Assembly: GCA_003252295.1 (NCBI GenBank)
Contig: QKEV01000003.1
Span: 64,701 to 128,700 of the forward strand
Reading direction: 5' to 3'
DNA from: a bacterium
GTDB taxonomy: Bacteria > Patescibacteriota > Minisyncoccia > Phycocordibacterales > UBA12088
Length of the DNA stretch: 64,000 nt
In this document: positions 1-64,000 of the stretch, one piece after another
How the letters are laid out: each line of letters starts with the position of its first letter
Numbering within the stretch: position 1 is the stretch's first letter
The notes under the pieces: generated by a model
Seen by the model: only the letters and a program-made list of their open reading frames with translations
Told to the model about the DNA's origin: nothing
The model's database searches: none
Translations under genes and position numbers: made by a program

Positions 1-320
1 ATAAAGCGATGCAGGCACGAGCAATGATACGTCGTGATGTTGCAGAGGCGTACAAGCAGGTAGATGCGATAGCTACACCAACAACCACCTCTCCAGCGTT
101 CAAGATCGGTGAAAAAGTGAATGATCCGCTTGCACTCTATCTTGAGGATATATTCACCGTATCAGCAAACATAATTGGAACACCAGCCATATCGGTACCA
201 TTTGGTACAGCAACACGTGATGGAAAAGAATTACCGCTCGGCTTTCAACTCATGGCGCCAGAGCTTGGTGAGGCGACACTCTTTGCACTTGGTAACGTGC
301 TTACAAGCAGTACAAACTAG
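1..320 (+). CDS. gatA: Glu-tRNA(Gln) amidotransferase subunit A, C-terminal fragment (5' truncated by window edge)
   Basis: Translation ...FKIGEKVNDPLALYLEDIFTVSANIIGTPAISVPFG... matches the conserved C-terminus of the GatA amidase family; the ORF is open to the window start. Confidence 0.7.
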   Translation, partial: KAMQARAMIRRDVAEAYKQVDAIATPTTTSPAFKIGEKVNDPLALYLEDIFTVSANIIGTPAISVPFGTATRDGKELPLGFQLMAPELGEATLFALGNVLTSSTN

Positions 321-346
321 GTAGTAATTAGTGGTACACTACAGGT

Positions 347-1672
347 ATGTCAGAAAGTTCGACAAGTAACACCGTGTTTGAGGACATGATGCTTGTTCTC
401 TTTGGAATATTCCTTGTCGGGCAGATGTTTCAACGTGGCCCTGAGATACTACAGGAACGGTTCGGTATCTCTTTTGATGGGGAGAATCAGTACCTTGTTG
501 CAGGAGTGGCACTGAGTGCTGATACACCTCTTGGCACTGCGGTGAATGCACCGAATGGTGCGGTATTCTATAGTTCACCTGGAGAGGGAGATCCATCGGG
601 TACTTTTGCACCAGGAACATCGCTTACTATAGTTGGGGGTCCAGAGACAGTAAATGGAGAACGTTGGTGGCAGGTTGAAGATACGGCAACTGGAGAACAG
701 GGATGGGTTCGTGAGTCGAGTCTTGTTCGTGAAGGGGTTGGAGGTATTGGTCCAGCTACGAAAGTGGGAGCAAAAGCAAAAATACTTCTAGATACTACAG
801 CGTGGACAGAAGCGGGGGGTGCGGTAAAAGCAGCGTTACTGAAAAAAGGTGATGTAGGTGAACTAACTATAGGACCGAAAAAAAAGAACGAGACTCGTTG
901 GTGGTTCTTTGATAAAGATGGTTCTAGTGGTGATGGGTGGGTACCAGAGGCAGTACTTGTGCTTGCGAGTGATACGGGATGGGAGGAAGGTAGTAAGGTG
1001 CGTGGCAATGAAACGGTGAACTTGTTTGCACAAGCAGGAGGAGATGAGGTTACCGGTTTGTTGAGTAAAGGAGAAAAGGCGACGGTGCTTGGTGGACCTG
1101 TTGAAGTTGGAGGAGGGTTATGGTGGCTCATAAAGACACAAGAGGGTGAACAAGGTTGGGTAGAGGAGAGCGCACTTGAAGATGCAGGCATAACATCAAT
1201 TTTTAAAAAGATAGTCGTAGGTATTATGATTATTGGTGGTTTAGCGACACTCATATTGCTTGGAGGTATCGTGTATGTTGCCATTCGTACAAATCAAATA
1301 CGAGCACGAGAAGCTCAGAGGATACGATCTGCAATACCTGAAAAGATGGAAGAAGTAAAAAATGAGCGTTGGGCGAACATAGAGCGACAGGTGGCGTCAG
1401 AGAATCCAAATGATTGGCGACAAGGTATTTTGGAGGCCGATATTATGCTTGATGAGGTGGTGACAAGGATGGGCTACTATGGAGACACGCTTGGAGAAAA
1501 GTTAAAGCAGGTTGCACGGGGTGACATAGAGTACCTTGATGCACTCTGGGAAGCACATAAGGTTCGTAATCAGATAGCACATGAGGGGAGTGATTTTATA
1601 CTTACACAAAGAGAGGCTAAGCGAGTGGTTGGGTTGTACGGTACAGCTTTCAAGGAGCTCAGGGTTATTTAA
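347..1672 (+). CDS. Membrane-anchored protein: N-terminal TM, three bacterial SH3-like repeats (W..GWV motifs), TM helix, C-terminal cytoplasmic HEPN-like (Rx4H) alpha-helical domain
   Basis: Three repeated ~70-aa units with GERWWQV...GEQGWVRESSL / TRWWFF...GDGWVPEAVL / GGLWWLIK...GEQGWVEESAL. A hydrophobic helix IVVGIMIIGGLATLILLGGIVYVAI is followed by a positive-inside cytoplasmic tail. The C-terminal motif ...HKVRNQIAHEG fits HEPN Rx4-6H. Confidence 0.55.
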   Translation: MSESSTSNTVFEDMMLVLFGIFLVGQMFQRGPEILQERFGISFDGENQYLVAGVALSADTPLGTAVNAPNGAVFYSSPGEGDPSGTFAPGTSLTIVGGPETVNGERWWQVEDTATGEQGWVRESSLVREGVGGIGPATKVGAKAKILLDTTAWTEAGGAVKAALLKKGDVGELTIGPKKKNETRWWFFDKDGSSGDGWVPEAVLVLASDTGWEEGSKVRGNETVNLFAQAGGDEVTGLLSKGEKATVLGGPVEVGGGLWWLIKTQEGEQGWVEESALEDAGITSIFKKIVVGIMIIGGLATLILLGGIVYVAIRTNQIRAREAQRIRSAIPEKMEEVKNERWANIERQVASENPNDWRQGILEADIMLDEVVTRMGYYGDTLGEKLKQVARGDIEYLDALWEAHKVRNQIAHEGSDFILTQREAKRVVGLYGTAFKELRVI

Positions 1673-1700
1673 CCTCGCCTTAGCGGGGTGAAGTTTGAGT

Positions 1701-1747
1701 AAACAGAAAAGCAACCACTACTGGTTGCTTTTCTCTAGTTGTTGCGG
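1701..1747. repeat. 47-bp perfect direct repeat, copy 1 (contains terminator-like hairpin gcaacca-ctac-tggttgc followed by a T-run)
   Basis: aaacagaaaagcaaccactactggttgcttttctctagttgttgcgg is identical at 1701-1747 and 1931-1977. This copy lies just downstream of the stop codon at 1672. Confidence 0.9.
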
Positions 1748-1930
1748 TGAGGAGCAATGCTCCGCAAGATCTTGCCAGATATTTCTTGAAGGATGAAAAG
1801 AAATATCGACAAGGTGTACAGGTCTCGTAGAGACCCAGAATGTGACCAAATTTTCTTGAGTGAAGCGATTAGAAAATTGAAATGCCCTTGTGGTAAAATT
1901 CTGGCCCACACATACTGTGATTTATGCCAC

Positions 1931-1977
1931 AAACAGAAAAGCAACCACTACTGGTTGCTTTTCTCTAGTTGTTGCGG
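1931..1977. repeat. 47-bp perfect direct repeat, copy 2
   Basis: Identical to 1701-1747. The two copies bracket a 183-bp unique segment (1748-1930). Confidence 0.9.
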
Positions 1978-2136
1978 GGGCCAGAATTGCACTGGCGCCT
2001 GAAGGTTATGAGCCTTCCGAGGTACTACTCCTCCACCCCGCAATGGGTTACGTAGACTAACCTAACATATCTACACGATGCCTGCAAATGTATATAACTC
2101 GTAATACCTGTCTGTAATGAACGTCTGGTACAATAT

Positions 2137-3366
2137 ATGTCTATGAATATACGTATTACCTTGATGCAAAAAACTACACGCAGTGTTATGTCTGTAGTAC
2201 TTATTACGCTACTCTTTGCACCACTAACAACAGTACAAGCTGCTCTCTTGCTTGGGAAAAGTGATAGGGAAAAAGTTGAAGAACATAAGGCGAGTGCTGA
2301 TGTGGAGGGTGAATGGCTCCTCGCTTACTATGTGGGATACCACTATGAGTACCTTAAACCAAAAGATATTGACTATACCCTAATGACACACATTGTTGTT
2401 GGTGGTATTGGTGTAAACAGTGATGGGACACTTGATGAACATTGGCATATGACTGATAGTGATGAGGGAAGGGAAATGGCACTTGATGTAGGAAGGTATG
2501 CTGACAGGGAGGGTGTGAAGAAACTCATTTGGCTAGGAGGTCCAAACGAAGAAGATAAATTCTACAGTGCGACGTCAGATGAATACAGAGAGAATTTTGT
2601 TGAAAACATCATCAAACTCTTGGATGAACTTGATTACGATGGTGTTGATATTGACTGGGAGCCGATACGTACGAAAGACGAGTTGGGAATATTGAAACTT
2701 GTACGTGACTTGCGAGAAAAAGATCCAGATATGCTCATTACTGTTCCTGTGAACTGGGTACCAAGTAGTATTCTCTACACCAAGGATTTGAGTATTTATG
2801 ACGACTTAGCACGATACGTTGATAAGATGTTCATCATGAGTTACTCAATGGCTGGTCCATGGTCAGGGTGGAAGAGTTGGTACGGTGCGGCACTTACGGG
2901 AGATACGGTAGCTACCCCAAGTTCAATTAAAACCTCAGTATATGCGTACGAGCGTGCTGGTGTACCGAGCGATCAACTTGGCGTAGGTATTGGGACATAT
3001 GCAACTTGTTGGGAATATCCAGTTAAAAATCCAAAACAGACACTTCTAAGTACTTACTATTCAAGCAGACTACATGCCATGAGTATGCGCACACTCATGA
3101 GTGACTATTATAGTAGTAAAAATGAACGATGGGACTCTCTTGCAAAGGTTCCTTACCTCACCTTCAAGAGTGGACAAGGAGACTTTAGTTGTGGGTTTGT
3201 CTCCTATGAAAACAAAGAGTCTGTACAAGAGAAAGTCGAGTATGTGCTTCGTAAAAAATTGGGAGGGGTGATGGTGTGGAATATTGGTACTGGATACTAC
3301 CCTGAAAACAGTAAATCAAAACGCAACGAGCTTTTGAAGGAAATATGGGAGACACTTACTGATTAG
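2137..3366 (+). CDS. Glycoside hydrolase family 18 (chitinase-like), secreted or membrane-anchored
   Basis: N-terminal hydrophobic signal/anchor (VVLITLLFAPLTTVQA). GH18 catalytic motif DGVDIDWEP (DxxDxDWE) is present. Confidence 0.8.
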   Translation: MSMNIRITLMQKTTRSVMSVVLITLLFAPLTTVQAALLLGKSDREKVEEHKASADVEGEWLLAYYVGYHYEYLKPKDIDYTLMTHIVVGGIGVNSDGTLDEHWHMTDSDEGREMALDVGRYADREGVKKLIWLGGPNEEDKFYSATSDEYRENFVENIIKLLDELDYDGVDIDWEPIRTKDELGILKLVRDLREKDPDMLITVPVNWVPSSILYTKDLSIYDDLARYVDKMFIMSYSMAGPWSGWKSWYGAALTGDTVATPSSIKTSVYAYERAGVPSDQLGVGIGTYATCWEYPVKNPKQTLLSTYYSSRLHAMSMRTLMSDYYSSKNERWDSLAKVPYLTFKSGQGDFSCGFVSYENKESVQEKVEYVLRKKLGGVMVWNIGTGYYPENSKSKRNELLKEIWETLTD

Positions 3367-3460
3367 TTGTTAACAGAGTAAACAGGTAGAGGTGACCGTA
3401 TGTGAGTATGCTCTGTTAGAATACTAGTACGTTTTGTTCTTTATACACTAGCTATTTTTT

Positions 3461-3637
3461 ATGAAAACAAAAAATAAACTGATTCTTTTTATTATCATAA
3501 TGCTTGCAGGTATCTACTCCTCTGCAATACTATTGGGTGCACTAAAACTCACTCCTGACTCTGGAGTCATAGGTGTTGTTGGTGTGGGGTACCTCATGTT
3601 TCAGGCGTCTTACCTCCTTTTCAAGAAGTGGTCTTAG
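3461..3637 (+). CDS. Small hypothetical membrane protein (~58 aa; below the ORF-track size cutoff)
   Basis: ATG at 3461, TAG at 3635-3637. Translation MKTKNKLILFIIIMLAGIYSSAILLGALKLTPDSGVIGVVGVGYLMFQASYLLFKKWS has two hydrophobic helices and is followed by an intrinsic terminator. Confidence 0.3.
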   Translation: MKTKNKLILFIIIMLAGIYSSAILLGALKLTPDSGVIGVVGVGYLMFQASYLLFKKWS

Positions 3638-3665
3638 ATGAAAGTATTCAGTCTTGCTAAAGTAA

Positions 3666-3694
3666 GAACATCCGTCATCGCGGATGTTCTTTTT
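3666..3694 (+). terminator. Rho-independent terminator (stem gaacatccg / cggatgttc plus T-run)
   Basis: A perfect 9-bp stem with a 6-nt loop is followed by tttttgtg. It abuts the 3' end of the minus-strand tRNA. Confidence 0.6.
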
Positions 3695-3695
3695 G

Positions 3696-3769
3696 TGCCG
3701 GGGGAGAGAATTGAACTCTCGACCTTAGCTTTATGAGTGCTACGCTCTAACCAACTGAGCTACCCCGGC
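3696..3769 (-). tRNA. tRNA-Met (anticodon CAU; elongator-type G1-C72, could alternatively be Ile2/lysidine)
   Basis: The reverse complement folds as a cloverleaf: GCCGGGG acceptor, GCTC/GAGC D-stem, U33-CAU-A37 anticodon loop, GGTCG/CGACC-like T-arm with TTCAATT loop. No CCA is encoded. Confidence 0.8.
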
Positions 3770-3863
3770 ATTTGTAAGGGAGAGAGTAGCATGATTGTTA
3801 CAACTGTTCAACGTGATATTTATGGTAACTGACATATTTACTAAGAGTGATATACTACTATGT

Positions 3864-4049
3864 ATGGCACGAAGAAAGCTCGAAGAACGCAATATGCGAA
3901 CACTTTTTAAACTCGCTGGAGGAAAGAGTTTCGCGGTTACGATTCCTATCGATGTGGTCCGTAGCTGGGGTTGGCAAAACAATCAAAAGCTTAGACTCAA
4001 CATTGATGAGCAACACAAAAGGGTCATAGTAGAAGAATGGAAAGACTAA
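3864..4049 (+). CDS. AbrB/MazE/SpoVT-type swapped-hairpin DNA-binding protein (antitoxin-like), orphan
   Basis: MRTLFKLAGGKSFAVTIPIDVVRSWGWQNNQKLRLNIDEQHKRVIVEEWK resembles the AbrB-fold (KxGNSxxVTIPKExxExLGL...). No adjacent toxin ORF is evident. Confidence 0.5.
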   Translation: MARRKLEERNMRTLFKLAGGKSFAVTIPIDVVRSWGWQNNQKLRLNIDEQHKRVIVEEWKD

Positions 4050-4187
4050 CGTGATCGCAATAAAAAACCTATACCATGTACAAATGGGTGTGTATAAGTG
4101 CGTGTTAACTAATGAGTTAACACCTTGTTTTTTTGTTGAGAATCCTGTACTCTATGTTCACTCTGAAGTTTTTCAGAGGTTGCGTAT

Positions 4188-4264
4188 GCGGTCGTAGCTC
4201 AACTGGTTAGAGCACCCGCCTGTCACGCGGGAGGTTGAGGGTTCAAGTCCCTTCGACCGCGCAA
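4188..4264 (+). tRNA. tRNA-Asp (anticodon GUC)
   Basis: GCGGTCG acceptor, GCTC/GAGC D-arm, anticodon stem CCCGC/GCGGG with loop CUGUCAC, T-arm GAGGG-TTCAAGT-CCCTT, discriminator G. Confidence 0.85.
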
Positions 4265-4269
4265 ATGAG

Positions 4270-4300
4270 ACAAAACGAGGTGAATGCCTCGTTTTGTTGT
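4270..4300 (+). terminator. Rho-independent terminator after tRNA-Asp
   Basis: acaaaacgagg-tgaatg-cctcgttttgt hairpin followed by a T-rich tract. Confidence 0.6.
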
Positions 4301-4372
4301 ATGTAGAGCCATTGTTCCAGTTCAAGTCTGAATTCTCGCATGTGAGTAGTTTGAACTGGTATACTAAAAAGT

Positions 4373-4714
4373 ATGGAGGATGAAAAATATTTAAAGTCGT
4401 CAGGTTTGTGGAGTTTTTCTACACTTTTCTTAGTCATAGTTTCAATGTTGTCCTTTATACCTGTTGTAGTGATAGTGTCCGACGCAGAAGGTATATCACA
4501 AAAACTGTTCCAGTACTCCGTGGTAATAGGGATTTGTGCAAGTGTGGTAATGTCTTTTGTCGAACTATATATGGAGGGAAAGTATAGAAAAAATGGAAAG
4601 TCGTCAGAAGTCCGTCTCTGGCGTAACATTGCTCTCTTCCATTGGTTGATTTTTGCTACTTTGTTATATGCTGTCTTTCATTTTGGTCCAGAAATATCCA
4701 AAGGATATATTTAA
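4373..4714 (+). CDS. Hypothetical integral membrane protein
   Basis: 113-aa ORF with three or four hydrophobic helices and no recognisable motif. Confidence 0.45.
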   Translation: MEDEKYLKSSGLWSFSTLFLVIVSMLSFIPVVVIVSDAEGISQKLFQYSVVIGICASVVMSFVELYMEGKYRKNGKSSEVRLWRNIALFHWLIFATLLYAVFHFGPEISKGYI

Positions 4715-4800
4715 ATTCTTAATGATGAAGAAAGCCGAGTTCGTTGTTTGATTTCCTCACCTTCGTTCCAATAGCGTCCCACAGCTCGCGCAAAATATCA

Positions 4801-4835
4801 AAACCGAAGCGAAAGCTTCGGTTTTGTGTAATTTT
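4801..4835 (+). terminator. Terminator-like GNRA hairpin (aaaccgaagc-gaaa-gcttcggttt) plus T-rich tail
   Basis: Perfect 10-bp stem with a GAAA tetraloop, followed by tgtgtaatttt. Plausible terminator for the 4373-4714 gene. Confidence 0.5.
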
Positions 4836-4839
4836 GCAG

Positions 4840-5035
4840 CGGTCGAAGAGACTTGAAAGCCGGAACAGCGGGTCCCCGCTCGTAGCGAAGCGGAGGGAAG
4901 GGGCTGCGAGGCGGGGTCGAGAGTGCTTAGGATTTGACGAGCATAGCGAGGAATAATCCTTAGCAACTCGTGACCAAGTCCCTTTGCAGATTAAAAGAAA
5001 TCCACCCAACTCACGGTGGGTTTCTTTGTTTTGTG
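4840..5035 (+). ncRNA. Candidate structured RNA (GC-rich island with multiple hairpins; family unidentified)
   Basis: Local GC is far above surrounding DNA (for example cggaacagcgggtccccgctcgtagcgaagcggagggaaggggctgcgaggcggggtcgagag). There is a hairpin agcgg-gtcc-ccgct and a long imperfect helix ggggtcgagagtgcttaggatt...aatccttagcaactcgtgacc. It ends in a terminator-like hairpin aaatccacc-caactcac-ggtgggttt plus ctttgttttg. The only ORF across it (minus 4719-5147) has no protein-like features. Confidence 0.4.
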
Positions 5036-5049
5036 GGTATACTGGATGT

Positions 5050-5592
5050 ATGAAAAAAAGCACACAAGGTACATTAGTGTTTTTTACTGGACTTATTCTG
5101 TATGGTGCGTACCTTGGCTTGCAACCTTCAAAGACCGTTATACTCAAAGGAATTGAGGGAGATGTTGCAAAGAAAGCTTACAAGTTGCATGTTCGTTCAA
5201 AAGGGCAAGTTAGAACAGGGGGTGATGTGGTAACAAAGACAGATCCACCATATGAGTTTACGTTACGTATTATGCCGGAAGACACCACTACTATGTTTGT
5301 TGAGCTGCAAGACGTACTCATTTATGGTTGTGGTGAGTACACACGCCTTCTTACATACGATGAACCTCTCATTTATACGGTAGATTACTTTGACTACAAG
5401 AAGCCAATGGCGTACTACTCTCTCAGAGGAAAGATGCAATGTCATGAAAATGCCATCATGGATATTTCATTTATATTACGCGATGCGGGAAAGAATGAGT
5501 TGAGTTCACACAATGAACGTGTCCTTCTTGAAGCGTATGAATATGTACCAAGTACGTTTCGATATTGGTGGGAAATGGCAAAAAGCTGGTGA
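5050..5592 (+). CDS. Hypothetical secreted/membrane-anchored protein
   Basis: ATG at 5050 gives MKKSTQGTLVFFTGLILYGAYLGLQPSK... (signal/anchor). The ORF track's longer N-terminal extension overlaps the structured GC-rich region. Confidence 0.45.
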   Translation: MKKSTQGTLVFFTGLILYGAYLGLQPSKTVILKGIEGDVAKKAYKLHVRSKGQVRTGGDVVTKTDPPYEFTLRIMPEDTTTMFVELQDVLIYGCGEYTRLLTYDEPLIYTVDYFDYKKPMAYYSLRGKMQCHENAIMDISFILRDAGKNELSSHNERVLLEAYEYVPSTFRYWWEMAKSW

Positions 5593-5639
5593 GTTCCCCA
5601 GTTTAATTTCTGTCAAACTTGTGTGTCTATCGATGGGAA

Positions 5640-7037
5640 TTACACCCTCTCTCCTTTATAGTACTTTCCAACATGCTTTCTCCACGTTTCTGGTGTGACA
5701 AATTCAACTAATGTATCTTTATCATTGAAAACAGGTTCAACAGGGAAGGAAGATCCTGTGTAGTCTTGTCCGTACGTAGTAGCTTTTAACTGTTCTGAAG
5801 TTTCCTGTACAATGCCATCCTCACTGCCGGCATCACATGCGGTGACCACAATTTGAGGATTTGGCTCAAAGTAGCTCTTCATACGTTGAAGACCTGGCCC
5901 CCTCAGGTCTTCAGTTGATACGGTTGTCCATGAGTTTTTCTTAGTAAAAAATTTCTTTAGTAATTTTAATCCCGTGTCGTATTTTTCAGGACCAAATTGG
6001 ACACTGTTTTTTGTTCCATGTCCCGAAAACATGGCAAATGATATTTTATTATGATCCCCGTAGTGTCTGTCACATTCAGTGAGTCTGCGTCCAATTCCAA
6101 AAGCCCTGTCAATTTCAAACATGCGGAGTAGGTACCTGCCATCAAGATTTTTGTAGAGCTTTTTTGTGTCTGCCCATGTGCTTGAAGTGAGGGCACCACT
6201 GTGGTCATCTAGTGCAGAGAATACAACACCGTATGGTTTTTCAGTGTTATCAAAATTATCATACTGGTCAATCAACACTGTCTCTGGATATCGACAAAAA
6301 TCTCGTATACCAAACTCTTTCTGCAACATTTCGACAGAACCTGGACGAAGATGCTCCATAGTGCGCATGGTTTCAATATTTTTCATCATATTCCATACCA
6401 GTGACGCTTCATGACCTTCACCATATGCGTTCATCTTCCACTTACTGAGCGTGTCTTCGAAATCAAGACCAGATCTTTCAACGATCAGTTGCAACAATTC
6501 ATTTGCCTTCTCGGTTTTCTCGTTGACTTCATAATTTTCCCTGTCTTCGATTGATGAGAGTATTGCAGAACCTAAAATACTTTCATCTGAAACATTAGGG
6601 ATACGAAGCAGACTTGTTTTTGTTGGAACCTTGTCTGGAGTGACCAAGTTTTGTTCTGCTAGAGTTTTATAGAAAATACCCATAGTTTTTTCGTACAGTG
6701 GGGAGAAGGTACGAAGCGAAGGAGGTATTTCCAACTGTGCTTCGTCTGTGTAGGTTGCATGTGTGAAGACGTTGTACAGTAGTTGCTCAGCACGTTTTCG
6801 AACCGGATCATCCTTATCTTCAGTGTTGGCAATACTAAAAAGTTTTTCAGTATGTTGTGCAAGCTCATTAGAAGCATGTTCAAGCTTTTCTTCATCTGCC
6901 TCTTCGGCAGTACTAAGGATGTCTGAAATAGAGCACTGGAGTTCAGTGATCAAGGTGAGTTTCTCTGAATCACTTTCATGCACGGGTTCAGTGCTTACAA
7001 ATGATTCATTACTTGTTACTGACTCTAATGGATCCAT
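5640..7037 (-). CDS. Hypothetical cytoplasmic protein with putative clan-CD (caspase-fold-like) cysteine peptidase His-Gly / Ala-Cys dyad in the C-terminal half
   Basis: ...ISFAMFSGHGTKN... (hydrophobic strand plus His-Gly) followed 61 residues later by ...PQIVVTACDAGS... (hydrophobic strand plus Cys), the arrangement typical of caspase/gingipain/CHAT-type peptidases. The N-terminal ~300 aa are acidic and alpha-helical. Confidence 0.35.
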   Translation of the reverse strand: MDPLESVTSNESFVSTEPVHESDSEKLTLITELQCSISDILSTAEEADEEKLEHASNELAQHTEKLFSIANTEDKDDPVRKRAEQLLYNVFTHATYTDEAQLEIPPSLRTFSPLYEKTMGIFYKTLAEQNLVTPDKVPTKTSLLRIPNVSDESILGSAILSSIEDRENYEVNEKTEKANELLQLIVERSGLDFEDTLSKWKMNAYGEGHEASLVWNMMKNIETMRTMEHLRPGSVEMLQKEFGIRDFCRYPETVLIDQYDNFDNTEKPYGVVFSALDDHSGALTSSTWADTKKLYKNLDGRYLLRMFEIDRAFGIGRRLTECDRHYGDHNKISFAMFSGHGTKNSVQFGPEKYDTGLKLLKKFFTKKNSWTTVSTEDLRGPGLQRMKSYFEPNPQIVVTACDAGSEDGIVQETSEQLKATTYGQDYTGSSFPVEPVFNDKDTLVEFVTPETWRKHVGKYYKGERV

Positions 7038-7174
7038 GCATGTATTTTATCACGTGCGTACACGTTTTATATGTCAAAAAATGAGTGCTTCACAGGAAAA
7101 CCAAATATATACGCTAGACAACATTGTATTTGCGATAGGGGAAGGAAGAGTATAGTATTCCTGTAATTATATAT

Positions 7175-7732
7175 ATGCAGAAAATATCTAAGAAAGAAAG
7201 AATACTTCATGAAGCACTGAAACTGTTCGCGACCCAGGGTGTGGGAAGTACGTCGACCGCAGAGATAACAAAGAGCGCTGGTGTTGCTGAAGGAACGTTG
7301 TTTGTACACTTCAAGAATAAGCAGGCGCTTGTTGATGAGGTGTATCTGTACATTAAAAAACGAGAAGGTGAAGTGTTTGAAAAAGCTGTGACAGACGCAG
7401 CGACGGCGGAGGAGTTTGTTCGTACATTAGGTAAAACAGTAGTAAAACACTTTATTAAGAATTTCAACGAGCTCATTTTTTTGCAAAATGTTACCTTGCT
7501 AAAGTTAGTATCAAAGAGTGCACAAAAGGAAACAAATAAACATTTTGACATACTTCAGGAAAAGATGATGAGTTGGCAAAAGAAAGGGGATGTTAAACAG
7601 ATGGAGCCAGAAGTACTGCGTCGGTTAGTGTGGGCAATGTTCATTTCTCTCATACACTACTGTAAGACAAAAAGGATCGCTGTTACCAGTGAGCTGATAG
7701 ATCCGGTCTGGGATGCGGTTAGGGTTCGGTAG
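7175..7732 (+). CDS. TetR family transcriptional regulator
   Basis: N-terminal HTH ERILHEALKLFATQGVGSTSTAEITKSAGVAEGTLFVHFKNKQAL matches the TetR_N signature. Divergent from the 5640-7037 gene. Confidence 0.8.
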   Translation: MQKISKKERILHEALKLFATQGVGSTSTAEITKSAGVAEGTLFVHFKNKQALVDEVYLYIKKREGEVFEKAVTDAATAEEFVRTLGKTVVKHFIKNFNELIFLQNVTLLKLVSKSAQKETNKHFDILQEKMMSWQKKGDVKQMEPEVLRRLVWAMFISLIHYCKTKRIAVTSELIDPVWDAVRVR

Positions 7733-7834
7733 TACATAGCGATACCCATAACTGTCTGTATAAAATAGCTGATGAAAAATTGTAATCCACACCAGTAAGC
7801 GGTATGGCTACTCTTTGGTGAGTATACTAGTAGT

Positions 7835-8617
7835 ATGGATGAATCAATAACACAGGAACCACAGCCGGTGGTGGTAAAGAAAAAAACCTGGAAAGACAAG
7901 ATTGCTAAGACTACAAAATTATCAAAAGCGCTGACACTCGTGCTTTTTGTGATACTACCTATTTTTGGTTTTTGGTTGGGTTCTGTATTTACTTCAGTTC
8001 ATCTTGAGTATGTGCATAGCTGTGAATCTTGTGAAATGGAACTTATTGGTTGCAGTCTTCAAAACCAGCAAGAGAAAATGAAGGTACGTGAGACGATGAG
8101 TCATCCGTTGAGTTTCATTGGCGTGAGTGAGGATACCAAAACTTGGATACCGGTTATTTCAGATGATGCCTCAGGAGCAAATATGCAGGTGGTAAGTGCA
8201 AATGGTGTTCGATCAGTAGCGCTTGAAGGGGAACTGTGGCGTTCAACAATATACTATAACTGTGGTGATGAGTTACCAATCAATCCATTTGAGATCTATA
8301 AGACAATGTTTCTTGCACATGGGTGGGGTACAGATGTTGTGACAGGCAATAACCTGAGTGTGCGAGCGATCTTTGCAGATGGGCCACTGGGGAGTGCTGA
8401 AGGTTATGTGAAGGTGAGTGGTGACACAGTTCAAGCAGTGAAGTTGGGCTATAACAAGGAGTATTTTAATACCTGCGAATATAAACCAGATGATCCAAAC
8501 AGTACCTGCCCGTTGTATGAAAAGATGTGTCCACTGAACATAGAATTTGAAATTTTTGTGAGTGATGTGTATCCGCTAGAGAAGGTGTACGATAAGGTGG
8601 GAGTTATAGAACAGTAA
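7835..8617 (+). CDS. Hypothetical membrane-anchored extracytoplasmic protein (Cys-containing)
   Basis: Lys-rich N-terminus, then TM (ALTLVLFVILPIFGFWLGSVF), then a ~200-aa domain with 8 Cys. No family motif recognised. Confidence 0.4.
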   Translation: MDESITQEPQPVVVKKKTWKDKIAKTTKLSKALTLVLFVILPIFGFWLGSVFTSVHLEYVHSCESCEMELIGCSLQNQQEKMKVRETMSHPLSFIGVSEDTKTWIPVISDDASGANMQVVSANGVRSVALEGELWRSTIYYNCGDELPINPFEIYKTMFLAHGWGTDVVTGNNLSVRAIFADGPLGSAEGYVKVSGDTVQAVKLGYNKEYFNTCEYKPDDPNSTCPLYEKMCPLNIEFEIFVSDVYPLEKVYDKVGVIEQ

Positions 8618-8640
8618 TTCCTTTTCGGTTTATATAACAT

Positions 8641-8898
8641 ATGACCTCGTTTCGTAAAAGCGTACTCCGTGTGGTACGTGGTATTCCAGAGGGCGATACA
8701 CGTACGTACAAGGAGGTTGCCATAGCAGCAGGGAACCCGAAGGCAGCTCGGGCAGTTGGTGCTATTCTCAAAACAAACTATGATCCAACTATTCCATGCC
8801 ATCGTGTTGTAAAAAGTGATGGTACGCTCGGTGGGTATAATAGGGGGGTGGGTACAAAAAGGAAGCTTTTAGACGAGGAATCACGTTTAAAACAATGA
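8641..8898 (+). CDS. Methylated-DNA-protein-cysteine methyltransferase DNA-binding domain protein (MGMT/Ogt C-terminal domain only, active-site PCHRVV present)
   Basis: IPCHRVV active-site motif plus a helix-turn-helix-like region (YKEVAIAAGNPKAARAVGAIL). Only ~85 aa, so there is no N-terminal domain. Confidence 0.7.
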   Translation: MTSFRKSVLRVVRGIPEGDTRTYKEVAIAAGNPKAARAVGAILKTNYDPTIPCHRVVKSDGTLGGYNRGVGTKRKLLDEESRLKQ

Positions 8899-8977
8899 AG
8901 TTAGTAACGGGGTTGTGCAACTTTGCATATTCTTACTATAATAGATACATTACAAATGTAATGTATATACAATTACT

Positions 8978-9466
8978 ATGAAGATTAAACACTACCTCTT
9001 CGCATTGCTTTTTGCGTTCGTGCTTGCACCAGTTGTAGCACAGGTTGCCAATGCAGAAGATGAACTAACTCTTGAGTCATTGAATGACACCATTCAAGAC
9101 CTTCTCGCTAGAGTTGAAACACTTGAAGGAGACCTTGAGGATGCGAATAACAAAATTGCTGATCTCGAAGACGAGCTAGCAAGCATCGATACATCTGCTG
9201 TTGTTGGCGATGATGACGACGATGATGACGACGATGATGATACTTCATATCGTGGTTACAACAAAGCAGCACCAGGAACAGGAAATGTTGCTGTTTGCCA
9301 TAACGGTAAGACGCTACGTGTAAACGTGCGTTCTGCTCTTAACTACAAGAGTAACGGTGCAAAACTTGGTACCTGTGCTTTTGACGACGATAGTAGCAGT
9401 GATGATGGTGACGACGATGATGATGACGACGATGATGATGATGACGATGACACCACTGAAGAGTAG
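8978..9466 (+). CDS. Secreted protein with signal peptide, coiled-coil segment and two poly-Asp tracts flanking a 2-Cys core
   Basis: Signal peptide MKIKHYLFALLFAFVLAPVVAQVANA, heptad-like acidic helix, D11 and D20-like runs encoded by (gat/gac)n, and the central segment VAVCHNGKTLRVNVRSALNYKSNGAKLGTC. Confidence 0.6.
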   Translation: MKIKHYLFALLFAFVLAPVVAQVANAEDELTLESLNDTIQDLLARVETLEGDLEDANNKIADLEDELASIDTSAVVGDDDDDDDDDDDTSYRGYNKAAPGTGNVAVCHNGKTLRVNVRSALNYKSNGAKLGTCAFDDDSSSDDGDDDDDDDDDDDDDDTTEE

Positions 9467-9485
9467 TGTTTAGTTAATCTAAAAG

Positions 9486-9516
9486 AAAAACACCCACACT
9501 GTGGGTGTTTTTCTTT
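9486..9516 (+). terminator. Rho-independent terminator
   Basis: aaaaacacccacac-tgtgggtgttttt hairpin plus T-run downstream of 8978-9466. Confidence 0.7.
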
Positions 9517-9559
9517 TATGGTAAAATAGTACTGTTTATCAGTTAAGCACTAACATGAT

Positions 9560-9946
9560 ATGAAGGGATACATAGTTAACATTGAGAAAGAGACACTAGA
9601 GAACGAGAACTACCGAAAGGTGCTCTACACTACAAAAGATAGTCAGTTGGTACTCATGACCATTCAGCCAGGTGATGAAATAGGTACGGAAGTACACGAA
9701 CTTGCACAGTTTATTCGCATTGAATCTGGTCAAGCGAAGGCTGTACTTGATGGTGTCGAACATGAGCTGGCTGAGGATTGGGCAGTTGTTATTCCTGCTG
9801 GGTGTGAACACAATATTGTGAACATAGGGGATACACCACTTCGTCTCTACTCAATATACTCACCTCCAGAACATAAGGATGGTACTATTCACTCAACAAA
9901 GGCAGATGAGAAGGAAGAGCACTTTGATGGTGTGATCAGTGAGTAG
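9560..9946 (+). CDS. Cupin domain protein
   Basis: Cupin motifs G(x)5HxH-like GTEVHELAQFIRIESG and ...VVIPAGCEHNIVNIGDTPLRLYSIY. Confidence 0.65.
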   Translation: MKGYIVNIEKETLENENYRKVLYTTKDSQLVLMTIQPGDEIGTEVHELAQFIRIESGQAKAVLDGVEHELAEDWAVVIPAGCEHNIVNIGDTPLRLYSIYSPPEHKDGTIHSTKADEKEEHFDGVISE

Positions 9947-9956
9947 TAGTTAAAAT

Positions 9957-9987
9957 AAAAAGCGGTACATGTTGTACCGCTTTTTAT
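9957..9987 (+). terminator. Rho-independent terminator
   Basis: aaaagcggtacatgttgtaccgcttttt. Confidence 0.7.
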
Positions 9988-10712
9988 GTATGTATATGAA
10001 AATAATCACTTTAAACATTGAAAGAAATCTACATCTTGAAAATGTTAAAAAATTTATCGAGTCTGAGAACCCGGATATACTATGTTTACAAGAAGTTATG
10101 GAACCTGCGTTTCATAATTTGTGTGGTACTGAAAAAATGTATGGTTCATTTACCCCCTTTGCTATCCTTAGGGAATGGGGGGAAACTTGTGACAACGAGA
10201 TGATGGGTGTGGCAATACTCACTAGGGAACCACACACACTTCTTGGAACACACTACTACCAAGGATCAAAAGAACACCCGAAGGAATTTATGAAAGACAT
10301 GGAAGTAACCATGACAACAAGGAGGTGCTCGCGTGCAGTACTGGCTGTTGAATACAACGGTACGGTAGTGGCAACAACACACTTCACGTACTCATTGCAA
10401 GGTGTTCCTGATGCAGCATAGGGTGTGTCACTGCAGAGAATGTTAGAGCTCACTAAACCTTACAAAGATCTGGTGTTTTGTGGAGATTTCAATATACCGA
10501 GACCAAACAAGTACTACCAGCAGTTACGTAGTACGTTTACTGATAATGTTCCTGAACAATACTTGTCCTCGATAGATCCAGATTTGCATCACATAAAAGG
10601 TTTACAAAAAATGGTTGACTACATATGGACGAGAGGAGTGTGTAAGGTTACCAATGTACATTTTAAGAATGGTGTTTCTGACCACCTTGCTCTTATTGGA
10701 GAAATTATCTAA
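9969..10712 (+). pseudogene. Endonuclease/exonuclease/phosphatase (EEP) family protein interrupted by an in-frame TAG at 10419-10421
   Basis: The two ORFs 9969-10421 and 10425-10712 are in the same frame. The N-part (ITLNIERN...LCLQEV) and C-part (GDFN...SDH) together form one EEP domain. The only disruption is the single TAG (…VPDAA*GVSLQ…). Confidence 0.6.
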
Positions 10713-10763
10713 CTGGATAATTCAAGAGAATAAGAAGTCGCACTTTGGTATCATAGTAGCAAC

Positions 10764-12239
10764 ATGGCTCGTTACAGTATACAGAATAATGACACACCAG
10801 ATTCACCTCCTGAACATAGGCGTTTTGATCGAAAGACAGTTGGTGGTAAGACGACGTGGATGTCGTCGAAGATTCAGGAACGGGCTCATGCTGCCGCAAA
10901 AGCAGCAACAGAGGTGGCAGTACATATTGCCAACCCTGCAACAGCTGAAGCTGTTGCGCAAGAAATGATTGTTCCAGAAAGGAGAGAAATCGTCTCACAT
11001 ATAAAAAGAAAAAGCGAGGTTCCGTTACCTGGAGAAATACAGGAGGTTGAACCTAGTACTACTCAGATAAACGAGGATGCACTTATTTACATACGTGGGG
11101 TTGTTAGTCAGGCAATAGAAGAGGGTGCATCAGATGTACACTTTGAGCCAAAAAGAGAAATGTATCAGGTGCGCATACGTGTTGATGGTGTGTTGCATAA
11201 AGTTGAAGAACGAAGTATTGAAGAGTATCAAAAAGTTCTCAATTCGGTAAAGGTGCTCGCCGATCTTGATATTTCGGAACATACTATTCCACAAGATGGA
11301 CATATCGAATTAGTACAGGAAGCAGAGAATACAAAAGGTGATGAGAAACATTACTATGATATACGTGTCTCATCATTTCCTTCTGTAAATGGTGAAGTAA
11401 TTGTAATGCGTATTTTAAATCGTGCTAACGCACTACTCTCTATAGAAGAACTTGGTATGGATTCTGAGATGCTTGAAAAGCTCAACGAAGCACTCATGAC
11501 CTCATTTGGCATGATACTCATTACTGGACCAACAGGTGCAGGGAAAACAACAACACTGTATTCAGTACTTGGAGAGCTTCGCAATGATGAAAAGAACATC
11601 ATTACCCTCGAGGACCCTATTGAATTTCATCTTGATTGGCTTCGTCAGTGTGAAATAAATCCAGAACGGAATTTTACGTTTGAGAGAGCGATGGAGTCAG
11701 TATTGCGTCAAGATCCAGACATTCTTATGGTAGGAGAGATACGAGATCCTCACACTGCTGAGCATGCTGTGCAAAGTGCCCTTGTTGGACGTATCGTTGG
11801 CTCAACGATACATGCGAATACAACAATTGGAACAATAGCACGTTTGATCGAGCTTGGTATACCAAGGAGTATCGTGGGGCATACATTGAATGCCATCATT
11901 GCACAACGTCTCGTACGAAAGACGTGTGAAAAGTGTAAGGTTATATATGAGCCTGACAGGAAGGTGCTCAAACATTTTGGTTTAGAGAAACACGTTGGAC
12001 CATTTTTCAAAGGAAAAGGTTGTGAAGCGTGTGATAACACTGGATTTAAGGGGCGAACTGGCATTTACTCACTCATGACATTTTCTGATGAGTTGAGGAA
12101 TATGTTATTTGACCAGAAACCTCTTATTGACATATATGAGCATGCGCGGTTAAAAGGTATGAAAACACTGCAAGAGGATGCTGCAATGAAGATATTTGCA
12201 GGCATTACGACGGCAGAAGAGGCAGCAAGGGTTGTTTAG
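10764..12239 (+). CDS. Type II/IV secretion system ATPase (GspE/PilB family) with atypical N-terminal ~110 aa
   Basis: Walker A ITGPTGAGKTTTLYS, Asp box ILMVGEIRD, and a tetracysteine CEKCKVIY...GCEACDNTGFKGR typical of PilB/GspE. Confidence 0.8.
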   Translation: MARYSIQNNDTPDSPPEHRRFDRKTVGGKTTWMSSKIQERAHAAAKAATEVAVHIANPATAEAVAQEMIVPERREIVSHIKRKSEVPLPGEIQEVEPSTTQINEDALIYIRGVVSQAIEEGASDVHFEPKREMYQVRIRVDGVLHKVEERSIEEYQKVLNSVKVLADLDISEHTIPQDGHIELVQEAENTKGDEKHYYDIRVSSFPSVNGEVIVMRILNRANALLSIEELGMDSEMLEKLNEALMTSFGMILITGPTGAGKTTTLYSVLGELRNDEKNIITLEDPIEFHLDWLRQCEINPERNFTFERAMESVLRQDPDILMVGEIRDPHTAEHAVQSALVGRIVGSTIHANTTIGTIARLIELGIPRSIVGHTLNAIIAQRLVRKTCEKCKVIYEPDRKVLKHFGLEKHVGPFFKGKGCEACDNTGFKGRTGIYSLMTFSDELRNMLFDQKPLIDIYEHARLKGMKTLQEDAAMKIFAGITTAEEAARVV

Positions 12240-12316
12240 TGTTGTATAAACTTGCTAGAGTTAGATAACAAGGTAGGATATACTGAACACGTGACGTTTA
12301 TCGTATTATATATACC

Positions 12317-12700
12317 ATGCCAATTAGTAAATTTTTAAAACGTTTTCGCAAGGTTCTCATTGTGGAAGATGATGCGGTGTTACGTGGTGCTCTTGCAGAT
12401 AAGTTTAGTTCCAAGGGGTACAAGGTGCTTGAAGCAAGTGCTGCTCAGGAGGTAATATCTCTCATTGAGAATGAAAAGCTTTCTGCAGTAGTGCTAGATC
12501 TTATTTTGCCGGTTCAGGACGGTATCTCACTTCTTGAAGAGATACGTACTCAGGGGCATACGGTACCTGTTGTTATCCTTTCTAATTTACTCGGTTCAGA
12601 GGATTTGCGGAGTGATGCGGCAAAACTTGATGCCGAGTTTTATAACAAGTCATCAACTTCGCTTGATGAAGTGGTAGATGCAGTAGAATCAAAAATGTAG
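12317..12700 (+). CDS. Single-domain response regulator (CheY-like receiver)
   Basis: KVLIVEDDAVLRG...VVLDLILPVQDGISLLEEIR carries the receiver-domain acidic pocket and phospho-acceptor Asp. There is no output domain. Confidence 0.75.
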   Translation: MPISKFLKRFRKVLIVEDDAVLRGALADKFSSKGYKVLEASAAQEVISLIENEKLSAVVLDLILPVQDGISLLEEIRTQGHTVPVVILSNLLGSEDLRSDAAKLDAEFYNKSSTSLDEVVDAVESKM

Positions 12701-12701
12701 T

Positions 12702-13124
12702 ATGGGATTTTTTGACCTCTTTAAACAAAAGAAGAATGTATGGAAGGTGCTCCTTGTTGAGGACGATGTCCCGTTGCGTCAGTTTGTGGCAGAACGATTA
12801 GTCACTCTTGGTGTGGATGTTATTGAGACAGGTGATGGTGCCACGGTGTTGGAGCTCATTAAGAAGCATCAACCAGACTGTGTTGTACTTGATATCATGT
12901 TACCAGGGAAGAGTGGTATGCAGATACTTGAAGAGCTTCGTGCTGATGACAAGAAGACGCCAGTTGTGATGCTCACTACGCTTTCTGGTGAAGGTGGTCT
13001 AAAACTTGAAGCAGCGAAACATAATGCAGTGTTCCTCAATAAGGCGAATACCGCACTTGAAGTGGTAATAGAGACAGTTTTGCGTAACCTTGATGAAGAT
13101 ATAAAAGAACATAATGACAAGTAG
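12702..13124 (+). CDS. Single-domain response regulator (CheY-like receiver), second copy
   Basis: KVLLVEDDVPLRQ...VVLDIMLPGKSGMQILEELR. Start is 2 nt after the previous stop. Confidence 0.75.
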   Translation: MGFFDLFKQKKNVWKVLLVEDDVPLRQFVAERLVTLGVDVIETGDGATVLELIKKHQPDCVVLDIMLPGKSGMQILEELRADDKKTPVVMLTTLSGEGGLKLEAAKHNAVFLNKANTALEVVIETVLRNLDEDIKEHNDK

Positions 13125-13785
13125 TGTTGATTACAATGCATTACTGCTTAAGGTAATGGCACATGATTTGCTTGCACCGCTCACTGCCATAAAATGGCAG
13201 ACGGAACTTCTCGATAAGCATGTAAAAGATAATGATAAACGGGCTCGCTACCTCAAAGGTATCGCTGATTCTACTGAGCTTGGTATTATGCTCACAAAGA
13301 ACGTTCATGTTGCGGCACAGGTCTTGGGGGGTAGCTACCAAGGTGTTACCGGTGAGGGAAACCTTGCTGAAGTTATCAAAGAATCGATTACTGCACTACG
13401 GTTGCAGTATGAACGACATGGCTTGAAGCTCGATACTGAGATCGAGATCCTTGAAGGCAATGAGGACCTTGATGAGGCACTGCTTGGACTTTTTGTTTGG
13501 GCGGTTGGAAAATTTTTCCTTACCTGCACACCTCCAGAAACAACAGTGCGTACTCGTGGTATGGCAACTGAAGAGAAGAAATATGTTTTTTCAGTAAGTG
13601 CACCAAATGTTAAAGAACGGGAAGCACTAGAGAAACTCTTTTCTGAAACAGAGGGACATAATGATCTTGATCAAACATTTGTTTTTGTAAAACTTTTAAA
13701 AGATATTGCTCCAATGCTTACCGCAAAGCTCAGTATTGAGCAAGATGATGAGTTCTTTGCTGTTACAATAATCTTTGAGAAGTAA
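13114..13785 (+). CDS. HisKA-domain protein with degenerate ATP-binding domain (likely kinase-dead phosphotransfer component)
   Basis: H-box MAHDLLAPLTAIKWQTELL is present. The downstream region lacks recognisable N, G1 and G2 boxes (VWAVGKF instead of an N-box Asn). Overlaps the preceding RR gene by 11 nt. Confidence 0.5.
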   Translation: MTSSVDYNALLLKVMAHDLLAPLTAIKWQTELLDKHVKDNDKRARYLKGIADSTELGIMLTKNVHVAAQVLGGSYQGVTGEGNLAEVIKESITALRLQYERHGLKLDTEIEILEGNEDLDEALLGLFVWAVGKFFLTCTPPETTVRTRGMATEEKKYVFSVSAPNVKEREALEKLFSETEGHNDLDQTFVFVKLLKDIAPMLTAKLSIEQDDEFFAVTIIFEK

Positions 13786-13860
13786 GTACTCACTCATACT
13801 ATTCACTGTTTTTTGTGAATAAGATAATATGTAGCACCCTTTCTAAGGTATACTTTTGGT

Positions 13861-15423
13861 ATGAGTAAAAAGAAGTTCACTTTTGCTCTTGTTTTTGTCG
13901 TTGCAGTTGTCATTGTATGGATGATGGTGCGACCAAGTAACGGAGCTCCAATGTACGAACCAGCCGTGGTTGAACGTGGTGAGGTGACTCATATGGTTTC
14001 AGTGACAGGTCATGTCGAACCAGTAACGAGGGTGAACCTTGCATTTCCCGTAGGTGGACGCGTCACTGCGTTTCCTGTTGAAGAGGGGACACCAGTACTT
14101 GATGGAACAGTAGTGGGGGTGCTCGATGGTGGTATTTTACAATCATCACTTCGTGAGGCAGAACTAGCAGTTGAGCGAGAGAAGGCGGTACTGCGTGATC
14201 TGACCGCTCCGCTTCGAAGCGAGGAGCGAGCAGTGAAGAGTACAGCGGTTGCAAATGCAGAACTAGCACTTGCACGAGCAGAAGATGCTGCTCGAACAGC
14301 AATAGCAAAGGCATTTGTCTATGCTGATAGTGCAGTGCATGAGGATGCTGACGAACTCTTTGAAAATGATAAGTTTGGCGTAACGTTTACCTACGGTACC
14401 ATTGCGTATCGTTTGCAGGCAGATGCCGCGACTGAGAGTACAATAAATCTAAAAAAGAAGGAGGTGGAAGCGGTTCTTGAAGCACTTGATGGAAGGAGTG
14501 ATAGTACAGCTGCTGATGTTGATATACTGTTGTCACAAACCGATGCAGACTTGGTAGTTGTTGAGGACTTTCTCACCGATCTTGCAAAAGTTGTTAACAG
14601 GTACACGTCAGATGACAGTATCAATCAAACGGTATATGAATCATTTCAAACTGCTGTAGCTTCTGCGCGAACTTCTGTTAATACGGCACGGAGTGAGATT
14701 TCAGCAGCACATACAGCACTGAGTAGTGCGGAATCATCCCTCATGCTTGCGCAGAGTAACCTAGATCTCTCTGAGGCAGGTGCTTCTGAGGATAGTATTG
14801 CTGCCCAACGAGCTTCAGTTGCCAGTGCGATGGCTGCCGTCGGGACGGCAGAGGAACGTGCGAAGGATACTGTTCTCACGGTGCCGTTTGATGGTATTTT
14901 GTCACGTATCAACTTTGAAATAGGAGAGATTGTGAGTGCATATGAACCGGTTGCTGAACTTATAACAGAGGGTGTCTTTGAGGTGGAGGCATACATCCCT
15001 GAGGCGGATATTGCTCGGGTGAAGCTTGGTGATACTGCGAAAGTCACCTTTGATGCGTACGAGCAGAGCGATGTGTTTACTGCAACTGTAGTGCGTATAG
15101 CAGTTTCTGAAACGTACAAAGAGGGTGTACCAACCTATAAGACAACACTGCGTATTGATGATGCTGATCGCGAGAATATAACGCTTCGACCAGGAATGAC
15201 GGCAGACATAGATATACTCACTGACACAAGAGAGGATACACTCTTCATTCCGGTACGAAGCGTCTTGACTGAAAACGGAAGGACCTATGTACGTATCTAC
15301 CAGAATGGTGAGTTTGTTGAGAAGGATATTGAAACGGGCTTACGTGGCTCAGAAGGCACTGTTGAGGTTACTGGTGGTTTAGAGGAGGATGATGAGGTTG
15401 TGCTGTACGTTGAAGAAGAATGA
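13861..15423 (+). CDS. HlyD-family periplasmic adaptor (membrane fusion protein, MacA-like)
   Basis: N-terminal TM, long coiled-coil, then beta-barrel/lipoyl-like motifs (VLTVPFDGILSRINFEIGEIV; TLFIPVRSV). Its stop overlaps the start of the ABC ATPase gene. Confidence 0.75.
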   Translation: MSKKKFTFALVFVVAVVIVWMMVRPSNGAPMYEPAVVERGEVTHMVSVTGHVEPVTRVNLAFPVGGRVTAFPVEEGTPVLDGTVVGVLDGGILQSSLREAELAVEREKAVLRDLTAPLRSEERAVKSTAVANAELALARAEDAARTAIAKAFVYADSAVHEDADELFENDKFGVTFTYGTIAYRLQADAATESTINLKKKEVEAVLEALDGRSDSTAADVDILLSQTDADLVVVEDFLTDLAKVVNRYTSDDSINQTVYESFQTAVASARTSVNTARSEISAAHTALSSAESSLMLAQSNLDLSEAGASEDSIAAQRASVASAMAAVGTAEERAKDTVLTVPFDGILSRINFEIGEIVSAYEPVAELITEGVFEVEAYIPEADIARVKLGDTAKVTFDAYEQSDVFTATVVRIAVSETYKEGVPTYKTTLRIDDADRENITLRPGMTADIDILTDTREDTLFIPVRSVLTENGRTYVRIYQNGEFVEKDIETGLRGSEGTVEVTGGLEEDDEVVLYVEEE

Positions 15424-16100
15424 GTCCGCTCATTGAGGCAATAGACCTTGAGAAAACATACACTGATGGAACACGTGCCCTTCGTGGTGCGAGTTTTGTC
15501 ATTACGGAAGGTGAGTTTGTTGCGATTATGGGGCCTTCAGGTTCTGGGAAGTCGACACTACTCCATATACTTGGTTTTCTCGATCCACAAACTGCTGGTA
15601 CGTACCGCTTTGAAGGAAAGGAGCTGAAAGATTTTCAGCCAAATGAACTTGCGCGGGTCCGAAATGAAGAGCTTGGTTTTGTATTTCAGCAGTTTAACCT
15701 CATGCCTCACCAAACAGTACTTGAAAATATTTACATGCCACTTTACTACTCGAATGTTCCAAAGAAAGAGTGGCACAGGCGAGCAGAAGAGGCAGCAGAG
15801 CGCGTTGGACTCACACATAGAATGGATCATCTTGCGTACACGCTCTCAGGTGGAGAGAAGCAACGTGTTGCCATCGCTCGTGCTCTCATCAATAAACCAA
15901 AACTCATCTTTGCTGATGAACCGACAGGAAATCTTGATAGTAAGTCAGGTGATAGTGTACTCGAGACGTTAAATGGATTGCATAAGGAGGGTCACACTGT
16001 TGTTTTGATAACACACGGTCAGGAGATTGCAGATCATGCTGATCGAATGCTATTCATCAGAGATGGTCGTTTGGAGAGTGATACTACTAAACAAGTATGA
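15420..16100 (+). CDS. ABC transporter ATP-binding protein (MacB/LolD-like)
   Basis: Walker [10 protein letters not shown], signature [15 protein letters not shown], Walker [13 protein letters not shown]. Confidence 0.85.
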
Positions 16101-17341
16101 GGATCATCAACACATTTGAACTAGCGGTACATGGTTTGAAGTCAAAACCCTCTAGAACTTTTTTGACCCTCTTAGGGGTTGCTATTGGTGTTGCTGCAGT
16201 AGTTATCATTGCTTCGCTTGGTGCTGGTACACAGACACTCATTACTGACGAAATAAGTGGACTAGGTGCTGACCTTGTTGCTGTACAACCTGGTGGAGAA
16301 CCGACAAGTATGGCTGACATGGCAAATGTACTCTACTCTGACAGTCTCACACAAGATGACATAGACGCTATTCTGAAAAAGAAGAACGTACCGCATGCTG
16401 TTGATGCAACACCGTTTGTACTCGTTCCTGGTAACGTAACGTACTACAACGAATCATACGTACCGCAAATATACGGTACGGAGGTTGAGGTACTTTCTGA
16501 CATGTTTGATGTGTATGTAGAAGAGGGAGAATTTTTTGGAGAAGGGGAGATAAAAGAAAAAGCAGCGGTTGCGGTTATTGGTTACAAGGTAAACCAGGAA
16601 CTGTTTGGGCAGGTGTCAGGTCTTGGGAAACGTATTTCGATAAATGGTAAGAAGTTTCGAGTAATCGGTATCTATCCAAAAACAGGACAGAAAATGTTTA
16701 CCGACATTGATACACTCGTTATTATTCCATACACAACAGCTCAGACGTACCTAACTGGAGAGGACCACTTTAACGAGATATGGGTACGTATTGATGACTC
16801 AGCAAATGCAAGGCGAACGGAGCAGGATATCGAGTTGACGCTTCGGGAATTACATAACCTCGAAGAGAATGAGGATAATGACTTTGTTATTCGTACCCCA
16901 GAGTCCATTATGGAGCAGGTGAACACAATTTTGCTTTCACTTACGATATTTTTAACAGCAGTAGTTGCGGTCGCGCTCGTGGTAGGAGGTATCGGTATTA
17001 TGAACATGATGCTTGTATCGGTTACCGAACGTACACGTGAAATTGGTTTGAGAAAGGCGATAGGAGCAACTGATACTGATGTGCTCTCACAGTTTCTCAT
17101 AGAGGCAATGCTTCTTACGTTTATGGGAGGTGCTTTTGGTATCGTGAGCGGAGCGCTCATATCGTACGGTGCGGGACTCCTCGTGCTCCATTTCAGTAGT
17201 TTGAACTGGACCTTCCAGCTCCCAGTAGCTGTTTCTGTTGGAGCACTCGTGTTCTCTGTTGTGATAGGGCTCGTGTTTGGACTCTATCCTGCACGAAAAG
17301 CTTCAAAGAAGAGTCCAATGGAAGCACTACGGTACGAGTAG
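16097..17341 (+). CDS. ABC transporter permease (FtsX/MacB-type with periplasmic domain)
   Basis: N-terminal TM, large periplasmic domain, and a C-terminal 3-TM FtsX-like domain (...MLVSVTERTREIGLRKAIGAT...). Overlaps the preceding ATPase gene. Confidence 0.75.
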   Translation: MRIINTFELAVHGLKSKPSRTFLTLLGVAIGVAAVVIIASLGAGTQTLITDEISGLGADLVAVQPGGEPTSMADMANVLYSDSLTQDDIDAILKKKNVPHAVDATPFVLVPGNVTYYNESYVPQIYGTEVEVLSDMFDVYVEEGEFFGEGEIKEKAAVAVIGYKVNQELFGQVSGLGKRISINGKKFRVIGIYPKTGQKMFTDIDTLVIIPYTTAQTYLTGEDHFNEIWVRIDDSANARRTEQDIELTLRELHNLEENEDNDFVIRTPESIMEQVNTILLSLTIFLTAVVAVALVVGGIGIMNMMLVSVTERTREIGLRKAIGATDTDVLSQFLIEAMLLTFMGGAFGIVSGALISYGAGLLVLHFSSLNWTFQLPVAVSVGALVFSVVIGLVFGLYPARKASKKSPMEALRYE

Positions 17342-17350
17342 GGTTTGCTA

Positions 17351-17403
17351 TAGGTATATAATTAATTATATACCTAATTATATAATTAGGTATATACCTA
17401 GAA
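17351..17403. repeat. Cluster of nested AT-rich palindromes (AGGTATATAAT-TAAT-ATTATATACCT; AATTATATAATT; TAGGTATATACCTA)
   Basis: Perfect 24-nt and 14-nt palindromes containing TATAAT-like boxes. The same 24-nt palindrome family recurs at 53405-53428. Confidence 0.8.
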
Positions 17404-17467
17404 ATTTGTATTGGAGTCAGAACTATGATTAGGTAGTAAGAGAGACTGATTATCATAAATATAAAGT

Positions 17468-18244
17468 ATGAAAAAAATAGAAGAGGTAAAAATTCTCCTC
17501 ATGCAAATGAGGAAAGATAAAGAAACACTCGAGGATGAGTTGGTACAGTTTGCAACACATGCAGGACTTACTGTTGAGCAGGTTGATACATTCCGACCAT
17601 TTGAAGAGGAGCTAGATGTGACAGGGATACAGAGGTATGACGCTTTCTTTGTTGGTGGCAGCAGTGATGATGGTATGGATCTTGTGGATGCTGCAGGTGA
17701 TGTGAGTAAGCTTCCGGAGTGGTTGCAGAAGGTTGCGACAGCTATCGCTACTGCACGGGAATTTCGTGTTCCATCTTTTCTCTCTTGTTTTGGTTTTCAG
17801 GTAGCAGGATCTATCTTTGGTGGGATGTTGGAGTATAAACCAGAGTCAGAGGAGTTTGGTACACTTGCATTTCGTCTCACTGAAGCTGGAAAACGTGACC
17901 TACTTTTTAAAGATGTACCTGATCCATTTCATGCTGTAGTTGGACATAAAAAATTCCTTACGAAACTTCCTGAGGGAGCAGTGAACTTGGTGGAGACAGA
18001 TGTATGTCCTATACACACCTTTACCTTCCCAGGTGAGCCGTTCTATGCATTTCAGTTCCATCCAGAGCTCACAAAGAAACAGTTACTTGAATGGCTCACG
18101 CGGTACAAGGAGCGATACTTCACCAAGAGTGACGGGACCTTTGACGAGGAAGCATACCAGAGATCTGTTACTGGTCATGTTGAGGTATCTGATGCAAACG
18201 CAATCATTCAGAAATTCATGGAGCGTGTAGTGCTTACGGCGTAA
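17468..18244 (+). CDS. Class I glutamine amidotransferase-like domain protein
   Basis: Nucleophile elbow LSCFGFQ and FQFHPE (His-Pro-Glu), typical of GATase1. Confidence 0.6.
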   Translation: MKKIEEVKILLMQMRKDKETLEDELVQFATHAGLTVEQVDTFRPFEEELDVTGIQRYDAFFVGGSSDDGMDLVDAAGDVSKLPEWLQKVATAIATAREFRVPSFLSCFGFQVAGSIFGGMLEYKPESEEFGTLAFRLTEAGKRDLLFKDVPDPFHAVVGHKKFLTKLPEGAVNLVETDVCPIHTFTFPGEPFYAFQFHPELTKKQLLEWLTRYKERYFTKSDGTFDEEAYQRSVTGHVEVSDANAIIQKFMERVVLTA

Positions 18245-18264
18245 TGTGTTTCGAACGAGTAAAA

Positions 18265-18295
18265 AACCGAGCTTGCACATAGCTCGGTTTTGCTA
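18265..18295 (+). terminator. Rho-independent terminator
   Basis: aaccgagct-tgcacat-agctcggtttt. Confidence 0.7.
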
Positions 18296-18343
18296 TTTAG
18301 TGTGTAGAGGAAATGATGTGAACATACCAACTCAGGAGGTGTT

Positions 18344-18607
18344 ATGGAACATGTAGAAACTGTATCCTTACAAAGTTACTCAATGAAGGTAACATGTAAG
18401 GACAAAGAAGGTAAACCGTGTGGTTGGAATCAAGACTTCATTGATTGCTCTTTTGATGATGCAGTTACGCATTGCTGTCTGGAGATCGCAAGCACAGAGA
18501 ACAATAGAGAAAAACTCGATCTCGGAAAGAGAACGATCACTAAGGTGACACTCAAGCATGCTGGCGAGACAGCAGATATTACCAAAAAGGTACTGGCGAT
18601 GATCTGA
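18344..18607 (+). CDS. Hypothetical protein (87 aa)
   Basis: ORF only; no motif recognised. Confidence 0.3.
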   Translation: MEHVETVSLQSYSMKVTCKDKEGKPCGWNQDFIDCSFDDAVTHCCLEIASTENNREKLDLGKRTITKVTLKHAGETADITKKVLAMI

Positions 18608-18624
18608 GGTTTCAGAAAGGGTTC

Positions 18625-19101
18625 ATGGTGATATGGACCCTTTTCTCGTATACTGGTTTCATGGAAGAGTATCCCACAGCAGGTTGTGTACCATTTCGCT
18701 ATACCCTTCAGGGTGAGATTGAGATACTCATGGTCTTGAATGATGCTGAGGAAAATGGGCACTGGGAGTTTCCGAAAGGCAAGCACGAAGTAGGGGAGGA
18801 TTCAAAAGAGACGGCACTTCGTGAACTAGAAGAAGAAACAGGGTTAACAGGAAAGTTGCTTGAAGAGGAACCTATTGAGTTCGAGTTTGATTGCCATATG
18901 TTTGGCAATCACTACCATAAAACCGTACAGTACTTCTACTGCAGAGTACCTGATAATGCAGAGGTACATATACAAGAGGATGAGCTGATGGCGTATGCTT
19001 GGCTTCCTTTAAATGAGATTGAAGAGCGTGCTACGTACCCAAAGATGAAAGAAGCAGCCCACAAAGTTTGTGAGTATTTCAAGGATTGCGGCACACAGTG
19101 A
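18625..19101 (+). CDS. NUDIX hydrolase
   Basis: Nudix box GKHEVGEDSKETALRELEEETGL. The true start may be the internal Met at 18661. Confidence 0.75.
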   Translation: MVIWTLFSYTGFMEEYPTAGCVPFRYTLQGEIEILMVLNDAEENGHWEFPKGKHEVGEDSKETALRELEEETGLTGKLLEEEPIEFEFDCHMFGNHYHKTVQYFYCRVPDNAEVHIQEDELMAYAWLPLNEIEERATYPKMKEAAHKVCEYFKDCGTQ

Positions 19102-19137
19102 TATGTATTAGGATAGGGTAGTCAAAAAAAGACATAT

Positions 19138-19210
19138 GCCGTTGTAGCTCAGTTGGTAGAGCGCATCCATGGTAAGGATGAGGTCCCCAGTTCAATCCTG
19201 GGCAACGGCT
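19138..19210 (+). tRNA. tRNA-Thr (anticodon GGU)
   Basis: GCCGTTG acceptor; anticodon stem CATCC/GGATG with loop AUGGUAA; T-arm with TTCAATC loop. Confidence 0.85.
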
Positions 19211-19264
19211 CACGTAGAAATTCCAACATTAGTGTGTGCTCAATGTTGGTGTTTTTATTAATAT

Positions 19265-19337
19265 GCCGAAGTAGCTCAGTTGGTAGAGCATTGCATTCGT
19301 AACGCAAAGGTCGGGAGTTCAAACCTCCCCTTCGGCT
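19265..19337 (+). tRNA. tRNA-Thr (anticodon CGU)
   Basis: GCCGAAG acceptor; anticodon stem TTGCA/TGCAA with loop UUCGUAA; T-arm GGGAG-TTCAAAC-CTCCC. Confidence 0.85.
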
Positions 19338-19338
19338 C

Positions 19339-20514
19339 ATGAAGAAAAATTTTTTTACACTGCTTGGAGCAGTTGCTGTCATCGTTTTGATACTCTTTGT
19401 ACTGGTGGTACATATGCAAACTCCGGACACGCTTGAGGAGAAGGTGTTCTATGCTGCTGGTCTAGGGGGTGATTACTTGGTTCGTGGTATCCATGAGGAC
19501 GGTTCGTACAGGTACAAGTATGATGTTGGTACCGGCACCGCTTTTGATTCGTATAACATGCTGCGACACTCTGGTACAACGTACGCTCTTTTTGAACTCT
19601 ACGAAGCTACAGAAAAAAAAGCTTACCTGGATGCAGCCAATAGTGCAGTAGCATATCTAGAAACAACTATTACAGCTTGTCCTCTAGAATTTTCTGATAT
19701 GCTCTGTGCGTATGATGGTGAAAAAATGAAACTTGGTGGCAATGCGCTCGCTATACTTGCTCTTCTTAAGCAGGCAGAGGCAACAGGTGATACAACATCT
19801 CGAGAAATAGCTGTTGAACTAGCAGCGTGGATGAAGGCGACGCAAACAAGTGAAGGTGAGTTCCCGATACATATTCAAATGCGAGACGGAACACTGGATG
19901 ATCATGTGTCAGAGTACTACCCAGGCGAAGCGATATATGCACTCGTCTATCTCTATGAGGCAACGGGTAACGAAGACTGGCTTACCTCTGCAGAGAGTGC
20001 TGCGGACTGGCTCATAGATGTTCGCGATAAAAATGAAACGATTGCAACAATTTCTCATGATCACTGGTTACTCTATGGTTTACGGGAGCTATACCTACAC
20101 TCTCATAAGGAAAAGTATCTCGTGCATGCAAGAAAGATCGTTGATGGAATTATTGCAAGTCAACATATAGACGGTGTTCCTGCTGATTGGGTCGGAGGGT
20201 ACTACACTCCGCCACAGTCTACTCCGACCGCAACACGCTCTGAGGGACTTGGTGCAGCATACACCTTGTTTGTTGAAGCAGGGGATAGCGAGTATGCTAC
20301 AAAAGCGTACGATGCTCTGCGTCGTGGTATGGAGTTTCAGTTGCGAACGTTCATTGATGGCACTCTTGCTCGAACTTATCCAGAACCAGTGGAAGCGCTT
20401 GGTGGATTCCGTCTCTCGCTCGAGAGTACGACCGTTCGCATAGACTACGTGCAGCACAATATTTCTTCGATGCTCATGTACAAAGAGATTTCGAAAGAAC
20501 GTTTGCTAGACTAG
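19339..20514 (+). CDS. Hypothetical membrane-anchored protein (N-terminal TM; alpha-helical repeat domain, possibly (alpha/alpha)6-barrel-like)
   Basis: TM AVAVIVLILFVLVV, then an alpha-rich domain with repeated aromatic/Gly motifs. No specific motif is recognised. The annotated start abuts the tRNA, so the true start is probably downstream. Confidence 0.4.
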   Translation: MKKNFFTLLGAVAVIVLILFVLVVHMQTPDTLEEKVFYAAGLGGDYLVRGIHEDGSYRYKYDVGTGTAFDSYNMLRHSGTTYALFELYEATEKKAYLDAANSAVAYLETTITACPLEFSDMLCAYDGEKMKLGGNALAILALLKQAEATGDTTSREIAVELAAWMKATQTSEGEFPIHIQMRDGTLDDHVSEYYPGEAIYALVYLYEATGNEDWLTSAESAADWLIDVRDKNETIATISHDHWLLYGLRELYLHSHKEKYLVHARKIVDGIIASQHIDGVPADWVGGYYTPPQSTPTATRSEGLGAAYTLFVEAGDSEYATKAYDALRRGMEFQLRTFIDGTLARTYPEPVEALGGFRLSLESTTVRIDYVQHNISSMLMYKEISKERLLD

Positions 20515-20534
20515 CAAACTATTAAACATACACA

Positions 20535-21413
20535 ATGAGTGAAGAAACAGAAAATAGGATCAAGGAGATAGAGTACCTCATGTGTCAGTCAGATTTTTGG
20601 AAGGACTCAGAAAAGGCACAAGGACTCATCAGTGAGTTGCAAGACCTCAAGACACTTGCCGAGGGTGGTACGCCATACGATAAGTTGCGTGCTGTCGTCT
20701 CTATCTATGCTGGAGCAGGAGGTGACGATGCGGAAGACTTTGCTGGTATGCTCTTTCGTATGTACCAGAAATACGCAGAGCGAAAGGGATGGGTATGGCA
20801 TCTCCTGCATGATCATGAGAATGACCACGGTGGTTATCGAAACCTCTCTTTTGAGGTGGAGGCAAAAGGTGCCTATGGTGAACTGCGGCATGAGTATGGG
20901 GTGCATCGTCTCGTGCGCATTTCACCCTTTAACTCAAATGCAAAACGTCATACCAGTTTTGTACTCGTCGAGGTGCTACCGGTTATTGAGAAGAAGCAGT
21001 TAGATATCCCTGAAAGTGACCTCGAAGTATCGTTTGCAAAGTCGAGTGGTCCAGGAGGACAGAATGTGAACAAGCGTGAGACTGCTGTCCGTGTTGTACA
21101 TACACCAACAGGTATTTCAGCATACGTGCATGGTGAGCGCAGTCAGAACGCAAACAGGGAGAAGGCACTCACCATTATAGAAGCAAAGCTGGTACGACGC
21201 CTAGAAGATGAGCACAAGGAAAGACTTGAAGAGCTATCAACCGATCCTGGGAAAATAGAGTGGGGAAGCCAAATACGTTCCTACGTACTCCATCCATACC
21301 AAATGGTAAAGGATCATAGAACAGGTACAGAAACAGCTAAAATAGACGATGTTTTGGAACGAGGAGACCTTGACGTATTCATAGAAAGTGCAAAAAATAT
21401 CGACACACAATAA
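20535..21413 (+). CDS. prfB: Peptide chain release factor 2 (short form, no programmed +1 frameshift site)
   Basis: GGQ motif SGPGGQNVNK, SPF tripeptide RISPFNSNAKRHTSF (RF2-specific), and C-terminal GWGSQIRSYVLHPYQMVKDHRTG. Only 20 nt separate it from the upstream stop, so there is no room for a frameshifted leader. Confidence 0.85.
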   Translation: MSEETENRIKEIEYLMCQSDFWKDSEKAQGLISELQDLKTLAEGGTPYDKLRAVVSIYAGAGGDDAEDFAGMLFRMYQKYAERKGWVWHLLHDHENDHGGYRNLSFEVEAKGAYGELRHEYGVHRLVRISPFNSNAKRHTSFVLVEVLPVIEKKQLDIPESDLEVSFAKSSGPGGQNVNKRETAVRVVHTPTGISAYVHGERSQNANREKALTIIEAKLVRRLEDEHKERLEELSTDPGKIEWGSQIRSYVLHPYQMVKDHRTGTETAKIDDVLERGDLDVFIESAKNIDTQ

Positions 21414-21507
21414 GTGTTGCCACTACATTGTCGTATCGTGGTATACTAGTCATCGTAGCGGTTGTACGGTGCTTTTTTGATTAAAGGGAACTAGATTTAC
21501 GTATCTA

Positions 21508-22188
21508 ATGATTTACTTTGATAACGTTTCAAAATACTATTCTGACGATTCGGTAGCACTAGAAGAGGTGACGCTTTCGATTGCTCCCGGAGAATTTGTT
21601 TCAATAGTCGGACATTCAGGTGCAGGTAAGACAACCCTCTTGAAGTTGCTTTTGGTAGAGGAGGGTCCAAGTGAGGGTTCCATTTACTTCCACTCAACAG
21701 ATATTCATAAGCTCCGTCGTGCACATCTCACAAAGTATCGTCAGAGGATAGGTACGGTATTTCAAGATTTTCGCTTGCTTCCAAACAGAACAACGTACGA
21801 GAATATTGCGTTTGCTATGGAAGCTGCAGGACGTGCGGATGATGAAATACAGGCGGATGTGCCACATGTACTTGACCTTGTTGATCTCTCGGATAAGATG
21901 TGGAACTTCCCAGATGAACTCTCTGGTGGTGAGCGTCAGCGCGTTGCAATAGCTCGTGCCATCGTAAATCAGCCAGACATTATTATCGCTGATGAGCCGA
22001 CAGGCAACCTCGACCCTATTAATACCTACGAGATTGTGCAGATCTTGAAAAAAATTAATGACCTCGGTACGACGGTTGTTTTGACCACACATAATAAGGG
22101 AGTGATAGACTCTCTTGGTAGACGAGTGGTGACCATGGACTCAGGACGTATTGTTCGTGATGACACGTCAGGGCGTTATGTAATGTAA
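21508..22188 (+). CDS. ftsE: Cell division ATP-binding protein FtsE
   Basis: Walker A GHSGAGKTT, signature [15 protein letters not shown], immediately followed by ftsX. Confidence 0.85.
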   Translation: MIYFDNVSKYYSDDSVALEEVTLSIAPGEFVSIVGHSGAGKTTLLKLLLVEEGPSEGSIYFHSTDIHKLRRAHLTKYRQRIGTVFQDFRLLPNRTTYENIAFAMEAAGRADDEIQADVPHVLDLVDLSDKMWNFPDELSGGERQRVAIARAIVNQPDIIIADEPTGNLDPINTYEIVQILKKINDLGTTVVLTTHNKGVIDSLGRRVVTMDSGRIVRDDTSGRYVM

Positions 22189-22193
22189 ATCGT

Positions 22194-23120
22194 ATGTTTC
22201 TTTCACTTAAACGAGTAGTAAAAACAGGATTCATAAACTTTTGGAGAAATGGTTTTGTCTCTACTTCATCTGTTGTAGTAATGACCATTACGCTCTTTGT
22301 GATGGGGTCACTTATTTTTGTAAATGAAATGCTCGACTCTTCACTTGAGCTCTTGCGTGACAAGGTGGATATCAATGCATACTTTGTCATAGATGCACCT
22401 GAGGAGAGTATCCTTGCTGTACAGGGCACTTTAGAGCAACTTGATGAAGTTGAGACGGTGGTGTACACCTCACGCGAGGAAGCTGAAGCACGTTTTCGTG
22501 AGCGCCATAAGGATGATGAGATAGAGATACAGGCACTTGATGAACTGGGCAGCAACCCACTCCTCGCGTCGCTCTCTATCAAAGCAAAGGATCCAACACA
22601 CTATGAACGCATCAATGAGTTCCTTCAATCAGATCCTTCAACAGTGAGTACTGATGGGGTCCCTATTGTTGCAAAAGTGAACTTTAACGAAAACAAGGCG
22701 GCAATAGAGAAACTTGAGCAGTGGATGAAAGCAATAGAAACATTTGGTATGGTGCTCTCGGGAGTGCTCGTTGCGGTATCAGTTATCATTGTCTTTAATA
22801 CTATTCGTATGACGATATATATCTCCCGAGAGGAAATAGCAGTCATGCGTCTTGTTGGTGCAAGTGATATGTACATACGAGGACCGTTTGTATTTTCGGG
22901 AATTATGTCAGGCATCATTGCTGCAACAGTAACTCTTATTTCTTTCTACCCACTCTCTATTTGGCTTGGCCCAAGCACACAAGAATTTTTCGGTGATTTT
23001 AATCTATTCATCTTTTATACACAGAACTTTGGTAGGATATTTATTATTATTATGCTCACGGGAGTATTCCTTGGGGCGTTTTCAAGTTTCTTAGCAGTTA
23101 AAAAATATTTGAGAGTGTAG
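22194..23120 (+). CDS. ftsX: Cell division permease FtsX
   Basis: 4-TM FtsX topology (N-terminal TM, periplasmic domain, three C-terminal TMs) and its position after ftsE. Confidence 0.8.
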   Translation: MFLSLKRVVKTGFINFWRNGFVSTSSVVVMTITLFVMGSLIFVNEMLDSSLELLRDKVDINAYFVIDAPEESILAVQGTLEQLDEVETVVYTSREEAEARFRERHKDDEIEIQALDELGSNPLLASLSIKAKDPTHYERINEFLQSDPSTVSTDGVPIVAKVNFNENKAAIEKLEQWMKAIETFGMVLSGVLVAVSVIIVFNTIRMTIYISREEIAVMRLVGASDMYIRGPFVFSGIMSGIIAATVTLISFYPLSIWLGPSTQEFFGDFNLFIFYTQNFGRIFIIIMLTGVFLGAFSSFLAVKKYLRV

Positions 23121-23122
23121 CT

Positions 23123-24784
23123 ATGCCAAAAAAAACAAATCGTAACACAAAGTACATATTTGTCGTTGGGGGAGTAATGAGTGGTGTCGGCAAAGGTGTT
23201 ACGACGAGCTCTATAGGCATGATACTCAAGGCACGTGGTCTCAATGTAACGGCGATGAAGATTGATCCGTACATCAATGTTGATGCGGGCACCATGAATC
23301 CAACCGAACATGGTGAAGTGTTTGTACTTGAGGGAGGTCTTGAGTGTGATCAGGATATGGGAAACTATGAACGCTTTTTAGACACAACACTTGGTGATGG
23401 TAATTACATGACGACGGGTGCCGTATATCAACATGTTATAGAGAAAGAGCGTAACCTAGGATACAAAGGTAAATGCGTACAGGTGGTGCCACACATTCCA
23501 CTTGAGGTGATAGGGAGGGTAAAACGAGCAGGCGAAAAGGCAGGTGCTGATGTTGTTGTAGTTGAGCTCGGAGGTACTGTTGGTGAGTATGAGAATATTC
23601 TCTTCATTGAGGCTATTCGTATGTTGAAGCTTGAGCAGCCAGATAATGTCACGACAGTTATGGTGAGTTACGTACCCGTACCAAACAAGATTGGTGAAAT
23701 GAAGACAAAGCCGACACAGCATGCGGTACGAGCATTGAACTCTACTGGTGTGCATCCTGATTTTATTATTGCACGAAGCGACCATGCACTTGATGCAAAA
23801 CGAAAGGAGAAGATTGCACTACACTGTAACATCTCAAAAGAGCGTGTTATCAGTGCTCCTGATGTAGACAGTATCTACGATATACCACTGAGTTTTGAAA
23901 AAGCAGAGCTTTCCGACCTACTCTTGAAGCGTCTCTCTCTAAAACCAAAGTCACCATCAAAGCTTGGTCCATGGAAAACATTTGCACGAAAGGCTAGTAA
24001 GGTGTCACACGAAGTACATATTGCTGTTGTGGGAAAGTACTTTGATACAGGAGATTTTGTGCTTTCAGATGCATACATTTCAGTACTTGAGGCTATTAAG
24101 CATGGTGCCTATAAGATAGGCGTTAAGCCGGTCATACATTGGATAAATTCAAAAGACTACACGAAAGGTGTAAAGAAGGGAGACCTTGATAGGTATGATG
24201 GCATCCTTGTTCCTGGTGGTTTTGGTGAGACGGGTATTGAAGGAAAGATACATGTCATTGAGTATGCTCGAAAAAACAAGATACCATACTTCGGGCTTTG
24301 CTATGGTATGCAGCTCATGGTGGTAGAGTATGCACGGCATGTGCTGGGGCTTCAGGGTGCCCATACGGTAGAGATAAATCCTGACACCAAGTATCCGATA
24401 ATAGATATTATGCCTGAACAGAAAAAACTCATGGCTGAGAGCAACTATGGTGGTACCATGCGTCTCGGGGCATACCCTGCGAAACTGGTGCAGGGAACTA
24501 TTGCAAAAACGCTCTACAAGAAGAATGAGGTGAGTGAGCGACATCGACATCGCTATGAGGTAAATCCTGAGTACATTGAACAACTTGAAGCTGAGGGACT
24601 CGTCTTTTCAGGTCAATCCCCAGACGGTGTGTTGATGGAGATTGCAGAGCTTCCTAATGCGGTGCATCCATTTTTCCTTGGTACGCAGTTCCATCCAGAA
24701 TTTACCTCACGACCGCTTTCACCACATCCGCTTTTTGTAGGCTTTGTGAAAGCTGCAAAAGAGTATAGAGGTACACAAAAATAG
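23123..24784 (+). CDS. pyrG: CTP synthase
   Basis: N-terminal KYIFVVGGVMSGVGKG (synthetase P-loop) and C-terminal GATase domain (GLCYGMQ, HPEF). Confidence 0.9.
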   Translation: MPKKTNRNTKYIFVVGGVMSGVGKGVTTSSIGMILKARGLNVTAMKIDPYINVDAGTMNPTEHGEVFVLEGGLECDQDMGNYERFLDTTLGDGNYMTTGAVYQHVIEKERNLGYKGKCVQVVPHIPLEVIGRVKRAGEKAGADVVVVELGGTVGEYENILFIEAIRMLKLEQPDNVTTVMVSYVPVPNKIGEMKTKPTQHAVRALNSTGVHPDFIIARSDHALDAKRKEKIALHCNISKERVISAPDVDSIYDIPLSFEKAELSDLLLKRLSLKPKSPSKLGPWKTFARKASKVSHEVHIAVVGKYFDTGDFVLSDAYISVLEAIKHGAYKIGVKPVIHWINSKDYTKGVKKGDLDRYDGILVPGGFGETGIEGKIHVIEYARKNKIPYFGLCYGMQLMVVEYARHVLGLQGAHTVEINPDTKYPIIDIMPEQKKLMAESNYGGTMRLGAYPAKLVQGTIAKTLYKKNEVSERHRHRYEVNPEYIEQLEAEGLVFSGQSPDGVLMEIAELPNAVHPFFLGTQFHPEFTSRPLSPHPLFVGFVKAAKEYRGTQK

Positions 24785-24876
24785 TAAAATAATGGCTCAA
24801 TAGAGCCATTATTTTATGGTACCTGTGTGTGAAAAAGTATGTACAAATATGCTACTGTGTGATATAGTATGCACAT

Positions 24877-25881
24877 ATGACATCAAAGTCGATAATCCGC
24901 CGTATGGCGGTGTTTGTTTTTATAGCGGGGACCGCATTCTTTGCCGGTATCTTGTTTTCTGAGGATTCACTGCATTTTGAACCTGCAGTTGCAGATGCGC
25001 AGGAAACTGATGTGGTTGCTGATACTACAACAAATGAAGAACCTTTAACTGCTAGCACTACTGAGCAGAGTGCGACAAGTACAGGAGAGAGTTCTATTCT
25101 TGATTCAACACTTATTGAGGTTTTGAGTACACCAAAACAGGATCTCACAAAACCAGAACTTGATACTGAAAAGGATGAGATACAAACACTCCTTGAGAAA
25201 CGCCAGGTTGAAAAACCAGGATTGTTTACCTTTATTGCCTACTGGGTACAGAAGGCAATAGCGCTTGGTATTCCTGCAAATACTATTGTACTCATTTTCC
25301 TTATACCAGTTATCGCAACACTCATTACTTTCGTGCGAGTGGTCATTGGTTTGCCTGCACTTGAGATGATGGTACCTATCGTACTCTCATTTGCTTTCGT
25401 TGCGGTTGGAATTACTGCAGGACTCATTATTTTGAGTGCAGTCATTTTGGCCTCCTTTGTTTCCCGTACACTCCTGCGCAAAGTGCCTATCATGTACTTC
25501 CCGAAACGTTCTCTCTCACATCTCTTTCTTGCCTTCTTTGTGTTTGGAGCACTTACGATTGCTATCATTCTTGATTTTCAGTCAATTCGTGAACTTTCTA
25601 TCTTCCCAGTACTCATTCTTACCCTCCTGGGTGACTCTATTGTGTCTGTACAGTTGAGGAAGACGGTGCGAGAGACAATTGTTATCACTGCGGTAACACT
25701 CGGTCTTGCGCTCATTGGTTACCTGCTTGCAACAAGTGTTCTCGTGCGTGATCTGGTGATACTTTGGCCTGAACTGATACTTATAACAGTACCTATTAAT
25801 TTCCTTCTTGGACGTTACTTTGGTCTACGACTTTCTGAGGTATTCCGTTTTAGAAGTCTCGAAGCGTATGCCCGTAAGTAA
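24877..25881 (+). CDS. Polytopic (about 7-TM) membrane protein, first gene of the ATP-grasp/protease module
   Basis: N-terminal anchor, acidic/Thr-Ser-rich linker, then about 7 hydrophobic helices. Its stop overlaps the next gene's start by 14 nt. Confidence 0.55.
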   Translation: MTSKSIIRRMAVFVFIAGTAFFAGILFSEDSLHFEPAVADAQETDVVADTTTNEEPLTASTTEQSATSTGESSILDSTLIEVLSTPKQDLTKPELDTEKDEIQTLLEKRQVEKPGLFTFIAYWVQKAIALGIPANTIVLIFLIPVIATLITFVRVVIGLPALEMMVPIVLSFAFVAVGITAGLIILSAVILASFVSRTLLRKVPIMYFPKRSLSHLFLAFFVFGALTIAIILDFQSIRELSIFPVLILTLLGDSIVSVQLRKTVRETIVITAVTLGLALIGYLLATSVLVRDLVILWPELILITVPINFLLGRYFGLRLSEVFRFRSLEAYARK

Positions 25882-27223
25882 ACAAGCACTCGGGATGAAT
25901 GCCCGAAATTATCTCTACATACGCCCGAACAATAAACCTCGGGCAAAGGAACGTGCTGACAGTAAGTTGCTCACGAAAGAGCATTTGGTGAAGAAGAAGA
26001 TACCTACCCCTGAGCTCAAAGAGGTGTTTCGAACACATAGGGATGTTCGTGACTATGACTGGACCAAGCTCAAGGGGAGCTTCGTGTTGAAGCCTGCTCG
26101 TGGATACGGTGGTGGCGGTATACTCGTTGTACGAAACTGGAATGGAGAACAGGGAAGACGACTGGGGAGTAAGCCAATTACAAAAGAAGAGCTTGAAGCA
26201 GAGATATACAGTATTTTGGACGGTGCGTATTCGCTCAACAATCTTCCTGACATTGCTCTAATAGAGAAACGAGTAATTGTGTCTAGCACTATGCGTAAGT
26301 TGAGTAAAAAGGGTGTACCAGATATACGGGTCATTGTGTACAACAAGGTTCCTGTTATGGCAATGCTTCGATTACCAACTAAATACTCGAATGGATGTGC
26401 GAACTTGCACCAAGGAGCCATGGGTGTTGGTATCGACCTGCGCACGGGAATAACCACGAAAGGAGTCCTGTTTGGTTTTGATGAGAAACACATACCAGGT
26501 ACCAAAACAAAAGTGCGAGGTATTAAAATTCCTAAATGGAGCAAGGTGTTGAAGTATGCTGTACAGGCACAGAAGGCGTCACGTCTCGGGTATGCAGGTA
26601 TAGACATTGTATTTGATGAAAAACTTGGCCCATTGGTACTGGAGGTGAATGCTCGTCCGGGACTTCAGATACAGTTAGCGAATGGTGATTCACTTCGTAC
26701 CCGCCTTGAGCGGGTTGAGGGAATGCATATTCCTTCTATTGAGTACGGTATTGATCTCGGCAAACGTTTGTTTGCGGAAAAGTCATTGAGTGATATAAAC
26801 GTGAAGAGTAACGTCCTTAAGGTTCGTGAGCCGGTTGTCATCTATGGTCCAAAAGGGAAGAAGAAGATTACAGCCAAGGTAGACACTGGTGCCTACAGTA
26901 CTTCAATAGATACGGCACTTGTAGAAGAGTTGGGGTTGAAGAAACATCCACGACAGAAGCTTGTTCGTACTGGGTTTGGACCAGAAGAGGTGCGTGATAG
27001 GGTGCATGTTGTATTTCGTCTTCATGGTATGGATATTGAAACCGATGCTTCAATCACCGATCGCTCACACATGCGTTATCCTATGATTATTGGTCGTCGT
27101 AACCTAAAAGGTTTCTTGGTTGATCCCAAGTACACACCAACTGATGAAGAGAAACAAAAACGTTTAGAAAGAAAAAAAATAAAAGAATTAGAAGTTGGTA
27201 AAGAAGAGACAAGTGATGAGTAA
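25868..27223 (+). CDS. Fusion protein: RimK-related ATP-grasp ligase (alpha-L-glutamate ligase-like) N-terminal domain plus retropepsin-like aspartic protease (DTGA) C-terminal domain
   Basis: ATP-grasp features (LKPARGYGGGGILVV; GVGIDLRTG; EVNARPGLQIQ) and a C-terminal ITAKVDTGAYSTSID...MIIGRRNL clan-AA protease signature. Confidence 0.65.
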   Translation: MPVSKQALGMNARNYLYIRPNNKPRAKERADSKLLTKEHLVKKKIPTPELKEVFRTHRDVRDYDWTKLKGSFVLKPARGYGGGGILVVRNWNGEQGRRLGSKPITKEELEAEIYSILDGAYSLNNLPDIALIEKRVIVSSTMRKLSKKGVPDIRVIVYNKVPVMAMLRLPTKYSNGCANLHQGAMGVGIDLRTGITTKGVLFGFDEKHIPGTKTKVRGIKIPKWSKVLKYAVQAQKASRLGYAGIDIVFDEKLGPLVLEVNARPGLQIQLANGDSLRTRLERVEGMHIPSIEYGIDLGKRLFAEKSLSDINVKSNVLKVREPVVIYGPKGKKKITAKVDTGAYSTSIDTALVEELGLKKHPRQKLVRTGFGPEEVRDRVHVVFRLHGMDIETDASITDRSHMRYPMIIGRRNLKGFLVDPKYTPTDEEKQKRLERKKIKELEVGKEETSDE

Positions 27224-28094
27224 AAAAAAGATACGTATAGGAGTTATATCACGAGTGCAGAGTGATACGATTGATTTAGCATTGAAAAAAGAAGCAGAGA
27301 AACGTGGTCATACGTACACAAAAATTGTCTTTTCAACCGAAGATGTTACAGATGCAGAAAATATTTTGACTCAAGCAGGATTGCTTGAGTACGACGTGTT
27401 GTACTACAGAACATCACTTGGATATGTTTGGGCGCAGGTAATTGAGGCGTACTTGTCTAAACACAAAAAAGAAGCTTTAAATTTGCAATACATTACACAT
27501 GCCTTTCTTGAGAAGAAGACATATCAAACAGCAACAGTTTCTAGAGAAAATGTATTAACTCCAAAAACTGTTCTAGATACCTCAAACGATTTTAAAACTA
27601 TTGCATCAAAACTTGGAAGTCCTTTTGTTGTTAAGGCCGATGTGAGTTCCCAGGGTAGAGATGTTCATTTAGTGCATTCGGAAAAAGAGTTTATGACAAC
27701 CTCTTCAAAGAGTCTGAGGAAACCATGTTTTTACCAAGAATACATACCACATGAGTATGATTGTAGGGTACATCTCGTAGGTGGTAAGCCAGTTGCTTCA
27801 TATAGGAGAGTGCCAAACAGTGGTGAGTTTCGAAGTAATGTGAGTCTCGGTGGAAGGATGGAAGCTTTGAGTAATGAAGATAAAAACGCACTCTACCCTT
27901 TAGCAGAGCAGGTTGCTAAAATTCTTAATCTTGATTTGCATGTGGTAGATTTTATGCGTTCAAAAATAACTGGGAAGTACTATTTTACTGAAGTAAATTC
28001 AAATCCAGGTTGGAATAAATGGAATCCAAACGCAACCGGAGTAAATATGAATTCCTTAGTAATGGATTATTTTGAAGCATACGCGAGGGGTTAG
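27216..28094 (+). CDS. RimK-like ATP-grasp ligase (ribosomal protein S6 glutamate ligase family)
   Basis: SPFVVKADVSSQGRDVHLV, CFYQEYIPHEYDCRVHLVGGK, FTEVNSNPGW map to the ATP-grasp B and C subdomains. The start overlaps the previous stop. Confidence 0.7.
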   Translation: MSKKKIRIGVISRVQSDTIDLALKKEAEKRGHTYTKIVFSTEDVTDAENILTQAGLLEYDVLYYRTSLGYVWAQVIEAYLSKHKKEALNLQYITHAFLEKKTYQTATVSRENVLTPKTVLDTSNDFKTIASKLGSPFVVKADVSSQGRDVHLVHSEKEFMTTSSKSLRKPCFYQEYIPHEYDCRVHLVGGKPVASYRRVPNSGEFRSNVSLGGRMEALSNEDKNALYPLAEQVAKILNLDLHVVDFMRSKITGKYYFTEVNSNPGWNKWNPNATGVNMNSLVMDYFEAYARG

Positions 28095-28112
28095 TAGTGA
28101 TACTATTACCAT

Positions 28113-29450
28113 ATGTCTGAAAAATTTCACCAATCCTTTGAAGAAACAAGTGTTGCGCAACAAGAGGTTTTAGATGCCGATTTGTATACTGCTTTTGAAA
28201 AACTGTTTTTTGAGGATTATGAGTACCTTGAAGGAGACAAAAGGGAAAGAGAAAATCAGAAAAAAAGTTTTTTTGAGAATGAGATCGAGAATCCTGTTCT
28301 TGATTACCCCTTACTAGAGAACTTTGATTTTGAAACCAGAGAGAGTGAACTAGTAGCACTTAAAGAAACTGCACTGCAACATAGCGACCCGGTAGTTACT
28401 CAGGTGTACAGGTGGAGGATAAATGAACAAATTGCTCAGTTAAGGATGTTAAGGGCAGCAAAAGAGGGGAACGACAGGCGTTTTGGAAGGTACTCAAGGT
28501 TTATATATGGGACACCTTCTGAAGAAATATTTCAGTATGATCTGAGTAAGGTAAGAGGGGTTGTTGAGGTTGCGCAAAGATCGGGTGATGATGAGAGAAT
28601 AAAGGCGTCAGAATGGCTACTGGAACATGTAGATCTCAATAAGGTTGATACTGCAACAATCAGTGATGGTCTTCTCAAAAAAGAAAAAGATACCACTGAG
28701 AAACTGAATGCAGAGCAAATTCTTGAACTGTTTGAACAAGCAATTGCAACATTGCAACTTACTGACTGGAAGGTTGTTACTGATGAGAACAGAAGAACGG
28801 TGAGTGCAAGCCAAGAGCAAAAAACAGTATATCTGCCAAAAGATATCTCTCGAACAAAACAAAAAGTCGAGTCACTCATTGCGCACGAGTTAGGTACCCA
28901 TGCACAAAGAAGAGAACATGGAGAGAGGAGTAAACTGAGACTCCTTGGTTTGGGTCTAGATAGATACGTGAAAGGTGAGGAAGGGGTTGCAACATATGAG
29001 CAGCATAAGATTGAGGGAGCAGATGAATATGCGGGTTTCTTGGGACATCTTGCTGGGTCACTTGCACATGGCGTTGATGGGACAAAAAGAAATTTCAGGG
29101 ATGTGTTTGAAATATTGTGTCAGTATAATATCGCACGAATAAAAACCTCAACAGGAGAAGATCGGGTAAAAAAGGCAAAAGATGCTAGTTGGAATACATG
29201 CGTAAGAGCTTTCAGAGGTACCACTTGCACTTCTCCAGGTAATGCGTTTACGAAGGATATTGTGTATCGAGAAGGGAATATTGGTGTGTACGACCTCATT
29301 AATGCAAACAGTAATGAGGTGCACCGTTTTATGGTTGGCAAGTATGACCCGACAAATGATAGACATGTGTGGGTACTTGACCAGCTTGGTATTACAGAAG
29401 AAGATATTGAGCGTCTAGAGAAGGGTGAAGAAGTAGCTGACGAAACATAA
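28113..29450 (+). CDS. DUF1704-family (MATCAP-like) zinc metallopeptidase with atypical HExxxH motif
   Basis: IAHELGTHAQRREHGE (H-E-x-x-x-H) and the conserved downstream segment ...GEEGVATYEQHKIEGA.... Adjacent to the RimK-like ligases, as in the described conserved neighbourhoods. Confidence 0.6.
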   Translation: MSEKFHQSFEETSVAQQEVLDADLYTAFEKLFFEDYEYLEGDKRERENQKKSFFENEIENPVLDYPLLENFDFETRESELVALKETALQHSDPVVTQVYRWRINEQIAQLRMLRAAKEGNDRRFGRYSRFIYGTPSEEIFQYDLSKVRGVVEVAQRSGDDERIKASEWLLEHVDLNKVDTATISDGLLKKEKDTTEKLNAEQILELFEQAIATLQLTDWKVVTDENRRTVSASQEQKTVYLPKDISRTKQKVESLIAHELGTHAQRREHGERSKLRLLGLGLDRYVKGEEGVATYEQHKIEGADEYAGFLGHLAGSLAHGVDGTKRNFRDVFEILCQYNIARIKTSTGEDRVKKAKDASWNTCVRAFRGTTCTSPGNAFTKDIVYREGNIGVYDLINANSNEVHRFMVGKYDPTNDRHVWVLDQLGITEEDIERLEKGEEVADET

Positions 29451-29552
29451 GTTATCTGCTATAGTGTGGAGCACATTGCCTGTTTACCTGTCAGTGTTGG
29501 TGGGATTGTCAGGCAGTATAAGGAAAAGTAATCGGTAGTTTGAAGTAAAAAT

Positions 29553-29623
29553 TGCCCGATCGTCTAATGGTAGGACGTTGGTTTCTGGCACCAAAAATTG
29601 GGGTTCGAATCCCTGTCGGGCAG
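29553..29623 (+). tRNA. tRNA-Gln (anticodon CUG)
   Basis: U1-A72 acceptor (UGCCCGA/UCGGGCA), typical of bacterial tRNA-Gln; anticodon stem TTGGT/ACCAA with loop UUCUGGC; T-loop TTCGAAT; discriminator G. Confidence 0.75.
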
Positions 29624-29700
29624 CACGAGTTTTGAATACGTAAACACTAGTTAGTTTTGAGTACCTGCTACTCACTATCGAACTTTGGTATACTCAGATT

Positions 29701-30261
29701 ATGTATCTTTCACATAAAACAATTGAAGAATTAGTTGATAAAGGTGATTTAATCATCAAACCAGATTTTAATAAGAAAAATATTAGACCAGTTGGTATAC
29801 GTATTCATCTAGGAAAAGAACTTTTAGTACCTGAAGAGGGGCAGGTTGTCAGCTTAACTGAAGGAAAAGACCTTAAATATAAAAAAATTGATTTAAGTAA
29901 AGAGGATTTCTACCTTGAACCAAATCAATTTATTTTAGGTGCTACTTATGAAGCAATACAAACACCAAAAAATATTTTATCGATACTGGATGGTAGAAGT
30001 ACTGTAGCGAGACTAGGGTTAACGACACACGTTACAGCATCGATTGCAGATGGCACTTTTGAACAGCCACATGTTGTAGTTCTTGAGATTAAGAATGTTG
30101 GTAACTTTAGAGTCAAATTGTCTTATAAAGACCCAATTGCTATGATGGTATTTTCAACACTAACCACTCCAGTAGAGCAGGAGCTACAAAGCCAGTATGC
30201 CGGTGGTCAAGATGGTGTGACACCACCAAATCTCCATTTTAAAACAGGTAAAGACAAATAA
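29701..30261 (+). CDS. dcd: dCTP deaminase
   Basis: ILDGRSTVARLGLTTHVTASIADGTFEQPHVVVLEIKN aligns with the Dcd core ([20 protein letters not shown]...VLEF). Confidence 0.8.
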   Translation: MYLSHKTIEELVDKGDLIIKPDFNKKNIRPVGIRIHLGKELLVPEEGQVVSLTEGKDLKYKKIDLSKEDFYLEPNQFILGATYEAIQTPKNILSILDGRSTVARLGLTTHVTASIADGTFEQPHVVVLEIKNVGNFRVKLSYKDPIAMMVFSTLTTPVEQELQSQYAGGQDGVTPPNLHFKTGKDK

Positions 30262-30318
30262 TTTACTTTTTTAAAGTTCTAACATCGTCCCAGACAGCCA
30301 GCAATCGGCACACCACAA

Positions 30319-30356
30319 ACAAGTACTTGTTTGTGGTGTTTGCCGTTGCTAGCCCG
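30319..30356. repeat. Long perfect palindromic hairpin (ggcacaccacaaacaag-ta-cttgtttgtggtgtttgcc)
   Basis: ~17-bp stem with a 2-nt loop in the intergenic region downstream of dcd. Confidence 0.7.
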
Positions 30357-30611
30357 ACAGGGATTTGAACACGTAGGGGGCGTAGAGTTTTGTTATGAAG
30401 TATGAATTACAAAACCAAGTGCAGAGCTCGGGGAAACGATAGTTTCCCCGTGGAGGGATACCATAAGACCGAGTGGTCTTATGAGCGCAGTGAGTGTAAC
30501 GAACGAGCAGTGAGATTCCCTGTTGTATTCTTCGTAGCTTTATGCGAAGAAGGGGCGGGCAGCAAACGTAAAAAAACACCCCGTGGTGTTTTTTGTGTAT
30601 ACTTGCTAGAT

Positions 30612-31010
30612 ATGGATTACCAAGAACAAAAACCAAAATTTAGAAGAGCAATTGCATTTGATTTTTTAGGTGTAGTTGCAAAACATGACGGGTTACCATT
30701 TTCAAGTGAGGAGAAGTATATTGAGCACGACCCTAATTTCGAGGTGGTAGAAGCAATGAGGCAACTGCGAGAGAAGGGGTACAAGATACTTCTTCATTCA
30801 ACACTCGCTCATGAATTACTGGAAGGGTATGTACAGAAACATAACCTTCCTGTTGATGAGATAAATAAGAACAGTGACGTTGAAAGTGGAAATAGCGGCA
30901 AGCCAGTTGCTCATTTATATGTTGATGACCGAGCATTTCAGTATCGAGGGCAAACTGCCGATGAGTTGGTAGAGCAGATAGATACTTTCAAACCATACTG
31001 GAAGCAATAG
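30612..31010 (+). CDS. HAD-like hydrolase-fold protein with non-canonical motif I (FDFLG instead of DxDG)
   Basis: MDYQEQKPKFRRAIAFDFLGVVAKHDG... resembles HAD motif I but the second Asp is replaced by Leu. The ORF-track N-terminal extension (30402-) overlaps a structured region and is unlikely to be coding. Confidence 0.4.
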   Translation: MDYQEQKPKFRRAIAFDFLGVVAKHDGLPFSSEEKYIEHDPNFEVVEAMRQLREKGYKILLHSTLAHELLEGYVQKHNLPVDEINKNSDVESGNSGKPVAHLYVDDRAFQYRGQTADELVEQIDTFKPYWKQ

Positions 31011-31076
31011 GTAACTACTTTCTCAATGAACTGGCAAAATTTGACAAAAACTATAAATAGTGCATAATATAAAGAG

Positions 31077-31262
31077 AGCAAGCGCACGCTTGCAATAACA
31101 CATACTTTCGTTGAGCGTGCTGTCTATGAAAGGACTATTGAACCGCAAGGTTATGGTCCTGAGACAAACACACAGAGGTGTGTCATAGCACAGGAGCTAC
31201 AGGCTCTTGCGACTCAACCCACTAACTAAACCCCAGGGAGATACCCGGGGTTTTTATTTTTT
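31077..31262 (+). ncRNA. Candidate small RNA with its own sigma70-like promoter and intrinsic terminator
   Basis: TTGACA (31041-31046), a 17-18-nt spacer, and ATAATA/TAATAT. The ~170-nt transcript has several hairpins (gcaagcg-cac-gcttgc; ggacc...ggtcc) and ends in ccccaggg-agata-cccgggg plus tttttatttttt. There is no ORF. Confidence 0.4.
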
Positions 31263-31323
31263 AATTACCAATATTTCTCGTAACACAACACGTTTGTTCT
31301 GACCGAAATGTTTGAACAGGTAC
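31261..31323. repeat. ~62-nt leader/promoter repeat, copy 1 (upstream of the subtilisin gene); encodes a 9-codon uORF MFEQVHIFF
   Basis: ttaattaccaatatttctcgtaacacaacacgtttgttctgaccgaaatgtttgaacaggta matches 33081-33142 (about 87% identity). Confidence 0.75.
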
Positions 31324-31345
31324 ATATATTTTTTTAGTTATTTTT

Positions 31346-33022
31346 TTGATTTCTTGCTGTATGATGATAAGTAAATTACAAGATAATGTTTGTGATATGT
31401 TTCTTACAAAACGACTTTTAACAGTAACTTGTCTCACCTTGGGTATACTTGTGTACTTCATGAGTTATGTCTTTCTTGCTCATGCATCAGTACAAAGTGA
31501 CACACAAGAGCAAGTGCGTGTCTTTGTACACTTTGACAGTGTTCCAGGGAAAACTGAGCAAGGACTTGTACGTGCATTTGGAGGCAAGGTGACCCATAGT
31601 TACTCTATTATTCCTGCACTTGCAGTTACGATACCTCAACAAGCAATAGAGGGTCTTTCAAAAAACCCTCATGTTACAAGTATTGAACTAGATCATGAAG
31701 TAAAAGCGACAGAGATCTATGACGAAGAGTACTATCGAGGATGGGGAATTGACCACGTACACAGTGGGGTTGCACATGAGCAGAGTATCCTTGGCCAAGG
31801 TGTGAAGGTTGGTGTCATAGATTCTGGTGTTGATAGTGGACATCAAGATCTCGATGTTGTTGGTGGGTATAATTTTTGGAACTACAATGAAAATTATGAA
31901 GATGTGTATGGACACGGTACACATGTAGCAGGGACTATTTGTGCGCTCGATAATGGTTTGGGTGTTGTTGGTGTTTCTCCATTATGTAACCTGTACTCAC
32001 TACGTGTACTCAGTGATGAGGGAAGTGGGTATGAGAGTGACATTATCTATGCGATAGAGTGGGCGTTGGGTGATACCGTTGAGCTTTGGTATGATGGTGA
32101 ATTTTACGGTACGGTAACTGGCGAAAAGCTTGATGTGGTAAATATGAGTATAGGATCACAGTCTGCAAGTAGTGCCTATGAAGAGGCATGTAATGCTGCA
32201 TATGCAAAAGGTTTAGTGCTTGTAGCTGCTGCGGGGAATGATGGTCGTTTCAACGGAAGAGGTGACACAGTAGACTATCCGGCACGGTACAGTTCTGTAA
32301 TAGCGGTAGCTGCTGTTGATCAAAATAATGTACGAGCTACTTGGTCTAGTACTGGTCCGGATGTTGAGATCTCTGCTCCTGGAGTATCAGTAATATCTGC
32401 TTGGAATGATGATTCAAGTCATTATGATCCACAACCTACACTTATTGATGGTGATTACTACAAACCTGGCTCTGGTACATCAATGGCAACACCACATGTA
32501 ACAGGTGCAGTTGCCTTATTGCTTTCAGCGGGTGTGGAAGATATGAACGGAGTAAATGGTGTTGCAGATGAAGTAAGGAGTATTCTTGGTGACAGTGCTA
32601 CTCCACTTGGAAAGGTAGAGGAGTATGGTGCAGGTCTTGTAAATATTCAAGAAGCGCTTCAAATACTTGTGGTTCCCACTGGAAACACTTCTCCGGTAGC
32701 GGATGCTGGAGCAGATCAGGTGCTTGTCGACAGTAACAGTGATGGTACAGAAACATTTACTCTTGATGGTACCGCTTCAACCGATAAAGAGAACAATATC
32801 ATCTCGTATTTGTGGAATGATGAGAATGATGTCGTGGTAGGTACTGCAAGTACTGTCGAGGTAACTAAACCTATTGGTGAGTATTTGTTTACACTTACTG
32901 TTACCGATAGTGAAGGATTATACAGTACTGACACGGTACTCATTGATGTACGTACACTTGAAGAAAAATGCACCCCAGCTTTAGCGCGGAAAGGTTTATG
33001 TGTGTATACAAAGGGAAGATAG
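31346..33022 (+). CDS. Subtilisin-like serine protease (peptidase S8) with N-terminal anchor/propeptide and C-terminal PKD-like domain
   Basis: Catalytic triad motifs GVIDSGVD (Asp), HGTHVAGTI (His), GTSMATPHVTGA (Ser). The C-terminal beta-sandwich segment (DAGADQVLVDSNSDGTETFTLDGTASTD) is PKD-like. Confidence 0.85.
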   Translation: MISCCMMISKLQDNVCDMFLTKRLLTVTCLTLGILVYFMSYVFLAHASVQSDTQEQVRVFVHFDSVPGKTEQGLVRAFGGKVTHSYSIIPALAVTIPQQAIEGLSKNPHVTSIELDHEVKATEIYDEEYYRGWGIDHVHSGVAHEQSILGQGVKVGVIDSGVDSGHQDLDVVGGYNFWNYNENYEDVYGHGTHVAGTICALDNGLGVVGVSPLCNLYSLRVLSDEGSGYESDIIYAIEWALGDTVELWYDGEFYGTVTGEKLDVVNMSIGSQSASSAYEEACNAAYAKGLVLVAAAGNDGRFNGRGDTVDYPARYSSVIAVAAVDQNNVRATWSSTGPDVEISAPGVSVISAWNDDSSHYDPQPTLIDGDYYKPGSGTSMATPHVTGAVALLLSAGVEDMNGVNGVADEVRSILGDSATPLGKVEEYGAGLVNIQEALQILVVPTGNTSPVADAGADQVLVDSNSDGTETFTLDGTASTDKENNIISYLWNDENDVVVGTASTVEVTKPIGEYLFTLTVTDSEGLYSTDTVLIDVRTLEEKCTPALARKGLCVYTKGR

Positions 33023-33080
33023 GATATTAAGTATATGGGATTCTTACAACCCACTCATCGAGTGGGTTGTTCGTTCTCTT

Positions 33081-33142
33081 TTAATTACCATTATTTCTTG
33101 CAATACAACATGTTTGGTTTGACCGAAATGTTTGAACAGGTA
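33081..33142. repeat. ~62-nt leader/promoter repeat, copy 2 (upstream of the next gene)
   Basis: ttaattaccattatttcttgcaatacaacatgtttggtttgaccgaaatgtttgaacaggta. It is preceded by a terminator hairpin (aacccactc-atcg-gagtgggtt) for the S8 gene. Confidence 0.75.
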
Positions 33143-33178
33143 TCATTACTAGTACTCTGCTTCAAAGGAAGCACTACT

Positions 33179-33595
33179 ATGTTTAAGTTTCCGTTACAAA
33201 AGAAAAGAACAAGGTGGTTTTTTGGCCTCATAGTACTTTTTTTCTTCATGGTAACTGGTGTCTCTAGTCTGTTTGAAATGAACTTGGGAAATGCTGCTTC
33301 AAGTCAGATGGTGGGCTGCCTCTTTATGCCACATGATGGCAGTGTCCATGTTATGAGTATGGTTGATCATATTGAGATTTGGAAATTTACCTTCCTTGCA
33401 CTCACTCCTGTTTTGCTATTTGTTACCCTGGTTCTATTTTTGATAAAAAGAAGCAGAACATGCTGTACTGCTGATAGAACTATATGCGTGCATGTACCAT
33501 ACAAAGTTTCTGAACATACAGATGATGTATTGTATAGACCACTGCAATACTTATTTTCTAACGGGATACTGCATCCAAAGTTATCCTACGCATAG
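33179..33595 (+). CDS. Hypothetical membrane protein (Cys-rich C-terminus); alternative in-frame start at 33128 inside the repeat (MFEQV...)
   Basis: MFKFPLQKKRTRWFFGLIVLFFFMVTGVSSLF (TM), a second TM LTPVLLFVTLVLFLI, then CCTADRTICVH. Confidence 0.4.
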   Translation: MFKFPLQKKRTRWFFGLIVLFFFMVTGVSSLFEMNLGNAASSQMVGCLFMPHDGSVHVMSMVDHIEIWKFTFLALTPVLLFVTLVLFLIKRSRTCCTADRTICVHVPYKVSEHTDDVLYRPLQYLFSNGILHPKLSYA

Positions 33596-33716
33596 TTGTG
33601 AGGAGTCATGTAAACAGATGAGAGGGAAATATGTAAGTTTATTTCCTGCTATATCTGCCCCTCAAATATCGCTTTATAGAAAAAGGCACATGCAGTGTCT
33701 GTAACAAAAAACTACT

Positions 33717-34085
33717 ATGAAAATTGAAGAACTACTGCGTACGTATAGACCACTCGTCTCTACAGACAGGACACATCATGACTTTGGGTACGTGCATGAA
33801 CTAGATGACATCATCCAAACGTATTTCACGATTACAAACATTGGGAAAGAGGTGTTGAACCTAGGTACGGTGAGTATGAGTTGCGGTTGCACTACGGCTG
33901 AGCTAGAAGATCATGCACTTGAACCAGGTGATAGTACGAGACTGTGGGTGTACTTTAACCCTAAGGTCCATGCAGATACCATGGGTGGCCCGATCAGGAG
34001 TACTGTATACATTTCATCAAATGATCTCCTGTGTCCAGAAATTGAACTGACGCTCTCCATGGATGTAGAAGGAAGTGAAGAGTAA
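33717..34085 (+). CDS. DUF1573 domain protein
   Basis: FTITNIGKEVLNLGTVSMSCGCTTAE...PGDSTRLWVYFNP...IRSTVYISSND matches the DUF1573 pattern (N.G...L.I..V..SCGCT...PG....I.V.F......G.....I.V.SND). Confidence 0.7.
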   Translation: MKIEELLRTYRPLVSTDRTHHDFGYVHELDDIIQTYFTITNIGKEVLNLGTVSMSCGCTTAELEDHALEPGDSTRLWVYFNPKVHADTMGGPIRSTVYISSNDLLCPEIELTLSMDVEGSEE

Positions 34086-34109
34086 CACTAACCCGCTCGA
34101 AAGAGCGGG

Positions 34110-34628
34110 TTATTTTGCAAAAGTTGAGACAAAGGTTATCTTGGTTTTTCTCGTCTTTTCTTTTTGAAAAGGGCTGAGGTAGGCGTGAGCAATAAGTTTC
34201 TTACCTTGTAGAGCTAGTGGCAACCATTCTCTATCACTTGGCATCATGTCATTTACAGGCAAGTCAGAAATGCTGTACCAAGCTGGTTCTTTCATTTCAC
34301 TTGTTTCCTGTGGTTCACCATACCATGAACATGTTATGTAAAAGTGAACAGTAAGAACGAAAATACTTCCATCACTCTTTGTATTGTGAAAGTGTACAAT
34401 CGCTATTTTCTCAAGATCCTCACTTGTGGTTAGTACACCACCACTTTCTTCTTTGAGTTCTCGTGTGGCGCATGCAGTTATGCTTTCATTTTGTTCTGTA
34501 CCACCTCCATAACCATTGAGTTTTCCTTTACCAATCTTATCTACCTTGCGTGCTAAAAGTATCTTGTTGTTTTTCTTCAAGAACACCACTGTTGCCAGAT
34601 TGAGTACTTTTTCTTCCTGTTGTTCCAT
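34110..34628 (-). CDS. NUDIX hydrolase
   Basis: Nudix box GGGTEQNESITACATRELKEESGG. Confidence 0.7.
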   Translation of the reverse strand: MEQQEEKVLNLATVVFLKKNNKILLARKVDKIGKGKLNGYGGGTEQNESITACATRELKEESGGVLTTSEDLEKIAIVHFHNTKSDGSIFVLTVHFYITCSWYGEPQETSEMKEPAWYSISDLPVNDMMPSDREWLPLALQGKKLIAHAYLSPFQKEKTRKTKITFVSTFAK

Positions 34629-34721
34629 ACTGTCACCTACTAGTTATTTTTTAAACATCTCCTCAATACATAGTACACAGCACATACTTTTGAGCAATAG
34701 AGTTGTGGTACGATTGTATAC

Positions 34722-35141
34722 ATGAAGATACGCTTTGTGGAAATATTTATTGTTTTTCTTGTCATACTCGGTGTTACTTTTGAACGACTCACACTTCCTG
34801 AAACAACTGATACTATGCATACTCAAGCCCTTGAGTATGGTGAGAAACATGGGAAGGTAGTACCACCACAACCCTTTGTCTATGATGGTTGCACGTTTTT
34901 CTTTGATACGCTCATGGGGAGTGATTTTAATGAAGCATGTTTCAAACATGATATAGCGTACTGGTATGGTGGCAGTAAGGAAGAACGGGTTCGTGTAGAT
35001 AAGGAGTTCAGAGATGCTGTGCATGAAGGGGGAATGATGGGGGTTGCACTACAGCATCCCGTGTACGCTACGGTACGTATTTTTGGTGATAGTATTCTTA
35101 CTAAGACCGTAAATGCAAACTGGGGTTTCGGTTGGAATTAG
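34722..35141 (+). CDS. Prokaryotic phospholipase A2 family protein (secreted)
   Basis: N-terminal hydrophobic anchor/signal. YDGCTFFFD and ACFKHDIAYWYG match the DxCT...CxRHDxxYxNY His-Asp active site of Streptomyces-type PLA2. Confidence 0.75.
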   Translation: MKIRFVEIFIVFLVILGVTFERLTLPETTDTMHTQALEYGEKHGKVVPPQPFVYDGCTFFFDTLMGSDFNEACFKHDIAYWYGGSKEERVRVDKEFRDAVHEGGMMGVALQHPVYATVRIFGDSILTKTVNANWGFGWN

Positions 35142-35216
35142 TATTTTCCATAAGGTTAGTTGTTACACCTTCACACCTTTTTGCCATACAGGTAAGCGCA
35201 GTAGTATAGTGTAGGT

Positions 35217-35441
35217 ATGAATGAAATAGCAAAAGAGTATGGTGACAGGGTGCGGAGTGATGTGTGTCACAAGTGCGGTGGACCTGCACCTCACTGGAAG
35301 TGTCCAAAATGTAGCGAAGAGAGTGAATTCTTTGATCCAAACCATTGGCGTATGTGTCGCCATGGCACAAAGATGCAGGCAAAGTGTGAAGCGTGCGGAC
35401 AAGCAGAAGATAACTGCACTTGTGAAAGTGTTACGGCGTAA
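35217..35441 (+). CDS. Small Cys-rich zinc-ribbon protein (CxxC x4)
   Basis: CHKCGG...CPKCSE...CEACGQ...CTCE arrangement, followed by a strong terminator. Confidence 0.5.
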   Translation: MNEIAKEYGDRVRSDVCHKCGGPAPHWKCPKCSEESEFFDPNHWRMCRHGTKMQAKCEACGQAEDNCTCESVTA

Positions 35442-35452
35442 TTATACGAGAG

Positions 35453-35483
35453 ACACCCGCCGAAGAGGCGGGTGTTTTTTTTG
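35453..35483 (+). terminator. Rho-independent terminator
   Basis: acacccgcc-gaaga-ggcgggtgt plus ttttttt. Confidence 0.75.
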
Positions 35484-35601
35484 GTCCAGGTGTGTGCTAG
35501 GCGCATTTACTGGAAAGTTCTGTTACATCATTTCCTTCCAAATCAATTTCTTTCCATCCTTGTTTTGTGGTTCCACGACCGCGGAAATACCTAATCTTTG
35601 T

Positions 35602-35751
35602 TCAAAACTTTCCACGTACTACGAACAAATTAGACCCTTCTTCCAAATAACCTAGTGTTAATCGGTTTTGTCTTAAAAAGCGAATTTCTTTTGTAGTTAT
35701 TCCAGGGAGATTTGCTATAGGCTTGAGTTTGTTAGTAATTATCGATGGCAT
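35602..35751 (-). CDS. Small ORF (49 aa) with helix-hairpin-helix-like motif (LPGITTKEIRFLRQNRLTLG)
   Basis: Hand-translated; not in the ORF track (<60 aa). The motif resembles HhH DNA-binding segments. Weak. Confidence 0.2.
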   Translation of the reverse strand: MPSIITNKLKPIANLPGITTKEIRFLRQNRLTLGYLEEGSNLFVVRGKF

Positions 35752-35929
35752 TGTATTCCTCCTGTGTTCATAGTTTACAGTGACTCTATTGATTCTTCTG
35801 TCATACTATCGTATTTCATCAGTAACACAAGAATGGGTGAAAGAAATTTTAACCAGCTTGCGTAGCAATAGGTAAGCGCAGTGCGTTCGTCGTTTTGTGC
35901 AGCTTAGCAGGTTTAATTAATAAATTTGT

Positions 35930-36154
35930 ATGAATAAATGGATCACGGGAATTATTGTGATCGTGGTAGTTTTTGGAGCGTTGTACTTCATGATGCGAAC
36001 ATCAAGTACTACAACTTCTCAAGACGCAAGAACTGGTAGTTCTGCAGCTTTAGAAGAGGGAAGTAGTGATGTATCTACTGAGATACAAAATATAGAGGCT
36101 GATGAAATGGAAGCTGAAACAGCTCTCGATGAAATGGAGGCAAAGACCTTTTAA
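35930..36154 (+). CDS. Small membrane protein with acidic C-terminal tail
   Basis: TM ITGIIVIVVVFGALYFMM, then a Ser/Thr/Glu-rich tail. Confidence 0.4.
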   Translation: MNKWITGIIVIVVVFGALYFMMRTSSTTTSQDARTGSSAALEEGSSDVSTEIQNIEADEMEAETALDEMEAKTF

Positions 36155-36180
36155 TTATTAATTCTAGTTTAGAAAAACGT

Positions 36181-36804
36181 ATGAAAAATATACTAGGAGG
36201 TGTGGCTGCAGTCATGATACTTTTTGCTGCTGTACCGGTGTTTGCACAGACAGATACATTTGATGTGCACGCTTTGGTTCAAGAACTGCAGGTGCAGTAT
36301 GATGCCTTGAAAGAACAGGTGGATGCAGGAGATATGACAGCAGAAGAAGCGCTTGCACAGTGGCAGGTAATAATGGACGATGCTTGGGCGCAGAAAGAAG
36401 CATTTTTTGATGCACGTTTGGAACGTGTGCAGTCACGTATAGAGGCAGTTGCGGGTGATGATGAAGAACGTGCAGCACTCCTTGAAGACCAATTAACGAC
36501 ACTTAAAGAACGAAGACAGGAACGTGCTGAAATACACACCAAGCTTCGAAATGGGGAAATAACTCTTGAGGAGGCGCAGCAACTTCGTACTGAGTTGCGT
36601 ACCCAGATCCGTGCTGGTGAGGGAATGATGCGAAGTAGTGATGGAACAGGACAAGGTGCTGGTCCAGGAACAGGAATGGGAACGCCACCTGAGGGTGCTG
36701 GAATGGGAACACCACCAGAAGGAGTGCCGGGTGACGGCACTGGTACACCACCGGAAGATGCAGGAGGTCCTATGGGAGGAGGTGCTCGACGAGGAGGTAA
36801 CTAA
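36181..36804 (+). CDS. Secreted coiled-coil protein with Gly/Pro-rich C-terminal repeats
   Basis: Signal peptide ILGGVAAVMILFAAVPVFAQ, heptad-rich helix, then the tandem 27-nt repeat GAGMGTPPEG x2 (36672-36730). Confidence 0.5.
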   Translation: MKNILGGVAAVMILFAAVPVFAQTDTFDVHALVQELQVQYDALKEQVDAGDMTAEEALAQWQVIMDDAWAQKEAFFDARLERVQSRIEAVAGDDEERAALLEDQLTTLKERRQERAEIHTKLRNGEITLEEAQQLRTELRTQIRAGEGMMRSSDGTGQGAGPGTGMGTPPEGAGMGTPPEGVPGDGTGTPPEDAGGPMGGGARRGGN

Positions 36805-36813
36805 GGGTAAGAA

Positions 36814-36876
36814 AAAAGAGCCGGCAGTACCAGTCTATAGTAGCTAGACTGGTACTGCCGGCTCTTTTGTTTTGTA
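36814..36876 (+). terminator. Strong rho-independent terminator (24-bp perfect stem)
   Basis: aaaagagccggcagtaccagtcta-tagtagc-tagactggtactgccggctctttt plus gttttg. Confidence 0.8.
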
Positions 36877-36902
36877 TTTTTGCAAAATGGTATACTTGCA
36901 GG

Positions 36903-38132
36903 ATGAAAATACAAACACCATACACACCACCAAAAAAGGTACTAGAACGCTACGCAGATGTTCTCGTGAACTTTGCCTTGAATAGTGGCGAGGGTATCAA
37001 GAAAGGAGAGGTGGTCGTTGTCTCAGCGAATGAGGCAGCTAAACCGCTCTTTGCAGAGGTGCTCCATGCTATTTGGAAGGCAGGTGGTCATACGATACAG
37101 AACTACTTGCCAAGCAATGAGTTATGGTTTGCTTTCGATAGAGCGTTCTATGAGTGTGCGGAAGATCATCAGATAACACACTTTCCTAGAAAGTATTTTA
37201 AAGGGCTTGCGGATGAAGCAGACCACAACATTTTTATCACTTCAAAGACTGATATAACATCACTTCAAGGTGTTGATCCAGAGAGGATAATGAAACGACA
37301 GTCAGTGCACAAGCCGTACCATGAATGGAGAGATAAAAAGGAATATGCAGGAAAGTTTACCTGGACTGTTGGATTGTACGGTACACCGCAGTTGGCAAAA
37401 GAAGCGGGACTCAGTGAGCGTGCATACTGGAACCAGATAGTGAAAGCGTGTTTCCTCGATGAGAAGGATCCGGTGAAAAAATGGAAAGAGGTGTACAAAA
37501 TGATGGATACGTACATCAAAAAACTCAACACACTCGATATAGATAGGTTGCATGTAGAGGGACGAGATGTAGATCTCTGGCTCACGTTAGGTGAGAAGAG
37601 AAAATGGATAGGTGGTAGCGGTAGGAATATTCCAAGTTTTGAGATATTTACCTCACCTGACTGGCGAGGGACAGAAGGGTGGATACGGTTTAACCAGCCA
37701 CTCTACGTGTATGGCAACTTGATAGATGGTATAGAGCTTGAGTTTGAGAAAGGGAAGGTGGTGAAGAGTAGTGCAAAGAAAAACAAGCAGGTACTCAAGA
37801 GTATGGTAGCTTCAAAGAATGCGGACAAGGTGGGAGAGTTCTCGCTTACCGATAGTCGTTTCTCTCGTATCACAAAGTTTATGGCGGAAACACTCTATGA
37901 TGAGAATGTGGGTGGTAAGTATGGTAATACGCATATAGCGCTCGGTGACTCATACCGTGACTGCTTTGATGGAGATCCTATGAAGGTAAAGAAGGTAGAA
38001 TGGAAAAAAATGGGCTTCAATGATTCACCAGTGCACACAGATATCGTTTCCACCACTGACAGGACGGTAACTGCATACCTGAAAAACGGAAAGGAACAGG
38101 TCATCTTTGAGAAGGGTCAGTTTATTTTGTAA
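36903..38132 (+). CDS. Aminopeptidase, M29 family (AmpS/PepS-like)
   Basis: N-terminal LERYADVLVNFALNSGEGIKKGEVVVVSANEAAKPLFAEVLHAIWKAGG matches the M29 pattern, and the length fits. Confidence 0.65.
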   Translation: MKIQTPYTPPKKVLERYADVLVNFALNSGEGIKKGEVVVVSANEAAKPLFAEVLHAIWKAGGHTIQNYLPSNELWFAFDRAFYECAEDHQITHFPRKYFKGLADEADHNIFITSKTDITSLQGVDPERIMKRQSVHKPYHEWRDKKEYAGKFTWTVGLYGTPQLAKEAGLSERAYWNQIVKACFLDEKDPVKKWKEVYKMMDTYIKKLNTLDIDRLHVEGRDVDLWLTLGEKRKWIGGSGRNIPSFEIFTSPDWRGTEGWIRFNQPLYVYGNLIDGIELEFEKGKVVKSSAKKNKQVLKSMVASKNADKVGEFSLTDSRFSRITKFMAETLYDENVGGKYGNTHIALGDSYRDCFDGDPMKVKKVEWKKMGFNDSPVHTDIVSTTDRTVTAYLKNGKEQVIFEKGQFIL

Positions 38133-38141
38133 TATAGGTCT

Positions 38142-38543
38142 ATGAAGTTACAAGTTGGCGTAAAGGTGTTGCTCAAAAATGAAGAAGGTAAGTACCTGTT
38201 GCTGCACAGGAATACAGAGAAGTACAAGGGGGTGCAGGGTGAGTGGGATATTGTTGGCGGGCGCATAGACCCAGGTACCCCACTTATAGAAAATTTACAA
38301 AGAGAAGTGTATGAAGAAACAGGTCTCACGTTAAGTACTGAGCTGACACTCATTGCGGCTCAGGATATTCTCCTAGAGGAGAAGCATATCGTACGACTCA
38401 CCTACATAGGAAGTGCAGAGGGAGATATGGTGCTCGATACTAGTGAAAATGATCAGTACCGTTGGTACACCAAAGAGGAAATGGAGCAGGAAGAGAATTT
38501 AGATAGGTATCTACGTGAGGTTGTGGTAAATAACTTAAACTAA
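38142..38543 (+). CDS. NUDIX hydrolase
   Basis: Nudix box GGRIDPGTPLIENLQREVYEETGL. Confidence 0.75.
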   Translation: MKLQVGVKVLLKNEEGKYLLLHRNTEKYKGVQGEWDIVGGRIDPGTPLIENLQREVYEETGLTLSTELTLIAAQDILLEEKHIVRLTYIGSAEGDMVLDTSENDQYRWYTKEEMEQEENLDRYLREVVVNNLN

Positions 38544-38545
38544 CA

Positions 38546-39115
38546 ATGAAAAACGCAATTATTTTACACGGCACATCAGATAAGGAGGAGTACTATTCAG
38601 CAGAGTATCCCTCGTCAAGTAACTTCCATTGGCTTCCTTGGCTACAGAAGCAGCTACTCATGCATGATATACCAGCAGCAACACCAGAAGTACCAAATGC
38701 ATATGAACCAGAGTATTCTATCTGGAAGAGAGAGTTTGAGCGTTTTGATGTTACCTCAGAAACTATTCTTGTAGGACACTCTTGTGGAGGTGGTTTTTTG
38801 GTGCGATGGCTTTCAGAACATAAAGACGTAACGGTAGGAAAGGTAGTCTTGGTTGCCCCATGGCTTGACCCAAACAATAGGAAAGGAAATCAGTTCTTTG
38901 ATTTTACTATTGACCCTGAGTTTACTGCGCGTACAAAAGGAATAACTATTTTCAATAGTGATAATGATATGGAAGAGGTACAGGAAAGTGTGCGGCAGAT
39001 ACGTGACAAAGTAAAAAACATTGAGTACAGAGAGTTTACAAATCACGGACATTTTTGCTTAAAGGATCTAGGCACAGAAGCTTTTCCAGAACTACTCAAA
39101 GAAGTCTTAAAATAA
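38546..39115 (+). CDS. Alpha/beta-fold serine hydrolase (RBBP9/YdeN-like)
   Basis: Nucleophile elbow GHSCGG and a C-terminal His (NHGHF). Size ~190 aa, typical of PF06821. Confidence 0.6.
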   Translation: MKNAIILHGTSDKEEYYSAEYPSSSNFHWLPWLQKQLLMHDIPAATPEVPNAYEPEYSIWKREFERFDVTSETILVGHSCGGGFLVRWLSEHKDVTVGKVVLVAPWLDPNNRKGNQFFDFTIDPEFTARTKGITIFNSDNDMEEVQESVRQIRDKVKNIEYREFTNHGHFCLKDLGTEAFPELLKEVLK

Positions 39116-39119
39116 TGCT

Positions 39120-39362
39120 ATGACAGAAGTATATGCAGAAGCAGGTATAGGGAATGGAACGTTTTTCTCGACTGAGTACGAGGAGGGGGAGAAGGAGTGG
39201 CGCGTTCCTAGGTTTGAAAAACCCAAGAAAGTGTATGGGTACTATATACGTATATGGGTCTTCAAACATATGTTTGCGTTTACAACGTATGAAGGAATGA
39301 AGTATAAGAAAAAGAACCGCAACACCTTCAAACTACTCTTTGGTATTGGGGGTGAGGTGTAA
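39120..39362 (+). CDS. Hypothetical protein (80 aa)
   Basis: ORF only. Confidence 0.3.
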   Translation: MTEVYAEAGIGNGTFFSTEYEEGEKEWRVPRFEKPKKVYGYYIRIWVFKHMFAFTTYEGMKYKKKNRNTFKLLFGIGGEV

Positions 39363-39426
39363 AAGATTCAGGTGATTATTCAGGTGATAAATACCCAAAG
39401 GGCACATGTCACCTGAATAAAAACTA

Positions 39427-39451
39427 CCCCGACACAGTGTGTCGGGGTTTC
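39427..39451 (+). terminator. Rho-independent terminator
   Basis: ccccgacac-agt-gtgtcgggg plus tttcat. Confidence 0.55.
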
Positions 39452-39494
39452 ATAAAGATAAAGTTCTTATGCGCAGTCTTTTTTTAAGACCGAC

Positions 39495-39737
39495 TTATTT
39501 TTTTGCGACGAACATGTTCTCGAGGTTTTCCCGTGTGAGGATTTCCACGACGAGCATAAGACGGTCAGGTTTTACACCAAGCTCACTTGCGATTTCATCG
39601 ATTTCCTCAAGAAGTCTTGCTTCGAGGTGCATATGTTTCGCTAAGTGGTGACGTGTAAATGCTATTGCAATGGCACCCATTTCTTCTTGAGACATTTCGA
39701 GCTTTCGCTCTGGAAAAGTGTGTACATTTTGAGACAT
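39495..39737 (-). CDS. Hypothetical protein (80 aa)
   Basis: ORF with a helical His-rich segment; no motif recognised. Confidence 0.3.
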   Translation of the reverse strand: MSQNVHTFPERKLEMSQEEMGAIAIAFTRHHLAKHMHLEARLLEEIDEIASELGVKPDRLMLVVEILTRENLENMFVAKK

Positions 39738-39841
39738 AGTGTCCTCCTTGCAAAAGTACCGTATTCCTTACGGCAGGGTAGTTGAAAGAATCTCAATCTG
39801 ACTGTCTTGAATATACACTAAAAATAGTGTTATGTCAATAC

Positions 39842-40102
39842 CTATCCTCTCGCTAGTAGTCTGATAGCTTCGTTGATCTGCTCCTCACGTTGCTCTTTGG
39901 GAAGTTTTTCGCACTTGTGTATGTGATGAGCAATGTACTCCTCGCTCACACCCTGCAGTGCACTTCGAGCAGCTTTTACCTGGGTGATGAACTCTTTACA
40001 GTCAGCACAGGTACCTCCTTCAATGATGCGTTTTAGGGCACGGATCTGACCTTCCGCTCTATTTAGTCGGTGTATGAGCTTAGTTGATGATTCTTTATCC
40101 AT
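39842..40102 (-). CDS. CsoR/RcnR-family metal-sensing transcriptional repressor
   Basis: LIHRLNRAEGQIRALKRIIEGGTCADCKEFITQVKAARSAL...HHIHKC matches the DUF156/CsoR pattern, including the Cys and His ligands. Divergent from the MFP-RND genes. Confidence 0.75.
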   Translation of the reverse strand: MDKESSTKLIHRLNRAEGQIRALKRIIEGGTCADCKEFITQVKAARSALQGVSEEYIAHHIHKCEKLPKEQREEQINEAIRLLARG

Positions 40103-40185
40103 GCACACATTATACATATATACGGCTTGGGGTACATACAAAACACTTGACTTATATATACCCCTAGGGGTATACTACACCAACT

Positions 40186-41775
40186 ATGAAAATAAGCAAT
40201 AAGCAGGCACGTGTACTTGGAGCAGGGGCAGTAACCCTTGCGCTTTTTAGTATACTCTACGTATTTATAGGTAATAAAGATGAGGAGGTGAGAGTCACAA
40301 AGGTGCAGGATGAGGTGTATCTAGAAAAGGCAGATACCATACCGGTACGTGTTTCAGGGGTACTCACTGCCGCTGACACAATGGTGGTGTACGCGGAAAC
40401 TTCGGGAAACGTGAACCATATTGCTCGTGAAGGTGATACGGTTGGGGTGGGTACACTCATTGCACAGCTCGATGCACCGGTAACACAAGCCCAGCTGTCA
40501 CTTTCAAATGCACAGAGTGCACTCACGAGCTCACAGCAGCAGCTGGCACTGGAGACCGCCAACATGCAACGTATTGCACAAGACAGTGCTTATGAGAGTG
40601 CGACGAGTATTGCGACACTGCGCAGTGTCGGTAATGAGTCACAGGTACGTATCACTCGTACGCAGCTCCTAGCAGGTATTGAGCAGTCGCTCCTCACGAG
40701 TGTACGAGCACTCGACTACATAGACACCAACAGGCGCTTGTTTACGAGTGATGGTATGGATGAGTACAAGCTCGCTGTTGAAGCACTCTATGGTAGTAAC
40801 CCAAACTTCTTACGTTCAGGAATGCTTTCTGCAAGTACCGGTGATGATAGTGAACTCTTAGAACGACTCCATACACTGCAGGGAAATGATGAAGCAGATG
40901 TTGCCGCGGTACTTCTCTTGGCAACCGATACAAACGTCGTCTTGAACCGCATACACAACGCCCTCATGACCGGTGAAGAAGATGCACTCGATGAGCGGGA
41001 GACACAGGTGGGTGGTGATGTGTACGAATCATACATGGCGATGCGCAGTGCGATAGTAAATGCAAAGACAAACCTTTCTTCATACAAACTTGCGCTTCAG
41101 GCAGCACAAGATGCAGCACAGCAAGATAGTGTCGTCCAGGTGACGAATACCAAGGTTACTGACGCGAGTGCAGCACTGGCACGGAGTGCCGCAGAGCTGC
41201 AAGCTTCCATAGATGAGCAGGCGCAGAGTGTTGCACGGTCAAACTCAGAGGTGCTCCGCGCACAGTTGAGTCTCGCGTACACACAAGCACCGTTTGCTGG
41301 TGTGGTGAGTAAGGTGTATGTAGAAGACGGTGAGTATGTGACACCAGGGACACCGCTTTTAGAGCTTCGGGGAACGGGAGTGTATGAGGTGGCAGTGACT
41401 GTGCCGGCTGAGTTTGCCTCATACGTTGCTAAGGGTCAGCCGTTTACCATAGACGGTGCCACTATTGGGTACGTTGATCGATTTGCACCGGTCTTACAGA
41501 ACGGTGCACTTGAAGTATTCCTTGTTGTTGGTGGTGACTCATACAGGAGTGGCGAGGTGCTTGCCGGAACACTCGAACTTGCAAGTACGAATGGTGATGT
41601 GTACAGCATTGGGCGAGAGTACGTACACTTTAGCAGTACCGGTCCGTACGTTCGCTTTACTGACAATGAGTCAACATCGGTTGCTGTCGTGTATGACAGG
41701 GGAGATACACTCTACGTAAAACCAGTACAGGTACGTGAGACAGCACTCCTCTCAGCAGTTGGTGGAACACTCTAA
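40186..41775 (+). CDS. RND-type efflux periplasmic adaptor (membrane fusion protein)
   Basis: N-terminal TM, long coiled-coils, and C-terminal PFAGVVSKVYVEDGEYVTPGTPLLELRG... beta-barrel motifs. Immediately upstream of the RND pump. Confidence 0.7.
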   Translation: MKISNKQARVLGAGAVTLALFSILYVFIGNKDEEVRVTKVQDEVYLEKADTIPVRVSGVLTAADTMVVYAETSGNVNHIAREGDTVGVGTLIAQLDAPVTQAQLSLSNAQSALTSSQQQLALETANMQRIAQDSAYESATSIATLRSVGNESQVRITRTQLLAGIEQSLLTSVRALDYIDTNRRLFTSDGMDEYKLAVEALYGSNPNFLRSGMLSASTGDDSELLERLHTLQGNDEADVAAVLLLATDTNVVLNRIHNALMTGEEDALDERETQVGGDVYESYMAMRSAIVNAKTNLSSYKLALQAAQDAAQQDSVVQVTNTKVTDASAALARSAAELQASIDEQAQSVARSNSEVLRAQLSLAYTQAPFAGVVSKVYVEDGEYVTPGTPLLELRGTGVYEVAVTVPAEFASYVAKGQPFTIDGATIGYVDRFAPVLQNGALEVFLVVGGDSYRSGEVLAGTLELASTNGDVYSIGREYVHFSSTGPYVRFTDNESTSVAVVYDRGDTLYVKPVQVRETALLSAVGGTL

Positions 41776-41787
41776 CAGACAGGCATC

Positions 41788-44700
41788 ATGGAAGAAGATA
41801 AACATATAAATATAGTTGGGCGCGTGAGTCACTTCTTTACGACACATAGACCGCTCTCTGTACTCTTACTCATTACCTCACTCGTTTTCGGGATAGTGTC
41901 ATTCTACCTTACGCCGAAGCAGTACAATCCTGAGATAAAACGTCCTGCCTTTGCTATATCACTCGACTACAGTGGTGCAACGATACAGGAGTCACTCGAT
42001 AGGGTGGTGTATGAGATGGTGGAGAAGGTGGGTACCGTGCCTGGTGTTGATGATATCTATACGCAAGTCACTGATGGATCGCACATTGTCACAACAGTCA
42101 TCTTTGAAGTGGGGTATGACACCACGAAGGCGAAGGTGGACCTCACGACACAGCTCAACCAGCACAGCTACCTTGCACGTGGCTTCATATCCGTACCAAG
42201 CATCATCGAGATAAACCCGGAGACGGTCCCCGTGCTTCAGGTGGTCTTTGGGTCTCCTACACTCACGCTCACTGAACTACGTGAACGTGTTGTTACGCTC
42301 TCACATGCGCTCACGCAAATAGAGAACGTCAGTGAGGTGTCTGTGACCGGTGCGTACAGAGAGGTGCTCAAGGTGGAGGTAGATCCGGCAAAGCTCTTAG
42401 CGTACAACCTCACTGTTGAGGAGGTTGCACAGGTGCTCACGAGTAGTCAAAACAGGACAGTGCAGAACGGTGTGGTGAACGACGAGTACCAAATAGAGAT
42501 AGTCTACGACGCTCGCGCTAATTCTCCCGAAGAAGTGGGGTCTCGTGAAGTGAGGAGTGGTGTCCTCGTGCGTGACGTTGCTCATGTATACGTGGGAAGT
42601 AGTAACGGACGTTCGTACGTACTGCATACGAGCAAAGAGAGTGGTACACAGAGTGAGGTGGTCATGCTCTCTGTTGCAAAAGTGGAGGGTTCGAGTGCTC
42701 CTGTTGTGACGAGAGCTGTGCAGGACGAGATAGAACTACTACTCGAGCAAGATGCGTACGCCGGTGTGGAATATCGAGTAGTTGGTGATGATGGTAAAAC
42801 AGCATCAAATGCCATTAACGGTCTCACACAAAACCTCATTACCTCTATCGTGATTGTGGCATTGGTACTCTTCCTCTTTCTCTCGGTACGAGCCGCACTC
42901 GTGGTCTTGGTTGCTATACCGGTCACACTACTCATTGTCTTTGGACTCGGCTACCTCTTTGGAGAAACGATTAACCGTATCACCCTCTTTGCACTCATCC
43001 TCTCTCTCGGTCTCCTCGTAGACTCTGCGATTGTGGTAGTTGAAAACATATACAGTCATTTGAAATATGCTCACGGTAGCGCATCTCCAAAGAATCGAGA
43101 AAAGGTAATAGCACATGCGGTGCATGAGATAGGGGTCGGTCTCTTACTCTCAACGGTCACCTCGGTTATCGTGTTTCTCCCGATGCGCTACATCACCGGC
43201 ATGATGGGACCCTACATGGGACCGATAGCGTTCTTCGTTCCAGCTGCACTCATCATTTCTCTCTTGGTAGCAATCGTAGTGACGCCGTTCATTGCCTCAC
43301 ACCTCTTGAAGGGGGAGGAGAAAGAGACTCGTTTGAGTCGTGCTGTGAATAGGTACGTAGAAAAGGTGACCAGTTTTTACACTCGAGTCCTCACAGCTAT
43401 AGTACACAGTAGGAGCAACCAAAAGAAGCTGCTCCTTGGGGCACTCATGCTCTTTGGTGTATCACTCCTCTTGCCGCTCTCTGGGTTAGTGCATTTCCAG
43501 ATGCTTCCACGTGCTGACCAAGATCAGTTTTACGTGTACTACGATGGTCCTACCGGTACGTCAGTAGAACGTACGAAGGAGACGACTACTCGTTGCGTAC
43601 TTTTCAGAGTATGAAGCAGTGGAGAGTATACAGAGCTTTGTTGCTACAGCACCAATACTTGATTTCAATGGACTCTTTAAGGGTGCGCAAAATAGGAGCG
43701 CTGCAAACCAGTCGACACTCCGTGTGAACATAACACCGAGCGATGAACGGAGCTTGAGTTCAAGTGATGTGGTGAGTGACCTGCGTCACCTGCTCAAAGC
43801 AACGTACCCTGAGATTGCAGAAGACGTGCAGTTTATTGAGGAGCCACCTGGTCCACCGGTTCGTGCAACACTCGTTGCAAAGGTACTCAATGAGGATGAG
43901 GATGTACGTAACCACTTTGCCAATGCACTTGCAACGTATATGGATACACGCGAAGGAGTAGAAGATGTTCACGTGCAGCGGGATGATGCGACGGGACGCG
44001 TAGTGTATACACTCAACCATGACGCACTTCGTGAGTATGGGGTAACGCAGAGTGCTGTAGAGAATATGCTCACCCTCATGCAGAGCGGTATTGAGGTGTC
44101 AGAGTTCTCCTCAGCACGGTCTAATGAGTACAGTCCTGTTATTTTGTCACTCGGGTATGCTGACCGTTCAGCACCATCGAGTATCGATACACTGTACGTG
44201 AGGAGTGGTACGGGAACACTCATTCCACTTTCGTCGGTAGTAGACATTAGCTACGAGGAGCGTCCTTCTGTTGTGATGCTCGAGGATGGTCTCCTTACGA
44301 CCTACGTGACCGCTGAGGTGGAGAACAGGTCTATTGTGTACGTTGTCATAGAACTCATGCGAGGACTCATTACTGGCGATGTTCCTGGATACAAGGTTAC
44401 TGATTGGGGGCTGTTCTCACTCACCCTTACGGATGAGGACGGGGAACAGGTGCAGCTTGTCTGGGGTGGTGAATGGGAGATGACGCTCGAGAACTTCCGT
44501 GATCTCGGTATAGCTATGGGTGTTGCTCTCATGCTCGTCTATGCGGTCTTAGTGGCACAGTACAATCGCTTTGCGACACCTGCTTTCATACTGGTCACGG
44601 TACCACTCGGGCTTGTGGGCATACTGTGGGGTTTTCTGGTGCTCGATACGGTGTTCGGTGTTTACCTCACTGCTACGGCACTCATTGGCTTTATAGCGCT

Positions 44701-44983
44701 CATAGGACTCGTGGTGAACAATGCCATTATCTACCTTGAGTACGTTGAACAGGCACAGAACGAAGGCGCTGCTTTTAGAGATGCGCTTGTTGAGGCAGGG
44801 CGGGCACGGTTGCGTCCAATCGTACTCACTTCGTTCACTACTATTCTCGGAAGCTTAACGATAGCAGGTGACCCGGTATGGTCGGGGCTCGCATGGGCGA
44901 TCGTGTTCGGTCTTTCACTTTCGACAGTACTTACGCTCGTTGTGTATCCGACTTTGCTCGTCTTCTTCACTAATAAAGATTAA
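41788..44983 (+). pseudogene. RND family efflux transporter (AcrB/CusA-like) split by a 1-nt frameshift near 43585-43590 (ORFs 41788-43614 and 43619-44983)
   Basis: The N-ORF covers TM1, periplasmic loop 1, TM2-7 and the start of loop 2 (...LPRADQDQFYVYYDGPTGTSVERTKETT). The C-ORF continues loop 2 in another frame (...AYFSEYEAVESIQSFVA...) through TM8-12. The combined length of ~1060 aa is that of a single RND protein. Confidence 0.65.
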
Positions 44984-45001
44984 AAAATAACAAATAAGAT
45001 C

Positions 45002-45247
45002 ATGTTTGCACTACATACAAAAAATATTACCGAAGAGGTAACACTGAAGCAGCTTCCCACACTACGGCAATCATTTGTTGTGGCGTCACTACTCATCATT
45101 ACAGGGGTAGTTCTTGCACACTATGTACACGAATGGTTCATTGCACTCTCACTTCTTGTTGCCGGTGGACTCATGTTTTCAGGAACGGTTGGCTTCTGCC
45201 CTATGGTGCTCATATTGCAAAAGATGCCGTGGAACAAGGGAGAGTAA
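45002..45247 (+). CDS. DUF2892 (YgaP-like) small membrane protein
   Basis: Two TM helices with the conserved GxCP segment (GTVGFCPMVLIL). Confidence 0.6.
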   Translation: MFALHTKNITEEVTLKQLPTLRQSFVVASLLIITGVVLAHYVHEWFIALSLLVAGGLMFSGTVGFCPMVLILQKMPWNKGE

Positions 45248-45337
45248 ATTGTTGACGACATTCACGTGAGCAGGTACCCTGTGACTCGGAGTTTTGTGTA
45301 ATAGAAACAAATATAGAACCTTTACGAGGAGAGTTGT

Positions 45338-45541
45338 GTGACGAAGGGTAAGAAAGAAAAGAAACTGTATAGAGTTGAGGAACATCATGTTGCTCTTTCA
45401 AGCGGGTATGCTTGCTGTCCCATAGTGACCATGTCACGTAAAGATGAATACGTAATCAGGAATGGTATTGGCAACAAGGTGGTACTCAATACTGAGGAGT
45501 TCAATGCTCTTCGTCAAGCATTTCAGGATGGTGTTTTGTAG
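45338..45541 (+). CDS. DUF397-like small protein
   Basis: SSGYACCPIVTMSRKDEYVIRNGIGNKVVLNTEEFNALRQAFQDG parallels DUF397 (SSYS..GECVEVA....VAVRDSK.P.GP.L.F...EW.AFV.GVK.G). Confidence 0.4.
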   Translation: MTKGKKEKKLYRVEEHHVALSSGYACCPIVTMSRKDEYVIRNGIGNKVVLNTEEFNALRQAFQDGVL

Positions 45542-45556
45542 TTTCATATTGTTTAT

Positions 45557-45584
45557 AAGCCCGGTCACCATGTACCGGGCTTTT
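45557..45584 (+). terminator. Rho-independent terminator
   Basis: aagcccggt-caccatgt-accgggctttt. Confidence 0.7.
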
Positions 45585-45672
45585 GCTATGTAATAGGTTG
45601 TTGTTGAAAAAAAGTGAATACTATGGAATAGTGGTGCCAGAAAACCACAATCATTTACAGGAGGAAGATGCT

Positions 45673-46071
45673 ATGAAAAAAAGAGGACTTCATTCTTGTG
45701 TATTCATGTTGAGTCTTTTCTTTACCATGCTCTGCGGCTTTTGTTTTTTTGGTGAGCCGAATGAGAACATGGTTGATCTGTGTTCGACACTGCTGCAGAT
45801 AACACTATTTTGTATATTCATCACTGTCTGTGGTGCTTGTATATTACTCATGTATCGGTACACAGAGAAGGTGACACCAAAAAAGGCAGAAACTGATTTC
45901 TCAACTTTAAGTGCTCTTTGTACGCTCCCTGACGGGATATGCTCAAAGGAACGTATGAGGGAGATCATCAAGAAGCCAAGTATTGTTGACCCAAAACCTC
46001 GGGATGAGGAGTTAAAAAGAAAGGTCGAAAAGTTTTTTACTGAGACCTTGCGTCATGGTAAGAGGTTCTAG
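45673..46071 (+). CDS. Hypothetical membrane protein
   Basis: ATG at 45673 is preceded by a GGAGGA RBS. Two TM helices, then a basic C-terminus. Confidence 0.4.
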   Translation: MKKRGLHSCVFMLSLFFTMLCGFCFFGEPNENMVDLCSTLLQITLFCIFITVCGACILLMYRYTEKVTPKKAETDFSTLSALCTLPDGICSKERMREIIKKPSIVDPKPRDEELKRKVEKFFTETLRHGKRF

Positions 46072-46140
46072 TTGTATCGAAAGTTTTTATGAAAGCAGGC
46101 ACTTGTGCCTGCTTTTCTATTGCACTGTATACTTACATGC

Positions 46141-46401
46141 ATGGGTGAAGAAAACATATGGTATGTCTACATGCTGGAGTGTGGGGATGGATCGCTGTAT
46201 ACAGGCGTGACGACCGACCTATCACGGAGAGTGACAGAACACAGGGAAGGGCGAGGGGCAAAGTACACAAAGATGAAAGGAGTACGGGATCTTGTGTACC
46301 ATGAACAACGTTCAACAAAGTCAGAAGCACTGCAGAGAGAAGCAGCAATCAAGCATATGAGTAGGAAACAGAAGCAATTGCTCCTCGAAGATAAAAAATA
46401 G
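46141..46401 (+). CDS. GIY-YIG nuclease domain protein (UPF0213/YhbQ-like)
   Basis: WYVYMLECGDGSLYTGVTTDLSRRVTEHREG...TKMKGVRDLVYHEQ matches the GIY-YIG core (Y..YG.T.DL.RR..EH). Confidence 0.7.
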   Translation: MGEENIWYVYMLECGDGSLYTGVTTDLSRRVTEHREGRGAKYTKMKGVRDLVYHEQRSTKSEALQREAAIKHMSRKQKQLLLEDKK

Positions 46402-46413
46402 ATATATAAAAAC

Positions 46414-46445
46414 AAAACCCTCCAAGACTTGGAGGGTTTTGTTTA
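46414..46445. terminator. Bidirectional terminator between convergent genes
   Basis: aaaaccctccaag-a-cttggagggtttt, flanked by A-run and T-run. Confidence 0.7.
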
Positions 46446-46454
46446 ATAACTTTA

Positions 46455-47750
46455 TTACTTTGCAACAAACGTCAGCGCCTTACCTTTCTTGTCGCTTCTG
46501 CCGGTGCGCCCGATGCGGTGTACGTAATCCTCAAATGAGGTAGGAAGGTCGTAGTTGATTACATGAGACACGTTATCAACATGAATACCACGAGCGGCTA
46601 CATCGGTTGCCACGAGCACTCGTGCATTTCCACTCTTGAACTTAGCAAGAGCACGTTGTCGCTGACCATGTGTCTTGTTGCCATGAATAGCTTCTGATGC
46701 AATACCTCGTCTGTTGAGGTCTTCAGAAAGCTTCTGCACCTTGTGCTTCATTGCACCAAACACGATCACGCGCCTCAATGTTGTGTCATCAAACAGTGAT
46801 ACGAGTGTTTCAAGTTTACTGTCGTCACGGTAGCGTACCACGTCCTGCTCAATGCTATTAGTAACATCCTTTTTCTTTACTGAAACCTCTATTGGATTCT
46901 GTAGGAATTCAGTTACCAAGTCTTTCGTATTTTTATCGATGGTTGCAGAAAAGAAATGTGTTTCTCTGTCACGAGGTGTTGCCTTTAGGATAGAACGTAT
47001 GTCGTGAATGAATCCCATGTCGAGCATGCGGTCTGCCTCGTCAAGAACTACTGCTGAAAGGTCAGTAGTAGTGAAATGCTTCTGTCGTATGAGGTCAAGA
47101 ACACGGCCTGGAGTACCAATGATAAAGTGGTTCCTGTTTCGGAGCTTCTTTATCTGTGGTCCGATACCGGTTCCGCCTACGCAGACAACTGAATACACTT
47201 TCATACCTTTGGTAAGCTTGTGTAGCTCATTTTCTATCTGTATCGCAAGTTCACGAGTTGGAGCAAGAATGAGTGTCTGTCGCCATGAGTCCTTGAGTGT
47301 CTTGTGTATGAGTGGAAGAAGGAATGCTGCTGTTTTACCGGTACCTGTTTCAGCTAGACCAATAACATCATTTCCTTCGAGGATAACCGGTATAACCTTG
47401 TCCTGTATTGGTGAAGGGATAGAGAAGCCCATATCGAGTACTGTATGTACCAGGCGTGGATCTAGACCAAATGTCGTAAAGTCATTTTGAGGGGTATAGT
47501 GTTCCTCTTTGGCTTCAACAGGGTTTTTGTTGATAAACTGTGACGGGTCAAAGGTTGGTAACCTTCTCTTGTTGCCATTTCCATGACGTCTTCCACCGAA
47601 GTGGCTCCTACCACCACGTCTTTTTTGATCCCCTTGTACAGGTGAATTACCCCCTTGGAAACGTCGCCTTCGGGAATTACTCTTGGGCGTGAATTTTTTA
47701 CGGTTCACAGCACCACTACTTCGACTACGTCGATTTGTTTTAGTTTGCAT
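46455..47750 (-). CDS. DEAD-box ATP-dependent RNA helicase with Arg/Gly-rich C-terminal tail
   Basis: Q-motif region, Walker A AETGTGKTAAF, DEAD box VLDEADRMLDMGF, SAT, motif VI HRIGRTGR, and an RGG/RRS-rich C-terminus. Confidence 0.85.
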   Translation of the reverse strand: MQTKTNRRSRSSGAVNRKKFTPKSNSRRRRFQGGNSPVQGDQKRRGGRSHFGGRRHGNGNKRRLPTFDPSQFINKNPVEAKEEHYTPQNDFTTFGLDPRLVHTVLDMGFSIPSPIQDKVIPVILEGNDVIGLAETGTGKTAAFLLPLIHKTLKDSWRQTLILAPTRELAIQIENELHKLTKGMKVYSVVCVGGTGIGPQIKKLRNRNHFIIGTPGRVLDLIRQKHFTTTDLSAVVLDEADRMLDMGFIHDIRSILKATPRDRETHFFSATIDKNTKDLVTEFLQNPIEVSVKKKDVTNSIEQDVVRYRDDSKLETLVSLFDDTTLRRVIVFGAMKHKVQKLSEDLNRRGIASEAIHGNKTHGQRQRALAKFKSGNARVLVATDVAARGIHVDNVSHVINYDLPTSFEDYVHRIGRTGRSDKKGKALTFVAK

Positions 47751-47977
47751 TATTAGTTTGTTAGTGAGGCGCGCTCTATTTTTTTTGCGTCTCGAGCTGT
47801 GCGGAAAGTAATCAGAAAAAAGACATCAGGTCAGAATCTGCAGCTCAAGCCCCACACGAGTATCTATAAGCTTATGCAGATAATACTATATAAATAAACA
47901 TGTGTCAAATATAGTTACATGTGGTTATATTTTGTGATTTACCAGTTTACAAAAATACCCACTATGTTATAAAGGAT

Positions 47978-48168
47978 GCGCCAGTCTTGTAAGATTATAT
48001 TTTCTTTCGATGAGACTGGCATGTTCTTTGTTGGTCCCCCCTACCAGCAGAATGCTGGCTGGTTTTATCGGAATTTAATATTCTGAGGACTGCACTCCGC
48101 TCGCGACCCCTGTTTACAGGGGTCGTATTTTTTAGCACCCAAACCAAGGACTGGTTCGGGTGCTTTTG
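47978..48168 (+). ncRNA. Candidate small RNA with extended -10 promoter and two tandem intrinsic terminators
   Basis: TTTACA (47946-47951), 15 nt, then TGtTATAAA (47964-47972). The transcript has hairpins gccagtct...agactggc and ccagc-agaat-gctgg. It ends with gacccctg-ttta-caggggtc plus T9, then gcacccaaacc-aaggact-ggttcgggtgc plus ttttg. Both flanking protein genes are on the minus strand. Confidence 0.4.
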
Positions 48169-48483
48169 CTAGCGATACTTTTGAACATAGTCCAGTACTG
48201 TCATATAGATTTTGTGGGATAGACCTTCCATATGCATGGCACAAAGATGTTTAATCTCTTCTTCTGACAGTGCTGCCTTGAGTAGGGCACCAGCAACGGC
48301 TGCTACAGCGCATTCCTCAAGGGTACCGAGTGTTGATGTTTCTGTGATTCCTGCACTTTCGATTGGCTGCTGTTTGGCAAGGGTCGTTCTCTTTCTGACC
48401 TGTGAAGCTTGAGTACCTCCAATATGCGGATCTTTAATAAAATTGCTTTCACCTGGAGGGATTGGTTTTGTTGTAAACTGCAT
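48169..48483 (-). CDS. Hypothetical protein (104 aa)
   Basis: ORF only; basic N-terminus and helical C-terminus. Confidence 0.35.
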   Translation of the reverse strand: MQFTTKPIPPGESNFIKDPHIGGTQASQVRKRTTLAKQQPIESAGITETSTLGTLEECAVAAVAGALLKAALSEEEIKHLCAMHMEGLSHKIYMTVLDYVQKYR

Positions 48484-48652
48484 TGTTGCCTCCTATGTTT
48501 ATTTTTTATTGTTCCACCTATTCTTTACGGTACTGTATTTTTATAGAAAGTCAATAGTATACATTGACAAAACACTAAAAAATGATATAATATAAAGTAG
48601 GAAATTTAAGGACTTTTATATATAACTTTTTACTTAAGAATGGAGGTTTGGT

Positions 48653-49336
48653 ATGGAGTATCAAACACTGCAGTACCTTGTATACATGTTTGTTGGACTA
48701 AGTATAGTCCTGATGATTCTCGGTATAGTATTTCTTTCACAAAGGGTAACGTTGACTCAGAAGGCAGAGATGTATTTTGATGAAGTGCTTATTTTAAGAA
48801 AGGAATTAGGAACTCTTCAGATGAAATATAATGAAGCACTCCTTCTTGGAACGACAAATGAGCTTACAAAGCTGCCTAATAAGAGTGGAATGGAAAGTAT
48901 AACAAGACCACTCTTTGGTATGCTGCATCGGGAAGAACTTGAGTGCCTGAGCATTGTTGCTATAGACCTCAAGGGACTAAAGTGGGTCAATGATAACATT
49001 GGCCACAATGATGGTGATCGGTACATTTGTGCCGCTGCTGAAGTGTTACAAAACACTATTCGTGAAGCGGATGTCGTTGGTCATCATTCTGGCGACGAGT
49101 TTGTTATTGTATTCACTGATACCGTTCGTGAAGGTATAGAGGTATTCATGGAGCGGGCACTTAAAAACCTCACCTCTCTTGAATTAGGTTTTCCAGAAGA
49201 GGTACAGGTTGGTTTCCGCTACGGAATTGCGACAGCGATGACGGGTGATGCAGATAGAAGGACTTACTGGTCTCTCTATGGACTTGCTGATGATGAGTGC
49301 AATGAAGTACGGAAGCGAGAGGGTAGCTCTCGTTAA
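48653..49336 (+). CDS. GGDEF-domain protein (diguanylate cyclase-like) with N-terminal TM/coiled-coil and variant SGDEF motif
   Basis: ...VAIDLKGLKWVNDNIGHNDGDRYI...ADVVGHHSGDEFVIVF is a GGDEF domain with Ser at the first Gly position. Confidence 0.65.
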   Translation: MEYQTLQYLVYMFVGLSIVLMILGIVFLSQRVTLTQKAEMYFDEVLILRKELGTLQMKYNEALLLGTTNELTKLPNKSGMESITRPLFGMLHREELECLSIVAIDLKGLKWVNDNIGHNDGDRYICAAAEVLQNTIREADVVGHHSGDEFVIVFTDTVREGIEVFMERALKNLTSLELGFPEEVQVGFRYGIATAMTGDADRRTYWSLYGLADDECNEVRKREGSSR

Positions 49337-49350
49337 ATTGTAAAAAGTTA

Positions 49351-49382
49351 AAAACGCTCGGAGTTTACTCCGAGCGTTTTTT
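49351..49382 (+). terminator. Rho-independent terminator
   Basis: aaaacgctcggag-ttta-ctccgagcgtttttt. Confidence 0.75.
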
Positions 49383-49474
49383 GTATATGTGGACATTTGC
49401 TGTGGTAGATGTAGAGTGGAACTAGGAGAAGTTCGTTGAGAAGAATTGTTATAAACAAGCACGAGGAGGATTGC

Positions 49475-51286
49475 ATGAGTCAGACCAAACCTAACAGAGG
49501 TACAGTGCGGAAACGTAAACAAAACGGTGAAAATAACGTTACCAATTTCAAAGGTACAAAAGGAGAATCACCTGTCGCCTCAACTGGAATTGAAGTCGCA
49601 GAACGTGTTGCACAAAACAAGAAAGCAAAACTGGATCAGTTTCCAGCAAAAGAATTTACCGCTGATACAAATGTTCCTGTGTCATTTGCAGGTGCACTCT
49701 TGAGTTTTGTTGAACATGATGTGCGTATGCCATGGCATGTGCTTTTAGAGCTCGACAAGTTTAAAGTAGGACTTAAAACAGAGAACATGCTTACACGCAT
49801 GGCAATCAATCTCATGTTGAGACTTGTTGAAGGTGTACGTATGGATGTTATCCATGAGGGTATACCACTCATCGAACCTGGAACAAAAGCACCAAAGAAC
49901 AGAAAGGTTGGTAAGCTGTTTTTCAATGTACCAACACAGGAGGAATTTTTGCAGGGTGAATTTGATGGATCTGATCATCCAGATCTTATTATCTTGAGAG
50001 AGTTTATAAAAAATAGAAATACTCAGCTCAAGAAAAAGTCAAACGGGAGTAAAGAGAAACCTCGAAAGAAAAATGATTTCATCTTTATTTCACGAGACAA
50101 GATGGCACGACTATTCGCTCTCCTACTTGGGATACCAGCGCAGGATTTTCGAAGAGTGTCACTCGATGAAAAGAAAGTGCTCACGGACAGATTGCACTAC
50201 TTTCCAAACAGTTTTTGGAACAACTGCATGGAAGAAATTCCTGATAGGAGTGCCACCGGAAATGCTCAAAAGAGTATTCGTGTTTTTAAGAACAGAGCGT
50301 TTCGCGGTATCAATGTGAATGAGTTCATCGTACTGGCTGGTGATGCTGGTTCTCCTGAGCGACACTTTCGAGTAATTAAAAAAGTGTCACCGGAGGTTGT
50401 ACATTTGCGTGAGCTTAAGGATTACAGGAAGAAAAGTAACGCACTTAGGGGTGTTGTTGCTTGGAATGAGGCGCAGAACAGGGGTATTGACGTGCTCTTT
50501 GATCCTGATGTGCCTGTGGTGTTGCTCTATGGTGACGTGGGTACCTCAAAAACGTTTCTTGCGGAATTAGCTGGCTACTATCAAATGATGCAATTTAACA
50601 GGTATCGGAGTATTGTTGCTGCTCGTGTTCCAGTTCCTGTTGGCAAAAAAGAACTTGCAGAGGTTCCTGGTGGTGTTGAGGAGAAAATGCGTCCGTGGCT
50701 TCAAGGTTTCTATGACAATATGACAATACTGGCGCACTACTTTACGCGTGACATGTTTCCAGAGGCGACATCAAAGAAACCGATGCCGTTTGAGGAGCTG
50801 ATACAAAGTCTCACCGGTAACACCAATAAACAAAAAGGAAAAAAGGGAGGCGCTAAAAACGGCAGCGAAAACAAGGATGTGAGTATTGACTATGATCTGT
50901 GTTTTGGTGCGATACAGGGGTGGATGAAAGGTAGGTCTGAAGTGGTACACCCATCAACCATTCGGAGTGCTTCGTTCTTTGACCAGTATGTAATCTTGGA
51001 TGAAGCGCAAGATGCACGACGTGATGTTTTGAAAGCTTTCCTTACTCGATTTGGTAAAGGTTTTGAGGAAGTACTGGATAGAGATGGAAAGGTGTTGCAT
51101 GAAGCAACTCGACCAAAACTTGTCATAACAGGTAGTGTGCAACAGATCGATAATCACATTGCTGATGGTGATTCAGCTTTCGCACGTCTCATTGCTGACT
51201 CTGTTGGTCAGGAAAGTGTTGCGCAGGTTATGCTTACCGAATGTACTCGAGATCCAGTTGTAAAGTTCTTCAATAAAATTTTATAA
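49475..51286 (+). CDS. PhoH-family ATPase with N-terminal PIN-like domain (YlaK-like)
   Basis: PIN-like acidic motif ADTNVPVSF...; P-loop LLYGDVGTSKTFLAELAG; Walker B/DEAQ VILDEAQDA. The product is long because of inserts. Confidence 0.6.
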   Translation: MSQTKPNRGTVRKRKQNGENNVTNFKGTKGESPVASTGIEVAERVAQNKKAKLDQFPAKEFTADTNVPVSFAGALLSFVEHDVRMPWHVLLELDKFKVGLKTENMLTRMAINLMLRLVEGVRMDVIHEGIPLIEPGTKAPKNRKVGKLFFNVPTQEEFLQGEFDGSDHPDLIILREFIKNRNTQLKKKSNGSKEKPRKKNDFIFISRDKMARLFALLLGIPAQDFRRVSLDEKKVLTDRLHYFPNSFWNNCMEEIPDRSATGNAQKSIRVFKNRAFRGINVNEFIVLAGDAGSPERHFRVIKKVSPEVVHLRELKDYRKKSNALRGVVAWNEAQNRGIDVLFDPDVPVVLLYGDVGTSKTFLAELAGYYQMMQFNRYRSIVAARVPVPVGKKELAEVPGGVEEKMRPWLQGFYDNMTILAHYFTRDMFPEATSKKPMPFEELIQSLTGNTNKQKGKKGGAKNGSENKDVSIDYDLCFGAIQGWMKGRSEVVHPSTIRSASFFDQYVILDEAQDARRDVLKAFLTRFGKGFEEVLDRDGKVLHEATRPKLVITGSVQQIDNHIADGDSAFARLIADSVGQESVAQVMLTECTRDPVVKFFNKIL

Positions 51287-51390
51287 TTTTTTTTAAAAGG
51301 TCGCACAGCATGTTTGTGCGGCCTTTTGTAGTGGCTAAGTGTGCTATCTGTGCTACAGTTTAGGTACTACAAGTTCTAATATAAAAACGT

Positions 51391-52620
51391 ATGGAAGTGC
51401 AGCAACTCGAAACCTTTGTCATCGAAAAGGTGCGCTCAGGCACCAGTAAGGGTGACATAAAAGAGCAGCTTCTGGCGGTGGGGTGGTCAGAAGATGAAGC
51501 AGATGAGGCGTACGCTCGTGCGCTCATAAAGAGTGGTGTGCCGATACCAAATGAAGGTACACGAGGGATGTACACCAAGAAGTCGAGTGTCCTTGAGGTG
51601 ATACTCAACCTCTTTTCTTTTATCCTACTTGGTGTTGTGGTGACGGCGCTTGGTATGTTGTTCTTTAACATCATCAGCTACTTCTTCCCGGTAAGTGAAC
51701 AAGTCTACAACTTGTCACTGGTGCAAGCCATGCGCGATGCGATTCACTACGCAACAGCAGCGCTCATTATTGGATTCCCACTCTACTACATGTCTATGCA
51801 GTTGTGGTTTCGTAAGTTTGATGAGGATGAGGGCAAGGTGGAGTCAAAGCTGACGAGGTGGATCACGTACCTCGTACTTCTTGTTGCGGCGGTTACCATG
51901 GTGGGTGACCTTATTGCAGTGCTCTATACCTTCTTACAAGGTGAAGCAACGGTACGGTTTTTCCTTAAGGGAATCACTCTTTTCTCTCTTGCTGGTGCGG
52001 TCTTCGGTTTCTATCTTTTAGAGCGAAAACGAGTGCAGTATCACAAGGAGGTGTCGTTGCGAGTATTCAAATCGTACGCAGGGACGCTCATGGGTGTCAT
52101 AGTTGTCGGTATCACGTTCGGCTTCATGGCGGCGGGAACACCTGATACAGAGCGAGTGCGTGCGTTTGACGCACAGCGCTCGAGTGATCTTGAGTCGACA
52201 GCCCAGTGTGTTGCCGCATACACAGAAAAATTTGAAGCTCTGCCAGAACAGTTGAGCGACCTCCGACGTTCGAGTGACTTCTCCTACTGTGACAGTTTGT
52301 ATGATCCTGAAACAGGGATGCCGTATGAGTATAGAATTACTACCCCACTTACTATTGGTGAGAATGGTTTAGCGACAGGAGAGTTTGAGCTCTGTGCAAA
52401 CTTTGCACTTGCAACTATCTCAGACACCTACACCGGTGCTTCGCGCCAAGCAGGTGCAACTTCAGTTAAGATCGGTTACTCCATGGACACGGTGTCGGTA
52501 AAATGGTATACCCATACAGCTGGCAGGTATTGCAATTTTGAGAGTGTGAGCTTTAAAGCGAGGGATGTAGGAGTTAACACAGTAACATCCACAGCAGTAC
52601 CAGTCCCGGTTGGAGAATAA
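51391..52620 (+). CDS. Hypothetical polytopic membrane protein with extracytoplasmic C-terminal domain
   Basis: Soluble N-terminal ~60 aa, about 6 TM helices, then a ~150-aa C-terminal domain with 4 Cys. Confidence 0.45.
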   Translation: MEVQQLETFVIEKVRSGTSKGDIKEQLLAVGWSEDEADEAYARALIKSGVPIPNEGTRGMYTKKSSVLEVILNLFSFILLGVVVTALGMLFFNIISYFFPVSEQVYNLSLVQAMRDAIHYATAALIIGFPLYYMSMQLWFRKFDEDEGKVESKLTRWITYLVLLVAAVTMVGDLIAVLYTFLQGEATVRFFLKGITLFSLAGAVFGFYLLERKRVQYHKEVSLRVFKSYAGTLMGVIVVGITFGFMAAGTPDTERVRAFDAQRSSDLESTAQCVAAYTEKFEALPEQLSDLRRSSDFSYCDSLYDPETGMPYEYRITTPLTIGENGLATGEFELCANFALATISDTYTGASRQAGATSVKIGYSMDTVSVKWYTHTAGRYCNFESVSFKARDVGVNTVTSTAVPVPVGE

Positions 52621-52637
52621 ACTGAAAGTAAAACAAT

Positions 52638-53375
52638 ATGAAGAAACAAGAGAACGCTTACATTTATGGTAAGCATGCTATTTCTGAAGCGCTCAAACGT
52701 GCGCCGCAAGCGTTGCGTCACATGTACTTTGTTGGGAAGACCAACCAAGACGTAATGGAGAAGACCCAGGCGCTTGGTATACCGTATGACAATTGTGATG
52801 AAAACCATTTACCACAAGGTGTCGATCGTGATGCAAACCATCAAGGTCTCATTGCACTTGTAACACCAAAAAAGATCTTGCAGGAGTACAAACCGTTCAT
52901 TGAGAGTTTAGAGGTGACTGATGGCACTGGTTTAGTCCTTTTAAACGAGCTTACTGATCCGCATAATGTTGGTGCTATTATTCGAAGTGCAGCAGCGTTT
53001 GGCATTAAGGGAGTACTCATACCTGAGTACCGTCAAGCACCAATTACCGGTACAGTTGTGAAAGTTTCAGCAGGTATGGCATTTGCACTACCACTTGTGT
53101 CTATTGGGAACACCAACACGGTACTACGTGATTTAAAGGATAGGGGGTTCTGGGTGTACGGTCTTACCGGAGAGGGGGACACTTCAATCACTGATGAGCA
53201 GTTTACAAAACCATCAGTATTCGTACTTGGTAACGAGGAGCGCGGTATGCGTGAGAAGACTGAAGAGGTGTGTGATTTTCGACTCTCTATTCCTATAGCA
53301 TCTGACGTTGAGTCACTCAACGTTGCTGCAAGCGCAGCAGTGACCTTCTATGCGTGGAAGTCACAACGAGGTTAA
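52638..53375 (+). CDS. rlmB: SpoU/TrmH-family 23S rRNA 2'-O-methyltransferase (RlmB-like)
   Basis: SPOUT motifs LVLLNELTDPHNVGAIIRSAAAFG, VFVLGNEERG and IPIASDVESLNVAASAAVTFY. Confidence 0.7.
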   Translation: MKKQENAYIYGKHAISEALKRAPQALRHMYFVGKTNQDVMEKTQALGIPYDNCDENHLPQGVDRDANHQGLIALVTPKKILQEYKPFIESLEVTDGTGLVLLNELTDPHNVGAIIRSAAAFGIKGVLIPEYRQAPITGTVVKVSAGMAFALPLVSIGNTNTVLRDLKDRGFWVYGLTGEGDTSITDEQFTKPSVFVLGNEERGMREKTEEVCDFRLSIPIASDVESLNVAASAAVTFYAWKSQRG

Positions 53376-53380
53376 CTTTT

Positions 53381-53430
53381 GGGTATATAATTCAGTATAT
53401 AATTAGGTATATAATAAATTATATACCTGC
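53381..53430. repeat. AT-rich palindrome cluster related to 17351-17403 (AGGTATATAAT-AA-ATTATATACCT)
   Basis: Shares tatataattaggtatata and the 24-nt palindrome family with the 17.35 kb locus. Confidence 0.8.
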
Positions 53431-53483
53431 GTGCTGTGTATAGTTTGTATTTTCGATATTTTTTTGATGCTATAGTGTTACAT

Positions 53484-53864
53484 ATGTTTAAGAAAATACT
53501 CACATACTTTTTTATGACACTCGGTGTCATATTCTTTATCATTCTTTGTGGTCTCGCATACATTTGGTTTGCTGACCCGTTCAATATTCGTCCACTCATA
53601 GCAACACTCACAAGTGACACTCCAACTTCTGTTTCAACAACGAGTGGGGGTAGTACCGTAGACAAGAATCCTGCACTTTCTGCACAGCAGGAGGAGGCAC
53701 TTGAGTCTATTGGTATCAATCCAGAAAATCTTCCAACTTCCATAACTCCTGAGATGCAGGCATGCTTCACAGAAAAACTTGGTGCAGCACGTGTTGCTGA
53801 GATTGTTGCAGGTGATACGCCGTCGGCGACTGAGGTGTTTACTACTCGTGAATGCTATCAGTAA
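53484..53864 (+). CDS. Hypothetical secreted/membrane-anchored protein
   Basis: MFKKILTYFFMTLGVIFFIILCGLAYIWF (TM), then a Ser/Thr-rich linker and a small 2-Cys domain. Confidence 0.4.
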   Translation: MFKKILTYFFMTLGVIFFIILCGLAYIWFADPFNIRPLIATLTSDTPTSVSTTSGGSTVDKNPALSAQQEEALESIGINPENLPTSITPEMQACFTEKLGAARVAEIVAGDTPSATEVFTTRECYQ

Positions 53865-53985
53865 GATTATTTATTTGGCGAATTTCTTCGTTACTTCAAT
53901 TACTCAAACACTCACCATACATACAATATGGTGAGTGTTTCCATTCCTTCGGACATGAACTGCACCCAAGTGTGCTCGTTCTAAA

Positions 53986-54699
53986 TTAGAGAGAAATATC
54001 AGTGAACAGTTCAGCGTGAGCAACATTCTGCAGTACTGTTGCAGGCATTTTTGAGTAGTCTGGCGTTGCGTGCAACATTGCTTCGAGTGCCTCCTTTTTT
54101 TGTATTCCTGTTGCATACACGACGGCGTGATGTATGTGGCGTAGAAAGTAGGAAAGGGTGACGGTGATACGTTCTCCATGAGGGTTTCGTTCTGGGGCAA
54201 CATTGTGTCCAACTGCACACTTGTTACTATTTAGGAACAGTCCTTCAAAAGCACTTGGGTCATCTGTCATCGGGAGTACACCTGCGGTATGTATGTCACT
54301 GCCAACACCTACGGTTGCAATGACCACACCATTTTGATGAGTAATGTGCCAGTGCTTAAGAGCGATATCAAAACGTTTTGCTGTATCAAAGAGTGATTCG
54401 TGTTCTTGTGGTCGTGGATCAATAGTTTGTATACCTTTCTCCATACATGCTCGTAGGAAAGTCGTGTTTTCTAACAATGCAAAGTTGCCCTCTTTGGTGT
54501 CAGTGCTGTAGCGTTCATCAAGAACAGAAATAGTTGTGTTTTTTGGTACGTACTTTGGATGTAGGTGGTCAACAATAGTGAGTGAGCTTCCTCCAGAGAA
54601 GAGGAGGAGTATATCCCTCTCAGCATATGTTGCTAAAAGTTGTATGAGCGCCTTAGCTGCTTCATTTGATGGATTTCCACTTGTGTGAACATTGATCAT
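53986..54699 (-). CDS. pgl: 6-phosphogluconolactonase / glucosamine-6-phosphate isomerase family protein (Pgl-like)
   Basis: LLLFSGGSSL matches the LSGGSTP signature of the NagB/Pgl fold, and the length fits. Confidence 0.6.
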   Translation of the reverse strand: MINVHTSGNPSNEAAKALIQLLATYAERDILLLFSGGSSLTIVDHLHPKYVPKNTTISVLDERYSTDTKEGNFALLENTTFLRACMEKGIQTIDPRPQEHESLFDTAKRFDIALKHWHITHQNGVVIATVGVGSDIHTAGVLPMTDDPSAFEGLFLNSNKCAVGHNVAPERNPHGERITVTLSYFLRHIHHAVVYATGIQKKEALEAMLHATPDYSKMPATVLQNVAHAELFTDISL

Positions 54700-54778
54700 G
54701 TTGTGCGATGACTATGGTATCACATCATACACAAAAAAGGGTGGGAGGAGTAGGAGGTAGCGTGTATACTATGCAAAT

Positions 54779-56164
54779 ATGGATAGCTCAAAAGCAAGTA
54801 TTCTTGGTGCATCAGTGGTTTTCGTGGTTGCTGCGTTCGTAATGGGGGTGCAGGTAGGAGAACGACGTGTTGTACCTACTGATGGAGTACCAAGAGATCT
54901 GGTCAATACTGAAGGTGATATACTCACTGCTCAAGTTGGAGCAAACACTGACGCTTTTGATTTTACACCGTACTGGAGGGTATGGAATACGCTTGAGCGA
55001 AAGTTTGCTCCGTATGGAACCACAACAGCTGTGGCAATGGATCCGGAGTCAAGGGTGTATAGTTCCATTGAAGGTTTGGTGAACAGTTACGGTGATCCCT
55101 ACACTGTTTTCATGCGTCCTCAGGTTGCTGAGAACTTTAAGATCTCAACAAAAGGGTCGCTTGAAGGAATAGGTGCAGTGATTGGTGAGTATCAAGGTGG
55201 TCTCGTTGTTGTTAGTCCACTTGTTGACTCACCTGCTGAGAAAGCTGGTCTTGTCTCTGGTGACAAGATCCTCAAGGTTGATGATGTCACAACAGAGGGA
55301 GAAACAGTAGATCAGGCAGTTGACCGAATACGAGGTGAGCGAGGGACAGAAGTGAAGCTACTCATACAGTCAGTTGATGAGGAACCAAGAGATGTATACA
55401 TTACTCGAGGTACTATTGAAATACCATCTACAGCACATACAGTCGTTGCGAAAGAAGTGCCAAAAGTAGCTGTAAGCACTGGAGATACTGAACCAGACGG
55501 TAAGGTAGAATCAGCAAGTTCAGATGGAGGAGACTCTGGAGAAGAATCCTCCTCTGCTAAGGTTTCGGAGGACAAGCCGTTTGAGACTGAGGTGAAAGAT
55601 TTTTACGTATTGCAGCTCTTTAGTTTTTCACAGACATCAATAAATGCTTTTCAACGTGAACTGGAAGATTTTAAGGAGAGTGGTTCGGACTCACTCATCA
55701 TTGACCTGCGAGGAAATCCTGGGGGATACATAGAGTCAGCAGTGCAGATAGCAAGTTGGTTCCTACATGATGGTGATGTGGTGGTACGTGAATACCATGG
55801 TCCTGAAAAGCGTGAGGTGGTGCACTATGCGCAAAACAGGAACCTTTTTGATGATGAGCTTCCAAAGGTTGCCGTACTTGTGAACAAGGGAAGTGCCTCA
55901 GCTGCTGAGATACTCGCAGGAGCCCTTCAGGAACATGGAGTAGCAACTATAGTGGGAACCAACACGTTTGGTAAAGGGTCGGTACAGGAACTTGTTAATA
56001 TTACTGATAACTTGGCACTCAAGGTTACTGTTGCTCGCTGGTACACACCAAACGGTATTTCAATCTCTCAAGGAGGTCTCACACCGGATGTGCAAGTTGA
56101 TACAAATGCGACATCGAGTGATCCATGGATCGACGCTGCGGTTGAAGCGCTCACTACTAGCTAG
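54779..56164 (+). CDS. ctpA: Carboxyl-terminal processing protease (peptidase S41) with PDZ domain
   Basis: PDZ GLVVVSPLVDSPAEKAGLVSGDKILKVDD; S41 motifs LIIDLRGNPGGY and TFGKGSVQ (Ser/Lys dyad region). Confidence 0.8.
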   Translation: MDSSKASILGASVVFVVAAFVMGVQVGERRVVPTDGVPRDLVNTEGDILTAQVGANTDAFDFTPYWRVWNTLERKFAPYGTTTAVAMDPESRVYSSIEGLVNSYGDPYTVFMRPQVAENFKISTKGSLEGIGAVIGEYQGGLVVVSPLVDSPAEKAGLVSGDKILKVDDVTTEGETVDQAVDRIRGERGTEVKLLIQSVDEEPRDVYITRGTIEIPSTAHTVVAKEVPKVAVSTGDTEPDGKVESASSDGGDSGEESSSAKVSEDKPFETEVKDFYVLQLFSFSQTSINAFQRELEDFKESGSDSLIIDLRGNPGGYIESAVQIASWFLHDGDVVVREYHGPEKREVVHYAQNRNLFDDELPKVAVLVNKGSASAAEILAGALQEHGVATIVGTNTFGKGSVQELVNITDNLALKVTVARWYTPNGISISQGGLTPDVQVDTNATSSDPWIDAAVEALTTS

Positions 56165-56203
56165 TAGGTGGCACCTTGTCTGTAAAAAGGGTACTATATC
56201 CTT

Positions 56204-56725
56204 ATGTCTACTCAGAGAATTGCTGTACTATTTAGTGTTTTTTTACTGCTTATCGTTGTGGCTGTGTTCGTGCTGAAAGGGCAAGAGGTGGTAGCTCCAG
56301 TGAATGTTGATGAGGTAACTACTCCTGTTGATGAGGTACGTGATACAAAAAATATTCTTGATTTGAGTAACCAGTCATTGATCGCAATGCCTGACTACGT
56401 TCTTGAAGCGACACAACTGGAGGTGCTTAATCTGTCACGTAACAACATCAGTGAAACCTTGCCTGCTGAAATCCGTTTCCTTACAAACCTGCGCGTGCTT
56501 GATATTTCTCATAACAGCTTTACAAATGTGCCAGCTGAGGTTGGGCAGCTCACGGAGCTCACGGAGCTTAACCTTTCATACAACAAGCTCACAGGATTGC
56601 CACATGAAATTGGTAACCTGCAAAAACTGCAAGTACTCGACGTGCGGGGTAACGAGTATTCAGAAACAGATATGGAGGTGATTCGTGCAGCCTTGCCATC
56701 TTCAACAAACATTATTACCGACTAG
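56204..56725 (+). CDS. Leucine-rich repeat protein, membrane-anchored
   Basis: N-terminal TM, then 5-6 LRRs (LxxLxLSxNxIxxLPxEI...). Confidence 0.7.
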   Translation: MSTQRIAVLFSVFLLLIVVAVFVLKGQEVVAPVNVDEVTTPVDEVRDTKNILDLSNQSLIAMPDYVLEATQLEVLNLSRNNISETLPAEIRFLTNLRVLDISHNSFTNVPAEVGQLTELTELNLSYNKLTGLPHEIGNLQKLQVLDVRGNEYSETDMEVIRAALPSSTNIITD

Positions 56726-57496
56726 TTGTATATGTCAGATTTCTACAAGGTTCCAAGAACGAGAGGATTGTACAGGACGGATGCACGCGAGCCATTCAAA
56801 ATTTCTCGAAGTAAGCTCGAACTATCTCTTGAATGTCCTCGTTGCTTTTACATTGACCGTAAACTTGGGGTGGGGCGTCCACCAGGGTTTCCGTTTAACC
56901 TAAACTCAGCAGTAGATACGCTTCTGAAACGTGAGTTTGACATGCACCGAGTGGCGGGTACGAAGCATCCACTACAGGAACACTATGGTGTAGATGCGAT
57001 TCCTGTTGCTCATGAAGACCTAGATACATGGCGACATAACTTTACTGGTGTGCAGGTGCTTCATGAGCCGACCAACTTTATGGTGTTTGGTGCTATAGAT
57101 GATCTTTGGGAGAACACTGACGGTGAGTACGTGGTGGTTGACTACAAGGCTACCTCAAAGTCTGAGAAGATCGAAGCACTTGATAAAGAGTGGCATGGAG
57201 GATACAAACGACAAATGGAAATATATCAGTGGCTCCTACGACAGAAGGGGTACACGGTGTCTGATACAGGATACTTTGTGTACTGTAATGGAGATGCTGA
57301 TAGAGAGGCATTTGACGCACGTCTTGAGTTTGATGTGACGCTCATACCATATACAGGTGATGATAGTTGGGTAGAGGGAGCTATACGTGATGCAAAAGAG
57401 ATACTTGATAGTGAGATGCTTCCAGAAGCGTCATCTGATTGTGACTACTGTACGTTCTTCTATGAACGTGGTAAGTGTGAGAAAAAGACTAGCTGA
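56726..57496 (+). CDS. PD-(D/E)xK nuclease (Cas4/RecB-like) with Cys cluster
   Basis: N-terminal CPRC, core VVVDYKATSK (D...(D/E)xK), and C-terminal CDYCTFFYERGKC, as in Cas4/AddB-type Fe-S nucleases. No cas genes or array nearby. Confidence 0.55.
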   Translation: MYMSDFYKVPRTRGLYRTDAREPFKISRSKLELSLECPRCFYIDRKLGVGRPPGFPFNLNSAVDTLLKREFDMHRVAGTKHPLQEHYGVDAIPVAHEDLDTWRHNFTGVQVLHEPTNFMVFGAIDDLWENTDGEYVVVDYKATSKSEKIEALDKEWHGGYKRQMEIYQWLLRQKGYTVSDTGYFVYCNGDADREAFDARLEFDVTLIPYTGDDSWVEGAIRDAKEILDSEMLPEASSDCDYCTFFYERGKCEKKTS

Positions 57497-58334
57497 GCAC
57501 ATCCTCTTCTAGGGTGAGTGTCGCTAAACCAAAGCCGTCAGGGAGAGGAAACTCTTCATCTTCATTGTGTTCGTGTGGTGCCACGTATGATACGGTCATC
57601 ATGAGTGCAAAGCCGAGTGTCATCATGAGGAAGTAGTGGTGGTGTGCACCATCTCTCTTTGCATGTGTGAGTACACTTGGCAACAGGTCACGAAACAAAA
57701 TGTAAACAAAACCGCCAGCAGAAAAGGCGATTAGGTACACACTGTAGTCACCAATTGATGCGATAAGGAGAGAACAGACAACACCAATAAGGATAGTTGC
57801 GGAAACAGCAAAGTTCCATAAGAGTGCTCGTCGAGTAGTATAACCAGCTTCTTTGAGAATGAAAAATTCAGCGATCTCCTGGACGATCTCATGGAGAAGG
57901 ATACCGAGTGTCGTTCCAATTCCGATAACTGGAGAAATGAGAAATGCTGGTACAAGGGTAAGTCCATCATGAACATTATGAATCGCGTCTCCGACAAGCA
58001 CCCTTCGAGCATCGATAGAAGAAAACGTTTTTTGTTCACAATCACCGTGATGATGGTGATGTGAATCTTTTGGTAATAGTCGAGTGATTCCTTCAAGAAG
58101 TAGTCCTCCAAAAATGAAAGCAAGTACGGTAATGTATGAAAAATTTTCATGAATAACTTCACCTCCAAGGTTAAGGATGATCGCTGCAAAAACACCAACA
58201 GCTAGAGCAACGAAGTAGGGAAGTCGTGGACGGAGCCAGTCACCGAGTGTTTTCCATGCAAATACAGCACCTGAAAGTGAGGCGAGCATAATAGTAAAAG
58301 CAGCAATAGTAACGTAAAAAATAAATGGAATCAT
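57489..58334 (-). CDS. ZIP family metal (zinc) transporter
   Basis: His-rich loop HHHHHGDCEQ, HNVHDGLTL and LHEIVQEIAEF (ZupT/ZIP signatures). A TATAAT box lies immediately upstream of the ATG at 58334. Confidence 0.75.
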   Translation of the reverse strand: MIPFIFYVTIAAFTIMLASLSGAVFAWKTLGDWLRPRLPYFVALAVGVFAAIILNLGGEVIHENFSYITVLAFIFGGLLLEGITRLLPKDSHHHHHGDCEQKTFSSIDARRVLVGDAIHNVHDGLTLVPAFLISPVIGIGTTLGILLHEIVQEIAEFFILKEAGYTTRRALLWNFAVSATILIGVVCSLLIASIGDYSVYLIAFSAGGFVYILFRDLLPSVLTHAKRDGAHHHYFLMMTLGFALMMTVSYVAPHEHNEDEEFPLPDGFGLATLTLEEDVLS

Positions 58335-58422
58335 TGTGTGATTATACAGCAAAATACTGTTGCATGGCATGTAAAAAACGTGTATATCAATAGTACTACT
58401 TGTTACTAATTAATAAGAATAT

Positions 58423-58839
58423 ATGAAAAGTTTTTTTGAGGAATTTAAAACATTTGCAATGCGTGGGAACGTCCTCGATCTTGCTATAGCTGTCGTTGTT
58501 GGTGGCGCATTTGGAAAGATAGTCACCTCACTCACGAATGATATCATTATGCCAATCGTTGGGTTGCTCACTGGCGGCATGGATTTCAGTAGTCTTGTGT
58601 GGACACTCAAGGATGCTCATGATGATGTTGCGGCAGTTACCGTGAACTACGGTATTTTCATTAACACTATCGTTTCTTTTATTATTGTTGCATTTTCTAT
58701 CTTTATGCTCGTAAAGACCTTGAATAAATTGCAAGAGTTACAAAAGGAGAAGGAGGAGAAAAAGGAAGAGAAAGAAGAGAAAAAACCATCACGAGAAGAA
58801 GTATTACTCACAGAAATTCGTGATCTCTTGAAAAAGTAG
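58423..58839 (+). CDS. mscL: Large-conductance mechanosensitive channel
   Basis: [40 protein letters not shown] is the MscL TM1/S1 signature; C-terminal charged helix. Confidence 0.85.
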
Positions 58840-58874
58840 TTGGAACACAGTGGTCATTCTTTGGTACAGTGTAG

Positions 58875-59384
58875 ATGATGAAAAAGACACTGACTTTGAA
58901 AGAGGTTCTCATCTTTATTTTGGCAGCTACGGTTGTGAGTGCTGCTGTCCTGTTTGTTACCCAGTACTACACAAACAAGGTTGCCTACAGCAGAGCTATT
59001 CACGAACTTAGACAAATACAGAAAGCTGTGTACCTGTACCAAGACAACCATGGAGGTATGTACCCACCTGAAGCCGATGGCTTGCTGCCACCTGAGCTTG
59101 GAGAGTACTTGTCGCCTGATAGTGACTGGGAGCATGCGCCATTTCCTGGAAGTCACTATGACTGGGATAATTGGGCACCAGAAGATCTGGCATACCCTCC
59201 CTCTGAACAGGTTCGACAGGTAAGTGTACGTTTCTGTGATACTGCTAATGGGGTATGTGCGTTTCCAAGTGAGGAGTGGTCACAGGGTTTTGATGAGTAC
59301 AGTGCACTGTACCTATGTTTAGAAGGTCCTTGCCGGTCTCATGCCACGCAGCCAGTGACACATCCTGGGATTAGTGTAAATTAG
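58875..59384 (+). CDS. Type IV pilin-like protein with atypical prepilin N-terminus (no Gly at -1)
   Basis: MMKKTLTLKEVLIFILAATVVSAAVLFV has Glu at +5 and a hydrophobic helix like pilins (GFTLIELLIV...), followed by an alpha/beta pilin-like region with a C-terminal Cys pair. Confidence 0.4.
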   Translation: MMKKTLTLKEVLIFILAATVVSAAVLFVTQYYTNKVAYSRAIHELRQIQKAVYLYQDNHGGMYPPEADGLLPPELGEYLSPDSDWEHAPFPGSHYDWDNWAPEDLAYPPSEQVRQVSVRFCDTANGVCAFPSEEWSQGFDEYSALYLCLEGPCRSHATQPVTHPGISVN

Positions 59385-59389
59385 AGTAC

Positions 59390-60115
59390 ATGAAGCATGG
59401 TGAGGTTACTCTGGCACTGGAGAAGGTTGCCACATCCGCGTGTGCTGTTTCTAGTGCACGTTTTTTTAAGATGGGGGAGGGTGAGTATGGAGCAGGTGAT
59501 GAATTTATCGGTGTGACTGTTCCAGAGCAGAGGAAAGTGGCACGACAATTTGCTACACTTCCTCTTGCTGAGGTGAAAAAACTACTCAAGAGTAAAAAAC
59601 ATGAACATAGATTTACGGCACTCCTCATACTTGTGGAGCGTTACAAGGGGGGTGACGAAGTTGAAAAAAAAGCAGTTGTTGATTTCTACCTGACACACCT
59701 TGATAGGGTGAATAATTGGGATCTGGTTGACACATCTGCGTACCAGATACTTGGTGATTACTGCGTTCTTAAAGATGCCTCAGAACCGCTATATGCACTT
59801 GTCAGAGAGTCGGATATGTGGAAGCGACGGGTTGGTATTGTGGGGACATTTGCCTATATCAAAAAGGGTAAACTTGAACACACCTTTATGATTGCTGAAC
59901 AGCTACTTTCAGACAAGGAAGACCTTTTACATAAGGCAACAGGGTGGATGCTTCGTGAAGCAGGTAAGAAAAATATGGCTATACTAAAGCGTTTTTTAAA
60001 AAAACATGGTACACTCATACCACGAACCACACTTCGCTATGCTATAGAAAAATTTCCAGAACATGAACGAAAGGTGTGGTTAAAAAGTGAAAGAAAGTAT
60101 GCTAAAAAAACGTAG
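59390..60115 (+). CDS. DNA alkylation repair enzyme (AlkD/AlkC-like HEAT-repeat glycosylase family)
   Basis: HEAT-like helical repeats with the ...RFTALLILVERY...NNWDLVD...MWKRRVGIV...GWMLRE pattern typical of PF08713. Confidence 0.55.
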   Translation: MKHGEVTLALEKVATSACAVSSARFFKMGEGEYGAGDEFIGVTVPEQRKVARQFATLPLAEVKKLLKSKKHEHRFTALLILVERYKGGDEVEKKAVVDFYLTHLDRVNNWDLVDTSAYQILGDYCVLKDASEPLYALVRESDMWKRRVGIVGTFAYIKKGKLEHTFMIAEQLLSDKEDLLHKATGWMLREAGKKNMAILKRFLKKHGTLIPRTTLRYAIEKFPEHERKVWLKSERKYAKKT

Positions 60116-60692
60116 TATTGATACGGTGAAATTTGGAGCAGAAAAAAGCGATGAAGAAATAATGATCGGTGTTTCTGCTGACCCAGAACTTTTTGGTGTG
60201 CTCATTGAACGCTATGAAGTAAAGCTTACACGCTACCTGCTTCGTATTATGCCTGGACTTCGTGAGGAGGTAGATGATCTCTTGCAAGAAGTTTTTATTA
60301 AGGCATACGTGCACGTGAATGGTTTTGATCCAAAACAGAAATTTTCCTCATGGATCTATCGAATAGCACACAATGAGGCAGTGAGCTGGCTCAGAAAAAA
60401 GAAAGCACGACCAGAACTCATTGAACTTGGGGAAGAGGATTTTCAAACATTTAGTCAGTCAATAGAAGATGCGTTTGATGAGAAAGAGACTGTGTTTGCA
60501 AAAGATGAGGTTGCGAGAATCATTGGGGAGATGGAAGAACGGTACCGGTCAGTACTGGTTCTCAAGTTTCTTGAAGGCAGGAATTACGATGAGATCAGCG
60601 ATATTTTAGAGGTACCTACAGGTACCGTAGCAACGCTCATACATAGAGCAAAAAAACAATTTAGTAGTTTGTATCATAAACATCATGAGTAA
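60087..60692 (+). CDS. ECF-type RNA polymerase sigma factor (sigma-70 family, group 4)
   Basis: Region 2 ...LLQEVFIKAYVHVNGFDPKQKFSSWIYRIAHNEAVSWLRKKK; region 4 HTH NYDEISDILEVPTGTVATLIHRAKKQF. Confidence 0.75.
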   Translation: MKESMLKKRSIDTVKFGAEKSDEEIMIGVSADPELFGVLIERYEVKLTRYLLRIMPGLREEVDDLLQEVFIKAYVHVNGFDPKQKFSSWIYRIAHNEAVSWLRKKKARPELIELGEEDFQTFSQSIEDAFDEKETVFAKDEVARIIGEMEERYRSVLVLKFLEGRNYDEISDILEVPTGTVATLIHRAKKQFSSLYHKHHE

Positions 60693-61581
60693 CACAGAAG
60701 GAAAAGAAAAGGAGAGTAAAGACAACAGTACGACTGTAGGTAAGATGCGTGCTCGGATATTGGATACCATCAAGACGGAGGGGATTTCACCAAAACCAAA
60801 GTGGCACTTCCTTTTAAAAGAGTGGGTCATCTGGGTTACCGCAGGGATTGCGTTCCTGCTAGGTGCTATTGCGACGACGCTCACCATATACATGCTCAAC
60901 GTGAACCGTTTTATGGAGCATGTGATAGAGATCACAGATGCTGATTTTTGGTTCAGTGTGGTACCACTTCTTTGGATACTGCTAGTTGTTGTGGGAATTT
61001 TCTACACAGTGTATGCAGCACGTGAGTCAAAAAAAGGCTATAAATGGAGTCTTTCTTGGCTTGTTAGTATTGCACTTTTCGGTAGTGTTGTACTTGGAAC
61101 AAGTGCATACGCCGTCGGTGCGGGAGATGTTATTGATGGATACCTGCTCACAAAAATGCCGCTGTACAAAAAAATGACCCACTTTGAACCAGATCACTGG
61201 ATGGATATCGATAATGGAGTGGTAGTTGGTATGGTGACTAGTGTACTTTCTGAAGGTTGTACAGTTGAGCGTATGGATACTCATACTCCACTCACTATTC
61301 TGTTTGATACAGAGACAGAAATACTCACACCTAATCAAGAGATATTACTCAATGCACCAGTAAAGATCATTGGAGAAGAAGTTACCGATGATACTTTCTA
61401 TGCAAAAGAAGTAGAACCGTTCATGGGAAGAGGTGGCGGTATGTTCCGTCCGCCCGAAATGATGCAAGATGAGCTACCTGGAAACGGTGTGATGAATGGT
61501 GCCATGCTCATGCAAAGTTCAGGGCAGGGTAACATGCAAAATTTTCAAAAAAGATACAAGATTTTGATGGAAGATTTTTGA
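60685..61581 (+). CDS. Putative anti-sigma factor / membrane protein co-transcribed with the ECF sigma
   Basis: Overlaps the sigma gene stop by 8 nt. It has a cytoplasmic N-terminus, TM helices and an extracytoplasmic domain. Confidence 0.4.
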   Translation: MSNTEGKEKESKDNSTTVGKMRARILDTIKTEGISPKPKWHFLLKEWVIWVTAGIAFLLGAIATTLTIYMLNVNRFMEHVIEITDADFWFSVVPLLWILLVVVGIFYTVYAARESKKGYKWSLSWLVSIALFGSVVLGTSAYAVGAGDVIDGYLLTKMPLYKKMTHFEPDHWMDIDNGVVVGMVTSVLSEGCTVERMDTHTPLTILFDTETEILTPNQEILLNAPVKIIGEEVTDDTFYAKEVEPFMGRGGGMFRPPEMMQDELPGNGVMNGAMLMQSSGQGNMQNFQKRYKILMEDF

Positions 61582-61716
61582 GTTCCTGAATATAAAAAAG
61601 TGGCTAAAAATAAGTTTGAAAACTAATTTTCTCGTGTGGAAAATAGTAACAATTTGGTACATCTCTGAGTGGTAAAATATATATGAAAAACTGCGTGAAC
61701 GAGACGTTATTTTTCG

Positions 61717-63828
61717 GTGTATTGTATGCCACCATCAAACAGATATAGCCCCCACAGAAGTCACACAATTGTACTCAAACCGAGGGGTATTGTTGCGTCT
61801 CGTACTCAAATATATGGCTCAAAACAAGGACATTTTGTTTATGCTCGTGGTTCGCCGCCACTTGCGTTTTCGGGAATGAGAAGAAAAGATGTGCACCCAC
61901 CTCCACGGCAACAGTCTCTTCCTCCTCAAAAACATATAGAAGATTCAAAAAACAGAACTGACCTTCTGGTGCGTTTTGGTATTGACAGTACGCTTGGACG
62001 TGTGGTGTCACGTATTTTGATACTTCTGATGCTTACGCAACCAATTTATGTTGCGCTCGGTATGGAGCTGGAAGATGGAACAGTGACACTTGATACACAA
62101 GAGGAAGCCCCTGTAATTGAAGAGGTTGAGGAACCAGTTGTAGAAGAAGTTGAAGAGGTTGAGGAAGCTTCAAAAGAGGTTTTTGTTTCTGAAGATGAAG
62201 AGTTGCATGATGAAGATCTCGATGTTGACACCGATATCTCTCTGGACACAGAGGATGTTGTAGAAGAAGAGGAAGTTTTACTGAACGGTGATGATGTTAT
62301 CGAAGCTAGCTCTGATGAAGATTCTTCTGACAATGAACACACTGGTGTTGTTTTAGGTGATGCAACAGATGAAGGTGGTGTGGATGAGACCACAGGTACC
62401 ATATCTGATGATGAGCTTACTGATGAGATAGTGGCAGTGGATGATGAAGACAGTGGTACTGACGTAGCAAATGGAGATGAAACTGAAAGCGATGATGAGG
62501 CGAGTGCAGGTGGTTCTTCTTCTGGTTCCAGTGGTGGAAATGTACAGGATGATGAGGTGAGTGAAGAGGTTGCTGAAGAAATCACTGATGATACAGATGA
62601 TGTAATTGAAGAGGATGAGGTAACGGGAGAAACAGCAGATAGTGGCGACAGTTCGGTATCGTCTGATGATACAGAAGGACAAGATGAAGAGGTGGTTGCA
62701 GAAAATGAGGAAGGTATCATTGCTGTAGATGAGGAAGATGCTGCGGTGTATGTATCACAAAATCCAAACAGCAAGTACGTGTTTGGCGAGGGTGACTGTA
62801 CGCTCGTTTCTGATGGTGAATTCTACTGCATTGCCGAGGGACCTGAGCGTCAGGTTATGCTCGGTGATCCTCGAGTGTATGCAGAGAAAGATAGGGAGGG
62901 TGATAAGGAGATCTACTACTTTGATGGAGTAGAGGTGCGACGTATAACGAATAACAGTTACGATGATTTTGCGCCCGTGTTTGATGAAGAGACTATGCGT
63001 ATTGTCTGGCAGGCAATGCTCAATGATCGTTTGCAGATCATGATGTACGAAATACCAACAAACACCACACGACAGATTACAACAAGTCGCCAAAACAGCA
63101 GTAATCCAAGCATAGCGGGCGACCTGGTGGTGTGGCAGGAATGGATCGACACCAACTGGGAGATCATGATGACCGATGTGAACAATAATGGGCAAGCGTT
63201 CGAGATTGAACGACTTACTGACAATGCTGTTCATGATATGTTCCCGGCTGCGTACGAAGGACTCATTACCTGGCAGAGTGAGCGAGGTAGTTCATGGGAG
63301 GTGATTGTGTATGATTTGCGGACTGGTCAGAAGCATGCACTTGAGAAAGATGAAGATACCAAGTATGAGAATCCACGTTTCGTGCTCTTGTTTGATTCAA
63401 AGCATGAGAATGGTGATGTAGAAACTATTGGATACAACCTTGATACCGGTGAGATGATGGAGCTCGGTACGACACCGGCACCTATTCCAACTGAACCACT
63501 CACACCAAAAGATGAGACACCTGACGCAGTGGTGCGTGAAGCATCAAATAGTCCTCAGGTGCGTATAGAAACCGACGATAGTGGAAGTGGTGACGGTGGC
63601 GATGGTGGGGATGGTACCGGTACCGGGAACAATGTTGCTGATGTGATGAGTGATACCGCCACCACTACCGATGCAGGAACGGTTGTGCTGAGTCCAGTGA
63701 CTGTAGTTCCTAGTGAGACCGTGCAGGCAGTAGATGAGAGTGCTGTCATAGAGGTGGTTACCGAACTGGAAGAAACGGTAGGACAAGAGATGTCAGAAGT
63801 TGATACAACTAACGCTAGTGTGCTGTAG
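61717..63828 (+). CDS. Large membrane-anchored acidic protein with C-terminal TolB-like beta-propeller repeats
   Basis: TM ILILLMLTQPIYVALG, a ~250-aa Asp/Glu/Ser-rich low-complexity region, then PD40/WD40-like repeats (...YDDFAPVFDEETMRIVWQA...; ...VHDMFPAAYEGLITWQSER...). The start codon is uncertain. Confidence 0.45.
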   Translation: MYCMPPSNRYSPHRSHTIVLKPRGIVASRTQIYGSKQGHFVYARGSPPLAFSGMRRKDVHPPPRQQSLPPQKHIEDSKNRTDLLVRFGIDSTLGRVVSRILILLMLTQPIYVALGMELEDGTVTLDTQEEAPVIEEVEEPVVEEVEEVEEASKEVFVSEDEELHDEDLDVDTDISLDTEDVVEEEEVLLNGDDVIEASSDEDSSDNEHTGVVLGDATDEGGVDETTGTISDDELTDEIVAVDDEDSGTDVANGDETESDDEASAGGSSSGSSGGNVQDDEVSEEVAEEITDDTDDVIEEDEVTGETADSGDSSVSSDDTEGQDEEVVAENEEGIIAVDEEDAAVYVSQNPNSKYVFGEGDCTLVSDGEFYCIAEGPERQVMLGDPRVYAEKDREGDKEIYYFDGVEVRRITNNSYDDFAPVFDEETMRIVWQAMLNDRLQIMMYEIPTNTTRQITTSRQNSSNPSIAGDLVVWQEWIDTNWEIMMTDVNNNGQAFEIERLTDNAVHDMFPAAYEGLITWQSERGSSWEVIVYDLRTGQKHALEKDEDTKYENPRFVLLFDSKHENGDVETIGYNLDTGEMMELGTTPAPIPTEPLTPKDETPDAVVREASNSPQVRIETDDSGSGDGGDGGDGTGTGNNVADVMSDTATTTDAGTVVLSPVTVVPSETVQAVDESAVIEVVTELEETVGQEMSEVDTTNASVL

Positions 63829-63833
63829 GACAT

Positions 63834-64000
63834 ATGCAGAACAGGAGAACAGTACAAAAAAAGAATAAGGTAAATTTTCTGTCTAAGGTTCGCAAGGGTG
63901 TCTATGTGATAGTGGCATTCCTGCTCTCACTCGTTATTCTTATTACCGTCTTTTACTTTACACGGGATACGAAAGCAGCAGCAGGTGATTTTGCAATTTA
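63834..64000 (+). CDS. Hypothetical membrane protein, 3' truncated by window edge
   Basis: ATG at 63834; MQNRRTVQKKNKVNFLSKVRKGVYVIVAFLLSLVILITVFYF... open to the end of the window. Confidence 0.35.
   Translation, partial: MQNRRTVQKKNKVNFLSKVRKGVYVIVAFLLSLVILITVFYFTRDTKAAAGDFAI

Follow-up and report, generated by a model that had tools for sequence, protein, structure and literature searches.

A tRNA-Asp gene (anticodon GTC; found by ARAGORN, 72.5 bits with the Rfam tRNA model) is located at 4188..4262 on the + strand of the window, the whole 64-kb stretch of DNA analyzed here, and the parts of the element and its surroundings mapped below are on the same strand. The 3′ segment of the gene, X (4242-4260, TTCAAGTCCCTTCGACCGC), should be noted, since its sequence is copied into the element downstream (inverted repeat I2). 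The present 3′ end of the tRNA is followed by HP-A (4270..4297), a terminator-like hairpin formed by a perfect 11-bp inverted repeat (I12), and by ORF113 (4373..4714), a membrane-protein reading frame of 113 codons in the ORF list, which is also called as a gene on the source contig and has the promoter arrangement TATACT-N7-ATG. Farther downstream lies the conserved element proper (4839-4986), bracketed by the hairpins T1 (4799..4826, 12 bp with a GAAA loop) and T2 (4994-5027, 13 bp, with a U-rich tract reaching to 5035). Both hairpins are among the seven intrinsic-terminator-like sites that a terminator scan gave in 4200-5700, against 1.2 expected; T1 is also defined by alignments A3 and A5, and T2 is the probable terminator of the element. 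A TATACT box resembling a −10 element (5038..5043, read from the sequence) stands 6 nt before the ATG at 5050 of a gene for a secreted protein of 180 aa.

The GC content of the element is 0.63, compared with 0.43, and the profile peaks at 4850-4949 (0.63; the mean of the 64-kb window is 0.434). The + strand fold of 4780-5040 has an energy of −111.3 kcal/mol (z = −6.8), with none of 200 shuffled sequences as good, and the − strand fold one of −94.8 kcal/mol (z = −6.2). The GC profile and the shuffle-tested folding of both strands bear out the first-pass annotation, which had described a GC-rich, strongly structured intergenic region at this place. Its GAAA-tetraloop hairpin (4801-4824) and its terminal hairpin with a U-tract (5010-5035) correspond to T1 and T2, respectively, and both are terminator-like in the scan.

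The region 4740-4838, between ORF113 and the element, consists of a displaced ancestral tRNA-Asp end, its trailer, and the old terminator T1, judging from the alignment with the related locus L139. A remnant of the tRNA end (CGCG) and the trailer (CAAAATATC) are recognizable at 4786..4798 by identity to L139 (MAFFT alignment A5). Over the tRNA-Asp end, trailer, hairpin, and spacer, 41 of 50 positions are identical between the window and L139, and none of 2000 shuffles is as good. Further, more decayed traces of the T-loop and T-stem may extend back to around 4766. In relatives, tRNA-Asp and the element are separated by a terminator-like hairpin; T1 is its orthologue, and it now doubles as the end of the ORF113 transcription unit. 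HP-A, by contrast, shows no homology to the L139 terminator behind tRNA-Asp and is part of an inserted cassette. Since the element directly follows tRNA-Asp in L139, L092, and L090, ORF113 is an insertion that parts tRNA-Asp from its original trailer, its terminator, and the element. The element first stood directly behind tRNA-Asp, and a cassette of ~520 bp comprising a replacement tRNA 3′ end, HP-A, and ORF113 later entered at the tRNA 3′ end, so that the unit is now 580 nt away. The distance of 585 nt between the window unit and tRNA-Asp, which exceeds the ≤100 nt after a tRNA and hairpin that defines the family described below, is explained by this insertion, since the unit still directly adjoins the old tRNA end with its trailer and hairpin. 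Behind tRNA-Met (1971-2042) there is another insertion, unrelated to the first, with a perfect 47-nt duplication.

The first-pass annotation had also considered the element as a possible leader of the downstream secreted protein. In favor of a leader, riboswitch, or attenuator of the 180-aa protein, the fold is aptamer-like and has terminator T2 behind it, 22 nt ahead of the ATG. However, the element is absent upstream of the only homologs of the protein (53-61% identity), where just 3-53 nt separate the start from the gene before it, and family members precede unrelated genes or tRNAs. The TATACT box, moreover, sits after T2, outside the element, and is a putative independent promoter of the leaderless type; a TATACT-N3..7-ATG arrangement also occurs at 3851 and 4360 (repeat D3). 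A leader function is accordingly not upheld, and we regard it as extremely improbable.

A family of structured units behind tRNA genes

The Rfam search recommended by the first-pass annotation gave nothing on the element at gathering thresholds in the 64-kb window, and only chance-level matches (11.7-17.1 bits) in 4650-5100 at E ≤ 10. The units at 16 related loci gave nothing either, at gathering and permissive thresholds. A covariance model, R1, was built from a seed of 16 metagenomic units from which the window sequence was left out. R1 matches the window at 4848-4981 with 58.2 bits (E = 1.2e-12 over 653 kb) and nowhere else within the 64 kb, and it retrieves 51 copies in 34 loci; about 100 of the 120 pattern matches in metagenomes were chance and were dropped after filtering and model scoring. 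Thirty-six of the 51 units lie ≤100 nt after a same-strand tRNA gene, and the tRNAs concerned are of nine types (Asp, Leu, Met, Pro, Thr, Trp, Arg, Ile, and Val). Six other units are the second or third members of tandem arrays, which occur in L090, L139, L174, and L011, and six are at locus edges. The orientation is tRNA-sense in all matches. A genome carries multiple copies, one behind each of several tRNAs, and most copies are trailed by a hairpin of their own, after which unrelated genes or tRNAs follow. It is thus practically certain that 4839-4986 belongs to a family of structured elements from Patescibacteria (CPR) that is, as far as can be seen, uncatalogued, and whose members come directly after a tRNA gene and its terminator-like hairpin, in the orientation of the tRNA. 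A literature search found no description of such an element in CPR.

There is equally little doubt that the unit folds into a three-way junction of helices P1, P2, and P3 with a few invariant unpaired purines. In the alignment of the 51 units, which is fitted to the model so that counts are somewhat inflated, 90.7% of cells are paired, compared with 69% after shuffling and 27-46% with slid partners. In the same model-fitted alignment, cells with double changes number 238 versus 72 in shuffles, and compensatory changes are found in 19 of 23 pairs; in P2a, for example, the pair types are CG (27), GC (16), and AU (3). As to the strand, one G.U pair is conserved (28 of 41), and G.U is more frequent than A.C (64 versus 26), in line with the uniform tRNA-sense orientation. 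G8, A10, and A17 are unpaired and invariant in 51/51 units. The unpaired bases conserved in the family are a junction GAA, an internal loop GGA opposite GA, a junction G, and a bulged A in P3, whereas P2 and P3 are otherwise highly variable and conserved nucleotides are few.

In the window, the R1 alignment places the three-way-junction core at 4848..4981, supported by covariation and the conserved unpaired bases. P1 is formed by 4848-4854 and 4976-4981, and its 5′ strand is followed by the junction GAA (4855-4857). P2a (4859-4861 paired with 4910-4912) leads to the internal loop GGA (4862-4864) opposite GA (4908-4909) and to a variable P2 expansion (4865-4907). P3 occupies 4915-4975, with a G.U pair at 4919/4971 and the bulged A at 4966. 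All the family-typical unpaired bases are present, namely G4855, A4856, A4857, G4862, G4863, A4864, G4908, A4909, G4914, and A4966. The long imperfect helix pointed out in the first-pass annotation, ggggtcgagagtgcttaggatt / aatccttagcaactcgtgacc, turns out to be P3 of the family consensus, and its agcgg-gtcc-ccgct hairpin is located within the variable P2 expansion. Conservation of structure in relatives, which had been set as the check, is provided by the covariation over 51 units and the R1 match to the window. The conserved fold, combined with the lack of an Rfam match, agrees with the proposal of a structured non-coding RNA outside the catalogued families.

A GC-rich, structured region in an AT-rich genome could also encode a protein or a divergent housekeeping RNA (6S, SRP, RNase P, or tmRNA), and the latter had been suggested at first. 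Against this, Rfam and ARAGORN are blank for the element in the window and for 10 loci with canonical units, and several copies per genome stand behind several tRNAs, whereas RNase P, SRP, and 6S RNAs are single-copy. L165, which carries a family copy, has a separate partial match to RNase P class A elsewhere in the locus (truncated and below threshold). The dismissal of tmRNA, RNase P, and SRP RNA by eye in the first-pass annotation thus stands. ARAGORN detects no tmRNA in the window, no tag ORF is present, and the acceptor-like strand is of the Asp type without a partner and lacks the Ala identity pair. The open reading frames across the region, of which the one noted at first had been judged to be without protein-like features, have no Pfam support, and the variation among units is base-pair covariation and not codon-like. 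A housekeeping or coding identity therefore has a negligible probability.

Other candidates were rejected by their features. T-box, K-turn, retron, IS110 bridge RNA, TnpB/IscB omega RNA, and split or intron-containing tRNA lack the required features or partner genes. The apical GA...GAA motif merely resembles the stem II extension of a hammerhead, and a primer-binding site of the retroviral type does not fit, because the tRNA-complementary segment of the element complements the trailer of the gene and not CCA.

The closing helix and the role of the unit

The nearby tRNA genes had been noticed as context at first, and the tRNA is indeed key to the element; what was missed is the segment X′ (4839..4857, GCGGTCGAAGAGACTTGAA), which is the reverse complement of the tRNA-Asp 3′ end at 18 of 19 positions of 4242-4260 (blastn E = 0.015 within the window). 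The trailing of many tRNA genes by the family, with each copy fitted to its own tRNA, had likewise escaped notice. X′ covers the complement of the acceptor 3′ strand, the T-stem 3′ strand, and the T-loop (inverted repeat I2), and the 5′ strand of the closing helix P1 (4844-4855) lies inside it. On the 3′ side, P1 is formed by a stretch that repeats part of the tRNA-Asp T-loop and T-stem 3′ strand in direct orientation (4975..4986, CAAGTCCCTT then TG), judging from direct repeat D8 and the minimum-free-energy pairing. The acceptor 3′ strand is missing or degenerate at this end (TGCAGAT after CAAGTCCCTT), and a full direct copy of the tRNA 3′ end with acceptor strand and discriminator is absent from the window unit. 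The same 3′ truncation is found in L092 and in unit 1 of L090.

Across the family, it is virtually beyond doubt that P1, often with a 7-bp extension, is made from three parts of the tRNA upstream of the same unit, namely the T-loop, the T-stem 3′ strand, and the acceptor 3′ strand, which are present once as reverse complement (X′) and once as direct copy (X). When the 12 nt at the start of a unit are compared with the reverse complement of positions 54-65 of its own tRNA, the agreement is 11.0/12, compared with 8.8/12 for other tRNAs, and none of 10,000 permutations is as good. Even rare TGC T-loops are mirrored as GCA in the unit. X′ is present in 38 family members, each fitting its own tRNA. 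Since the ends are built from X′ and X, the unit terminates in a tRNA-like minihelix of acceptor and T arm.

Taken by analogy, these ends suggest that the element is most likely a tRNA-operon trailer RNA that is matured via its tRNA-like ends. The unit would be transcribed as the trailer of the tRNA transcription unit; for the window copy, polymerase could read past T1 or start at a weak −10-like sequence (TGTAAT/TAATTT) at 4827-4834. The RNA would fold into the three-way junction and be excised and stabilized through ends mimicking a tRNA acceptor/T arm, the candidate enzymes acting on the minihelix being RNase P, the CCA-adding enzyme, and either RNase Z or 3′ exonucleases. Function would then reside in the conserved junction and loops, probably as a protein-binding platform, and recombination between the repeated tRNA 3′ ends may both spread and remove units. 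The terminator T2 behind the window copy supports a trailer RNA. Several observations stand against it, however. The window unit, L092, and unit 1 of L090 form only a 12-bp P1 with an A.C mismatch, which makes a poor minihelix, and the units have no T-loop or elbow. A canonical terminator usually lies between tRNA and unit, and no conserved promoter was found. In addition, a processed small RNA leaves it unexplained why the local tRNA, and not just any tRNA, is copied. We give this explanation as a whole, i.e., the family identity together with a trailer resembling E. coli RtT, an even chance of being right, and the RtT-like mode of working in particular a chance slightly short of even.

The copying from the local tRNA should be considered from another side. 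X′ could act in cis as an antisense switch on its own tRNA, pairing either with the upstream tRNA 3′ half (a hairpin of 33-40 bp) or with the unit's own X, which closes P1. Pairing with the tRNA would unfold it or expose it to RNase III, and the three-way junction would be the sensor of a ligand or protein that chooses the pairing, making each unit a regulatory module for one tRNA. This is the sole model that explains why both flanks must fit the local tRNA. The tRNA 3′ half, the hairpin, and X′ fold together at −48 to −77 kcal/mol, and the junction bases complementary to tRNA 54-55, which are unpaired in the unit, track the tRNA (GAA changes to GCA with TGC T-loops). The 7-nt acceptor complement of X′ is retained in the window, L092, and L090 though the unit offers no partner for it, and in the window the displaced tRNA end near X′ decayed meanwhile. 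A P1 switching helix that closes a three-way junction is, furthermore, typical of riboswitch architecture. On the other side, the tRNA is made and folded ~100 nt before X′ emerges, with a terminator between, and the window tRNA is 580 nt off in a separate transcription unit. X′ fits the unit's own X better than the X of the tRNA in L129 and L146, and its acceptor part is lost in L195, L044, and L131. A pocket for a small molecule is also unlikely, given how few nucleotides are conserved and how strongly P2 and P3 vary. We consider such a switch improbable.

The distribution of the units bears on a further explanation. Units are patchy: they follow only 36 of 94 tRNAs in matched loci and one of six in the window, and they are carried by nine of 28 CPR-labelled genome loci; this fits a dispensable or selfish element equally well as a functional one. 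The unit could be a selfish or recombination-generated repeat targeting tRNAs, that is, a short insertion, not autonomous, that enters tRNA genes at the 3′ end or T-loop and duplicates the tRNA 3′ segment as integrative elements do. Its fold would then help it to propagate, as single-stranded DNA or as RNA, and would not serve the host. The direct repeats X...X flanking the hairpin, X′, and core are a hallmark of insertions at tRNA 3′ ends, and the tandem arrays fit this picture, as does a unit behind tRNA-Met in L139 where the window has none. Within a genome, the units have P2 sequences in common that are specific to the lineage, and the window unit resembles a recombinant between units b and a of L139. 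The ORF113 cassette with a replacement tRNA 3′ end entered at this very site in the window, the unrelated insertion with the 47-nt duplication lies behind tRNA-Met, and the same architecture with unrelated cores occurs in Clostridia and E. coli.

The selfish repeat nevertheless faces several difficulties. No integrase, transposase, or reverse transcriptase adjoins any unit examined, and no viral contig carries a unit: a phage DNA search gave no match, a viral-contig scan with a 20-mer of the core gave 0 matches, and the 54 viral matches of the family 5′ motif are chance, none being significant by R1. The terminal repeats vary from copy to copy, which no transposase known to us tolerates, and ends derived from one tRNA could not restore another. 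The empty-site homology between the terminator of tRNA-Met in the window and the terminator after the L139 unit is not significant (127 of 1000 shuffles are as good). Orthologous tRNA-Asp units, on the other hand, are kept in L092 (76% identity over 201 nt, E = 4e-33), L090, and the syntenic L139, across genomes whose proteins are only 45-75% identical, and such persistence argues for long vertical retention under constraint. We therefore regard the selfish repeat as unlikely.

A related reading, tentative and rather doubtful in our estimate, is that the units are a new class of tRNA-specific module that writes inverted and direct copies of the host-tRNA 3′ half into its own ends, either as a mobile element with templated termini or as a cis-regulatory switch for each tRNA. 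If it is true, the mobile form would have termini derived from its target, which to our knowledge have not been found in any transposon or integrative element, and in the antisense form a three-way-junction sensor would decide on invasion of the tRNA; the principle, hitherto unrecognized, would then extend to RtT of E. coli and to the repeats behind tRNA-Leu in Clostridia.

The units mark tRNA 3′ ends as recombination hotspots and offer a comparative handle on how genomes copy a tRNA 3′ half, in both orientations, beside the gene. In the annotation of CPR genomes, recognizing them matters because such GC-rich islands would otherwise be mistaken for ORFs or tRNA pseudogenes.

Comparison with known systems

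The units resemble MITEs and REP-like repeats in being short, multi-copy, hairpin-rich, intergenic, and patchy, with terminal inverted repeats. They differ in that their ends vary, being copied from each target tRNA, in their strict location and orientation relative to tRNA genes, and in a core conserved across phylum-level distances. With att-site duplications they share a direct repeat from the T-loop to the tRNA 3′ end that flanks the inserted DNA and a proximal copy that keeps the tRNA intact, a pattern that the ORF113 cassette also fits. The unit, however, is only 150-250 bp, carries the inverted copy X′ in addition, and has a covariation-supported fold conserved across distant genomes; no integrase or recombinase domain is found in the ORFs neighboring the element.

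An acceptor/T-arm mimic on a non-tRNA RNA is also known from the tRNA-like domain of tmRNA, bacterial YrlA Y RNAs, plant-mitochondrial t-elements, and MALAT1 mascRNA. In these systems, tRNA enzymes recognize the mimic (see PMC3929946 and PMC4201824 for some of them). The modules keep a T-loop or elbow, in a sequence fixed within the family, whereas in the present family the three-way junction replaces the T-loop and the helix is copied from the neighboring tRNA. The element has neither the Ala identity pair nor a tag ORF, and no rsr/Ro gene is located nearby.

The closest parallel is RtT (the rttR repeats of E. coli tyrT-tyrV, RF00391), which has been known since the late 1970s and for which we know of no accepted function. 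The RtT core has no detectable homology to the window family; RF00391 gives nothing in 4650-5100 at E ≤ 10 nor in the window at the gathering threshold, though the E. coli control scores 133-137 bits, and R1 has no match at E ≤ 10 when run on the E. coli tyrT locus. In enterobacteria, RtT goes with a single tRNA (Tyr), while the window family stands behind at least nine tRNA species in Patescibacteria, and RtT has no terminator hairpin between tRNA and unit and overlaps a small ORF (tpr). The likeness is one of architecture only. RtT repeats are likewise on the same strand, directly downstream of a tRNA, and tandem, with a GC-rich branched interior and an obscure function. Their outer helix is copied from the adjacent tRNA, as a reverse complement of the T-stem 3′/acceptor sequence (GGGGAAGGAU) and a direct copy of the 3′ end (AUCCUUCCCC...CACCACCA). 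A third type, with the same architecture and an unrelated core, is found behind tRNA-Leu in Clostridia. With a closing helix copied from the local tRNA in all three types, RtT-like tRNA-trailing RNAs are not just an enterobacterial oddity, and the three together provide a comparative handle on the role of the trailer as a processing decoy, a protein platform, or a regulator of the tRNA.

Fold of the element and its match to tRNA-Asp

The intergenic stretch that the first-pass annotation had singled out as GC-rich and highly structured is both. The GC content reaches 0.63 within 4850–4949, compared with a window average of 0.434, and the folding energies of 4780–5040 are −111.3 kcal/mol (z = −6.8) on the plus strand and −94.8 kcal/mol (z = −6.2) on the minus strand, values that no shuffled sequence equals. 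The GC-rich core is flanked by two hairpins with intrinsic-terminator-like scores on both strands, the GAAA-loop hairpin T1 (4799–4826) on one side and T2 (4994–5027), followed by a U-rich tract, on the other. ORFs crossing the region have no Pfam support, in agreement with the earlier remark that the crossing ORF has no protein-like features. An Rfam 15 search, the check proposed in that annotation, gave six tRNAs and nothing more in the whole window at gathering thresholds, and only noise of 11.7–17.1 bits in 4650–5100 at E ≤ 10. Since neither Rfam nor ARAGORN (searched for tmRNA) gave a match, the suggestion of a divergent housekeeping RNA is not borne out.

Self-comparison of the window showed that 4839–4857 (GCGGTCGAAGAGACTTGAA) is the reverse complement, at 18 of 19 positions, of the tRNA-Asp 3′ end at 4242–4260 (blastn E = 0.015 within the window), a segment spanning the T-loop and the 3′ strands of the T-stem and the acceptor stem. 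At 4975–4984 there is also a short direct copy, CAAGTCCCTT, which base-pairs with the inverted one to close the GC-rich core.

A covariation-supported family

A motif scan for the tRNA-Asp 3′ end in one genome per GTDB species gave 88 loci, and comparison of the window element with these by blastn and nhmmer revealed clear homologs. Locus L092, from a Paceibacterota MAG, is 76% identical over 201 nt (E = 4e-33), and L090 carries the homolog in three tandem copies. In both, tRNA-Met and tRNA-Asp directly precede the element on its own strand, the order being tRNA-Asp with its 3′ segment X, terminator-like hairpin, X′ (the reverse complement of X), GC-rich core and copy of X. Eight further CPR-labelled loci have weaker copies. 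In L092, a 50-nt segment (half hairpin and X′) is also perfectly repeated past the unit without the core (7330–7385, minus strand), pointing either to a recent duplication or to a second unit that has been deleted.

The motif GRGACTTGAANGNCGGA picked out 120 loci in metagenomes, about 20 with true units and most being chance matches. Sixteen metagenomic units were aligned with the window sequence left out, and RNAalifold gave a three-way junction, from which the covariance model R1 was built. R1 matches the window at 4848–4981 (58.2 bits, E = 1.2e-12 over 653 kb) and nowhere else in it. Among all loci compared, R1 detects 51 units in 34 loci at E ≤ 1e-4. The occurrence is patchy. All nine GTDB loci with matches are CPR-labelled (Saccharibacteria, Paceibacterota, Parcubacteria, Patescibacteria), and about 59 non-CPR loci with the same tRNA motif have none.

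In the window copy, the closing helix P1 pairs 4844–4855 with 4975–4986, with one A·C mismatch. The junction GAA (4855–4857) leads to P2a (4859–4861 with 4910–4912) and to an internal loop in which GGA (4862–4864) lies opposite GA (4908–4909). The segment at 4865–4907 is a lineage-specific expansion of P2, with AGCGAAGCGGAG common to the window, L092 and L139b. P3 (4915–4975) corresponds to the long imperfect helix seen earlier and is followed by T2. The acceptor 3′ strand is absent from the window copy, as it is from L092 and L090 unit 1.

The fold is conserved across the family. In the model-derived alignment, which is fitted to R1 itself, 90.7% of the cells are paired, compared with 69% on shuffling and 27–46% for slid partners; both sides have changed in 238 cells (72 in shuffles), and compensatory changes occur in 19 of 23 pairs. 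The middle pair of P2a, for example, is CG in 27 units, GC in 16 and AU in 3. Near-invariant unpaired bases are found in the junction (G-A-A, and a further G), in the internal loop (GGAG opposite (C)GA) and as a bulged A in P3. One G·U pair is conserved and G·U exceeds A·C by 64 to 26, which favors the tRNA-sense strand.

Rfam at permissive thresholds placed no family on the units in 16 loci with tRNA-trailing units (10 of the R1 family and 6 of the Clostridial type described below); L165, a unit carrier, has a truncated, below-threshold partial match to RNase P class A elsewhere in the locus. No account of the CPR family turned up in the literature searches. The window element belongs to an apparently undescribed, covariation-supported family of tRNA-linked RNAs. 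The earlier proposal of a novel structured RNA is thus upheld by the lack of an Rfam match and by the covariation-supported fold, while its companion proposals, a housekeeping RNA and a leader for the downstream secreted-protein gene, are not. Only three homologs of the 180-aa protein that starts at 5050 occur in a collection of 5.8 billion proteins (53–61% identity), and these begin 3–53 nt past the preceding gene on their own contigs, leaving no room for the element. In addition, a TATACT box lies 6 nt upstream of the ATG, 3′ of T2, and the genes at 3864 and 4373 are also preceded by a TATACT-N-ATG arrangement, which argues that the 180-aa gene is probably driven by its own leaderless-type promoter. 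The element is neither the leader of this gene nor one of the housekeeping RNAs.

Three window genes begin 3–7 nt past a TATACT box (3851–3866, 4360–4375 and 5038–5052), two of the three boxes being TGnTATACT. This suggests that the genome commonly uses leaderless mRNAs.

Units, their own tRNAs and possible roles

The placement of the units behind tRNAs is strand-specific. Thirty-six of the 51 lie within 100 nt past a tRNA on the same strand (14 behind Asp, 8 behind Leu, 6 behind Met, 2 each behind Pro and Thr, and 1 each behind Trp, Arg, Ile and Val). Of the rest, 6 take the second or third place in a tandem array, 6 sit at the edge of their locus and 3, the window copy among them, are more than 400 nt from the tRNA. 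Nearly every tRNA is trailed by a unit in L177 1–2400 (Pro, Pro, Arg, Leu) and L095 1500–4450 (Asp, Met, Met). Units of the same genome have common lineage-specific P2 hairpins (e.g. UUUUGUCAGUAGACAAAA), suggesting concerted evolution or recent spread within genomes.

The closing helix derives from the local tRNA. The first 12 nt of the unit are the reverse complement of positions 54–65 of its own tRNA, with a mean match of 11.0/12 compared with 8.8/12 for other tRNAs (0 of 10,000 permutations as good). This holds for every T-loop type observed: TTCGAAT, TTCAAAT, TTCAATT and the unusual TGCAAGT of some tRNA-Met are answered by ATTCGAA, ATTTGAA, AATTGAA and ACTTGCA, respectively. Many units also have the complement of the acceptor 3′ strand, either adjoining or about 27 nt upstream, with an extra small hairpin (loop CUGC) in between in the latter case. 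Many finish in a perfect copy of the 3′ strands of T-stem and acceptor plus the discriminator, in some cases with CCA as well. Since the ends copy the unit's own tRNA, the unit is a three-way-junction domain with a copy of that tRNA's acceptor/T minihelix as its cap.

The T-loop TGCAAnT, with G at position 55, occurs in tRNA-Met genes of several of these Patescibacteria, at L095 3404–3478 and 4369–4440, L130 950–1022, L163 3635–3709, L064 1578–1652 and window 1971–2042. To our knowledge, this position is otherwise universally U (pseudouridine).

A cis antisense switch acting on the tRNA is the sole reading that explains why a unit has to match its local tRNA, and the tRNA-hairpin-X′ fold comprises 33–40 bp at −48 to −77 kcal/mol. 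However, folding kinetics, the intervening terminator and the decayed X′ of some units make such a switch improbable. Our preferred reading, held tentatively, is that the unit is, by analogy with RtT, a trailer RNA transcribed together with its tRNA. The tRNA-end machinery would release and stabilize it on account of its ends, which mimic an acceptor/T minihelix, and the junction and loops would make up the functional surface. A terminator follows the unit.

The position of the window copy should be noted. L139, the closest syntenic relative, has an AbrB-like gene, tRNA-Asp and genes like those at 8.6–15.4 kb of the window (48–85% protein identity), and its units come directly after tRNA-Asp. 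Window 4786–4836 matches the L139 tRNA-Asp end, trailer, hairpin and spacer at 41/50 (0 of 2000 shuffles equal), the ancestral tRNA end, trailer and terminator persisting at 4786–4826. The present tRNA-Asp is instead trailed by a different hairpin, HP-A (4270–4297), and then by the 113-codon ORF113. The simplest reading is that insertion of a cassette of about 520 bp at the 3′ end of the tRNA supplied a replacement for that end, together with HP-A and ORF113, and pushed away the old tRNA end, T1 and the unit. The cassette-like stretch (4263–4785) carries ORF113 (4373–4714) with its own TATACT promoter, and no integrase was found near it.

Such evident insertional activity at tRNA 3′ ends within the window, together with att-like direct repeats, tandem arrays and patchiness, would fit the units being selfish tRNA-targeting insertions or recombination products. 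We consider this less likely than the trailer RNA, as no recombinase was found and the ends differ copy by copy. No current model accounts for the origin of both the inverted and the direct copies of the tRNA 3′ half.

Comparison with other tRNA-trailing repeats

In Clostridia (Anaerovoracaceae and relatives), a third type of unit, about 170 nt long, is found behind tRNA-Leu(GAG), either singly or as two or three in tandem (minus strand: L020 1700–2250 and L023 1300–1510; L065 4200–4400; L047 2305–2500; L043). These units open with GGGACTTGAA, in which T-loop and T-stem appear as their reverse complement, and finish with AAGTCCCTTCGACCGCACCA, the tRNA 3′ end including CCA, whereas their core is unlike that of the CPR family and matches no Rfam family. 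Right after the tRNA-Leu array of L020 lies a Gut-1 RNA (RF01706, 62.4 bits, over the gathering score; 1598–1672, minus strand), with a weaker copy on the opposite strand (1488–1552).

The window itself has a second tRNA 3′-end duplication downstream of tRNA-Met 1971–2042 (1678–1990, minus strand). A 47-nt segment that takes in the end of the tRNA with its trailer and terminator occurs in two identical copies 230 nt apart, with an inverted T-arm/acceptor copy in between (1897–1912 versus 1973–1988, 88%). The architecture is like that of the CPR unit, but the core is AT-rich and unrelated, without an R1 match.

The primary references for RtT are Egan and Landy (1978) and Bosl and Kersten (1991). 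In the E. coli tyrT–tyrV locus (K-12, NC_000913.3 1286500–1287800), we found four RtT repeats (RF00391, 133–137 bits). The interior of the RtT repeat has more tRNA-Tyr-like pieces (CTTCGACCAAGGTTCGA versus tRNA GACTTCGAAGGTTCGAA), and the RtT 17-mer AGCGACGAATAATCCTT agrees with window 4945–4961 (AGCGAGGAATAATCCTT) at 16/17 positions, an agreement that may be due to chance or to the remains of nested helices derived from a tRNA. The rtT RNA is described as a product of one tyrT operon repeat unit, and its mode of action is called still unknown (PMC3318445; bioRxiv 10.1101/2024.07.17.603846). RF00391 has no match in window 4650–5100, nor R1 in the E. coli locus, both at E ≤ 10, and the two cores have no detectable relationship. 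The RtT consensus in Rfam nevertheless has an outer helix, GGGGAAGGAU / AUCCUUCCCC, then CACCACCA, in which the reverse complement of the tRNA-Tyr T-stem 3′/acceptor segment is paired with its direct copy. RtT and the CPR family are thus alike in architecture and in position behind the tRNA, and we place the CPR family with RtT instead of treating it as a category of its own.

Follow-up and report, generated by a model that had tools for sequence, protein, structure and literature searches.

A probable stand-alone clan CD cysteine endopeptidase represents a large protein family of uncultured, small-genome bacteria

Clan CD proteases are switch-like enzymes, among them caspases, separase, self-processing toxin domains, and type III and type VI effectors. 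The clan also holds transamidases, ligases, and inactive domains such as Raptor. Tce1 (DUF4347), a putative protease effector of the Pseudomonas T6SS, and Tce2 both resemble the C80 protease domain of TcdB; the toxicity of Tce2 requires its active site, and both proteins were noted to have no immunity-like neighbour (PMC13323088). Among the C80 enzymes, TcdA requires D589, H655, and C700 (PMC9239218). Here we analysed a gene in a 64-kb window, that is, the whole stretch of 64,000 nucleotides that was examined, and we consider it likely that its product is a soluble, cytoplasmic, stand-alone clan CD cysteine endopeptidase in the branch that contains DUF4347 (Tce1) and C80 (TcdA, TcdB, MARTX, and OspB). 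The fold and the chemistry are already known, and no new principle is involved. The analysis does define a sizeable family, unrecognised by database models, with clear catalytic residues and an accessory module of its own, and offers an annotation for many proteins recorded as hypothetical.

The features of the gene and of its product are collected in Table 1. The exact 465-aa protein was also found by homologue search on an NCBI contig, and an HMM scan for paralogues revealed no second family copy in the window. The initial annotation had pointed to SGHG and ACDAG motifs lying 61 residues apart, and the translation indeed gives a spacing of 61 residues from His340 to Cys401. It had also stated that a signal peptide is absent, in agreement with our finding that neither the query nor any of 154 family representatives carries a signal peptide, a hydrophobic N-terminal segment, or a transmembrane-like segment. 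The encoded protein is thus probably soluble and cytoplasmic.

Table 1 Features of the clan CD peptidase homologue and its divergent neighbour, with positions in the window.
Feature	Position	Strand	Basis
Clan CD cysteine peptidase homologue, stand-alone, complete gene	5640..7037	-	Single ORF, ATG start, 465 aa plus stop codon
N-terminal region, residues 1-179, variable, acidic, helical	6501..7037	-	Homologue match ranges, AlphaFold2 model
Helical pre-domain, residues 180-262, family-wide, motif EFGIxxFxRYP	6252..6500	-	Column counts, model helices
Caspase/hemoglobinase-fold (clan CD) catalytic domain (predicted), residues 263-465	5643..6251	-	Model DSSP, Foldseek
Asp278, loop after b1 (PxxD-H/W-NGAF)	6204..6206	-	Conserved in 153/154; codon verified
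Glu308, C-terminal end of b2 (LRIxE)	6114..6116	-	Conserved in 154/154; codon verified
b3 and His motif ISFAMFSGH340G, residues 332-341	6015..6044	-	Translation; family consensus KISFAIIGGHG
His340 codon	6018-6020	-	Sub-range translation
Lys-rich loop (residues 350-372) between His and Cys, prone to indels, modelled with low confidence, PEKYDTGLKLLKKFFTKKNSWTT	5922..5990	-	Model, alignment
b4 and Cys motif IVVTAC401DAGS, residues 396-405	5823..5852	-	Translation; family consensus PTIILxSCSTG
Cys401 codon	5835-5837	-	Sub-range translation
TetR-family regulator, divergent neighbour, context only	7175..7732	+	Pfam TetR_N E 1e-15, TetR_C_10 E 3.9e-7

AlphaFold2 yielded a full-length model with a pLDDT of 88.9 and a pTM of 0.89, and a model of residues 226-465 with a pLDDT of 93.2. 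The high-confidence prediction for residues 263-465 is an alpha/beta/alpha sandwich, in which DSSP analysis of the model gives the order b1 (269-275), a1 (282-298), b2 (303-309), a2 (312-326), b3 (332-338), a3 (381-389), b4 (390-399), a4 (409-417), b5 (420-424), and C-terminal hairpins (434-460). The strand at 332-338 is followed by G339-H340-G341 and the strand at 390-399 runs into A400-C401, so that His340 follows b3 within a G-H-G motif and Cys401 follows b4, which is the clan CD arrangement. The caspase-fold reading put forward in the initial annotation was further supported by Foldseek searches against the PDB, in which the best 50 matches were all clan CD for the full-length and the domain models alike and were nearly all peptidases (caspases, legumain, PIGK, the Raptor caspase-like domain, C11, the MARTX protease domain, and separase). 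The best match of the full-length model was the MARTX protease domain 3gcd (E 1.3e-2). That of the domain model was caspase-11 6ns7 (E 2.8e-5, probability 1.00), followed by legumain/AEP (7e-5), PIGK (1.5e-4), Raptor, and C11 (2.7e-3). The TM-scores of 0.33-0.43, together with the large rmsd, indicate that superposition is limited to the core. The C-terminal half is very probably an active caspase-fold cysteine protease.

The size of the family became apparent only with an exhaustive search of representative sequences, since a word-indexed homologue search had returned 7 relatives and a domain profile 3. With a cut-off of E<=1e-3 the exhaustive search recovered 1,110 representatives, of which 791 also passed E<=1e-10. 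At 50% identity the family comprises 1,110 clusters or more, and the span conserved across it corresponds approximately to query residues 180-440. The query matched none of the Pfam, NCBIfam, PADLOC, and PDB sequence models; NCBIfam gave no match with six homologues either, nor did a phmmer search of the PDB with the domain of the homologue P0020. A GTDB scan with the single query protein returned no match, and one with a 7-sequence alignment returned 3 loci. Family members were found in uncultured, small-genome bacteria, and the only relatives that carry labels come from MAGs labelled Saccharibacteria or Saccharimonadales. Our literature search found nothing relevant on clan CD or caspase-like proteases in Saccharibacteria or Patescibacteria.

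Conservation of the proposed catalytic residues, which had been suggested as a check of the caspase-fold reading, was evident throughout the family. His340 is present in all 154 aligned homologues, each of which is at most 41% identical to the query, and Cys401 in all 153 that reach its column. The glycines around them are retained almost as strictly (G339 in 143/154, G341 in 150/154, and G404 in 152/153 by alignment column), invariance extends to G270 and E308, and about 28 further positions are near-invariant. Both His and Cys are likewise invariant in a second alignment (A2), and they are retained in every covered member of 14 further metagenome loci and in an extremely divergent relative (L007). 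Judged from these alignments, the co-occurrence of the His and Cys motifs is far beyond chance, and the joint conservation of His, Cys, the flanking glycines, D278, and E308 is a pattern commonly left by selection on an active site. The same pattern bears on the proposal that the motifs are fortuitous or that the domain is catalytically dead, a Raptor-like scaffold acting only through its helical regions. The Raptor pseudo-caspase 6zpn_B does appear among the structural matches, and around the Cys the query differs from the consensus of the family; however, invariance of His and Cys, both in about 150 sequences this distant from the query and among very divergent members, with the glycines and both acidic residues conserved as well, makes a dead domain extremely unlikely. 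The departures from consensus (SCSTG to ACDAG, P424 to Q, K312 to A, and N280 to S) lie near the nucleophile and elsewhere, and they suggest that the activity or the specificity of the query may differ from that of mainstream members.

Among known families, DUF4347 (PF14252) is the closest as judged by sequence comparison. Weak matches to its HMM were obtained for 8 of 46 family members, and the homologue P0020 just passes the gathering score (25.0 versus 24.6 bits, E 1.8e-5). The query itself gave no match to DUF4347, either as the whole protein (E<=1) or as residues 226-465 (E<=10), and the link is therefore transitive, via the relatives only. When a third alignment (A3) was compared with a fragment of Tce1 by hhalign, His fell on His and Cys on Cys (probability 21%, E 1e-3), and an hmmsearch with the A3 profile against the DUF4347 protein 9qpe_G aligned GHG and Cys in the same register at an E-value of 0.96. 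A homologue search that started from the Tce1 fragment returned near-identical sequences only.

Several properties are shared with the DUF4347 proteins of Pseudomonas aeruginosa (Tce1/PA0256, PDB 9qpe chain G, and Tce2/PA2372). The order of His and then Cys is common to both, and the spacing between them is similar (54 residues in Tce1, 61 in the query); Tce1, like the query, has an N-terminal extension before a C-terminal protease domain; and no immunity gene lies near either Tce1 or the present family. In contrast, the present family has its own 83-residue helical pre-domain and an invariant Glu308, both of which distinguish it from DUF4347. Unlike Tce1, it has no T6SS or Hcp context, and it occurs in uncultured small-genome bacteria, whereas DUF4347 systems are found in Proteobacteria.

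A fainter sequence connection leads to Peptidase_C80 (PF11713), for which weak matches were obtained in 2 of 46 members (best E 5e-3) and none in the query. The C80 domains of TcdA, TcdB, and MARTX share the clan CD fold, as reflected in the best Foldseek match of the full-length model. The series D278/H340/C401 has a spacing comparable with that of TcdA D589/H655/C700, Asp278 preceding His by 62 residues much as D589 precedes H655. In addition, K331 lies just before the His strand, a position that we take to resemble those of the InsP6-site residues TcdA K649 and TcdB K647. The His-Cys spacing differs, at 61 residues compared with 45-49 in C80 and 40 in OspB, and the query is a stand-alone protein of 465 aa whereas C80 domains sit in giant toxins. 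At the boundary between the variable and the conserved parts (residues ~173-190), the alignment contains no invariant Leu of the kind that marks a C80-type cleavage site.

The caspases (C14), legumain/GPI8 (C13), and clostripain-like C11 peptidases resemble the query in the placement of His after b3 within (S/G)-H-G and of Cys after b4 with Ala or Ser before it, and C11 also has a flexible loop between His and Cys. Nevertheless, neither the query nor the 46 members tested showed HMM similarity to C14 (Peptidase_C14), C13, or C11, and the query gave no match to the CHAT HMM (PF12770). The caspase pentapeptide QACxG is absent, the query having TACDAG and the family SCSTG at the corresponding place, and the query shows no sign of the p20/p10 organisation or the dimerisation of caspases. 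Because the conserved residues on the pocket side are acidic rather than basic, Asp specificity is unlikely. A basic residue may be preferred at P1, as suggested by D278, E308, and D377, which are conserved acidic positions on the side of the sheet that carries the active site.

These structural matches could also be read as a sign that Cys and His serve acyl transfer, the protein being a transamidase, a peptide ligase or cyclase (as in PIGK and the plant asparaginyl ligases), or a deacylase. Legumain-type ligases (6l4y, 6lko, 5h0i, and 9vsx) and PIGK (7wld_K) are indeed among the best Foldseek matches, with E-values from 7e-5 to 3e-3. However, such matches reflect the common clan CD core, and caspases score at least as well. 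The faint similarities in sequence lead to DUF4347 and C80 and not to C13, and the neighbourhoods compared share neither a precursor peptide nor a partner gene. We therefore regard acyl transfer as improbable and retain the endopeptidase assignment.

The part of the protein that precedes the catalytic domain consists of two modules that differ in their distribution. Residues 1-179 are kept only in a small subfamily (P0008, P0002, P0009, and P0017), and the AlphaFold2 model places helices at 21-46, 49-70, and 78-92, as well as others, with a pLDDT of ~90. Over residues 1-262 the pI is 4.5, with 51 Asp and Glu residues versus 25 Lys and Arg, consistent with the earlier description of the N-terminus as acidic, helical, and unrecognisable. 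The N-terminal regions of mainstream homologues gave matches to helical-repeat (ARM/PUF-like) PDB profiles, which may be partly compositional. The family-wide pre-domain is modelled with helices at 173-188, 193-202, 209-230, 234-242, and 252-260, and W200, N220, E228, G233, L238, F242, G243, I244, F247, R249, Y250, L255, and Q258 are near-invariant in it. Separase (C50) offers an analogous layout, in which a large helical N-terminal region is packed on a C-terminal caspase-like protease, and the separase chains 5fc3_B and 5fby_A appear in the full-length Foldseek list with a probability of 0.2-0.3 and a TM-score of 0.15-0.17. Separase is without sequence similarity to the query, and the resemblance is one of architecture alone.

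The divergently transcribed TetR-family regulator reported in the initial annotation was confirmed by Pfam matches (Table 1). At all other loci examined no TetR gene adjoins a family member, and we rejected TetR as a functional partner because the adjacency is not conserved. The 137-nt intergenic region contained no convincing operator palindrome, and its promoter and terminator counts were no higher than the shuffled level. More generally, an all-against-all comparison across 19 loci detected no conserved partner gene; the neighbours at other family loci are housekeeping genes, and when the neighbours in the window were compared by BLAST with three loci, a cupin in common with one of them (L004) was the sole shared gene. 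One locus (L019) contains tandem paralogues of the family. Neither tblastn searches of phage and plasmid collections nor an IMG/VR scan found any family copy, and the protein matched no defence-protein model in PADLOC-DB 2.0. The gene thus acts alone, outside any operon or known defence system.

It was suggested from the sequence that a caspase-like protease in a reduced genome could be an effector or part of a defence or abortive system. As the protease arm of anti-phage defence or abortive infection, the protein would be comparable with the CHAT or caspase-like proteases that accompany type III CRISPR, CBASS, and gasdermins, and the general precedent of bacterial caspase-like proteases in defence is the sole point in favour. 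On the other hand, PADLOC and the CHAT and Peptidase_C14 HMMs all gave no match, the 19 loci have no conserved sensor or partner gene in common, no family copies were found on phages, plasmids, or viral contigs, and the neighbours are housekeeping genes. We consider a defence role highly improbable, and the defence or mobile-element reading was rejected on the negative tblastn (phage and plasmid), IMG/VR, and PADLOC results. The effector part of the suggestion stands as a possibility by analogy with the nearest relatives only.

We propose that the protein is most likely an active endopeptidase that uses D278, H340, and C401 and is governed by its own helical N-terminal modules. In the proposed mechanism, the Cys401 thiolate, activated by His340 as the general base, would attack the peptide bond, and the resulting acyl-enzyme would then undergo hydrolysis. 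Asp278 is a candidate third catalytic or S1 residue; it probably orients the His, as has been proposed for TcdA D589, to which we infer it to be equivalent, or else lines the S1 pocket. Glu308 is a candidate for a place in the S1 pocket or for a salt bridge. The pre-domain (180-262) and the N-terminal region (1-179) are predicted to pack with the protease into a single compact body (pTM 0.89), and the helical modules (1-262) would most likely select the substrate or gate the activity.

Two further elements may contribute to regulation. C11 peptidases autoprocess in the loop between His and Cys. The corresponding loop in the query, with a pLDDT of 61-62 at residues 351-370, is gapped in most homologues and has Arg or Lys at position 367 in 101 of 148 sequences; by analogy with C11, it is a candidate autoprocessing or regulatory loop. 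The second element consists of the conserved basic residues R305, K312, R317, K/R324-325, and K331, distributed between helix a2 and the N-terminal ends of strands b2 and b3. They may make up a site at which a polyanion acts allosterically, as InsP6 does in C80 domains.

As to the biological role, a small-genome, probable symbiont might deliver the protease into its host cell by a non-Sec route, and the protease would cut host proteins there in the manner of OspB, Tce2, and the C80 toxin domains, with the hypervariable N-terminal region adapting to host targets or to delivery. This proposal concerns the role of the protein and is compatible with the enzymology of a clan CD endopeptidase. Saccharibacteria live as epibionts on bacteria, and the labelled relatives come from MAGs of this lineage of known epibionts. 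Protease domains of effectors or toxins are the closest relatives known; the protein has no signal peptide, yet its N-terminus is highly variable in the family; and the tandem paralogues at L019, together with the absence of an immunity-like conserved neighbour as for Tce1 and Tce2, point in the same direction. However, at none of the loci did we find a linked secretion signal, chaperone, or gene of a secretion system; the neighbours there are housekeeping genes. C80 enzymes are gated by InsP6, a cofactor that the bacterial hosts of Saccharibacteria would lack. Moreover, the conserved module is C-terminal and the variable part N-terminal, the reverse of polymorphic toxins. We therefore regard translocation into a host as possible but rather unlikely.

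It is more doubtful still that the protein represents a large, lineage-specific C80/DUF4347-like protease family of CPR-type small-genome bacteria that consists of ligand-gated effectors. By analogy with the C80 toxins, which sense InsP6, the conserved pre-domain and the a2/K331 basic patch would sense a host-cell or cell-state polyanion and switch on the cleavage of host or self proteins in an epibiotic or parasitic cycle. If this were true, the family would be the first class of protease effectors for this region of the bacterial tree, and it would parallel the InsP6-gated toxin proteases but be directed at prokaryotes. The probable endopeptidase described here provides a tractable target through which the use of regulated proteolysis by host-dependent bacteria with small genomes could be studied.

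Outside the PDB, the BFVD viral structure library also returned significant matches, which were mostly caspase or metacaspase proteins and included giant-virus caspases.

The query protein is predicted, from its motifs and modelled structure, to be an active clan CD cysteine endopeptidase, a reading that we consider likely. The open reading frame lay exactly where the initial annotation had placed it, and the positions of the two motifs put the catalytic candidates 61 residues from each other. The acidic N-terminal part (residues 1-262, pI 4.5, D+E 51 versus K+R 25) and the lack of a signal peptide were likewise borne out, as no stretch of 15 or 19 residues reaches the hydrophobicity expected of a signal peptide or membrane helix. 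Searches of Pfam, NCBIfam and, by phmmer, all PDB chains returned only noise with the query as input.

Window coordinates of the query gene and its catalytic motifs
Feature	Residues	Window position	Strand	Remark
Query gene		5640..7037	-	ATG start, 465 aa
His motif ISFAMFSGHG	332-341	6018-6020	-	position given for the His340 codon
Cys motif IVVTACDAGS	396-405	5835-5837	-	position given for the Cys401 codon

The full-length AlphaFold2 model, built on a 147-sequence family alignment, has a mean pLDDT of 88.9 and a pTM of 0.89, and the model of residues 226-465 a pLDDT of 93.2. As assigned by DSSP, β1 (269-275), α1 (282-298), β2 (303-309), α2 (312-326) and β3 (332-338) lead directly into G-H340-G, followed by a short hairpin, a low-confidence loop (350-372), α3 (381-389), β4 (390-399) followed by A-C401, α4 (409-417), β5 (420-424) and C-terminal hairpins. 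This modelled order, with His after β3 and Cys after β4, is that of the caspase/hemoglobinase fold. Consistent with the clan CD fold proposed initially, all top 50 Foldseek matches of both models in the PDB were clan CD proteins. For the full-length model the top match was the V. cholerae MARTX protease domain (3gcd, E 1.3e-2), ahead of caspase-11, legumain, caspases 3, 6 and 7, a C11 peptidase and separase; the domain model matched caspase-11 (E 2.8e-5, probability 1.00) and also asparaginyl endopeptidases/ligases, the GPI transamidase subunit PIGK, the Raptor caspase-like domain and C11. Significant matches in a viral structure library were mostly giant-virus caspases and metacaspases, generic Rossmann-like helicases appearing solely at E>1e-2. 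TM-scores were modest (0.33-0.43), and the claim therefore holds for fold and clan, not for family.

A word-indexed search revealed just six relatives; HMMER, run exhaustively over 1.84 billion cluster representatives, retrieved 1,110 proteins at E<=1e-3, of which 791 reached E<=1e-10 and 52 reached E<=1e-30. The family is thus large and was previously without a database model. Its median member length is 515 aa, and an N-terminal hydrophobic or transmembrane-like segment was found in none of 154 members. Nearly all matches span query residues about 180-440, the N-terminal region being matched as well only by the homologues P0008 (41% identity), P0002, P0009 and P0017. In both the MAFFT alignment (154 sequences) and the 147-sequence alignment, G270, E308, H340 and C401 are the sole invariant columns. 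D278 is kept in 153/154 sequences, the dyad is flanked by G339, G341 and G404, and about 25 other positions reach 90% conservation or more, including W200, N220, E228, G233, R249, Y250 and Q258 in the helices preceding the catalytic domain and R305, Y326, K331, D377 and S414 within it. The Cys is also kept in 14 additional metagenome loci, as is GHG (GHA in one), and an extremely divergent relative from a Saccharimonadales MAG (L007) retains ...ASDSHALG... and ...LNACSLG.... This conservation makes chance motifs or a dead domain very unlikely and, together with the predicted fold, upholds the earlier structural interpretation.

The L007 gene (7167-8789) keeps the EFGIRNFARY helix motif besides His and Cys and has lost most other family motifs. 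The window carries a single family copy, and one metagenome contig (L019) two tandem paralogues (4-732 and 990-1979), the second reading IIDAHG, not IIGGHG.

Placement within clan CD came from more permissive comparisons. A lax Pfam scan of 46 domain sequences detected DUF4347 in eight (best E 1e-3), Peptidase_C80 in two (best 5e-3) and no other clan CD family; the query itself matches neither family in Pfam. P0020, a homologue compared over its full length (E 1e-37 against the query), scored 25.0 bits on DUF4347 against a gathering score of 24.6, over profile positions 14-149 of 164. Against PDB chain 9qpe_G (Tce1, 'DUF4347 domain-containing protein'), the family profile gave an E of 0.96, aligning GGHGTKDSIQFG over ATHGTAGQLWLG and LVSCSTG over LYGCDFAG; hhalign against a fragment of this protein reproduced this register (E 1e-3, probability just 21%). 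The Shigella effector OspB (H144/C184), a related protein, requires InsP6, like TcdA, TcdB and RtxA, and TcdA autoprocessing needs D589 besides H655 and C700 (PMC9239218). The TcdA Asp lies 66 residues ahead of the His and D278 62 residues ahead of His340, and we therefore propose D278/H340/C401 as the equivalent series. Overall, we assign the query to a family of its own on the DUF4347/C80 branch of clan CD, probably allied to DUF4347/Tce1 and C80.

Several features distinguish this family. The helical module at residues 180-262 (83 residues) carries the near-invariant motif E-F-G-I-x-x-F-x-R249-Y250-P and equals the catalytic domain in strength of conservation. D278 (after β1), E308 (ending β2) and D377 (just before α3) form a conserved acidic trio at the strand-end side of the sheet, which suggests an acidic S1 environment and hence a preference for basic residues at P1; a metal site is another possibility. 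A conserved basic cluster on α2 and the starts of β2/β3 (R305, K312, A in the query, R317, K/R324, K/R325 and K331) occupies the face that points away from the active site. It is on this face that C80 domains bind InsP6, using among other residues a Lys located six residues ahead of their catalytic His, and the cluster may be comparable. Loop 350-372 is indel-rich (pLDDT 61-62), Lys-rich in the query and basic at position 367 in 101/148 sequences (R or K); since autoprocessing of C11 peptidases takes place between His and Cys, the loop may serve in regulation or be a site of cleavage. The region before residue 180 is hypervariable, and in mainstream members it matches profiles of designed armadillo/helical-repeat proteins and Pumilio repeats (E down to 8.5e-9), which may partly reflect E/K/L-rich composition. 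The helical N-terminal modules would probably set substrate choice or gating.

The query gene, which is monocistronic, converges on a 202-aa ORF without assigned function. A divergent TetR-family regulator is indeed present at 7175-7732 (TetR_N, E 1e-15), and the intergenic region towards it contained no convincing operator and no promoter or terminator matches above shuffled controls; the association appears incidental. No neighbouring protein family was common beyond chance to the window and 18 other loci, where the neighbours are housekeeping genes, among them an RluA-type pseudouridine synthase (three distinct loci) and L19 (two). Together with the lack of a PADLOC match to the query and of relatives in phage, plasmid and IMG/VR collections, this disfavours the suggested defence or abortive role. 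An effector role, suggested only by analogy with relatives, seems unlikely. The finding gives many hypothetical proteins of poorly understood bacteria a clean annotation that can be put to the test, but the fold and chemistry are already known.

GTDB matches were MAGs labelled Saccharibacteria or Saccharimonadales and one labelled 'uncultured Gammaproteobacteria'. The window genes (GH18, PilB, MacB/HlyD, prfB-ftsE-ftsX, pyrG, M29, S41, PhoH-PIN and DUF5671 among them) and a cupin 54% identical to one on a Saccharibacteria-labelled contig are compatible with a related small-genome lineage. P0017 (L025/L026) neighbours MutS, V/A-type ATPase subunit D, adenylosuccinate synthase and isopropylmalate/isocitrate dehydrogenase; its carrier may therefore be metabolically richer than typical Saccharibacteria, and the family may reach beyond that lineage.

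Elsewhere in the window, a small ORF (3795-4049, +) between tRNA genes (3696-3769, -; 4188-4261, +) has a sub-threshold MazE/AbrB-like antitoxin match (22.3 bits, cut-off 24.7) and no obvious toxin partner. An 85-aa stand-alone O6-methylguanine-DNA methyltransferase DNA-binding/active-site domain (8641-8898, +; PF01035, E 1e-28, PCHRV motif) lacks the N-terminal domain. The 162-aa product of 8978-9466 (+) has no Pfam match; its N-terminus resembles a signal peptide, and it also carries a segment resembling a coiled coil and two long runs of Asp (10 and 14 residues). A 150-aa ORF (9969-10421, +) covers the first third only of the Endonuclease/Exonuclease/phosphatase profile (positions 2-80 of 225) and could be a truncated or frameshifted gene. 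Between 24877 and 29450 (+), four clustered genes of peptide-modification type encode a 7TM_transglut membrane protein, ATPgrasp_ST fused to Asp_protease_2, a RimK-like ATP-grasp and a MATCAP-like protein (tyrosine carboxypeptidase family). An AcrB/RND-type transporter occupies two adjacent ORFs in different frames (41788-43614 and 43619-44983, both +; ACR_tran positions 2-579 and 596-1020 of 1021), which could reflect a frameshift, pseudogene, assembly error or genuinely split gene. The release-factor gene (20535-21413, +; PCRF + RF-1) begins at PCRF position 95, its N-terminal part probably being encoded upstream in another frame, as in prfB with its programmed +1 frameshift. Next come ftsE and ftsX, and this order of the three genes recurs in L008, a few kb away from P0008, which is the closest homologue.

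Follow-up and report, generated by a model that had tools for sequence, protein, structure and literature searches.

The window, the whole stretch of 64,000 nucleotides analyzed here, comes from a candidate-phyla-radiation (CPR) bacterium. Four of its plus-strand ORFs, called g1 to g4, form a genuine operon (Table 1). Reading of the junctions showed that g1 and g2 have 14 nt in common and g2 and g3 have 8 nt, whereas g3 and g4 are separated by an 18-nt spacer. The start-to-stop overlap that a preliminary description had attributed to all four genes is thus correct for the first two junctions but not for the third. The ATG at 25868 was retained as the g2 start because the homologues begin with the same MxVSK N terminus. 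The operon lies between pyrG and a tRNA-Gln gene, and the hairpin that follows pyrG is likely a terminator or boundary ahead of the module. A transcript started at the promoter-like site in front of g1 would have little or no leader. The site is a consensus match only and is weak evidence, as the number of such sites in the region does not exceed the shuffle expectation.

Table 1. Positions in the window of the four genes, their main domains and motifs, and the flanking elements.
Feature	Position	Strand	Remarks
pyrG stop	24784		upstream boundary
14-bp inverted repeat (hairpin)	24785-24816	.	directly 3' of pyrG stop; terminator-like match
Promoter-like site	24840-24868	+	TGTACA, 17-nt spacer, TG-TATAGT; ends 8 nt 5' of g1 ATG
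g1	24877-25881	+	334 aa
PF14402 match of g1 (seven TM helices)	25282-25860	+	Pfam and hydropathy
g2	25868-27223	+	451 aa, counted from ATG
ATP-grasp domain of g2 (RloC-type)	25904-26719	+	Pfam match
C-terminal retropepsin domain of g2	~26819-27142	+	
D-T-G-A of the retropepsin domain	26882-26893	+	catalytic (D339)
I-I-G-R of the retropepsin domain	27086-27097	+	second signature of clan AA
g3	27216-28094	+	292 aa
g4	28113-29450	+	445 aa
H-E-L-G-T-H of g4	28884-28901	+	metal-binding and catalytic motif (H258, E259, H263)
E-E-G of g4	28977-28985	+	E289-E290-G291, putative third metal ligand
tRNA-Gln	29553-29624		downstream boundary

Pfam profile searches confirmed the four family assignments first proposed, with scores well above anything expected by chance (matches to PF14402 for g1, PF14397 plus PF13650 for g2, PF08443 for g3, and PF08014 for g4), and the DTGA, IIGR, and HELGTH motifs quoted at the time are all present (Table 1). 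g1 scored 74.1 bits with PF14402 (7TM_transglut; cut-off, 25). In g1, the seven TM helices are preceded by another TM helix at the N terminus, by a disordered ectodomain linker that is acidic (net charge, -15) and rich in Thr/Ser/Glu, and by a short helical segment that is conserved, and they are followed by a basic conserved C-terminal cytoplasmic helix with the motif GRYFGLRLxEVFRF. The similarity to Legionella RloB is limited to the 7TM part, with 24% identity between residues 136 to 333 of g1 and 311 to 507 of RloB. The homologues of g1 are about 250 to 360 aa long and carry PF14402 alone in 120/120 cases among the matches listed. Homology and motifs thus identify g1 as the RloB 7TM module with a short acidic linker in place of the ectodomain. 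Its AF2 model has a pLDDT of 76. Since structure comparison returned no informative relative for the 7TM fold, any role given to it is a guess.

The product of g2 joins a ligase to a protease. Its ATP-grasp part matched PF14397 (ATPgrasp_ST) with 218.6 bits and TIGR02291 with 265.5 bits, the latter under the curated NCBIfam cut-off, and Legionella RloC shares 42% identity with residues 8 to 284. The homologues show no variation in the Mg/ATP motif D246...E259-x-N261. The AF2 model of g2 has a pLDDT of 88, and the best fold matches of the ligase are RimK, LysX/ArgX, and cyanophycin synthetase, all of which extend a carboxylate with amino acids. The C-terminal part matched PF13650 (Asp_protease_2) with 29.8 bits (cut-off, 24.3), and its nearest solved relatives are the RloA structures 9G58/9G59 and 2PMA, whose AK(x)DTGA and TDR...YP..IG motifs align with those of g2. 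In the homologue alignment, G409 of the second signature is invariant and I407 and R410 are nearly so; K337, two residues ahead of D339, is likewise invariant, as are R376 and R399, which together with K337 surround the catalytic Asp. An acidic substrate would fit this enzyme because of its basic residues K337, R376, R399, and R410 and its net charge of +31. Homology and motifs show that both the RloC-type ligase and the RimB/RloA-type retropepsin are intact.

The g3 product has the D...E-x-N Mg/ATP motif and scored 79.3 bits with PF08443 (RimK) and 108.7 bits with TIGR00768, under the 143.4 cut-off of that model. Its best solved relatives are the RimK proteins of Pseudomonas and E. coli (E values of 2e-11 to 4e-9), so that by homology and motifs it is an intact RimK-family ligase. 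The g4 product, with a net charge of -22, matched PF08014 (MATCAP, or DUF1704) with 87.8 bits (cut-off, 27), which makes it a metallocarboxypeptidase-like protein. The profile of its family matches the human MATCAP structures 7Z5G/7Z5H/7Z6S, HEIGTH being aligned to HELGTH, although the match is remote, with two short conserved blocks only and an E value of 4e-4. The HExxxH motif has been described in TMCP1/MATCAP, in which EEG provides the presumed third residue that binds metal (PMC10499314); G-E-E-G is invariant in the g4 family alignment. By the same kind of evidence, g4 belongs to the MATCAP family and is intact as a HExxxH/EEG metallopeptidase. Neither signal peptide nor TM segment was found in g2, g3, or g4, and therefore all the chemistry is predicted to be cytoplasmic.

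By sequence, the module appears to be the Patescibacteria version of Pseudomonas rloABC, i.e., a Rlo/Rim variant and not a wholly new system. The rloABC genes of Pseudomonas aeruginosa and other Gammaproteobacteria have been studied by genetics and structure determination (Lormand et al. 2025; PMC12239564). RloA cuts polyglutamate (polyE), loss of rloB/rloC suppresses protease loss, a polyE protein substrate was not identified, and 96% of the RloB matches were in Proteobacteria (PMC12239564). The g2 ligase belongs to the RloC family by its PF14397 and TIGR02291 matches, g1 has the 7TM module of RloB (PF14402), and the g2 retropepsin is of the same kind as RloA, with its DTGA, TDR, and GR motifs. 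Moreover, the membrane-protein gene is immediately 5' of the ligase gene with a stop/start overlap, and the canonical rloA-rloB-rloC example used here, on a plasmid of Legionella adelaidensis (L175), shows the same B-to-C overlap as g1/g2. In contrast, the g2 retropepsin is fused to the ligase C terminus and, having no signal peptide, would be cytoplasmic, whereas the Pseudomonas protease is secreted. g1 lacks the inactive periplasmic transglutaminase ectodomain of RloB, the module has an extra RimK-like ligase and a MATCAP-family peptidase, and its host is a Patescibacterium. It also misses the curated NCBIfam cut-offs for RloB, RloA, and RloC (TIGR02291), as it does those for RimK (TIGR00768) and QEGLA (TIGR02421).

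The second related system, RimK/RimB, similarly teams a cytoplasmic ATP-grasp alpha-L-glutamate ligase with a polyglutamate-cutting retropepsin, and g3 is in the RimK family by Pfam. RimK synthesizes poly-alpha-Glu and glutamylates S6; RimB cuts polyE and stimulates RimK, and a natural RimB-RimK hybrid, RimBK, is proteolytically active (Little et al. 2025; PMC11957791). In RimBK, however, the protease precedes a true RimK, whereas in g2 it follows an RloC-type ligase, and the g2 protease domain is closer to that of the RimK::retropepsin fusions of haloarchaea (33% identity over 220 aa) than to that of RimBK. The module also differs by the absence of RimA and by its obligatory 7TM partner. The ligase-retropepsin fusion had been called notable in a reduced genome, but it is the standard architecture across Patescibacteria and, as these hybrids show, it has counterparts elsewhere. 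Similarly, the statement that such systems have only been predicted computationally is outdated, as rloABC and RimK/RimB have been studied genetically, by crystallography, and for the cleavage of polyglutamate in vitro (PMC12239564, PMC11957791) and the MATCAP/TMCP proteins are proven deglutamylases (PMC10499314).

MATCAP and TMCP1-TMCP2 (KIAA0895L, KIAA0895) are eukaryotic tubulin carboxypeptidases and deglutamylases that shorten polyglutamate chains (PMC10499314). g4 shares with them PF08014, the HExxxH and EEG metal site, and the conserved FRG and YxEGN blocks, and its functional partners are ATP-grasp amino-acid ligases, just as TTL/TTLL enzymes are those of MATCAP; unlike the eukaryotic enzymes, it has no microtubule-binding regions and its gene is in an operon with the ligases. 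Residues 44 to 412 of g4 also fall in the same superfamily as TIGR02421, the proteobacterial flavohemoglobin expression-modulating QEGLA motif protein, but with 76.8 bits against a cut-off of 338.65 and with EEGVA instead of QEGLA; the Vibrio example has 663 aa and no ligase linkage.

On the reading of the preliminary description, the ligases might extend the C terminus of a specific protein, e.g., S6 or a membrane or envelope protein, with the retropepsin and the MATCAP-like enzyme as erasers, as a bacterial counterpart of tubulin tyrosination/glutamylation. RimK, the closest solved relative of g3 and a top fold match of g2, glutamylates the S6 C terminus, LysX/ArgX, also among the fold matches, modify the carrier protein LysW at its C-terminal Glu, MATCAP/TMCP work on protein C termini (PMC10499314), and every enzyme of the module is predicted to be cytoplasmic. 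However, no candidate substrate gene was seen in or beside the operon at about 170 loci, rpsF was not found in the window, and g3 reached 44.9 bits against the S6-ligase equivalog cut-off of 331. RloC-type ligases are without a demonstrated protein substrate (PMC12239564), and a soluble one would leave the obligatory 7TM partner unexplained. We consider this reading rather unlikely. A tubulin-code analogue is possible but not favored, because Rlo yielded no protein substrate and the data agree equally well with poly-alpha-glutamate that is free or exported. Some RimK-family ligases add Glu tails to F420, tetrahydromethanopterin, or methylofuran, but it is very improbable that g3 does so, as these cofactors are not expected in Patescibacteria. 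The CofF and MptN matches of g3 (57.5 and 57.3 bits), which would point that way, are far under the curated cut-offs of 300 to 350 bits, and this reading would leave both the 7TM partner and the endopeptidase without an explanation, even though methylofuran polyglutamate ligases are known (PMC8141765).

We compared the neighborhoods of related genes. The 7TM gene is directly upstream of the fusion in 78/78 testable species-level loci, from Parcubacteria to Microgenomates, and the 14-nt overlap recurred in the relatives examined. Of 79 species loci, about 20 have a MATCAP-like gene beside this pair, on the same strand and at a median distance of 8 nt, but only three have a g3-type ligase there (L012, L023, and L077; 36 to 50% identity, in differing orientations). 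In some Parcubacteria, the pair is accompanied, in varying order, by MATCAP-like genes and by one to three additional ATP-grasp ligases, and one metagenome locus (L133) has the four-gene order of the window. The linkage first described is thus kept in related genomes, but not as a fixed four-gene set, its universal part being the 7TM and fusion pair only.

This variability might suggest two uncoupled modules lying side by side, 7TM with fusion and RimK-like ligase with MATCAP. Many g4-type MATCAP genes are solitary (L090/L091, L097, L099, L116-L118), and the nearest relatives of the window g1/g2 (75 to 79% identity) have no MATCAP gene nearby. Nevertheless, about half of the full-flank g4-type MATCAP loci have 7TM, fusion, and ligase genes upstream, whereas a chance neighbor within 8 kb would be expected at about 1 to 2%, Patescibacteria genomes being roughly 1 Mb by estimate. 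Moreover, three divergent MATCAP types, two subfamilies and a third one (L064), adjoin the pair, upstream or downstream, on the same strand and with gaps of few nucleotides. Linkage kept while gene order shifts is a classic sign of functional coupling, and we regard the absence of coupling as improbable.

Some relatives have larger clusters. Two to four mutually divergent ATP-grasp ligases occur in tandem in L114/L152, L162, and L137, and Moranbacteria clusters, located near PBP, FemAB, and Mur ligase genes, have a GT4 glycosyltransferase and a GNAT between ligase and MATCAP. These additions agree better with a hetero-peptide or glycopeptide as the product than with plain polyglutamate. A hetero-peptide or glycopeptide would be built stepwise and non-ribosomally, one residue per ligase, matured or recycled by the peptidases, and exported by the 7TM protein as an osmolyte, surface decoration, or secondary metabolite. 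Pfam describes PF14397 as linked to the synthesis of cell-surface polysaccharides. An ATP-grasp, a GNAT, and a peptidase also occur together in the pathway of the osmolyte NAGGN, and g3 gave a faint match of 15.9 bits to the NAGGN synthetase model TIGR03103. We nevertheless hold this reading to be unlikely for the module: most loci, including all those of Microgenomates, have a single ligase, the core enzyme and RloC share 42% identity, and the proteases that accompany RloC are specific for polyE (PMC12239564), and it is hard to see what an endopeptidase whose relatives need at least 5 to 8 consecutive Glu would do with a short, defined peptide. The general logic of the preliminary description, peptide ligases with two unrelated peptidases and a 7TM partner, was upheld.

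In our evenly balanced judgment, the locus may be a Patescibacteria Rlo/Rim-class glutamate ligase and retropepsin system with a second ligase and a MATCAP-type carboxypeptidase. Its function would most likely be the membrane-associated synthesis of an alpha-linked acidic chain, probably of Glu, with endo- and exo-peptidases trimming it to length; Glu is the most likely added residue by analogy with the relatives and from charge only. Because of the recurring 14-nt overlap and their universal adjacency, we propose that the conserved basic helix at the C terminus of g1 is where g2 docks, at the inner membrane face. Using ATP, g2 would add acidic residues, most likely L-Glu, in alpha linkage to a free alpha-carboxylate, while g3 may prime the chain or contribute another kind of residue. 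Free Glu or a peptide, an envelope precursor, or a protein could serve as the acceptor. The g2 retropepsin domain would dimerize and cut long acidic chains internally, the minimum substrates being at least 8 Glu for RloA and at least 5 for RimB, and g4 would take residues off the C terminus one by one, so that chain length would reflect the balance of synthesis, internal cutting, and C-terminal removal. The 7TM protein may tether or regulate the ligase or deliver what it makes to the envelope. If the analogy with rlo applies, the system would serve envelope or osmotic homeostasis, but as both peptidases are cytoplasmic here and the ectodomain is missing, its logic may differ from that of Pseudomonas rlo.

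The four ORFs of the locus were found on the plus strand where the preliminary description had placed them: g1 encodes a 7TM membrane protein, g2 an ATP-grasp ligase fused to a retropepsin, g3 a RimK-like ligase and g4 a MATCAP/DUF1704 peptidase with an HExxxH motif. The junctions were read from the sequence. The g2 ATG (25868) precedes the g1 stop (25879-25881), giving an overlap of 14 nt, and the g3 ATG (27216) precedes the g2 stop (27221-27223), giving an overlap of 8 nt, but an 18-nt spacer separates the g3 stop (28092-28094) from the g4 ATG (28113). The start-to-stop overlap claimed for all four genes thus holds at the first two junctions and not at g3/g4, which is the sole correction to the ORFs as first observed. 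With these short junctions, the end of pyrG, a hairpin and a promoter-like site upstream and a tRNA-Gln gene downstream, g1-g4 form a compact co-directional unit. Only one promoter-like site was found 5' of g1, and no Shine-Dalgarno sequence was visible in the same interval (24840-24876). The site ends so close to the ATG that the g1 mRNA may be leaderless or near-leaderless. Antisense ORFs within g1-g4, such as that at 26053-26607 on the minus strand, were dismissed as spurious, all homology being in the plus-strand frames.

Positions of the operon, its boundaries and other genes in the window
Feature	Position	Strand	Remark
Poly-Asp protein ORF	8978-9466	+	162 aa; 16 kb upstream of g1-g4
HlyD-like protein, MacB-type ATPase and permease	13861-17341	+
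Release-factor-like ORF	20535-21413	+	292 aa
pyrG end	24784		upstream of g1
14-bp hairpin			after pyrG end, upstream of g1
Promoter-like site	within 24840-24876		ends 8 nt 5' of g1 ATG
g1	24877-25881	+	7TM membrane protein
g2	25868-27223	+	ATP-grasp::retropepsin fusion
g2 C-terminal extension	27143-27220	+	residues 426-451
g3	27216-28094	+	RimK-like ligase
g4	28113-29450	+	MATCAP/DUF1704 peptidase
tRNA-Gln	29553-29624		downstream of g4
S8 subtilase	31346-33022	+	2 kb downstream of g1-g4

Two further genes of the window were recorded. The release-factor-like ORF has PCRF and RF-1 domains in only 292 aa, its PCRF match starting at profile position 95, and equally short versions occur in the relatives L006 and L009. 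The subtilase is a secreted protein carrying a propeptide/inhibitor I9 domain at its N-terminus and PKD domains at its C-terminus, and has no evident link to the operon.

A 2025 study characterised the rloABC operon of Pseudomonas (PMC12239564). Its retropepsin, RloA, is secreted and cuts stretches of 8 or more Glu; RloB joins an inactive transglutaminase to 7 TM helices, and RloC is an ATP-grasp protein of the cytoplasm. A triple protease mutant dies under hypo-osmotic conditions unless rloB (membrane protein) or rloC (ligase) is also deleted; both this suppression and the cleavage of polyglutamate are known only for Pseudomonas (PMC12239564). Rlo governs osmotic tolerance, antibiotic sensitivity, biofilm formation and cell shape there. 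In the Rim system, RimK and RimB make and trim poly-alpha-glutamate on ribosomal protein S6, and a naturally occurring RimB-RimK hybrid has protease activity (PMC11957791).

The domain assignments proposed for the four ORFs were borne out by Pfam in every case. g1 matched PF14402 (7TM_transglut) with 74.1 bits over residues 136-328 only, and aligned only with residues 311-507 of Legionella RloB. Its NCBIfam match to the model 'osmotic stress tolerance membrane protein RloB' (NF052267) covers the C-terminal 7TM part and, at 37.3 bits, stays under the cut-off of 900. The protein is predicted to consist of an N-terminal TM helix, a disordered acidic ectodomain linker (residues 32-75), seven TM helices and a conserved basic C-terminal helix. 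No transglutaminase domain was found in g1 or in any of the 120 g1 homologues listed. Whereas RloB carries its 7TM part after an inactive transglutaminase ectodomain, g1 has the 7TM part without that domain.

The ligase part of g2 (residues 13-284) matched PF14397 (ATPgrasp_ST) with 218.6 bits against a cut-off of 31.4, and is 42% identical to Legionella RloC over 278 aa. Its ATP-grasp motif, D246...E259-x-N261, is intact and conserved. The score of 265.5 bits against TIGR02291 falls under the curated cut-off of 314.2, because a linker and the protease take the place of the C-terminal end of the model. In the AF2 model of g2 (pLDDT 88), the ATP-grasp part most resembles RimK, LysX/ArgX and cyanophycin synthetase.

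The protease part of g2 matched PF13650 (Asp_protease_2) with 29.8 bits over residues 330-409 (cut-off 24.3), came slightly under the cut-off of 27 for PF05618 (25.2 bits), and reached only 18-22 bits with the NCBIfam models of RloA1-3, whose cut-offs are 210-280. Clan AA retropepsins, which act as homodimers, are recognised by a catalytic motif (D-T/S-G-A) and a C-terminal motif (hydrophobic-hydrophobic-G-R) within a mainly beta-stranded domain of some 100 aa. The domain of g2 (residues ~318-425) is of this kind and has both motifs, with K337-x-D339-T-G-A (DTGA from residue 339) and I407-I-G-R410 (IIGR from residue 407), and the AF2 model predicts strands over residues 320-408. K337, D339, G341, A342 and G409 are invariant across 60 homologues, and I407 and R410 nearly so. 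When the protease domain is taken alone, the solved structures nearest to it are 9G58/9G59 (RloA crystals) and 2PMA; it is 21% identical to Legionella RloA and shares 33% identity with the C-terminal half of a RimK::retropepsin fusion from haloarchaea.

Around the catalytic Asp, the basic residues K337, R376 and R399 are invariant, and K337 and R399 align with a conserved Lys and Arg in the RloA structures. The polyE contacts named in the Rlo study are K46, R114 and R137 (PMC12239564), and we infer that these residues of g2 are their counterparts. Together with the nearly invariant R410 and a net charge of +31 for g2, they fit an acidic substrate. Beyond the retropepsin domain, g2 ends in a charged helical extension, EEKQKRLERKKIKELEVGKEETSDE, which is missing in most homologues. 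One homologue, P0007 (736 aa, 74% identical to g2), has about 290 additional C-terminal aa; we considered it as a fusion of g2 with a second ligase, but this extra part has no Pfam match and provides no Rosetta-stone evidence. Either read-through or an additional fusion may account for it.

g3 matched the RimK domain PF08443 with 79.3 bits and carries an E-x-N..PG motif. As it falls under the cut-offs of both the RimK family model TIGR00768 (108.7 bits, cut-off 143.4) and PRK10446 (44.9 bits, cut-off 331), it is RimK-like but not a RimK orthologue. g4 matched PF08014 (MATCAP) with 87.8 bits against a cut-off of 27. Its putative metal-site motifs, H258-E259-x-x-T262-H263 (HELGTH in g4) and G288-E289-E290-G291, are invariant across 20 homologues, and correspond to the HExxxH and EEG that form the metal site in TMCP (PMC10499314). 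A profile of the g4 family matches human MATCAP structures, HELGTH being aligned with HEIGTH. By score and by both motifs, g4 is a member of the MATCAP/DUF1704 family, whose hallmark is metallocarboxypeptidase activity on C-terminal Tyr or Glu. It is not of the QEGLA type, scoring 76.8 bits with TIGR02421 (cut-off 338.65) and having EEGVA instead of QEGLA. Neither g2 (maximum KD19 1.01) nor g3 or g4 has a hydrophobic segment, and the ligases and peptidases that they encode are predicted to be cytoplasmic.

We compared this arrangement with the Rlo and Rim systems. A canonical rloA-rloB-rloC operon was read on a Legionella adelaidensis plasmid, with rloB and rloC overlapping by 4 nt. As in Rlo, the membrane-protein and ligase genes of the window are adjacent and translationally coupled. 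RloA, in contrast, is a separate, secreted protein with an N-terminal signal peptide, whereas the retropepsin of the window is part of a cytoplasmic ligase, so that the protease would be cytoplasmic too. In the RimBK hybrid the RimB domain is N-terminal to the RimK domain; the order is reversed in g2, and its ligase appears to be of RloC type. Relative to Rlo, the locus has lost the transglutaminase ectodomain, carries the protease on the ligase polypeptide and has gained a second ligase together with a MATCAP-type peptidase. The window thus carries an Rlo-like core in a new arrangement. It does not qualify as rloABC itself, judging from the lack of a transglutaminase domain and of a separate secreted protease and from NCBIfam scores under the curated cut-offs. 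We also considered a proteobacterial QEGLA/DUF1704 gene alongside rlo genes, but the Vibrio example stands alone, which places the MATCAP linkage outside the canonical rlo neighbourhood. An anti-phage defence system was rejected, as none of the four proteins matches a PADLOC model at E <= 0.001.

The fusion had been singled out as notable in a reduced genome. Best hits place the source organism among Patescibacteria of the Parcubacteria/Paceibacterota type, and the fusion is in fact the standard form in Patescibacteria: the best 120 homologues are nearly all about 390-455 aa long and 54-79% identical. A scan of one genome per species yielded 79 fusion loci, spanning Parcubacteria, Kaiser- and Nomurabacteria as well as Levy-, Roizman-, Davies- and Curtissbacteria. 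The 7TM gene lies directly upstream of the fusion in 78/78 loci, that is, in all those with upstream DNA. The linkage is conserved in related genomes, as the preliminary description had asked to be checked, and the exact four-gene order of the window recurs in a metagenomic locus, L133. The four genes are not, however, a fixed module, since only the 7TM gene and the fusion are constant. About 20 of the 79 loci have an adjacent MATCAP-like gene, which shares the strand, is separated by a gap of 8 nt (median) and usually lies upstream of the 7TM gene; in L064 a divergent form lies directly downstream of the fusion. g4 belongs to another MATCAP subfamily (45-69% identity, Moranbacteria-type) than these genes. 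In a metagenome scan seeded with the g4 subfamily, about half of the fully flanked loci run from 7TM through the fusion and one to three ATP-grasp ligases to MATCAP, some with a GT4 glycosyltransferase and a GNAT inserted ahead of MATCAP; other members of the subfamily stand alone. Orthologues of g3 (36-50% identity) adjoin the 7TM-fusion pair in only three loci (L012, L023 and L077), in differing orientations, and g3 shares only 25-30% identity with the second ligases of other clusters. The core comprises two genes, accompanied by a changing set of trimming and ligating enzymes. That linkage is kept while order and orientation vary argues for functional coupling rather than chance.

Several neighbourhoods had features of their own. 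In L114/L152 (L114: 2752-5543), L162 and L137, two to three mutually divergent ATP-grasp ligases (YheCD-like, ATPgrasp_ST-like and RimK-like) lie in tandem between the fusion and MATCAP. In L092 (4451-5970, Moranbacteria-type), a GT4 glycosyltransferase and a GNAT acetyltransferase stand between the second ligase and MATCAP, with PBP1 (transglycosylase/transpeptidase), FemAB and a Mur ligase at most 6 kb downstream. A 288-kb metagenome contig, Ga0209318_1000011 (L146, L156), has two MATCAP paralogues of the g4 subfamily, one linked to a 7TM-fusion-ligase cluster and the other alone. Directly 3' of the fusion (L001-L005, L088 and others; L088 9288-10115) we found an ORF whose product (about 250-276 aa) has a hydrophobic segment at the N-terminus and, in Pfam, matches only YHYH, weakly. 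In 11 species loci with the MATCAP-7TM-fusion arrangement it follows on the strand of the fusion after a median of 4 nt. The window lacks this ORF, which may encode an additional, extracytoplasmic component of the system. On a Salinirubellus plasmid (L176, 2143-4666), the haloarchaeal RimK::retropepsin fusion (449 aa) adjoins a gene of the succinylglutamate desuccinylase/aspartoacylase family, which we take to be zinc carboxypeptidase-like. This would be an independent trio of ligase, retropepsin and metallopeptidase with a different peptidase fold.

By analogy, the locus may work like Rlo and Rim. Going beyond homology, motifs, cytoplasmic location and gene linkage, we infer a mechanism in which the ligase of g2, probably of RloC type and tethered at the membrane by the 7TM protein, would extend an alpha-carboxylate with acidic residues, most likely Glu, and g3 would perform a further or different ligation step. 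The retropepsin domain of g2, as a dimer, would cut long acidic chains, and the MATCAP-like enzyme would trim the chain from its C-terminus. A hetero-peptide or glycopeptide product is also in play, given the multi-ligase, GT4 and GNAT variants among related clusters.

A protein C-terminal tail is a possible product, but no candidate gene supports such a substrate. The substrate of RimK proper is ribosomal protein S6 ending in Glu-Glu; its gene, rpsF, was not found in the 64-kb window with an approximate E. coli S6 sequence as query. A scan of the window for acidic C-termini returned only a secreted poly-Asp protein and an HlyD-like protein ending in EEE, neither of which is linked to the operon. 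The former is a small, extremely acidic protein ending in -EE, with a clear signal peptide, two poly-Asp runs, no Pfam match and the C-terminus DDGDDDDDDDDDDDDDDTTEE. The latter, a membrane-fusion protein whose last residues are ...VLYVEEE, is encoded ahead of a MacB-type ABC ATPase and permease. The preliminary description makes a reasonable case for a writer/eraser system. We think it improbable that MATCAP-type carboxypeptidases and ATP-grasp ligases form a genuine reversible protein C-terminal 'tail code', set at the membrane by the 7TM partner, in which the operon of a MATCAP eraser with RimK/TTL-like writers would be the prokaryotic forerunner of the tyrosination/glutamylation cycle of eukaryotic tubulin.

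There is more precedent for the system than first claimed. Iyer et al. 2009 reportedly predicted from gene context that ATP-grasp ligases associate with 7TM/transglutaminase proteins and with aspartyl proteases. No paper on the Patescibacteria form was found in the literature searched. This variant is stripped down and self-contained, with ligase and protease in one polypeptide, no ectodomain and a wholly cytoplasmic predicted location, and in some lineages it comes with a carboxypeptidase and extra ligases. It therefore offers a compact gene set for heterologous reconstitution, from which the product of RloC-type ligases could be learned. The recurrent operon linkage of a MATCAP-family peptidase with an ATP-grasp ligase provides a functional context for bacterial DUF1704 proteins and an evolutionary link to the eukaryotic MATCAP-TTL/TTLL pairing. 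The 7TM-fusion pair is kept throughout much of a phylum whose genomes are very small, which suggests that it is important for the envelope or physiology of these bacteria.
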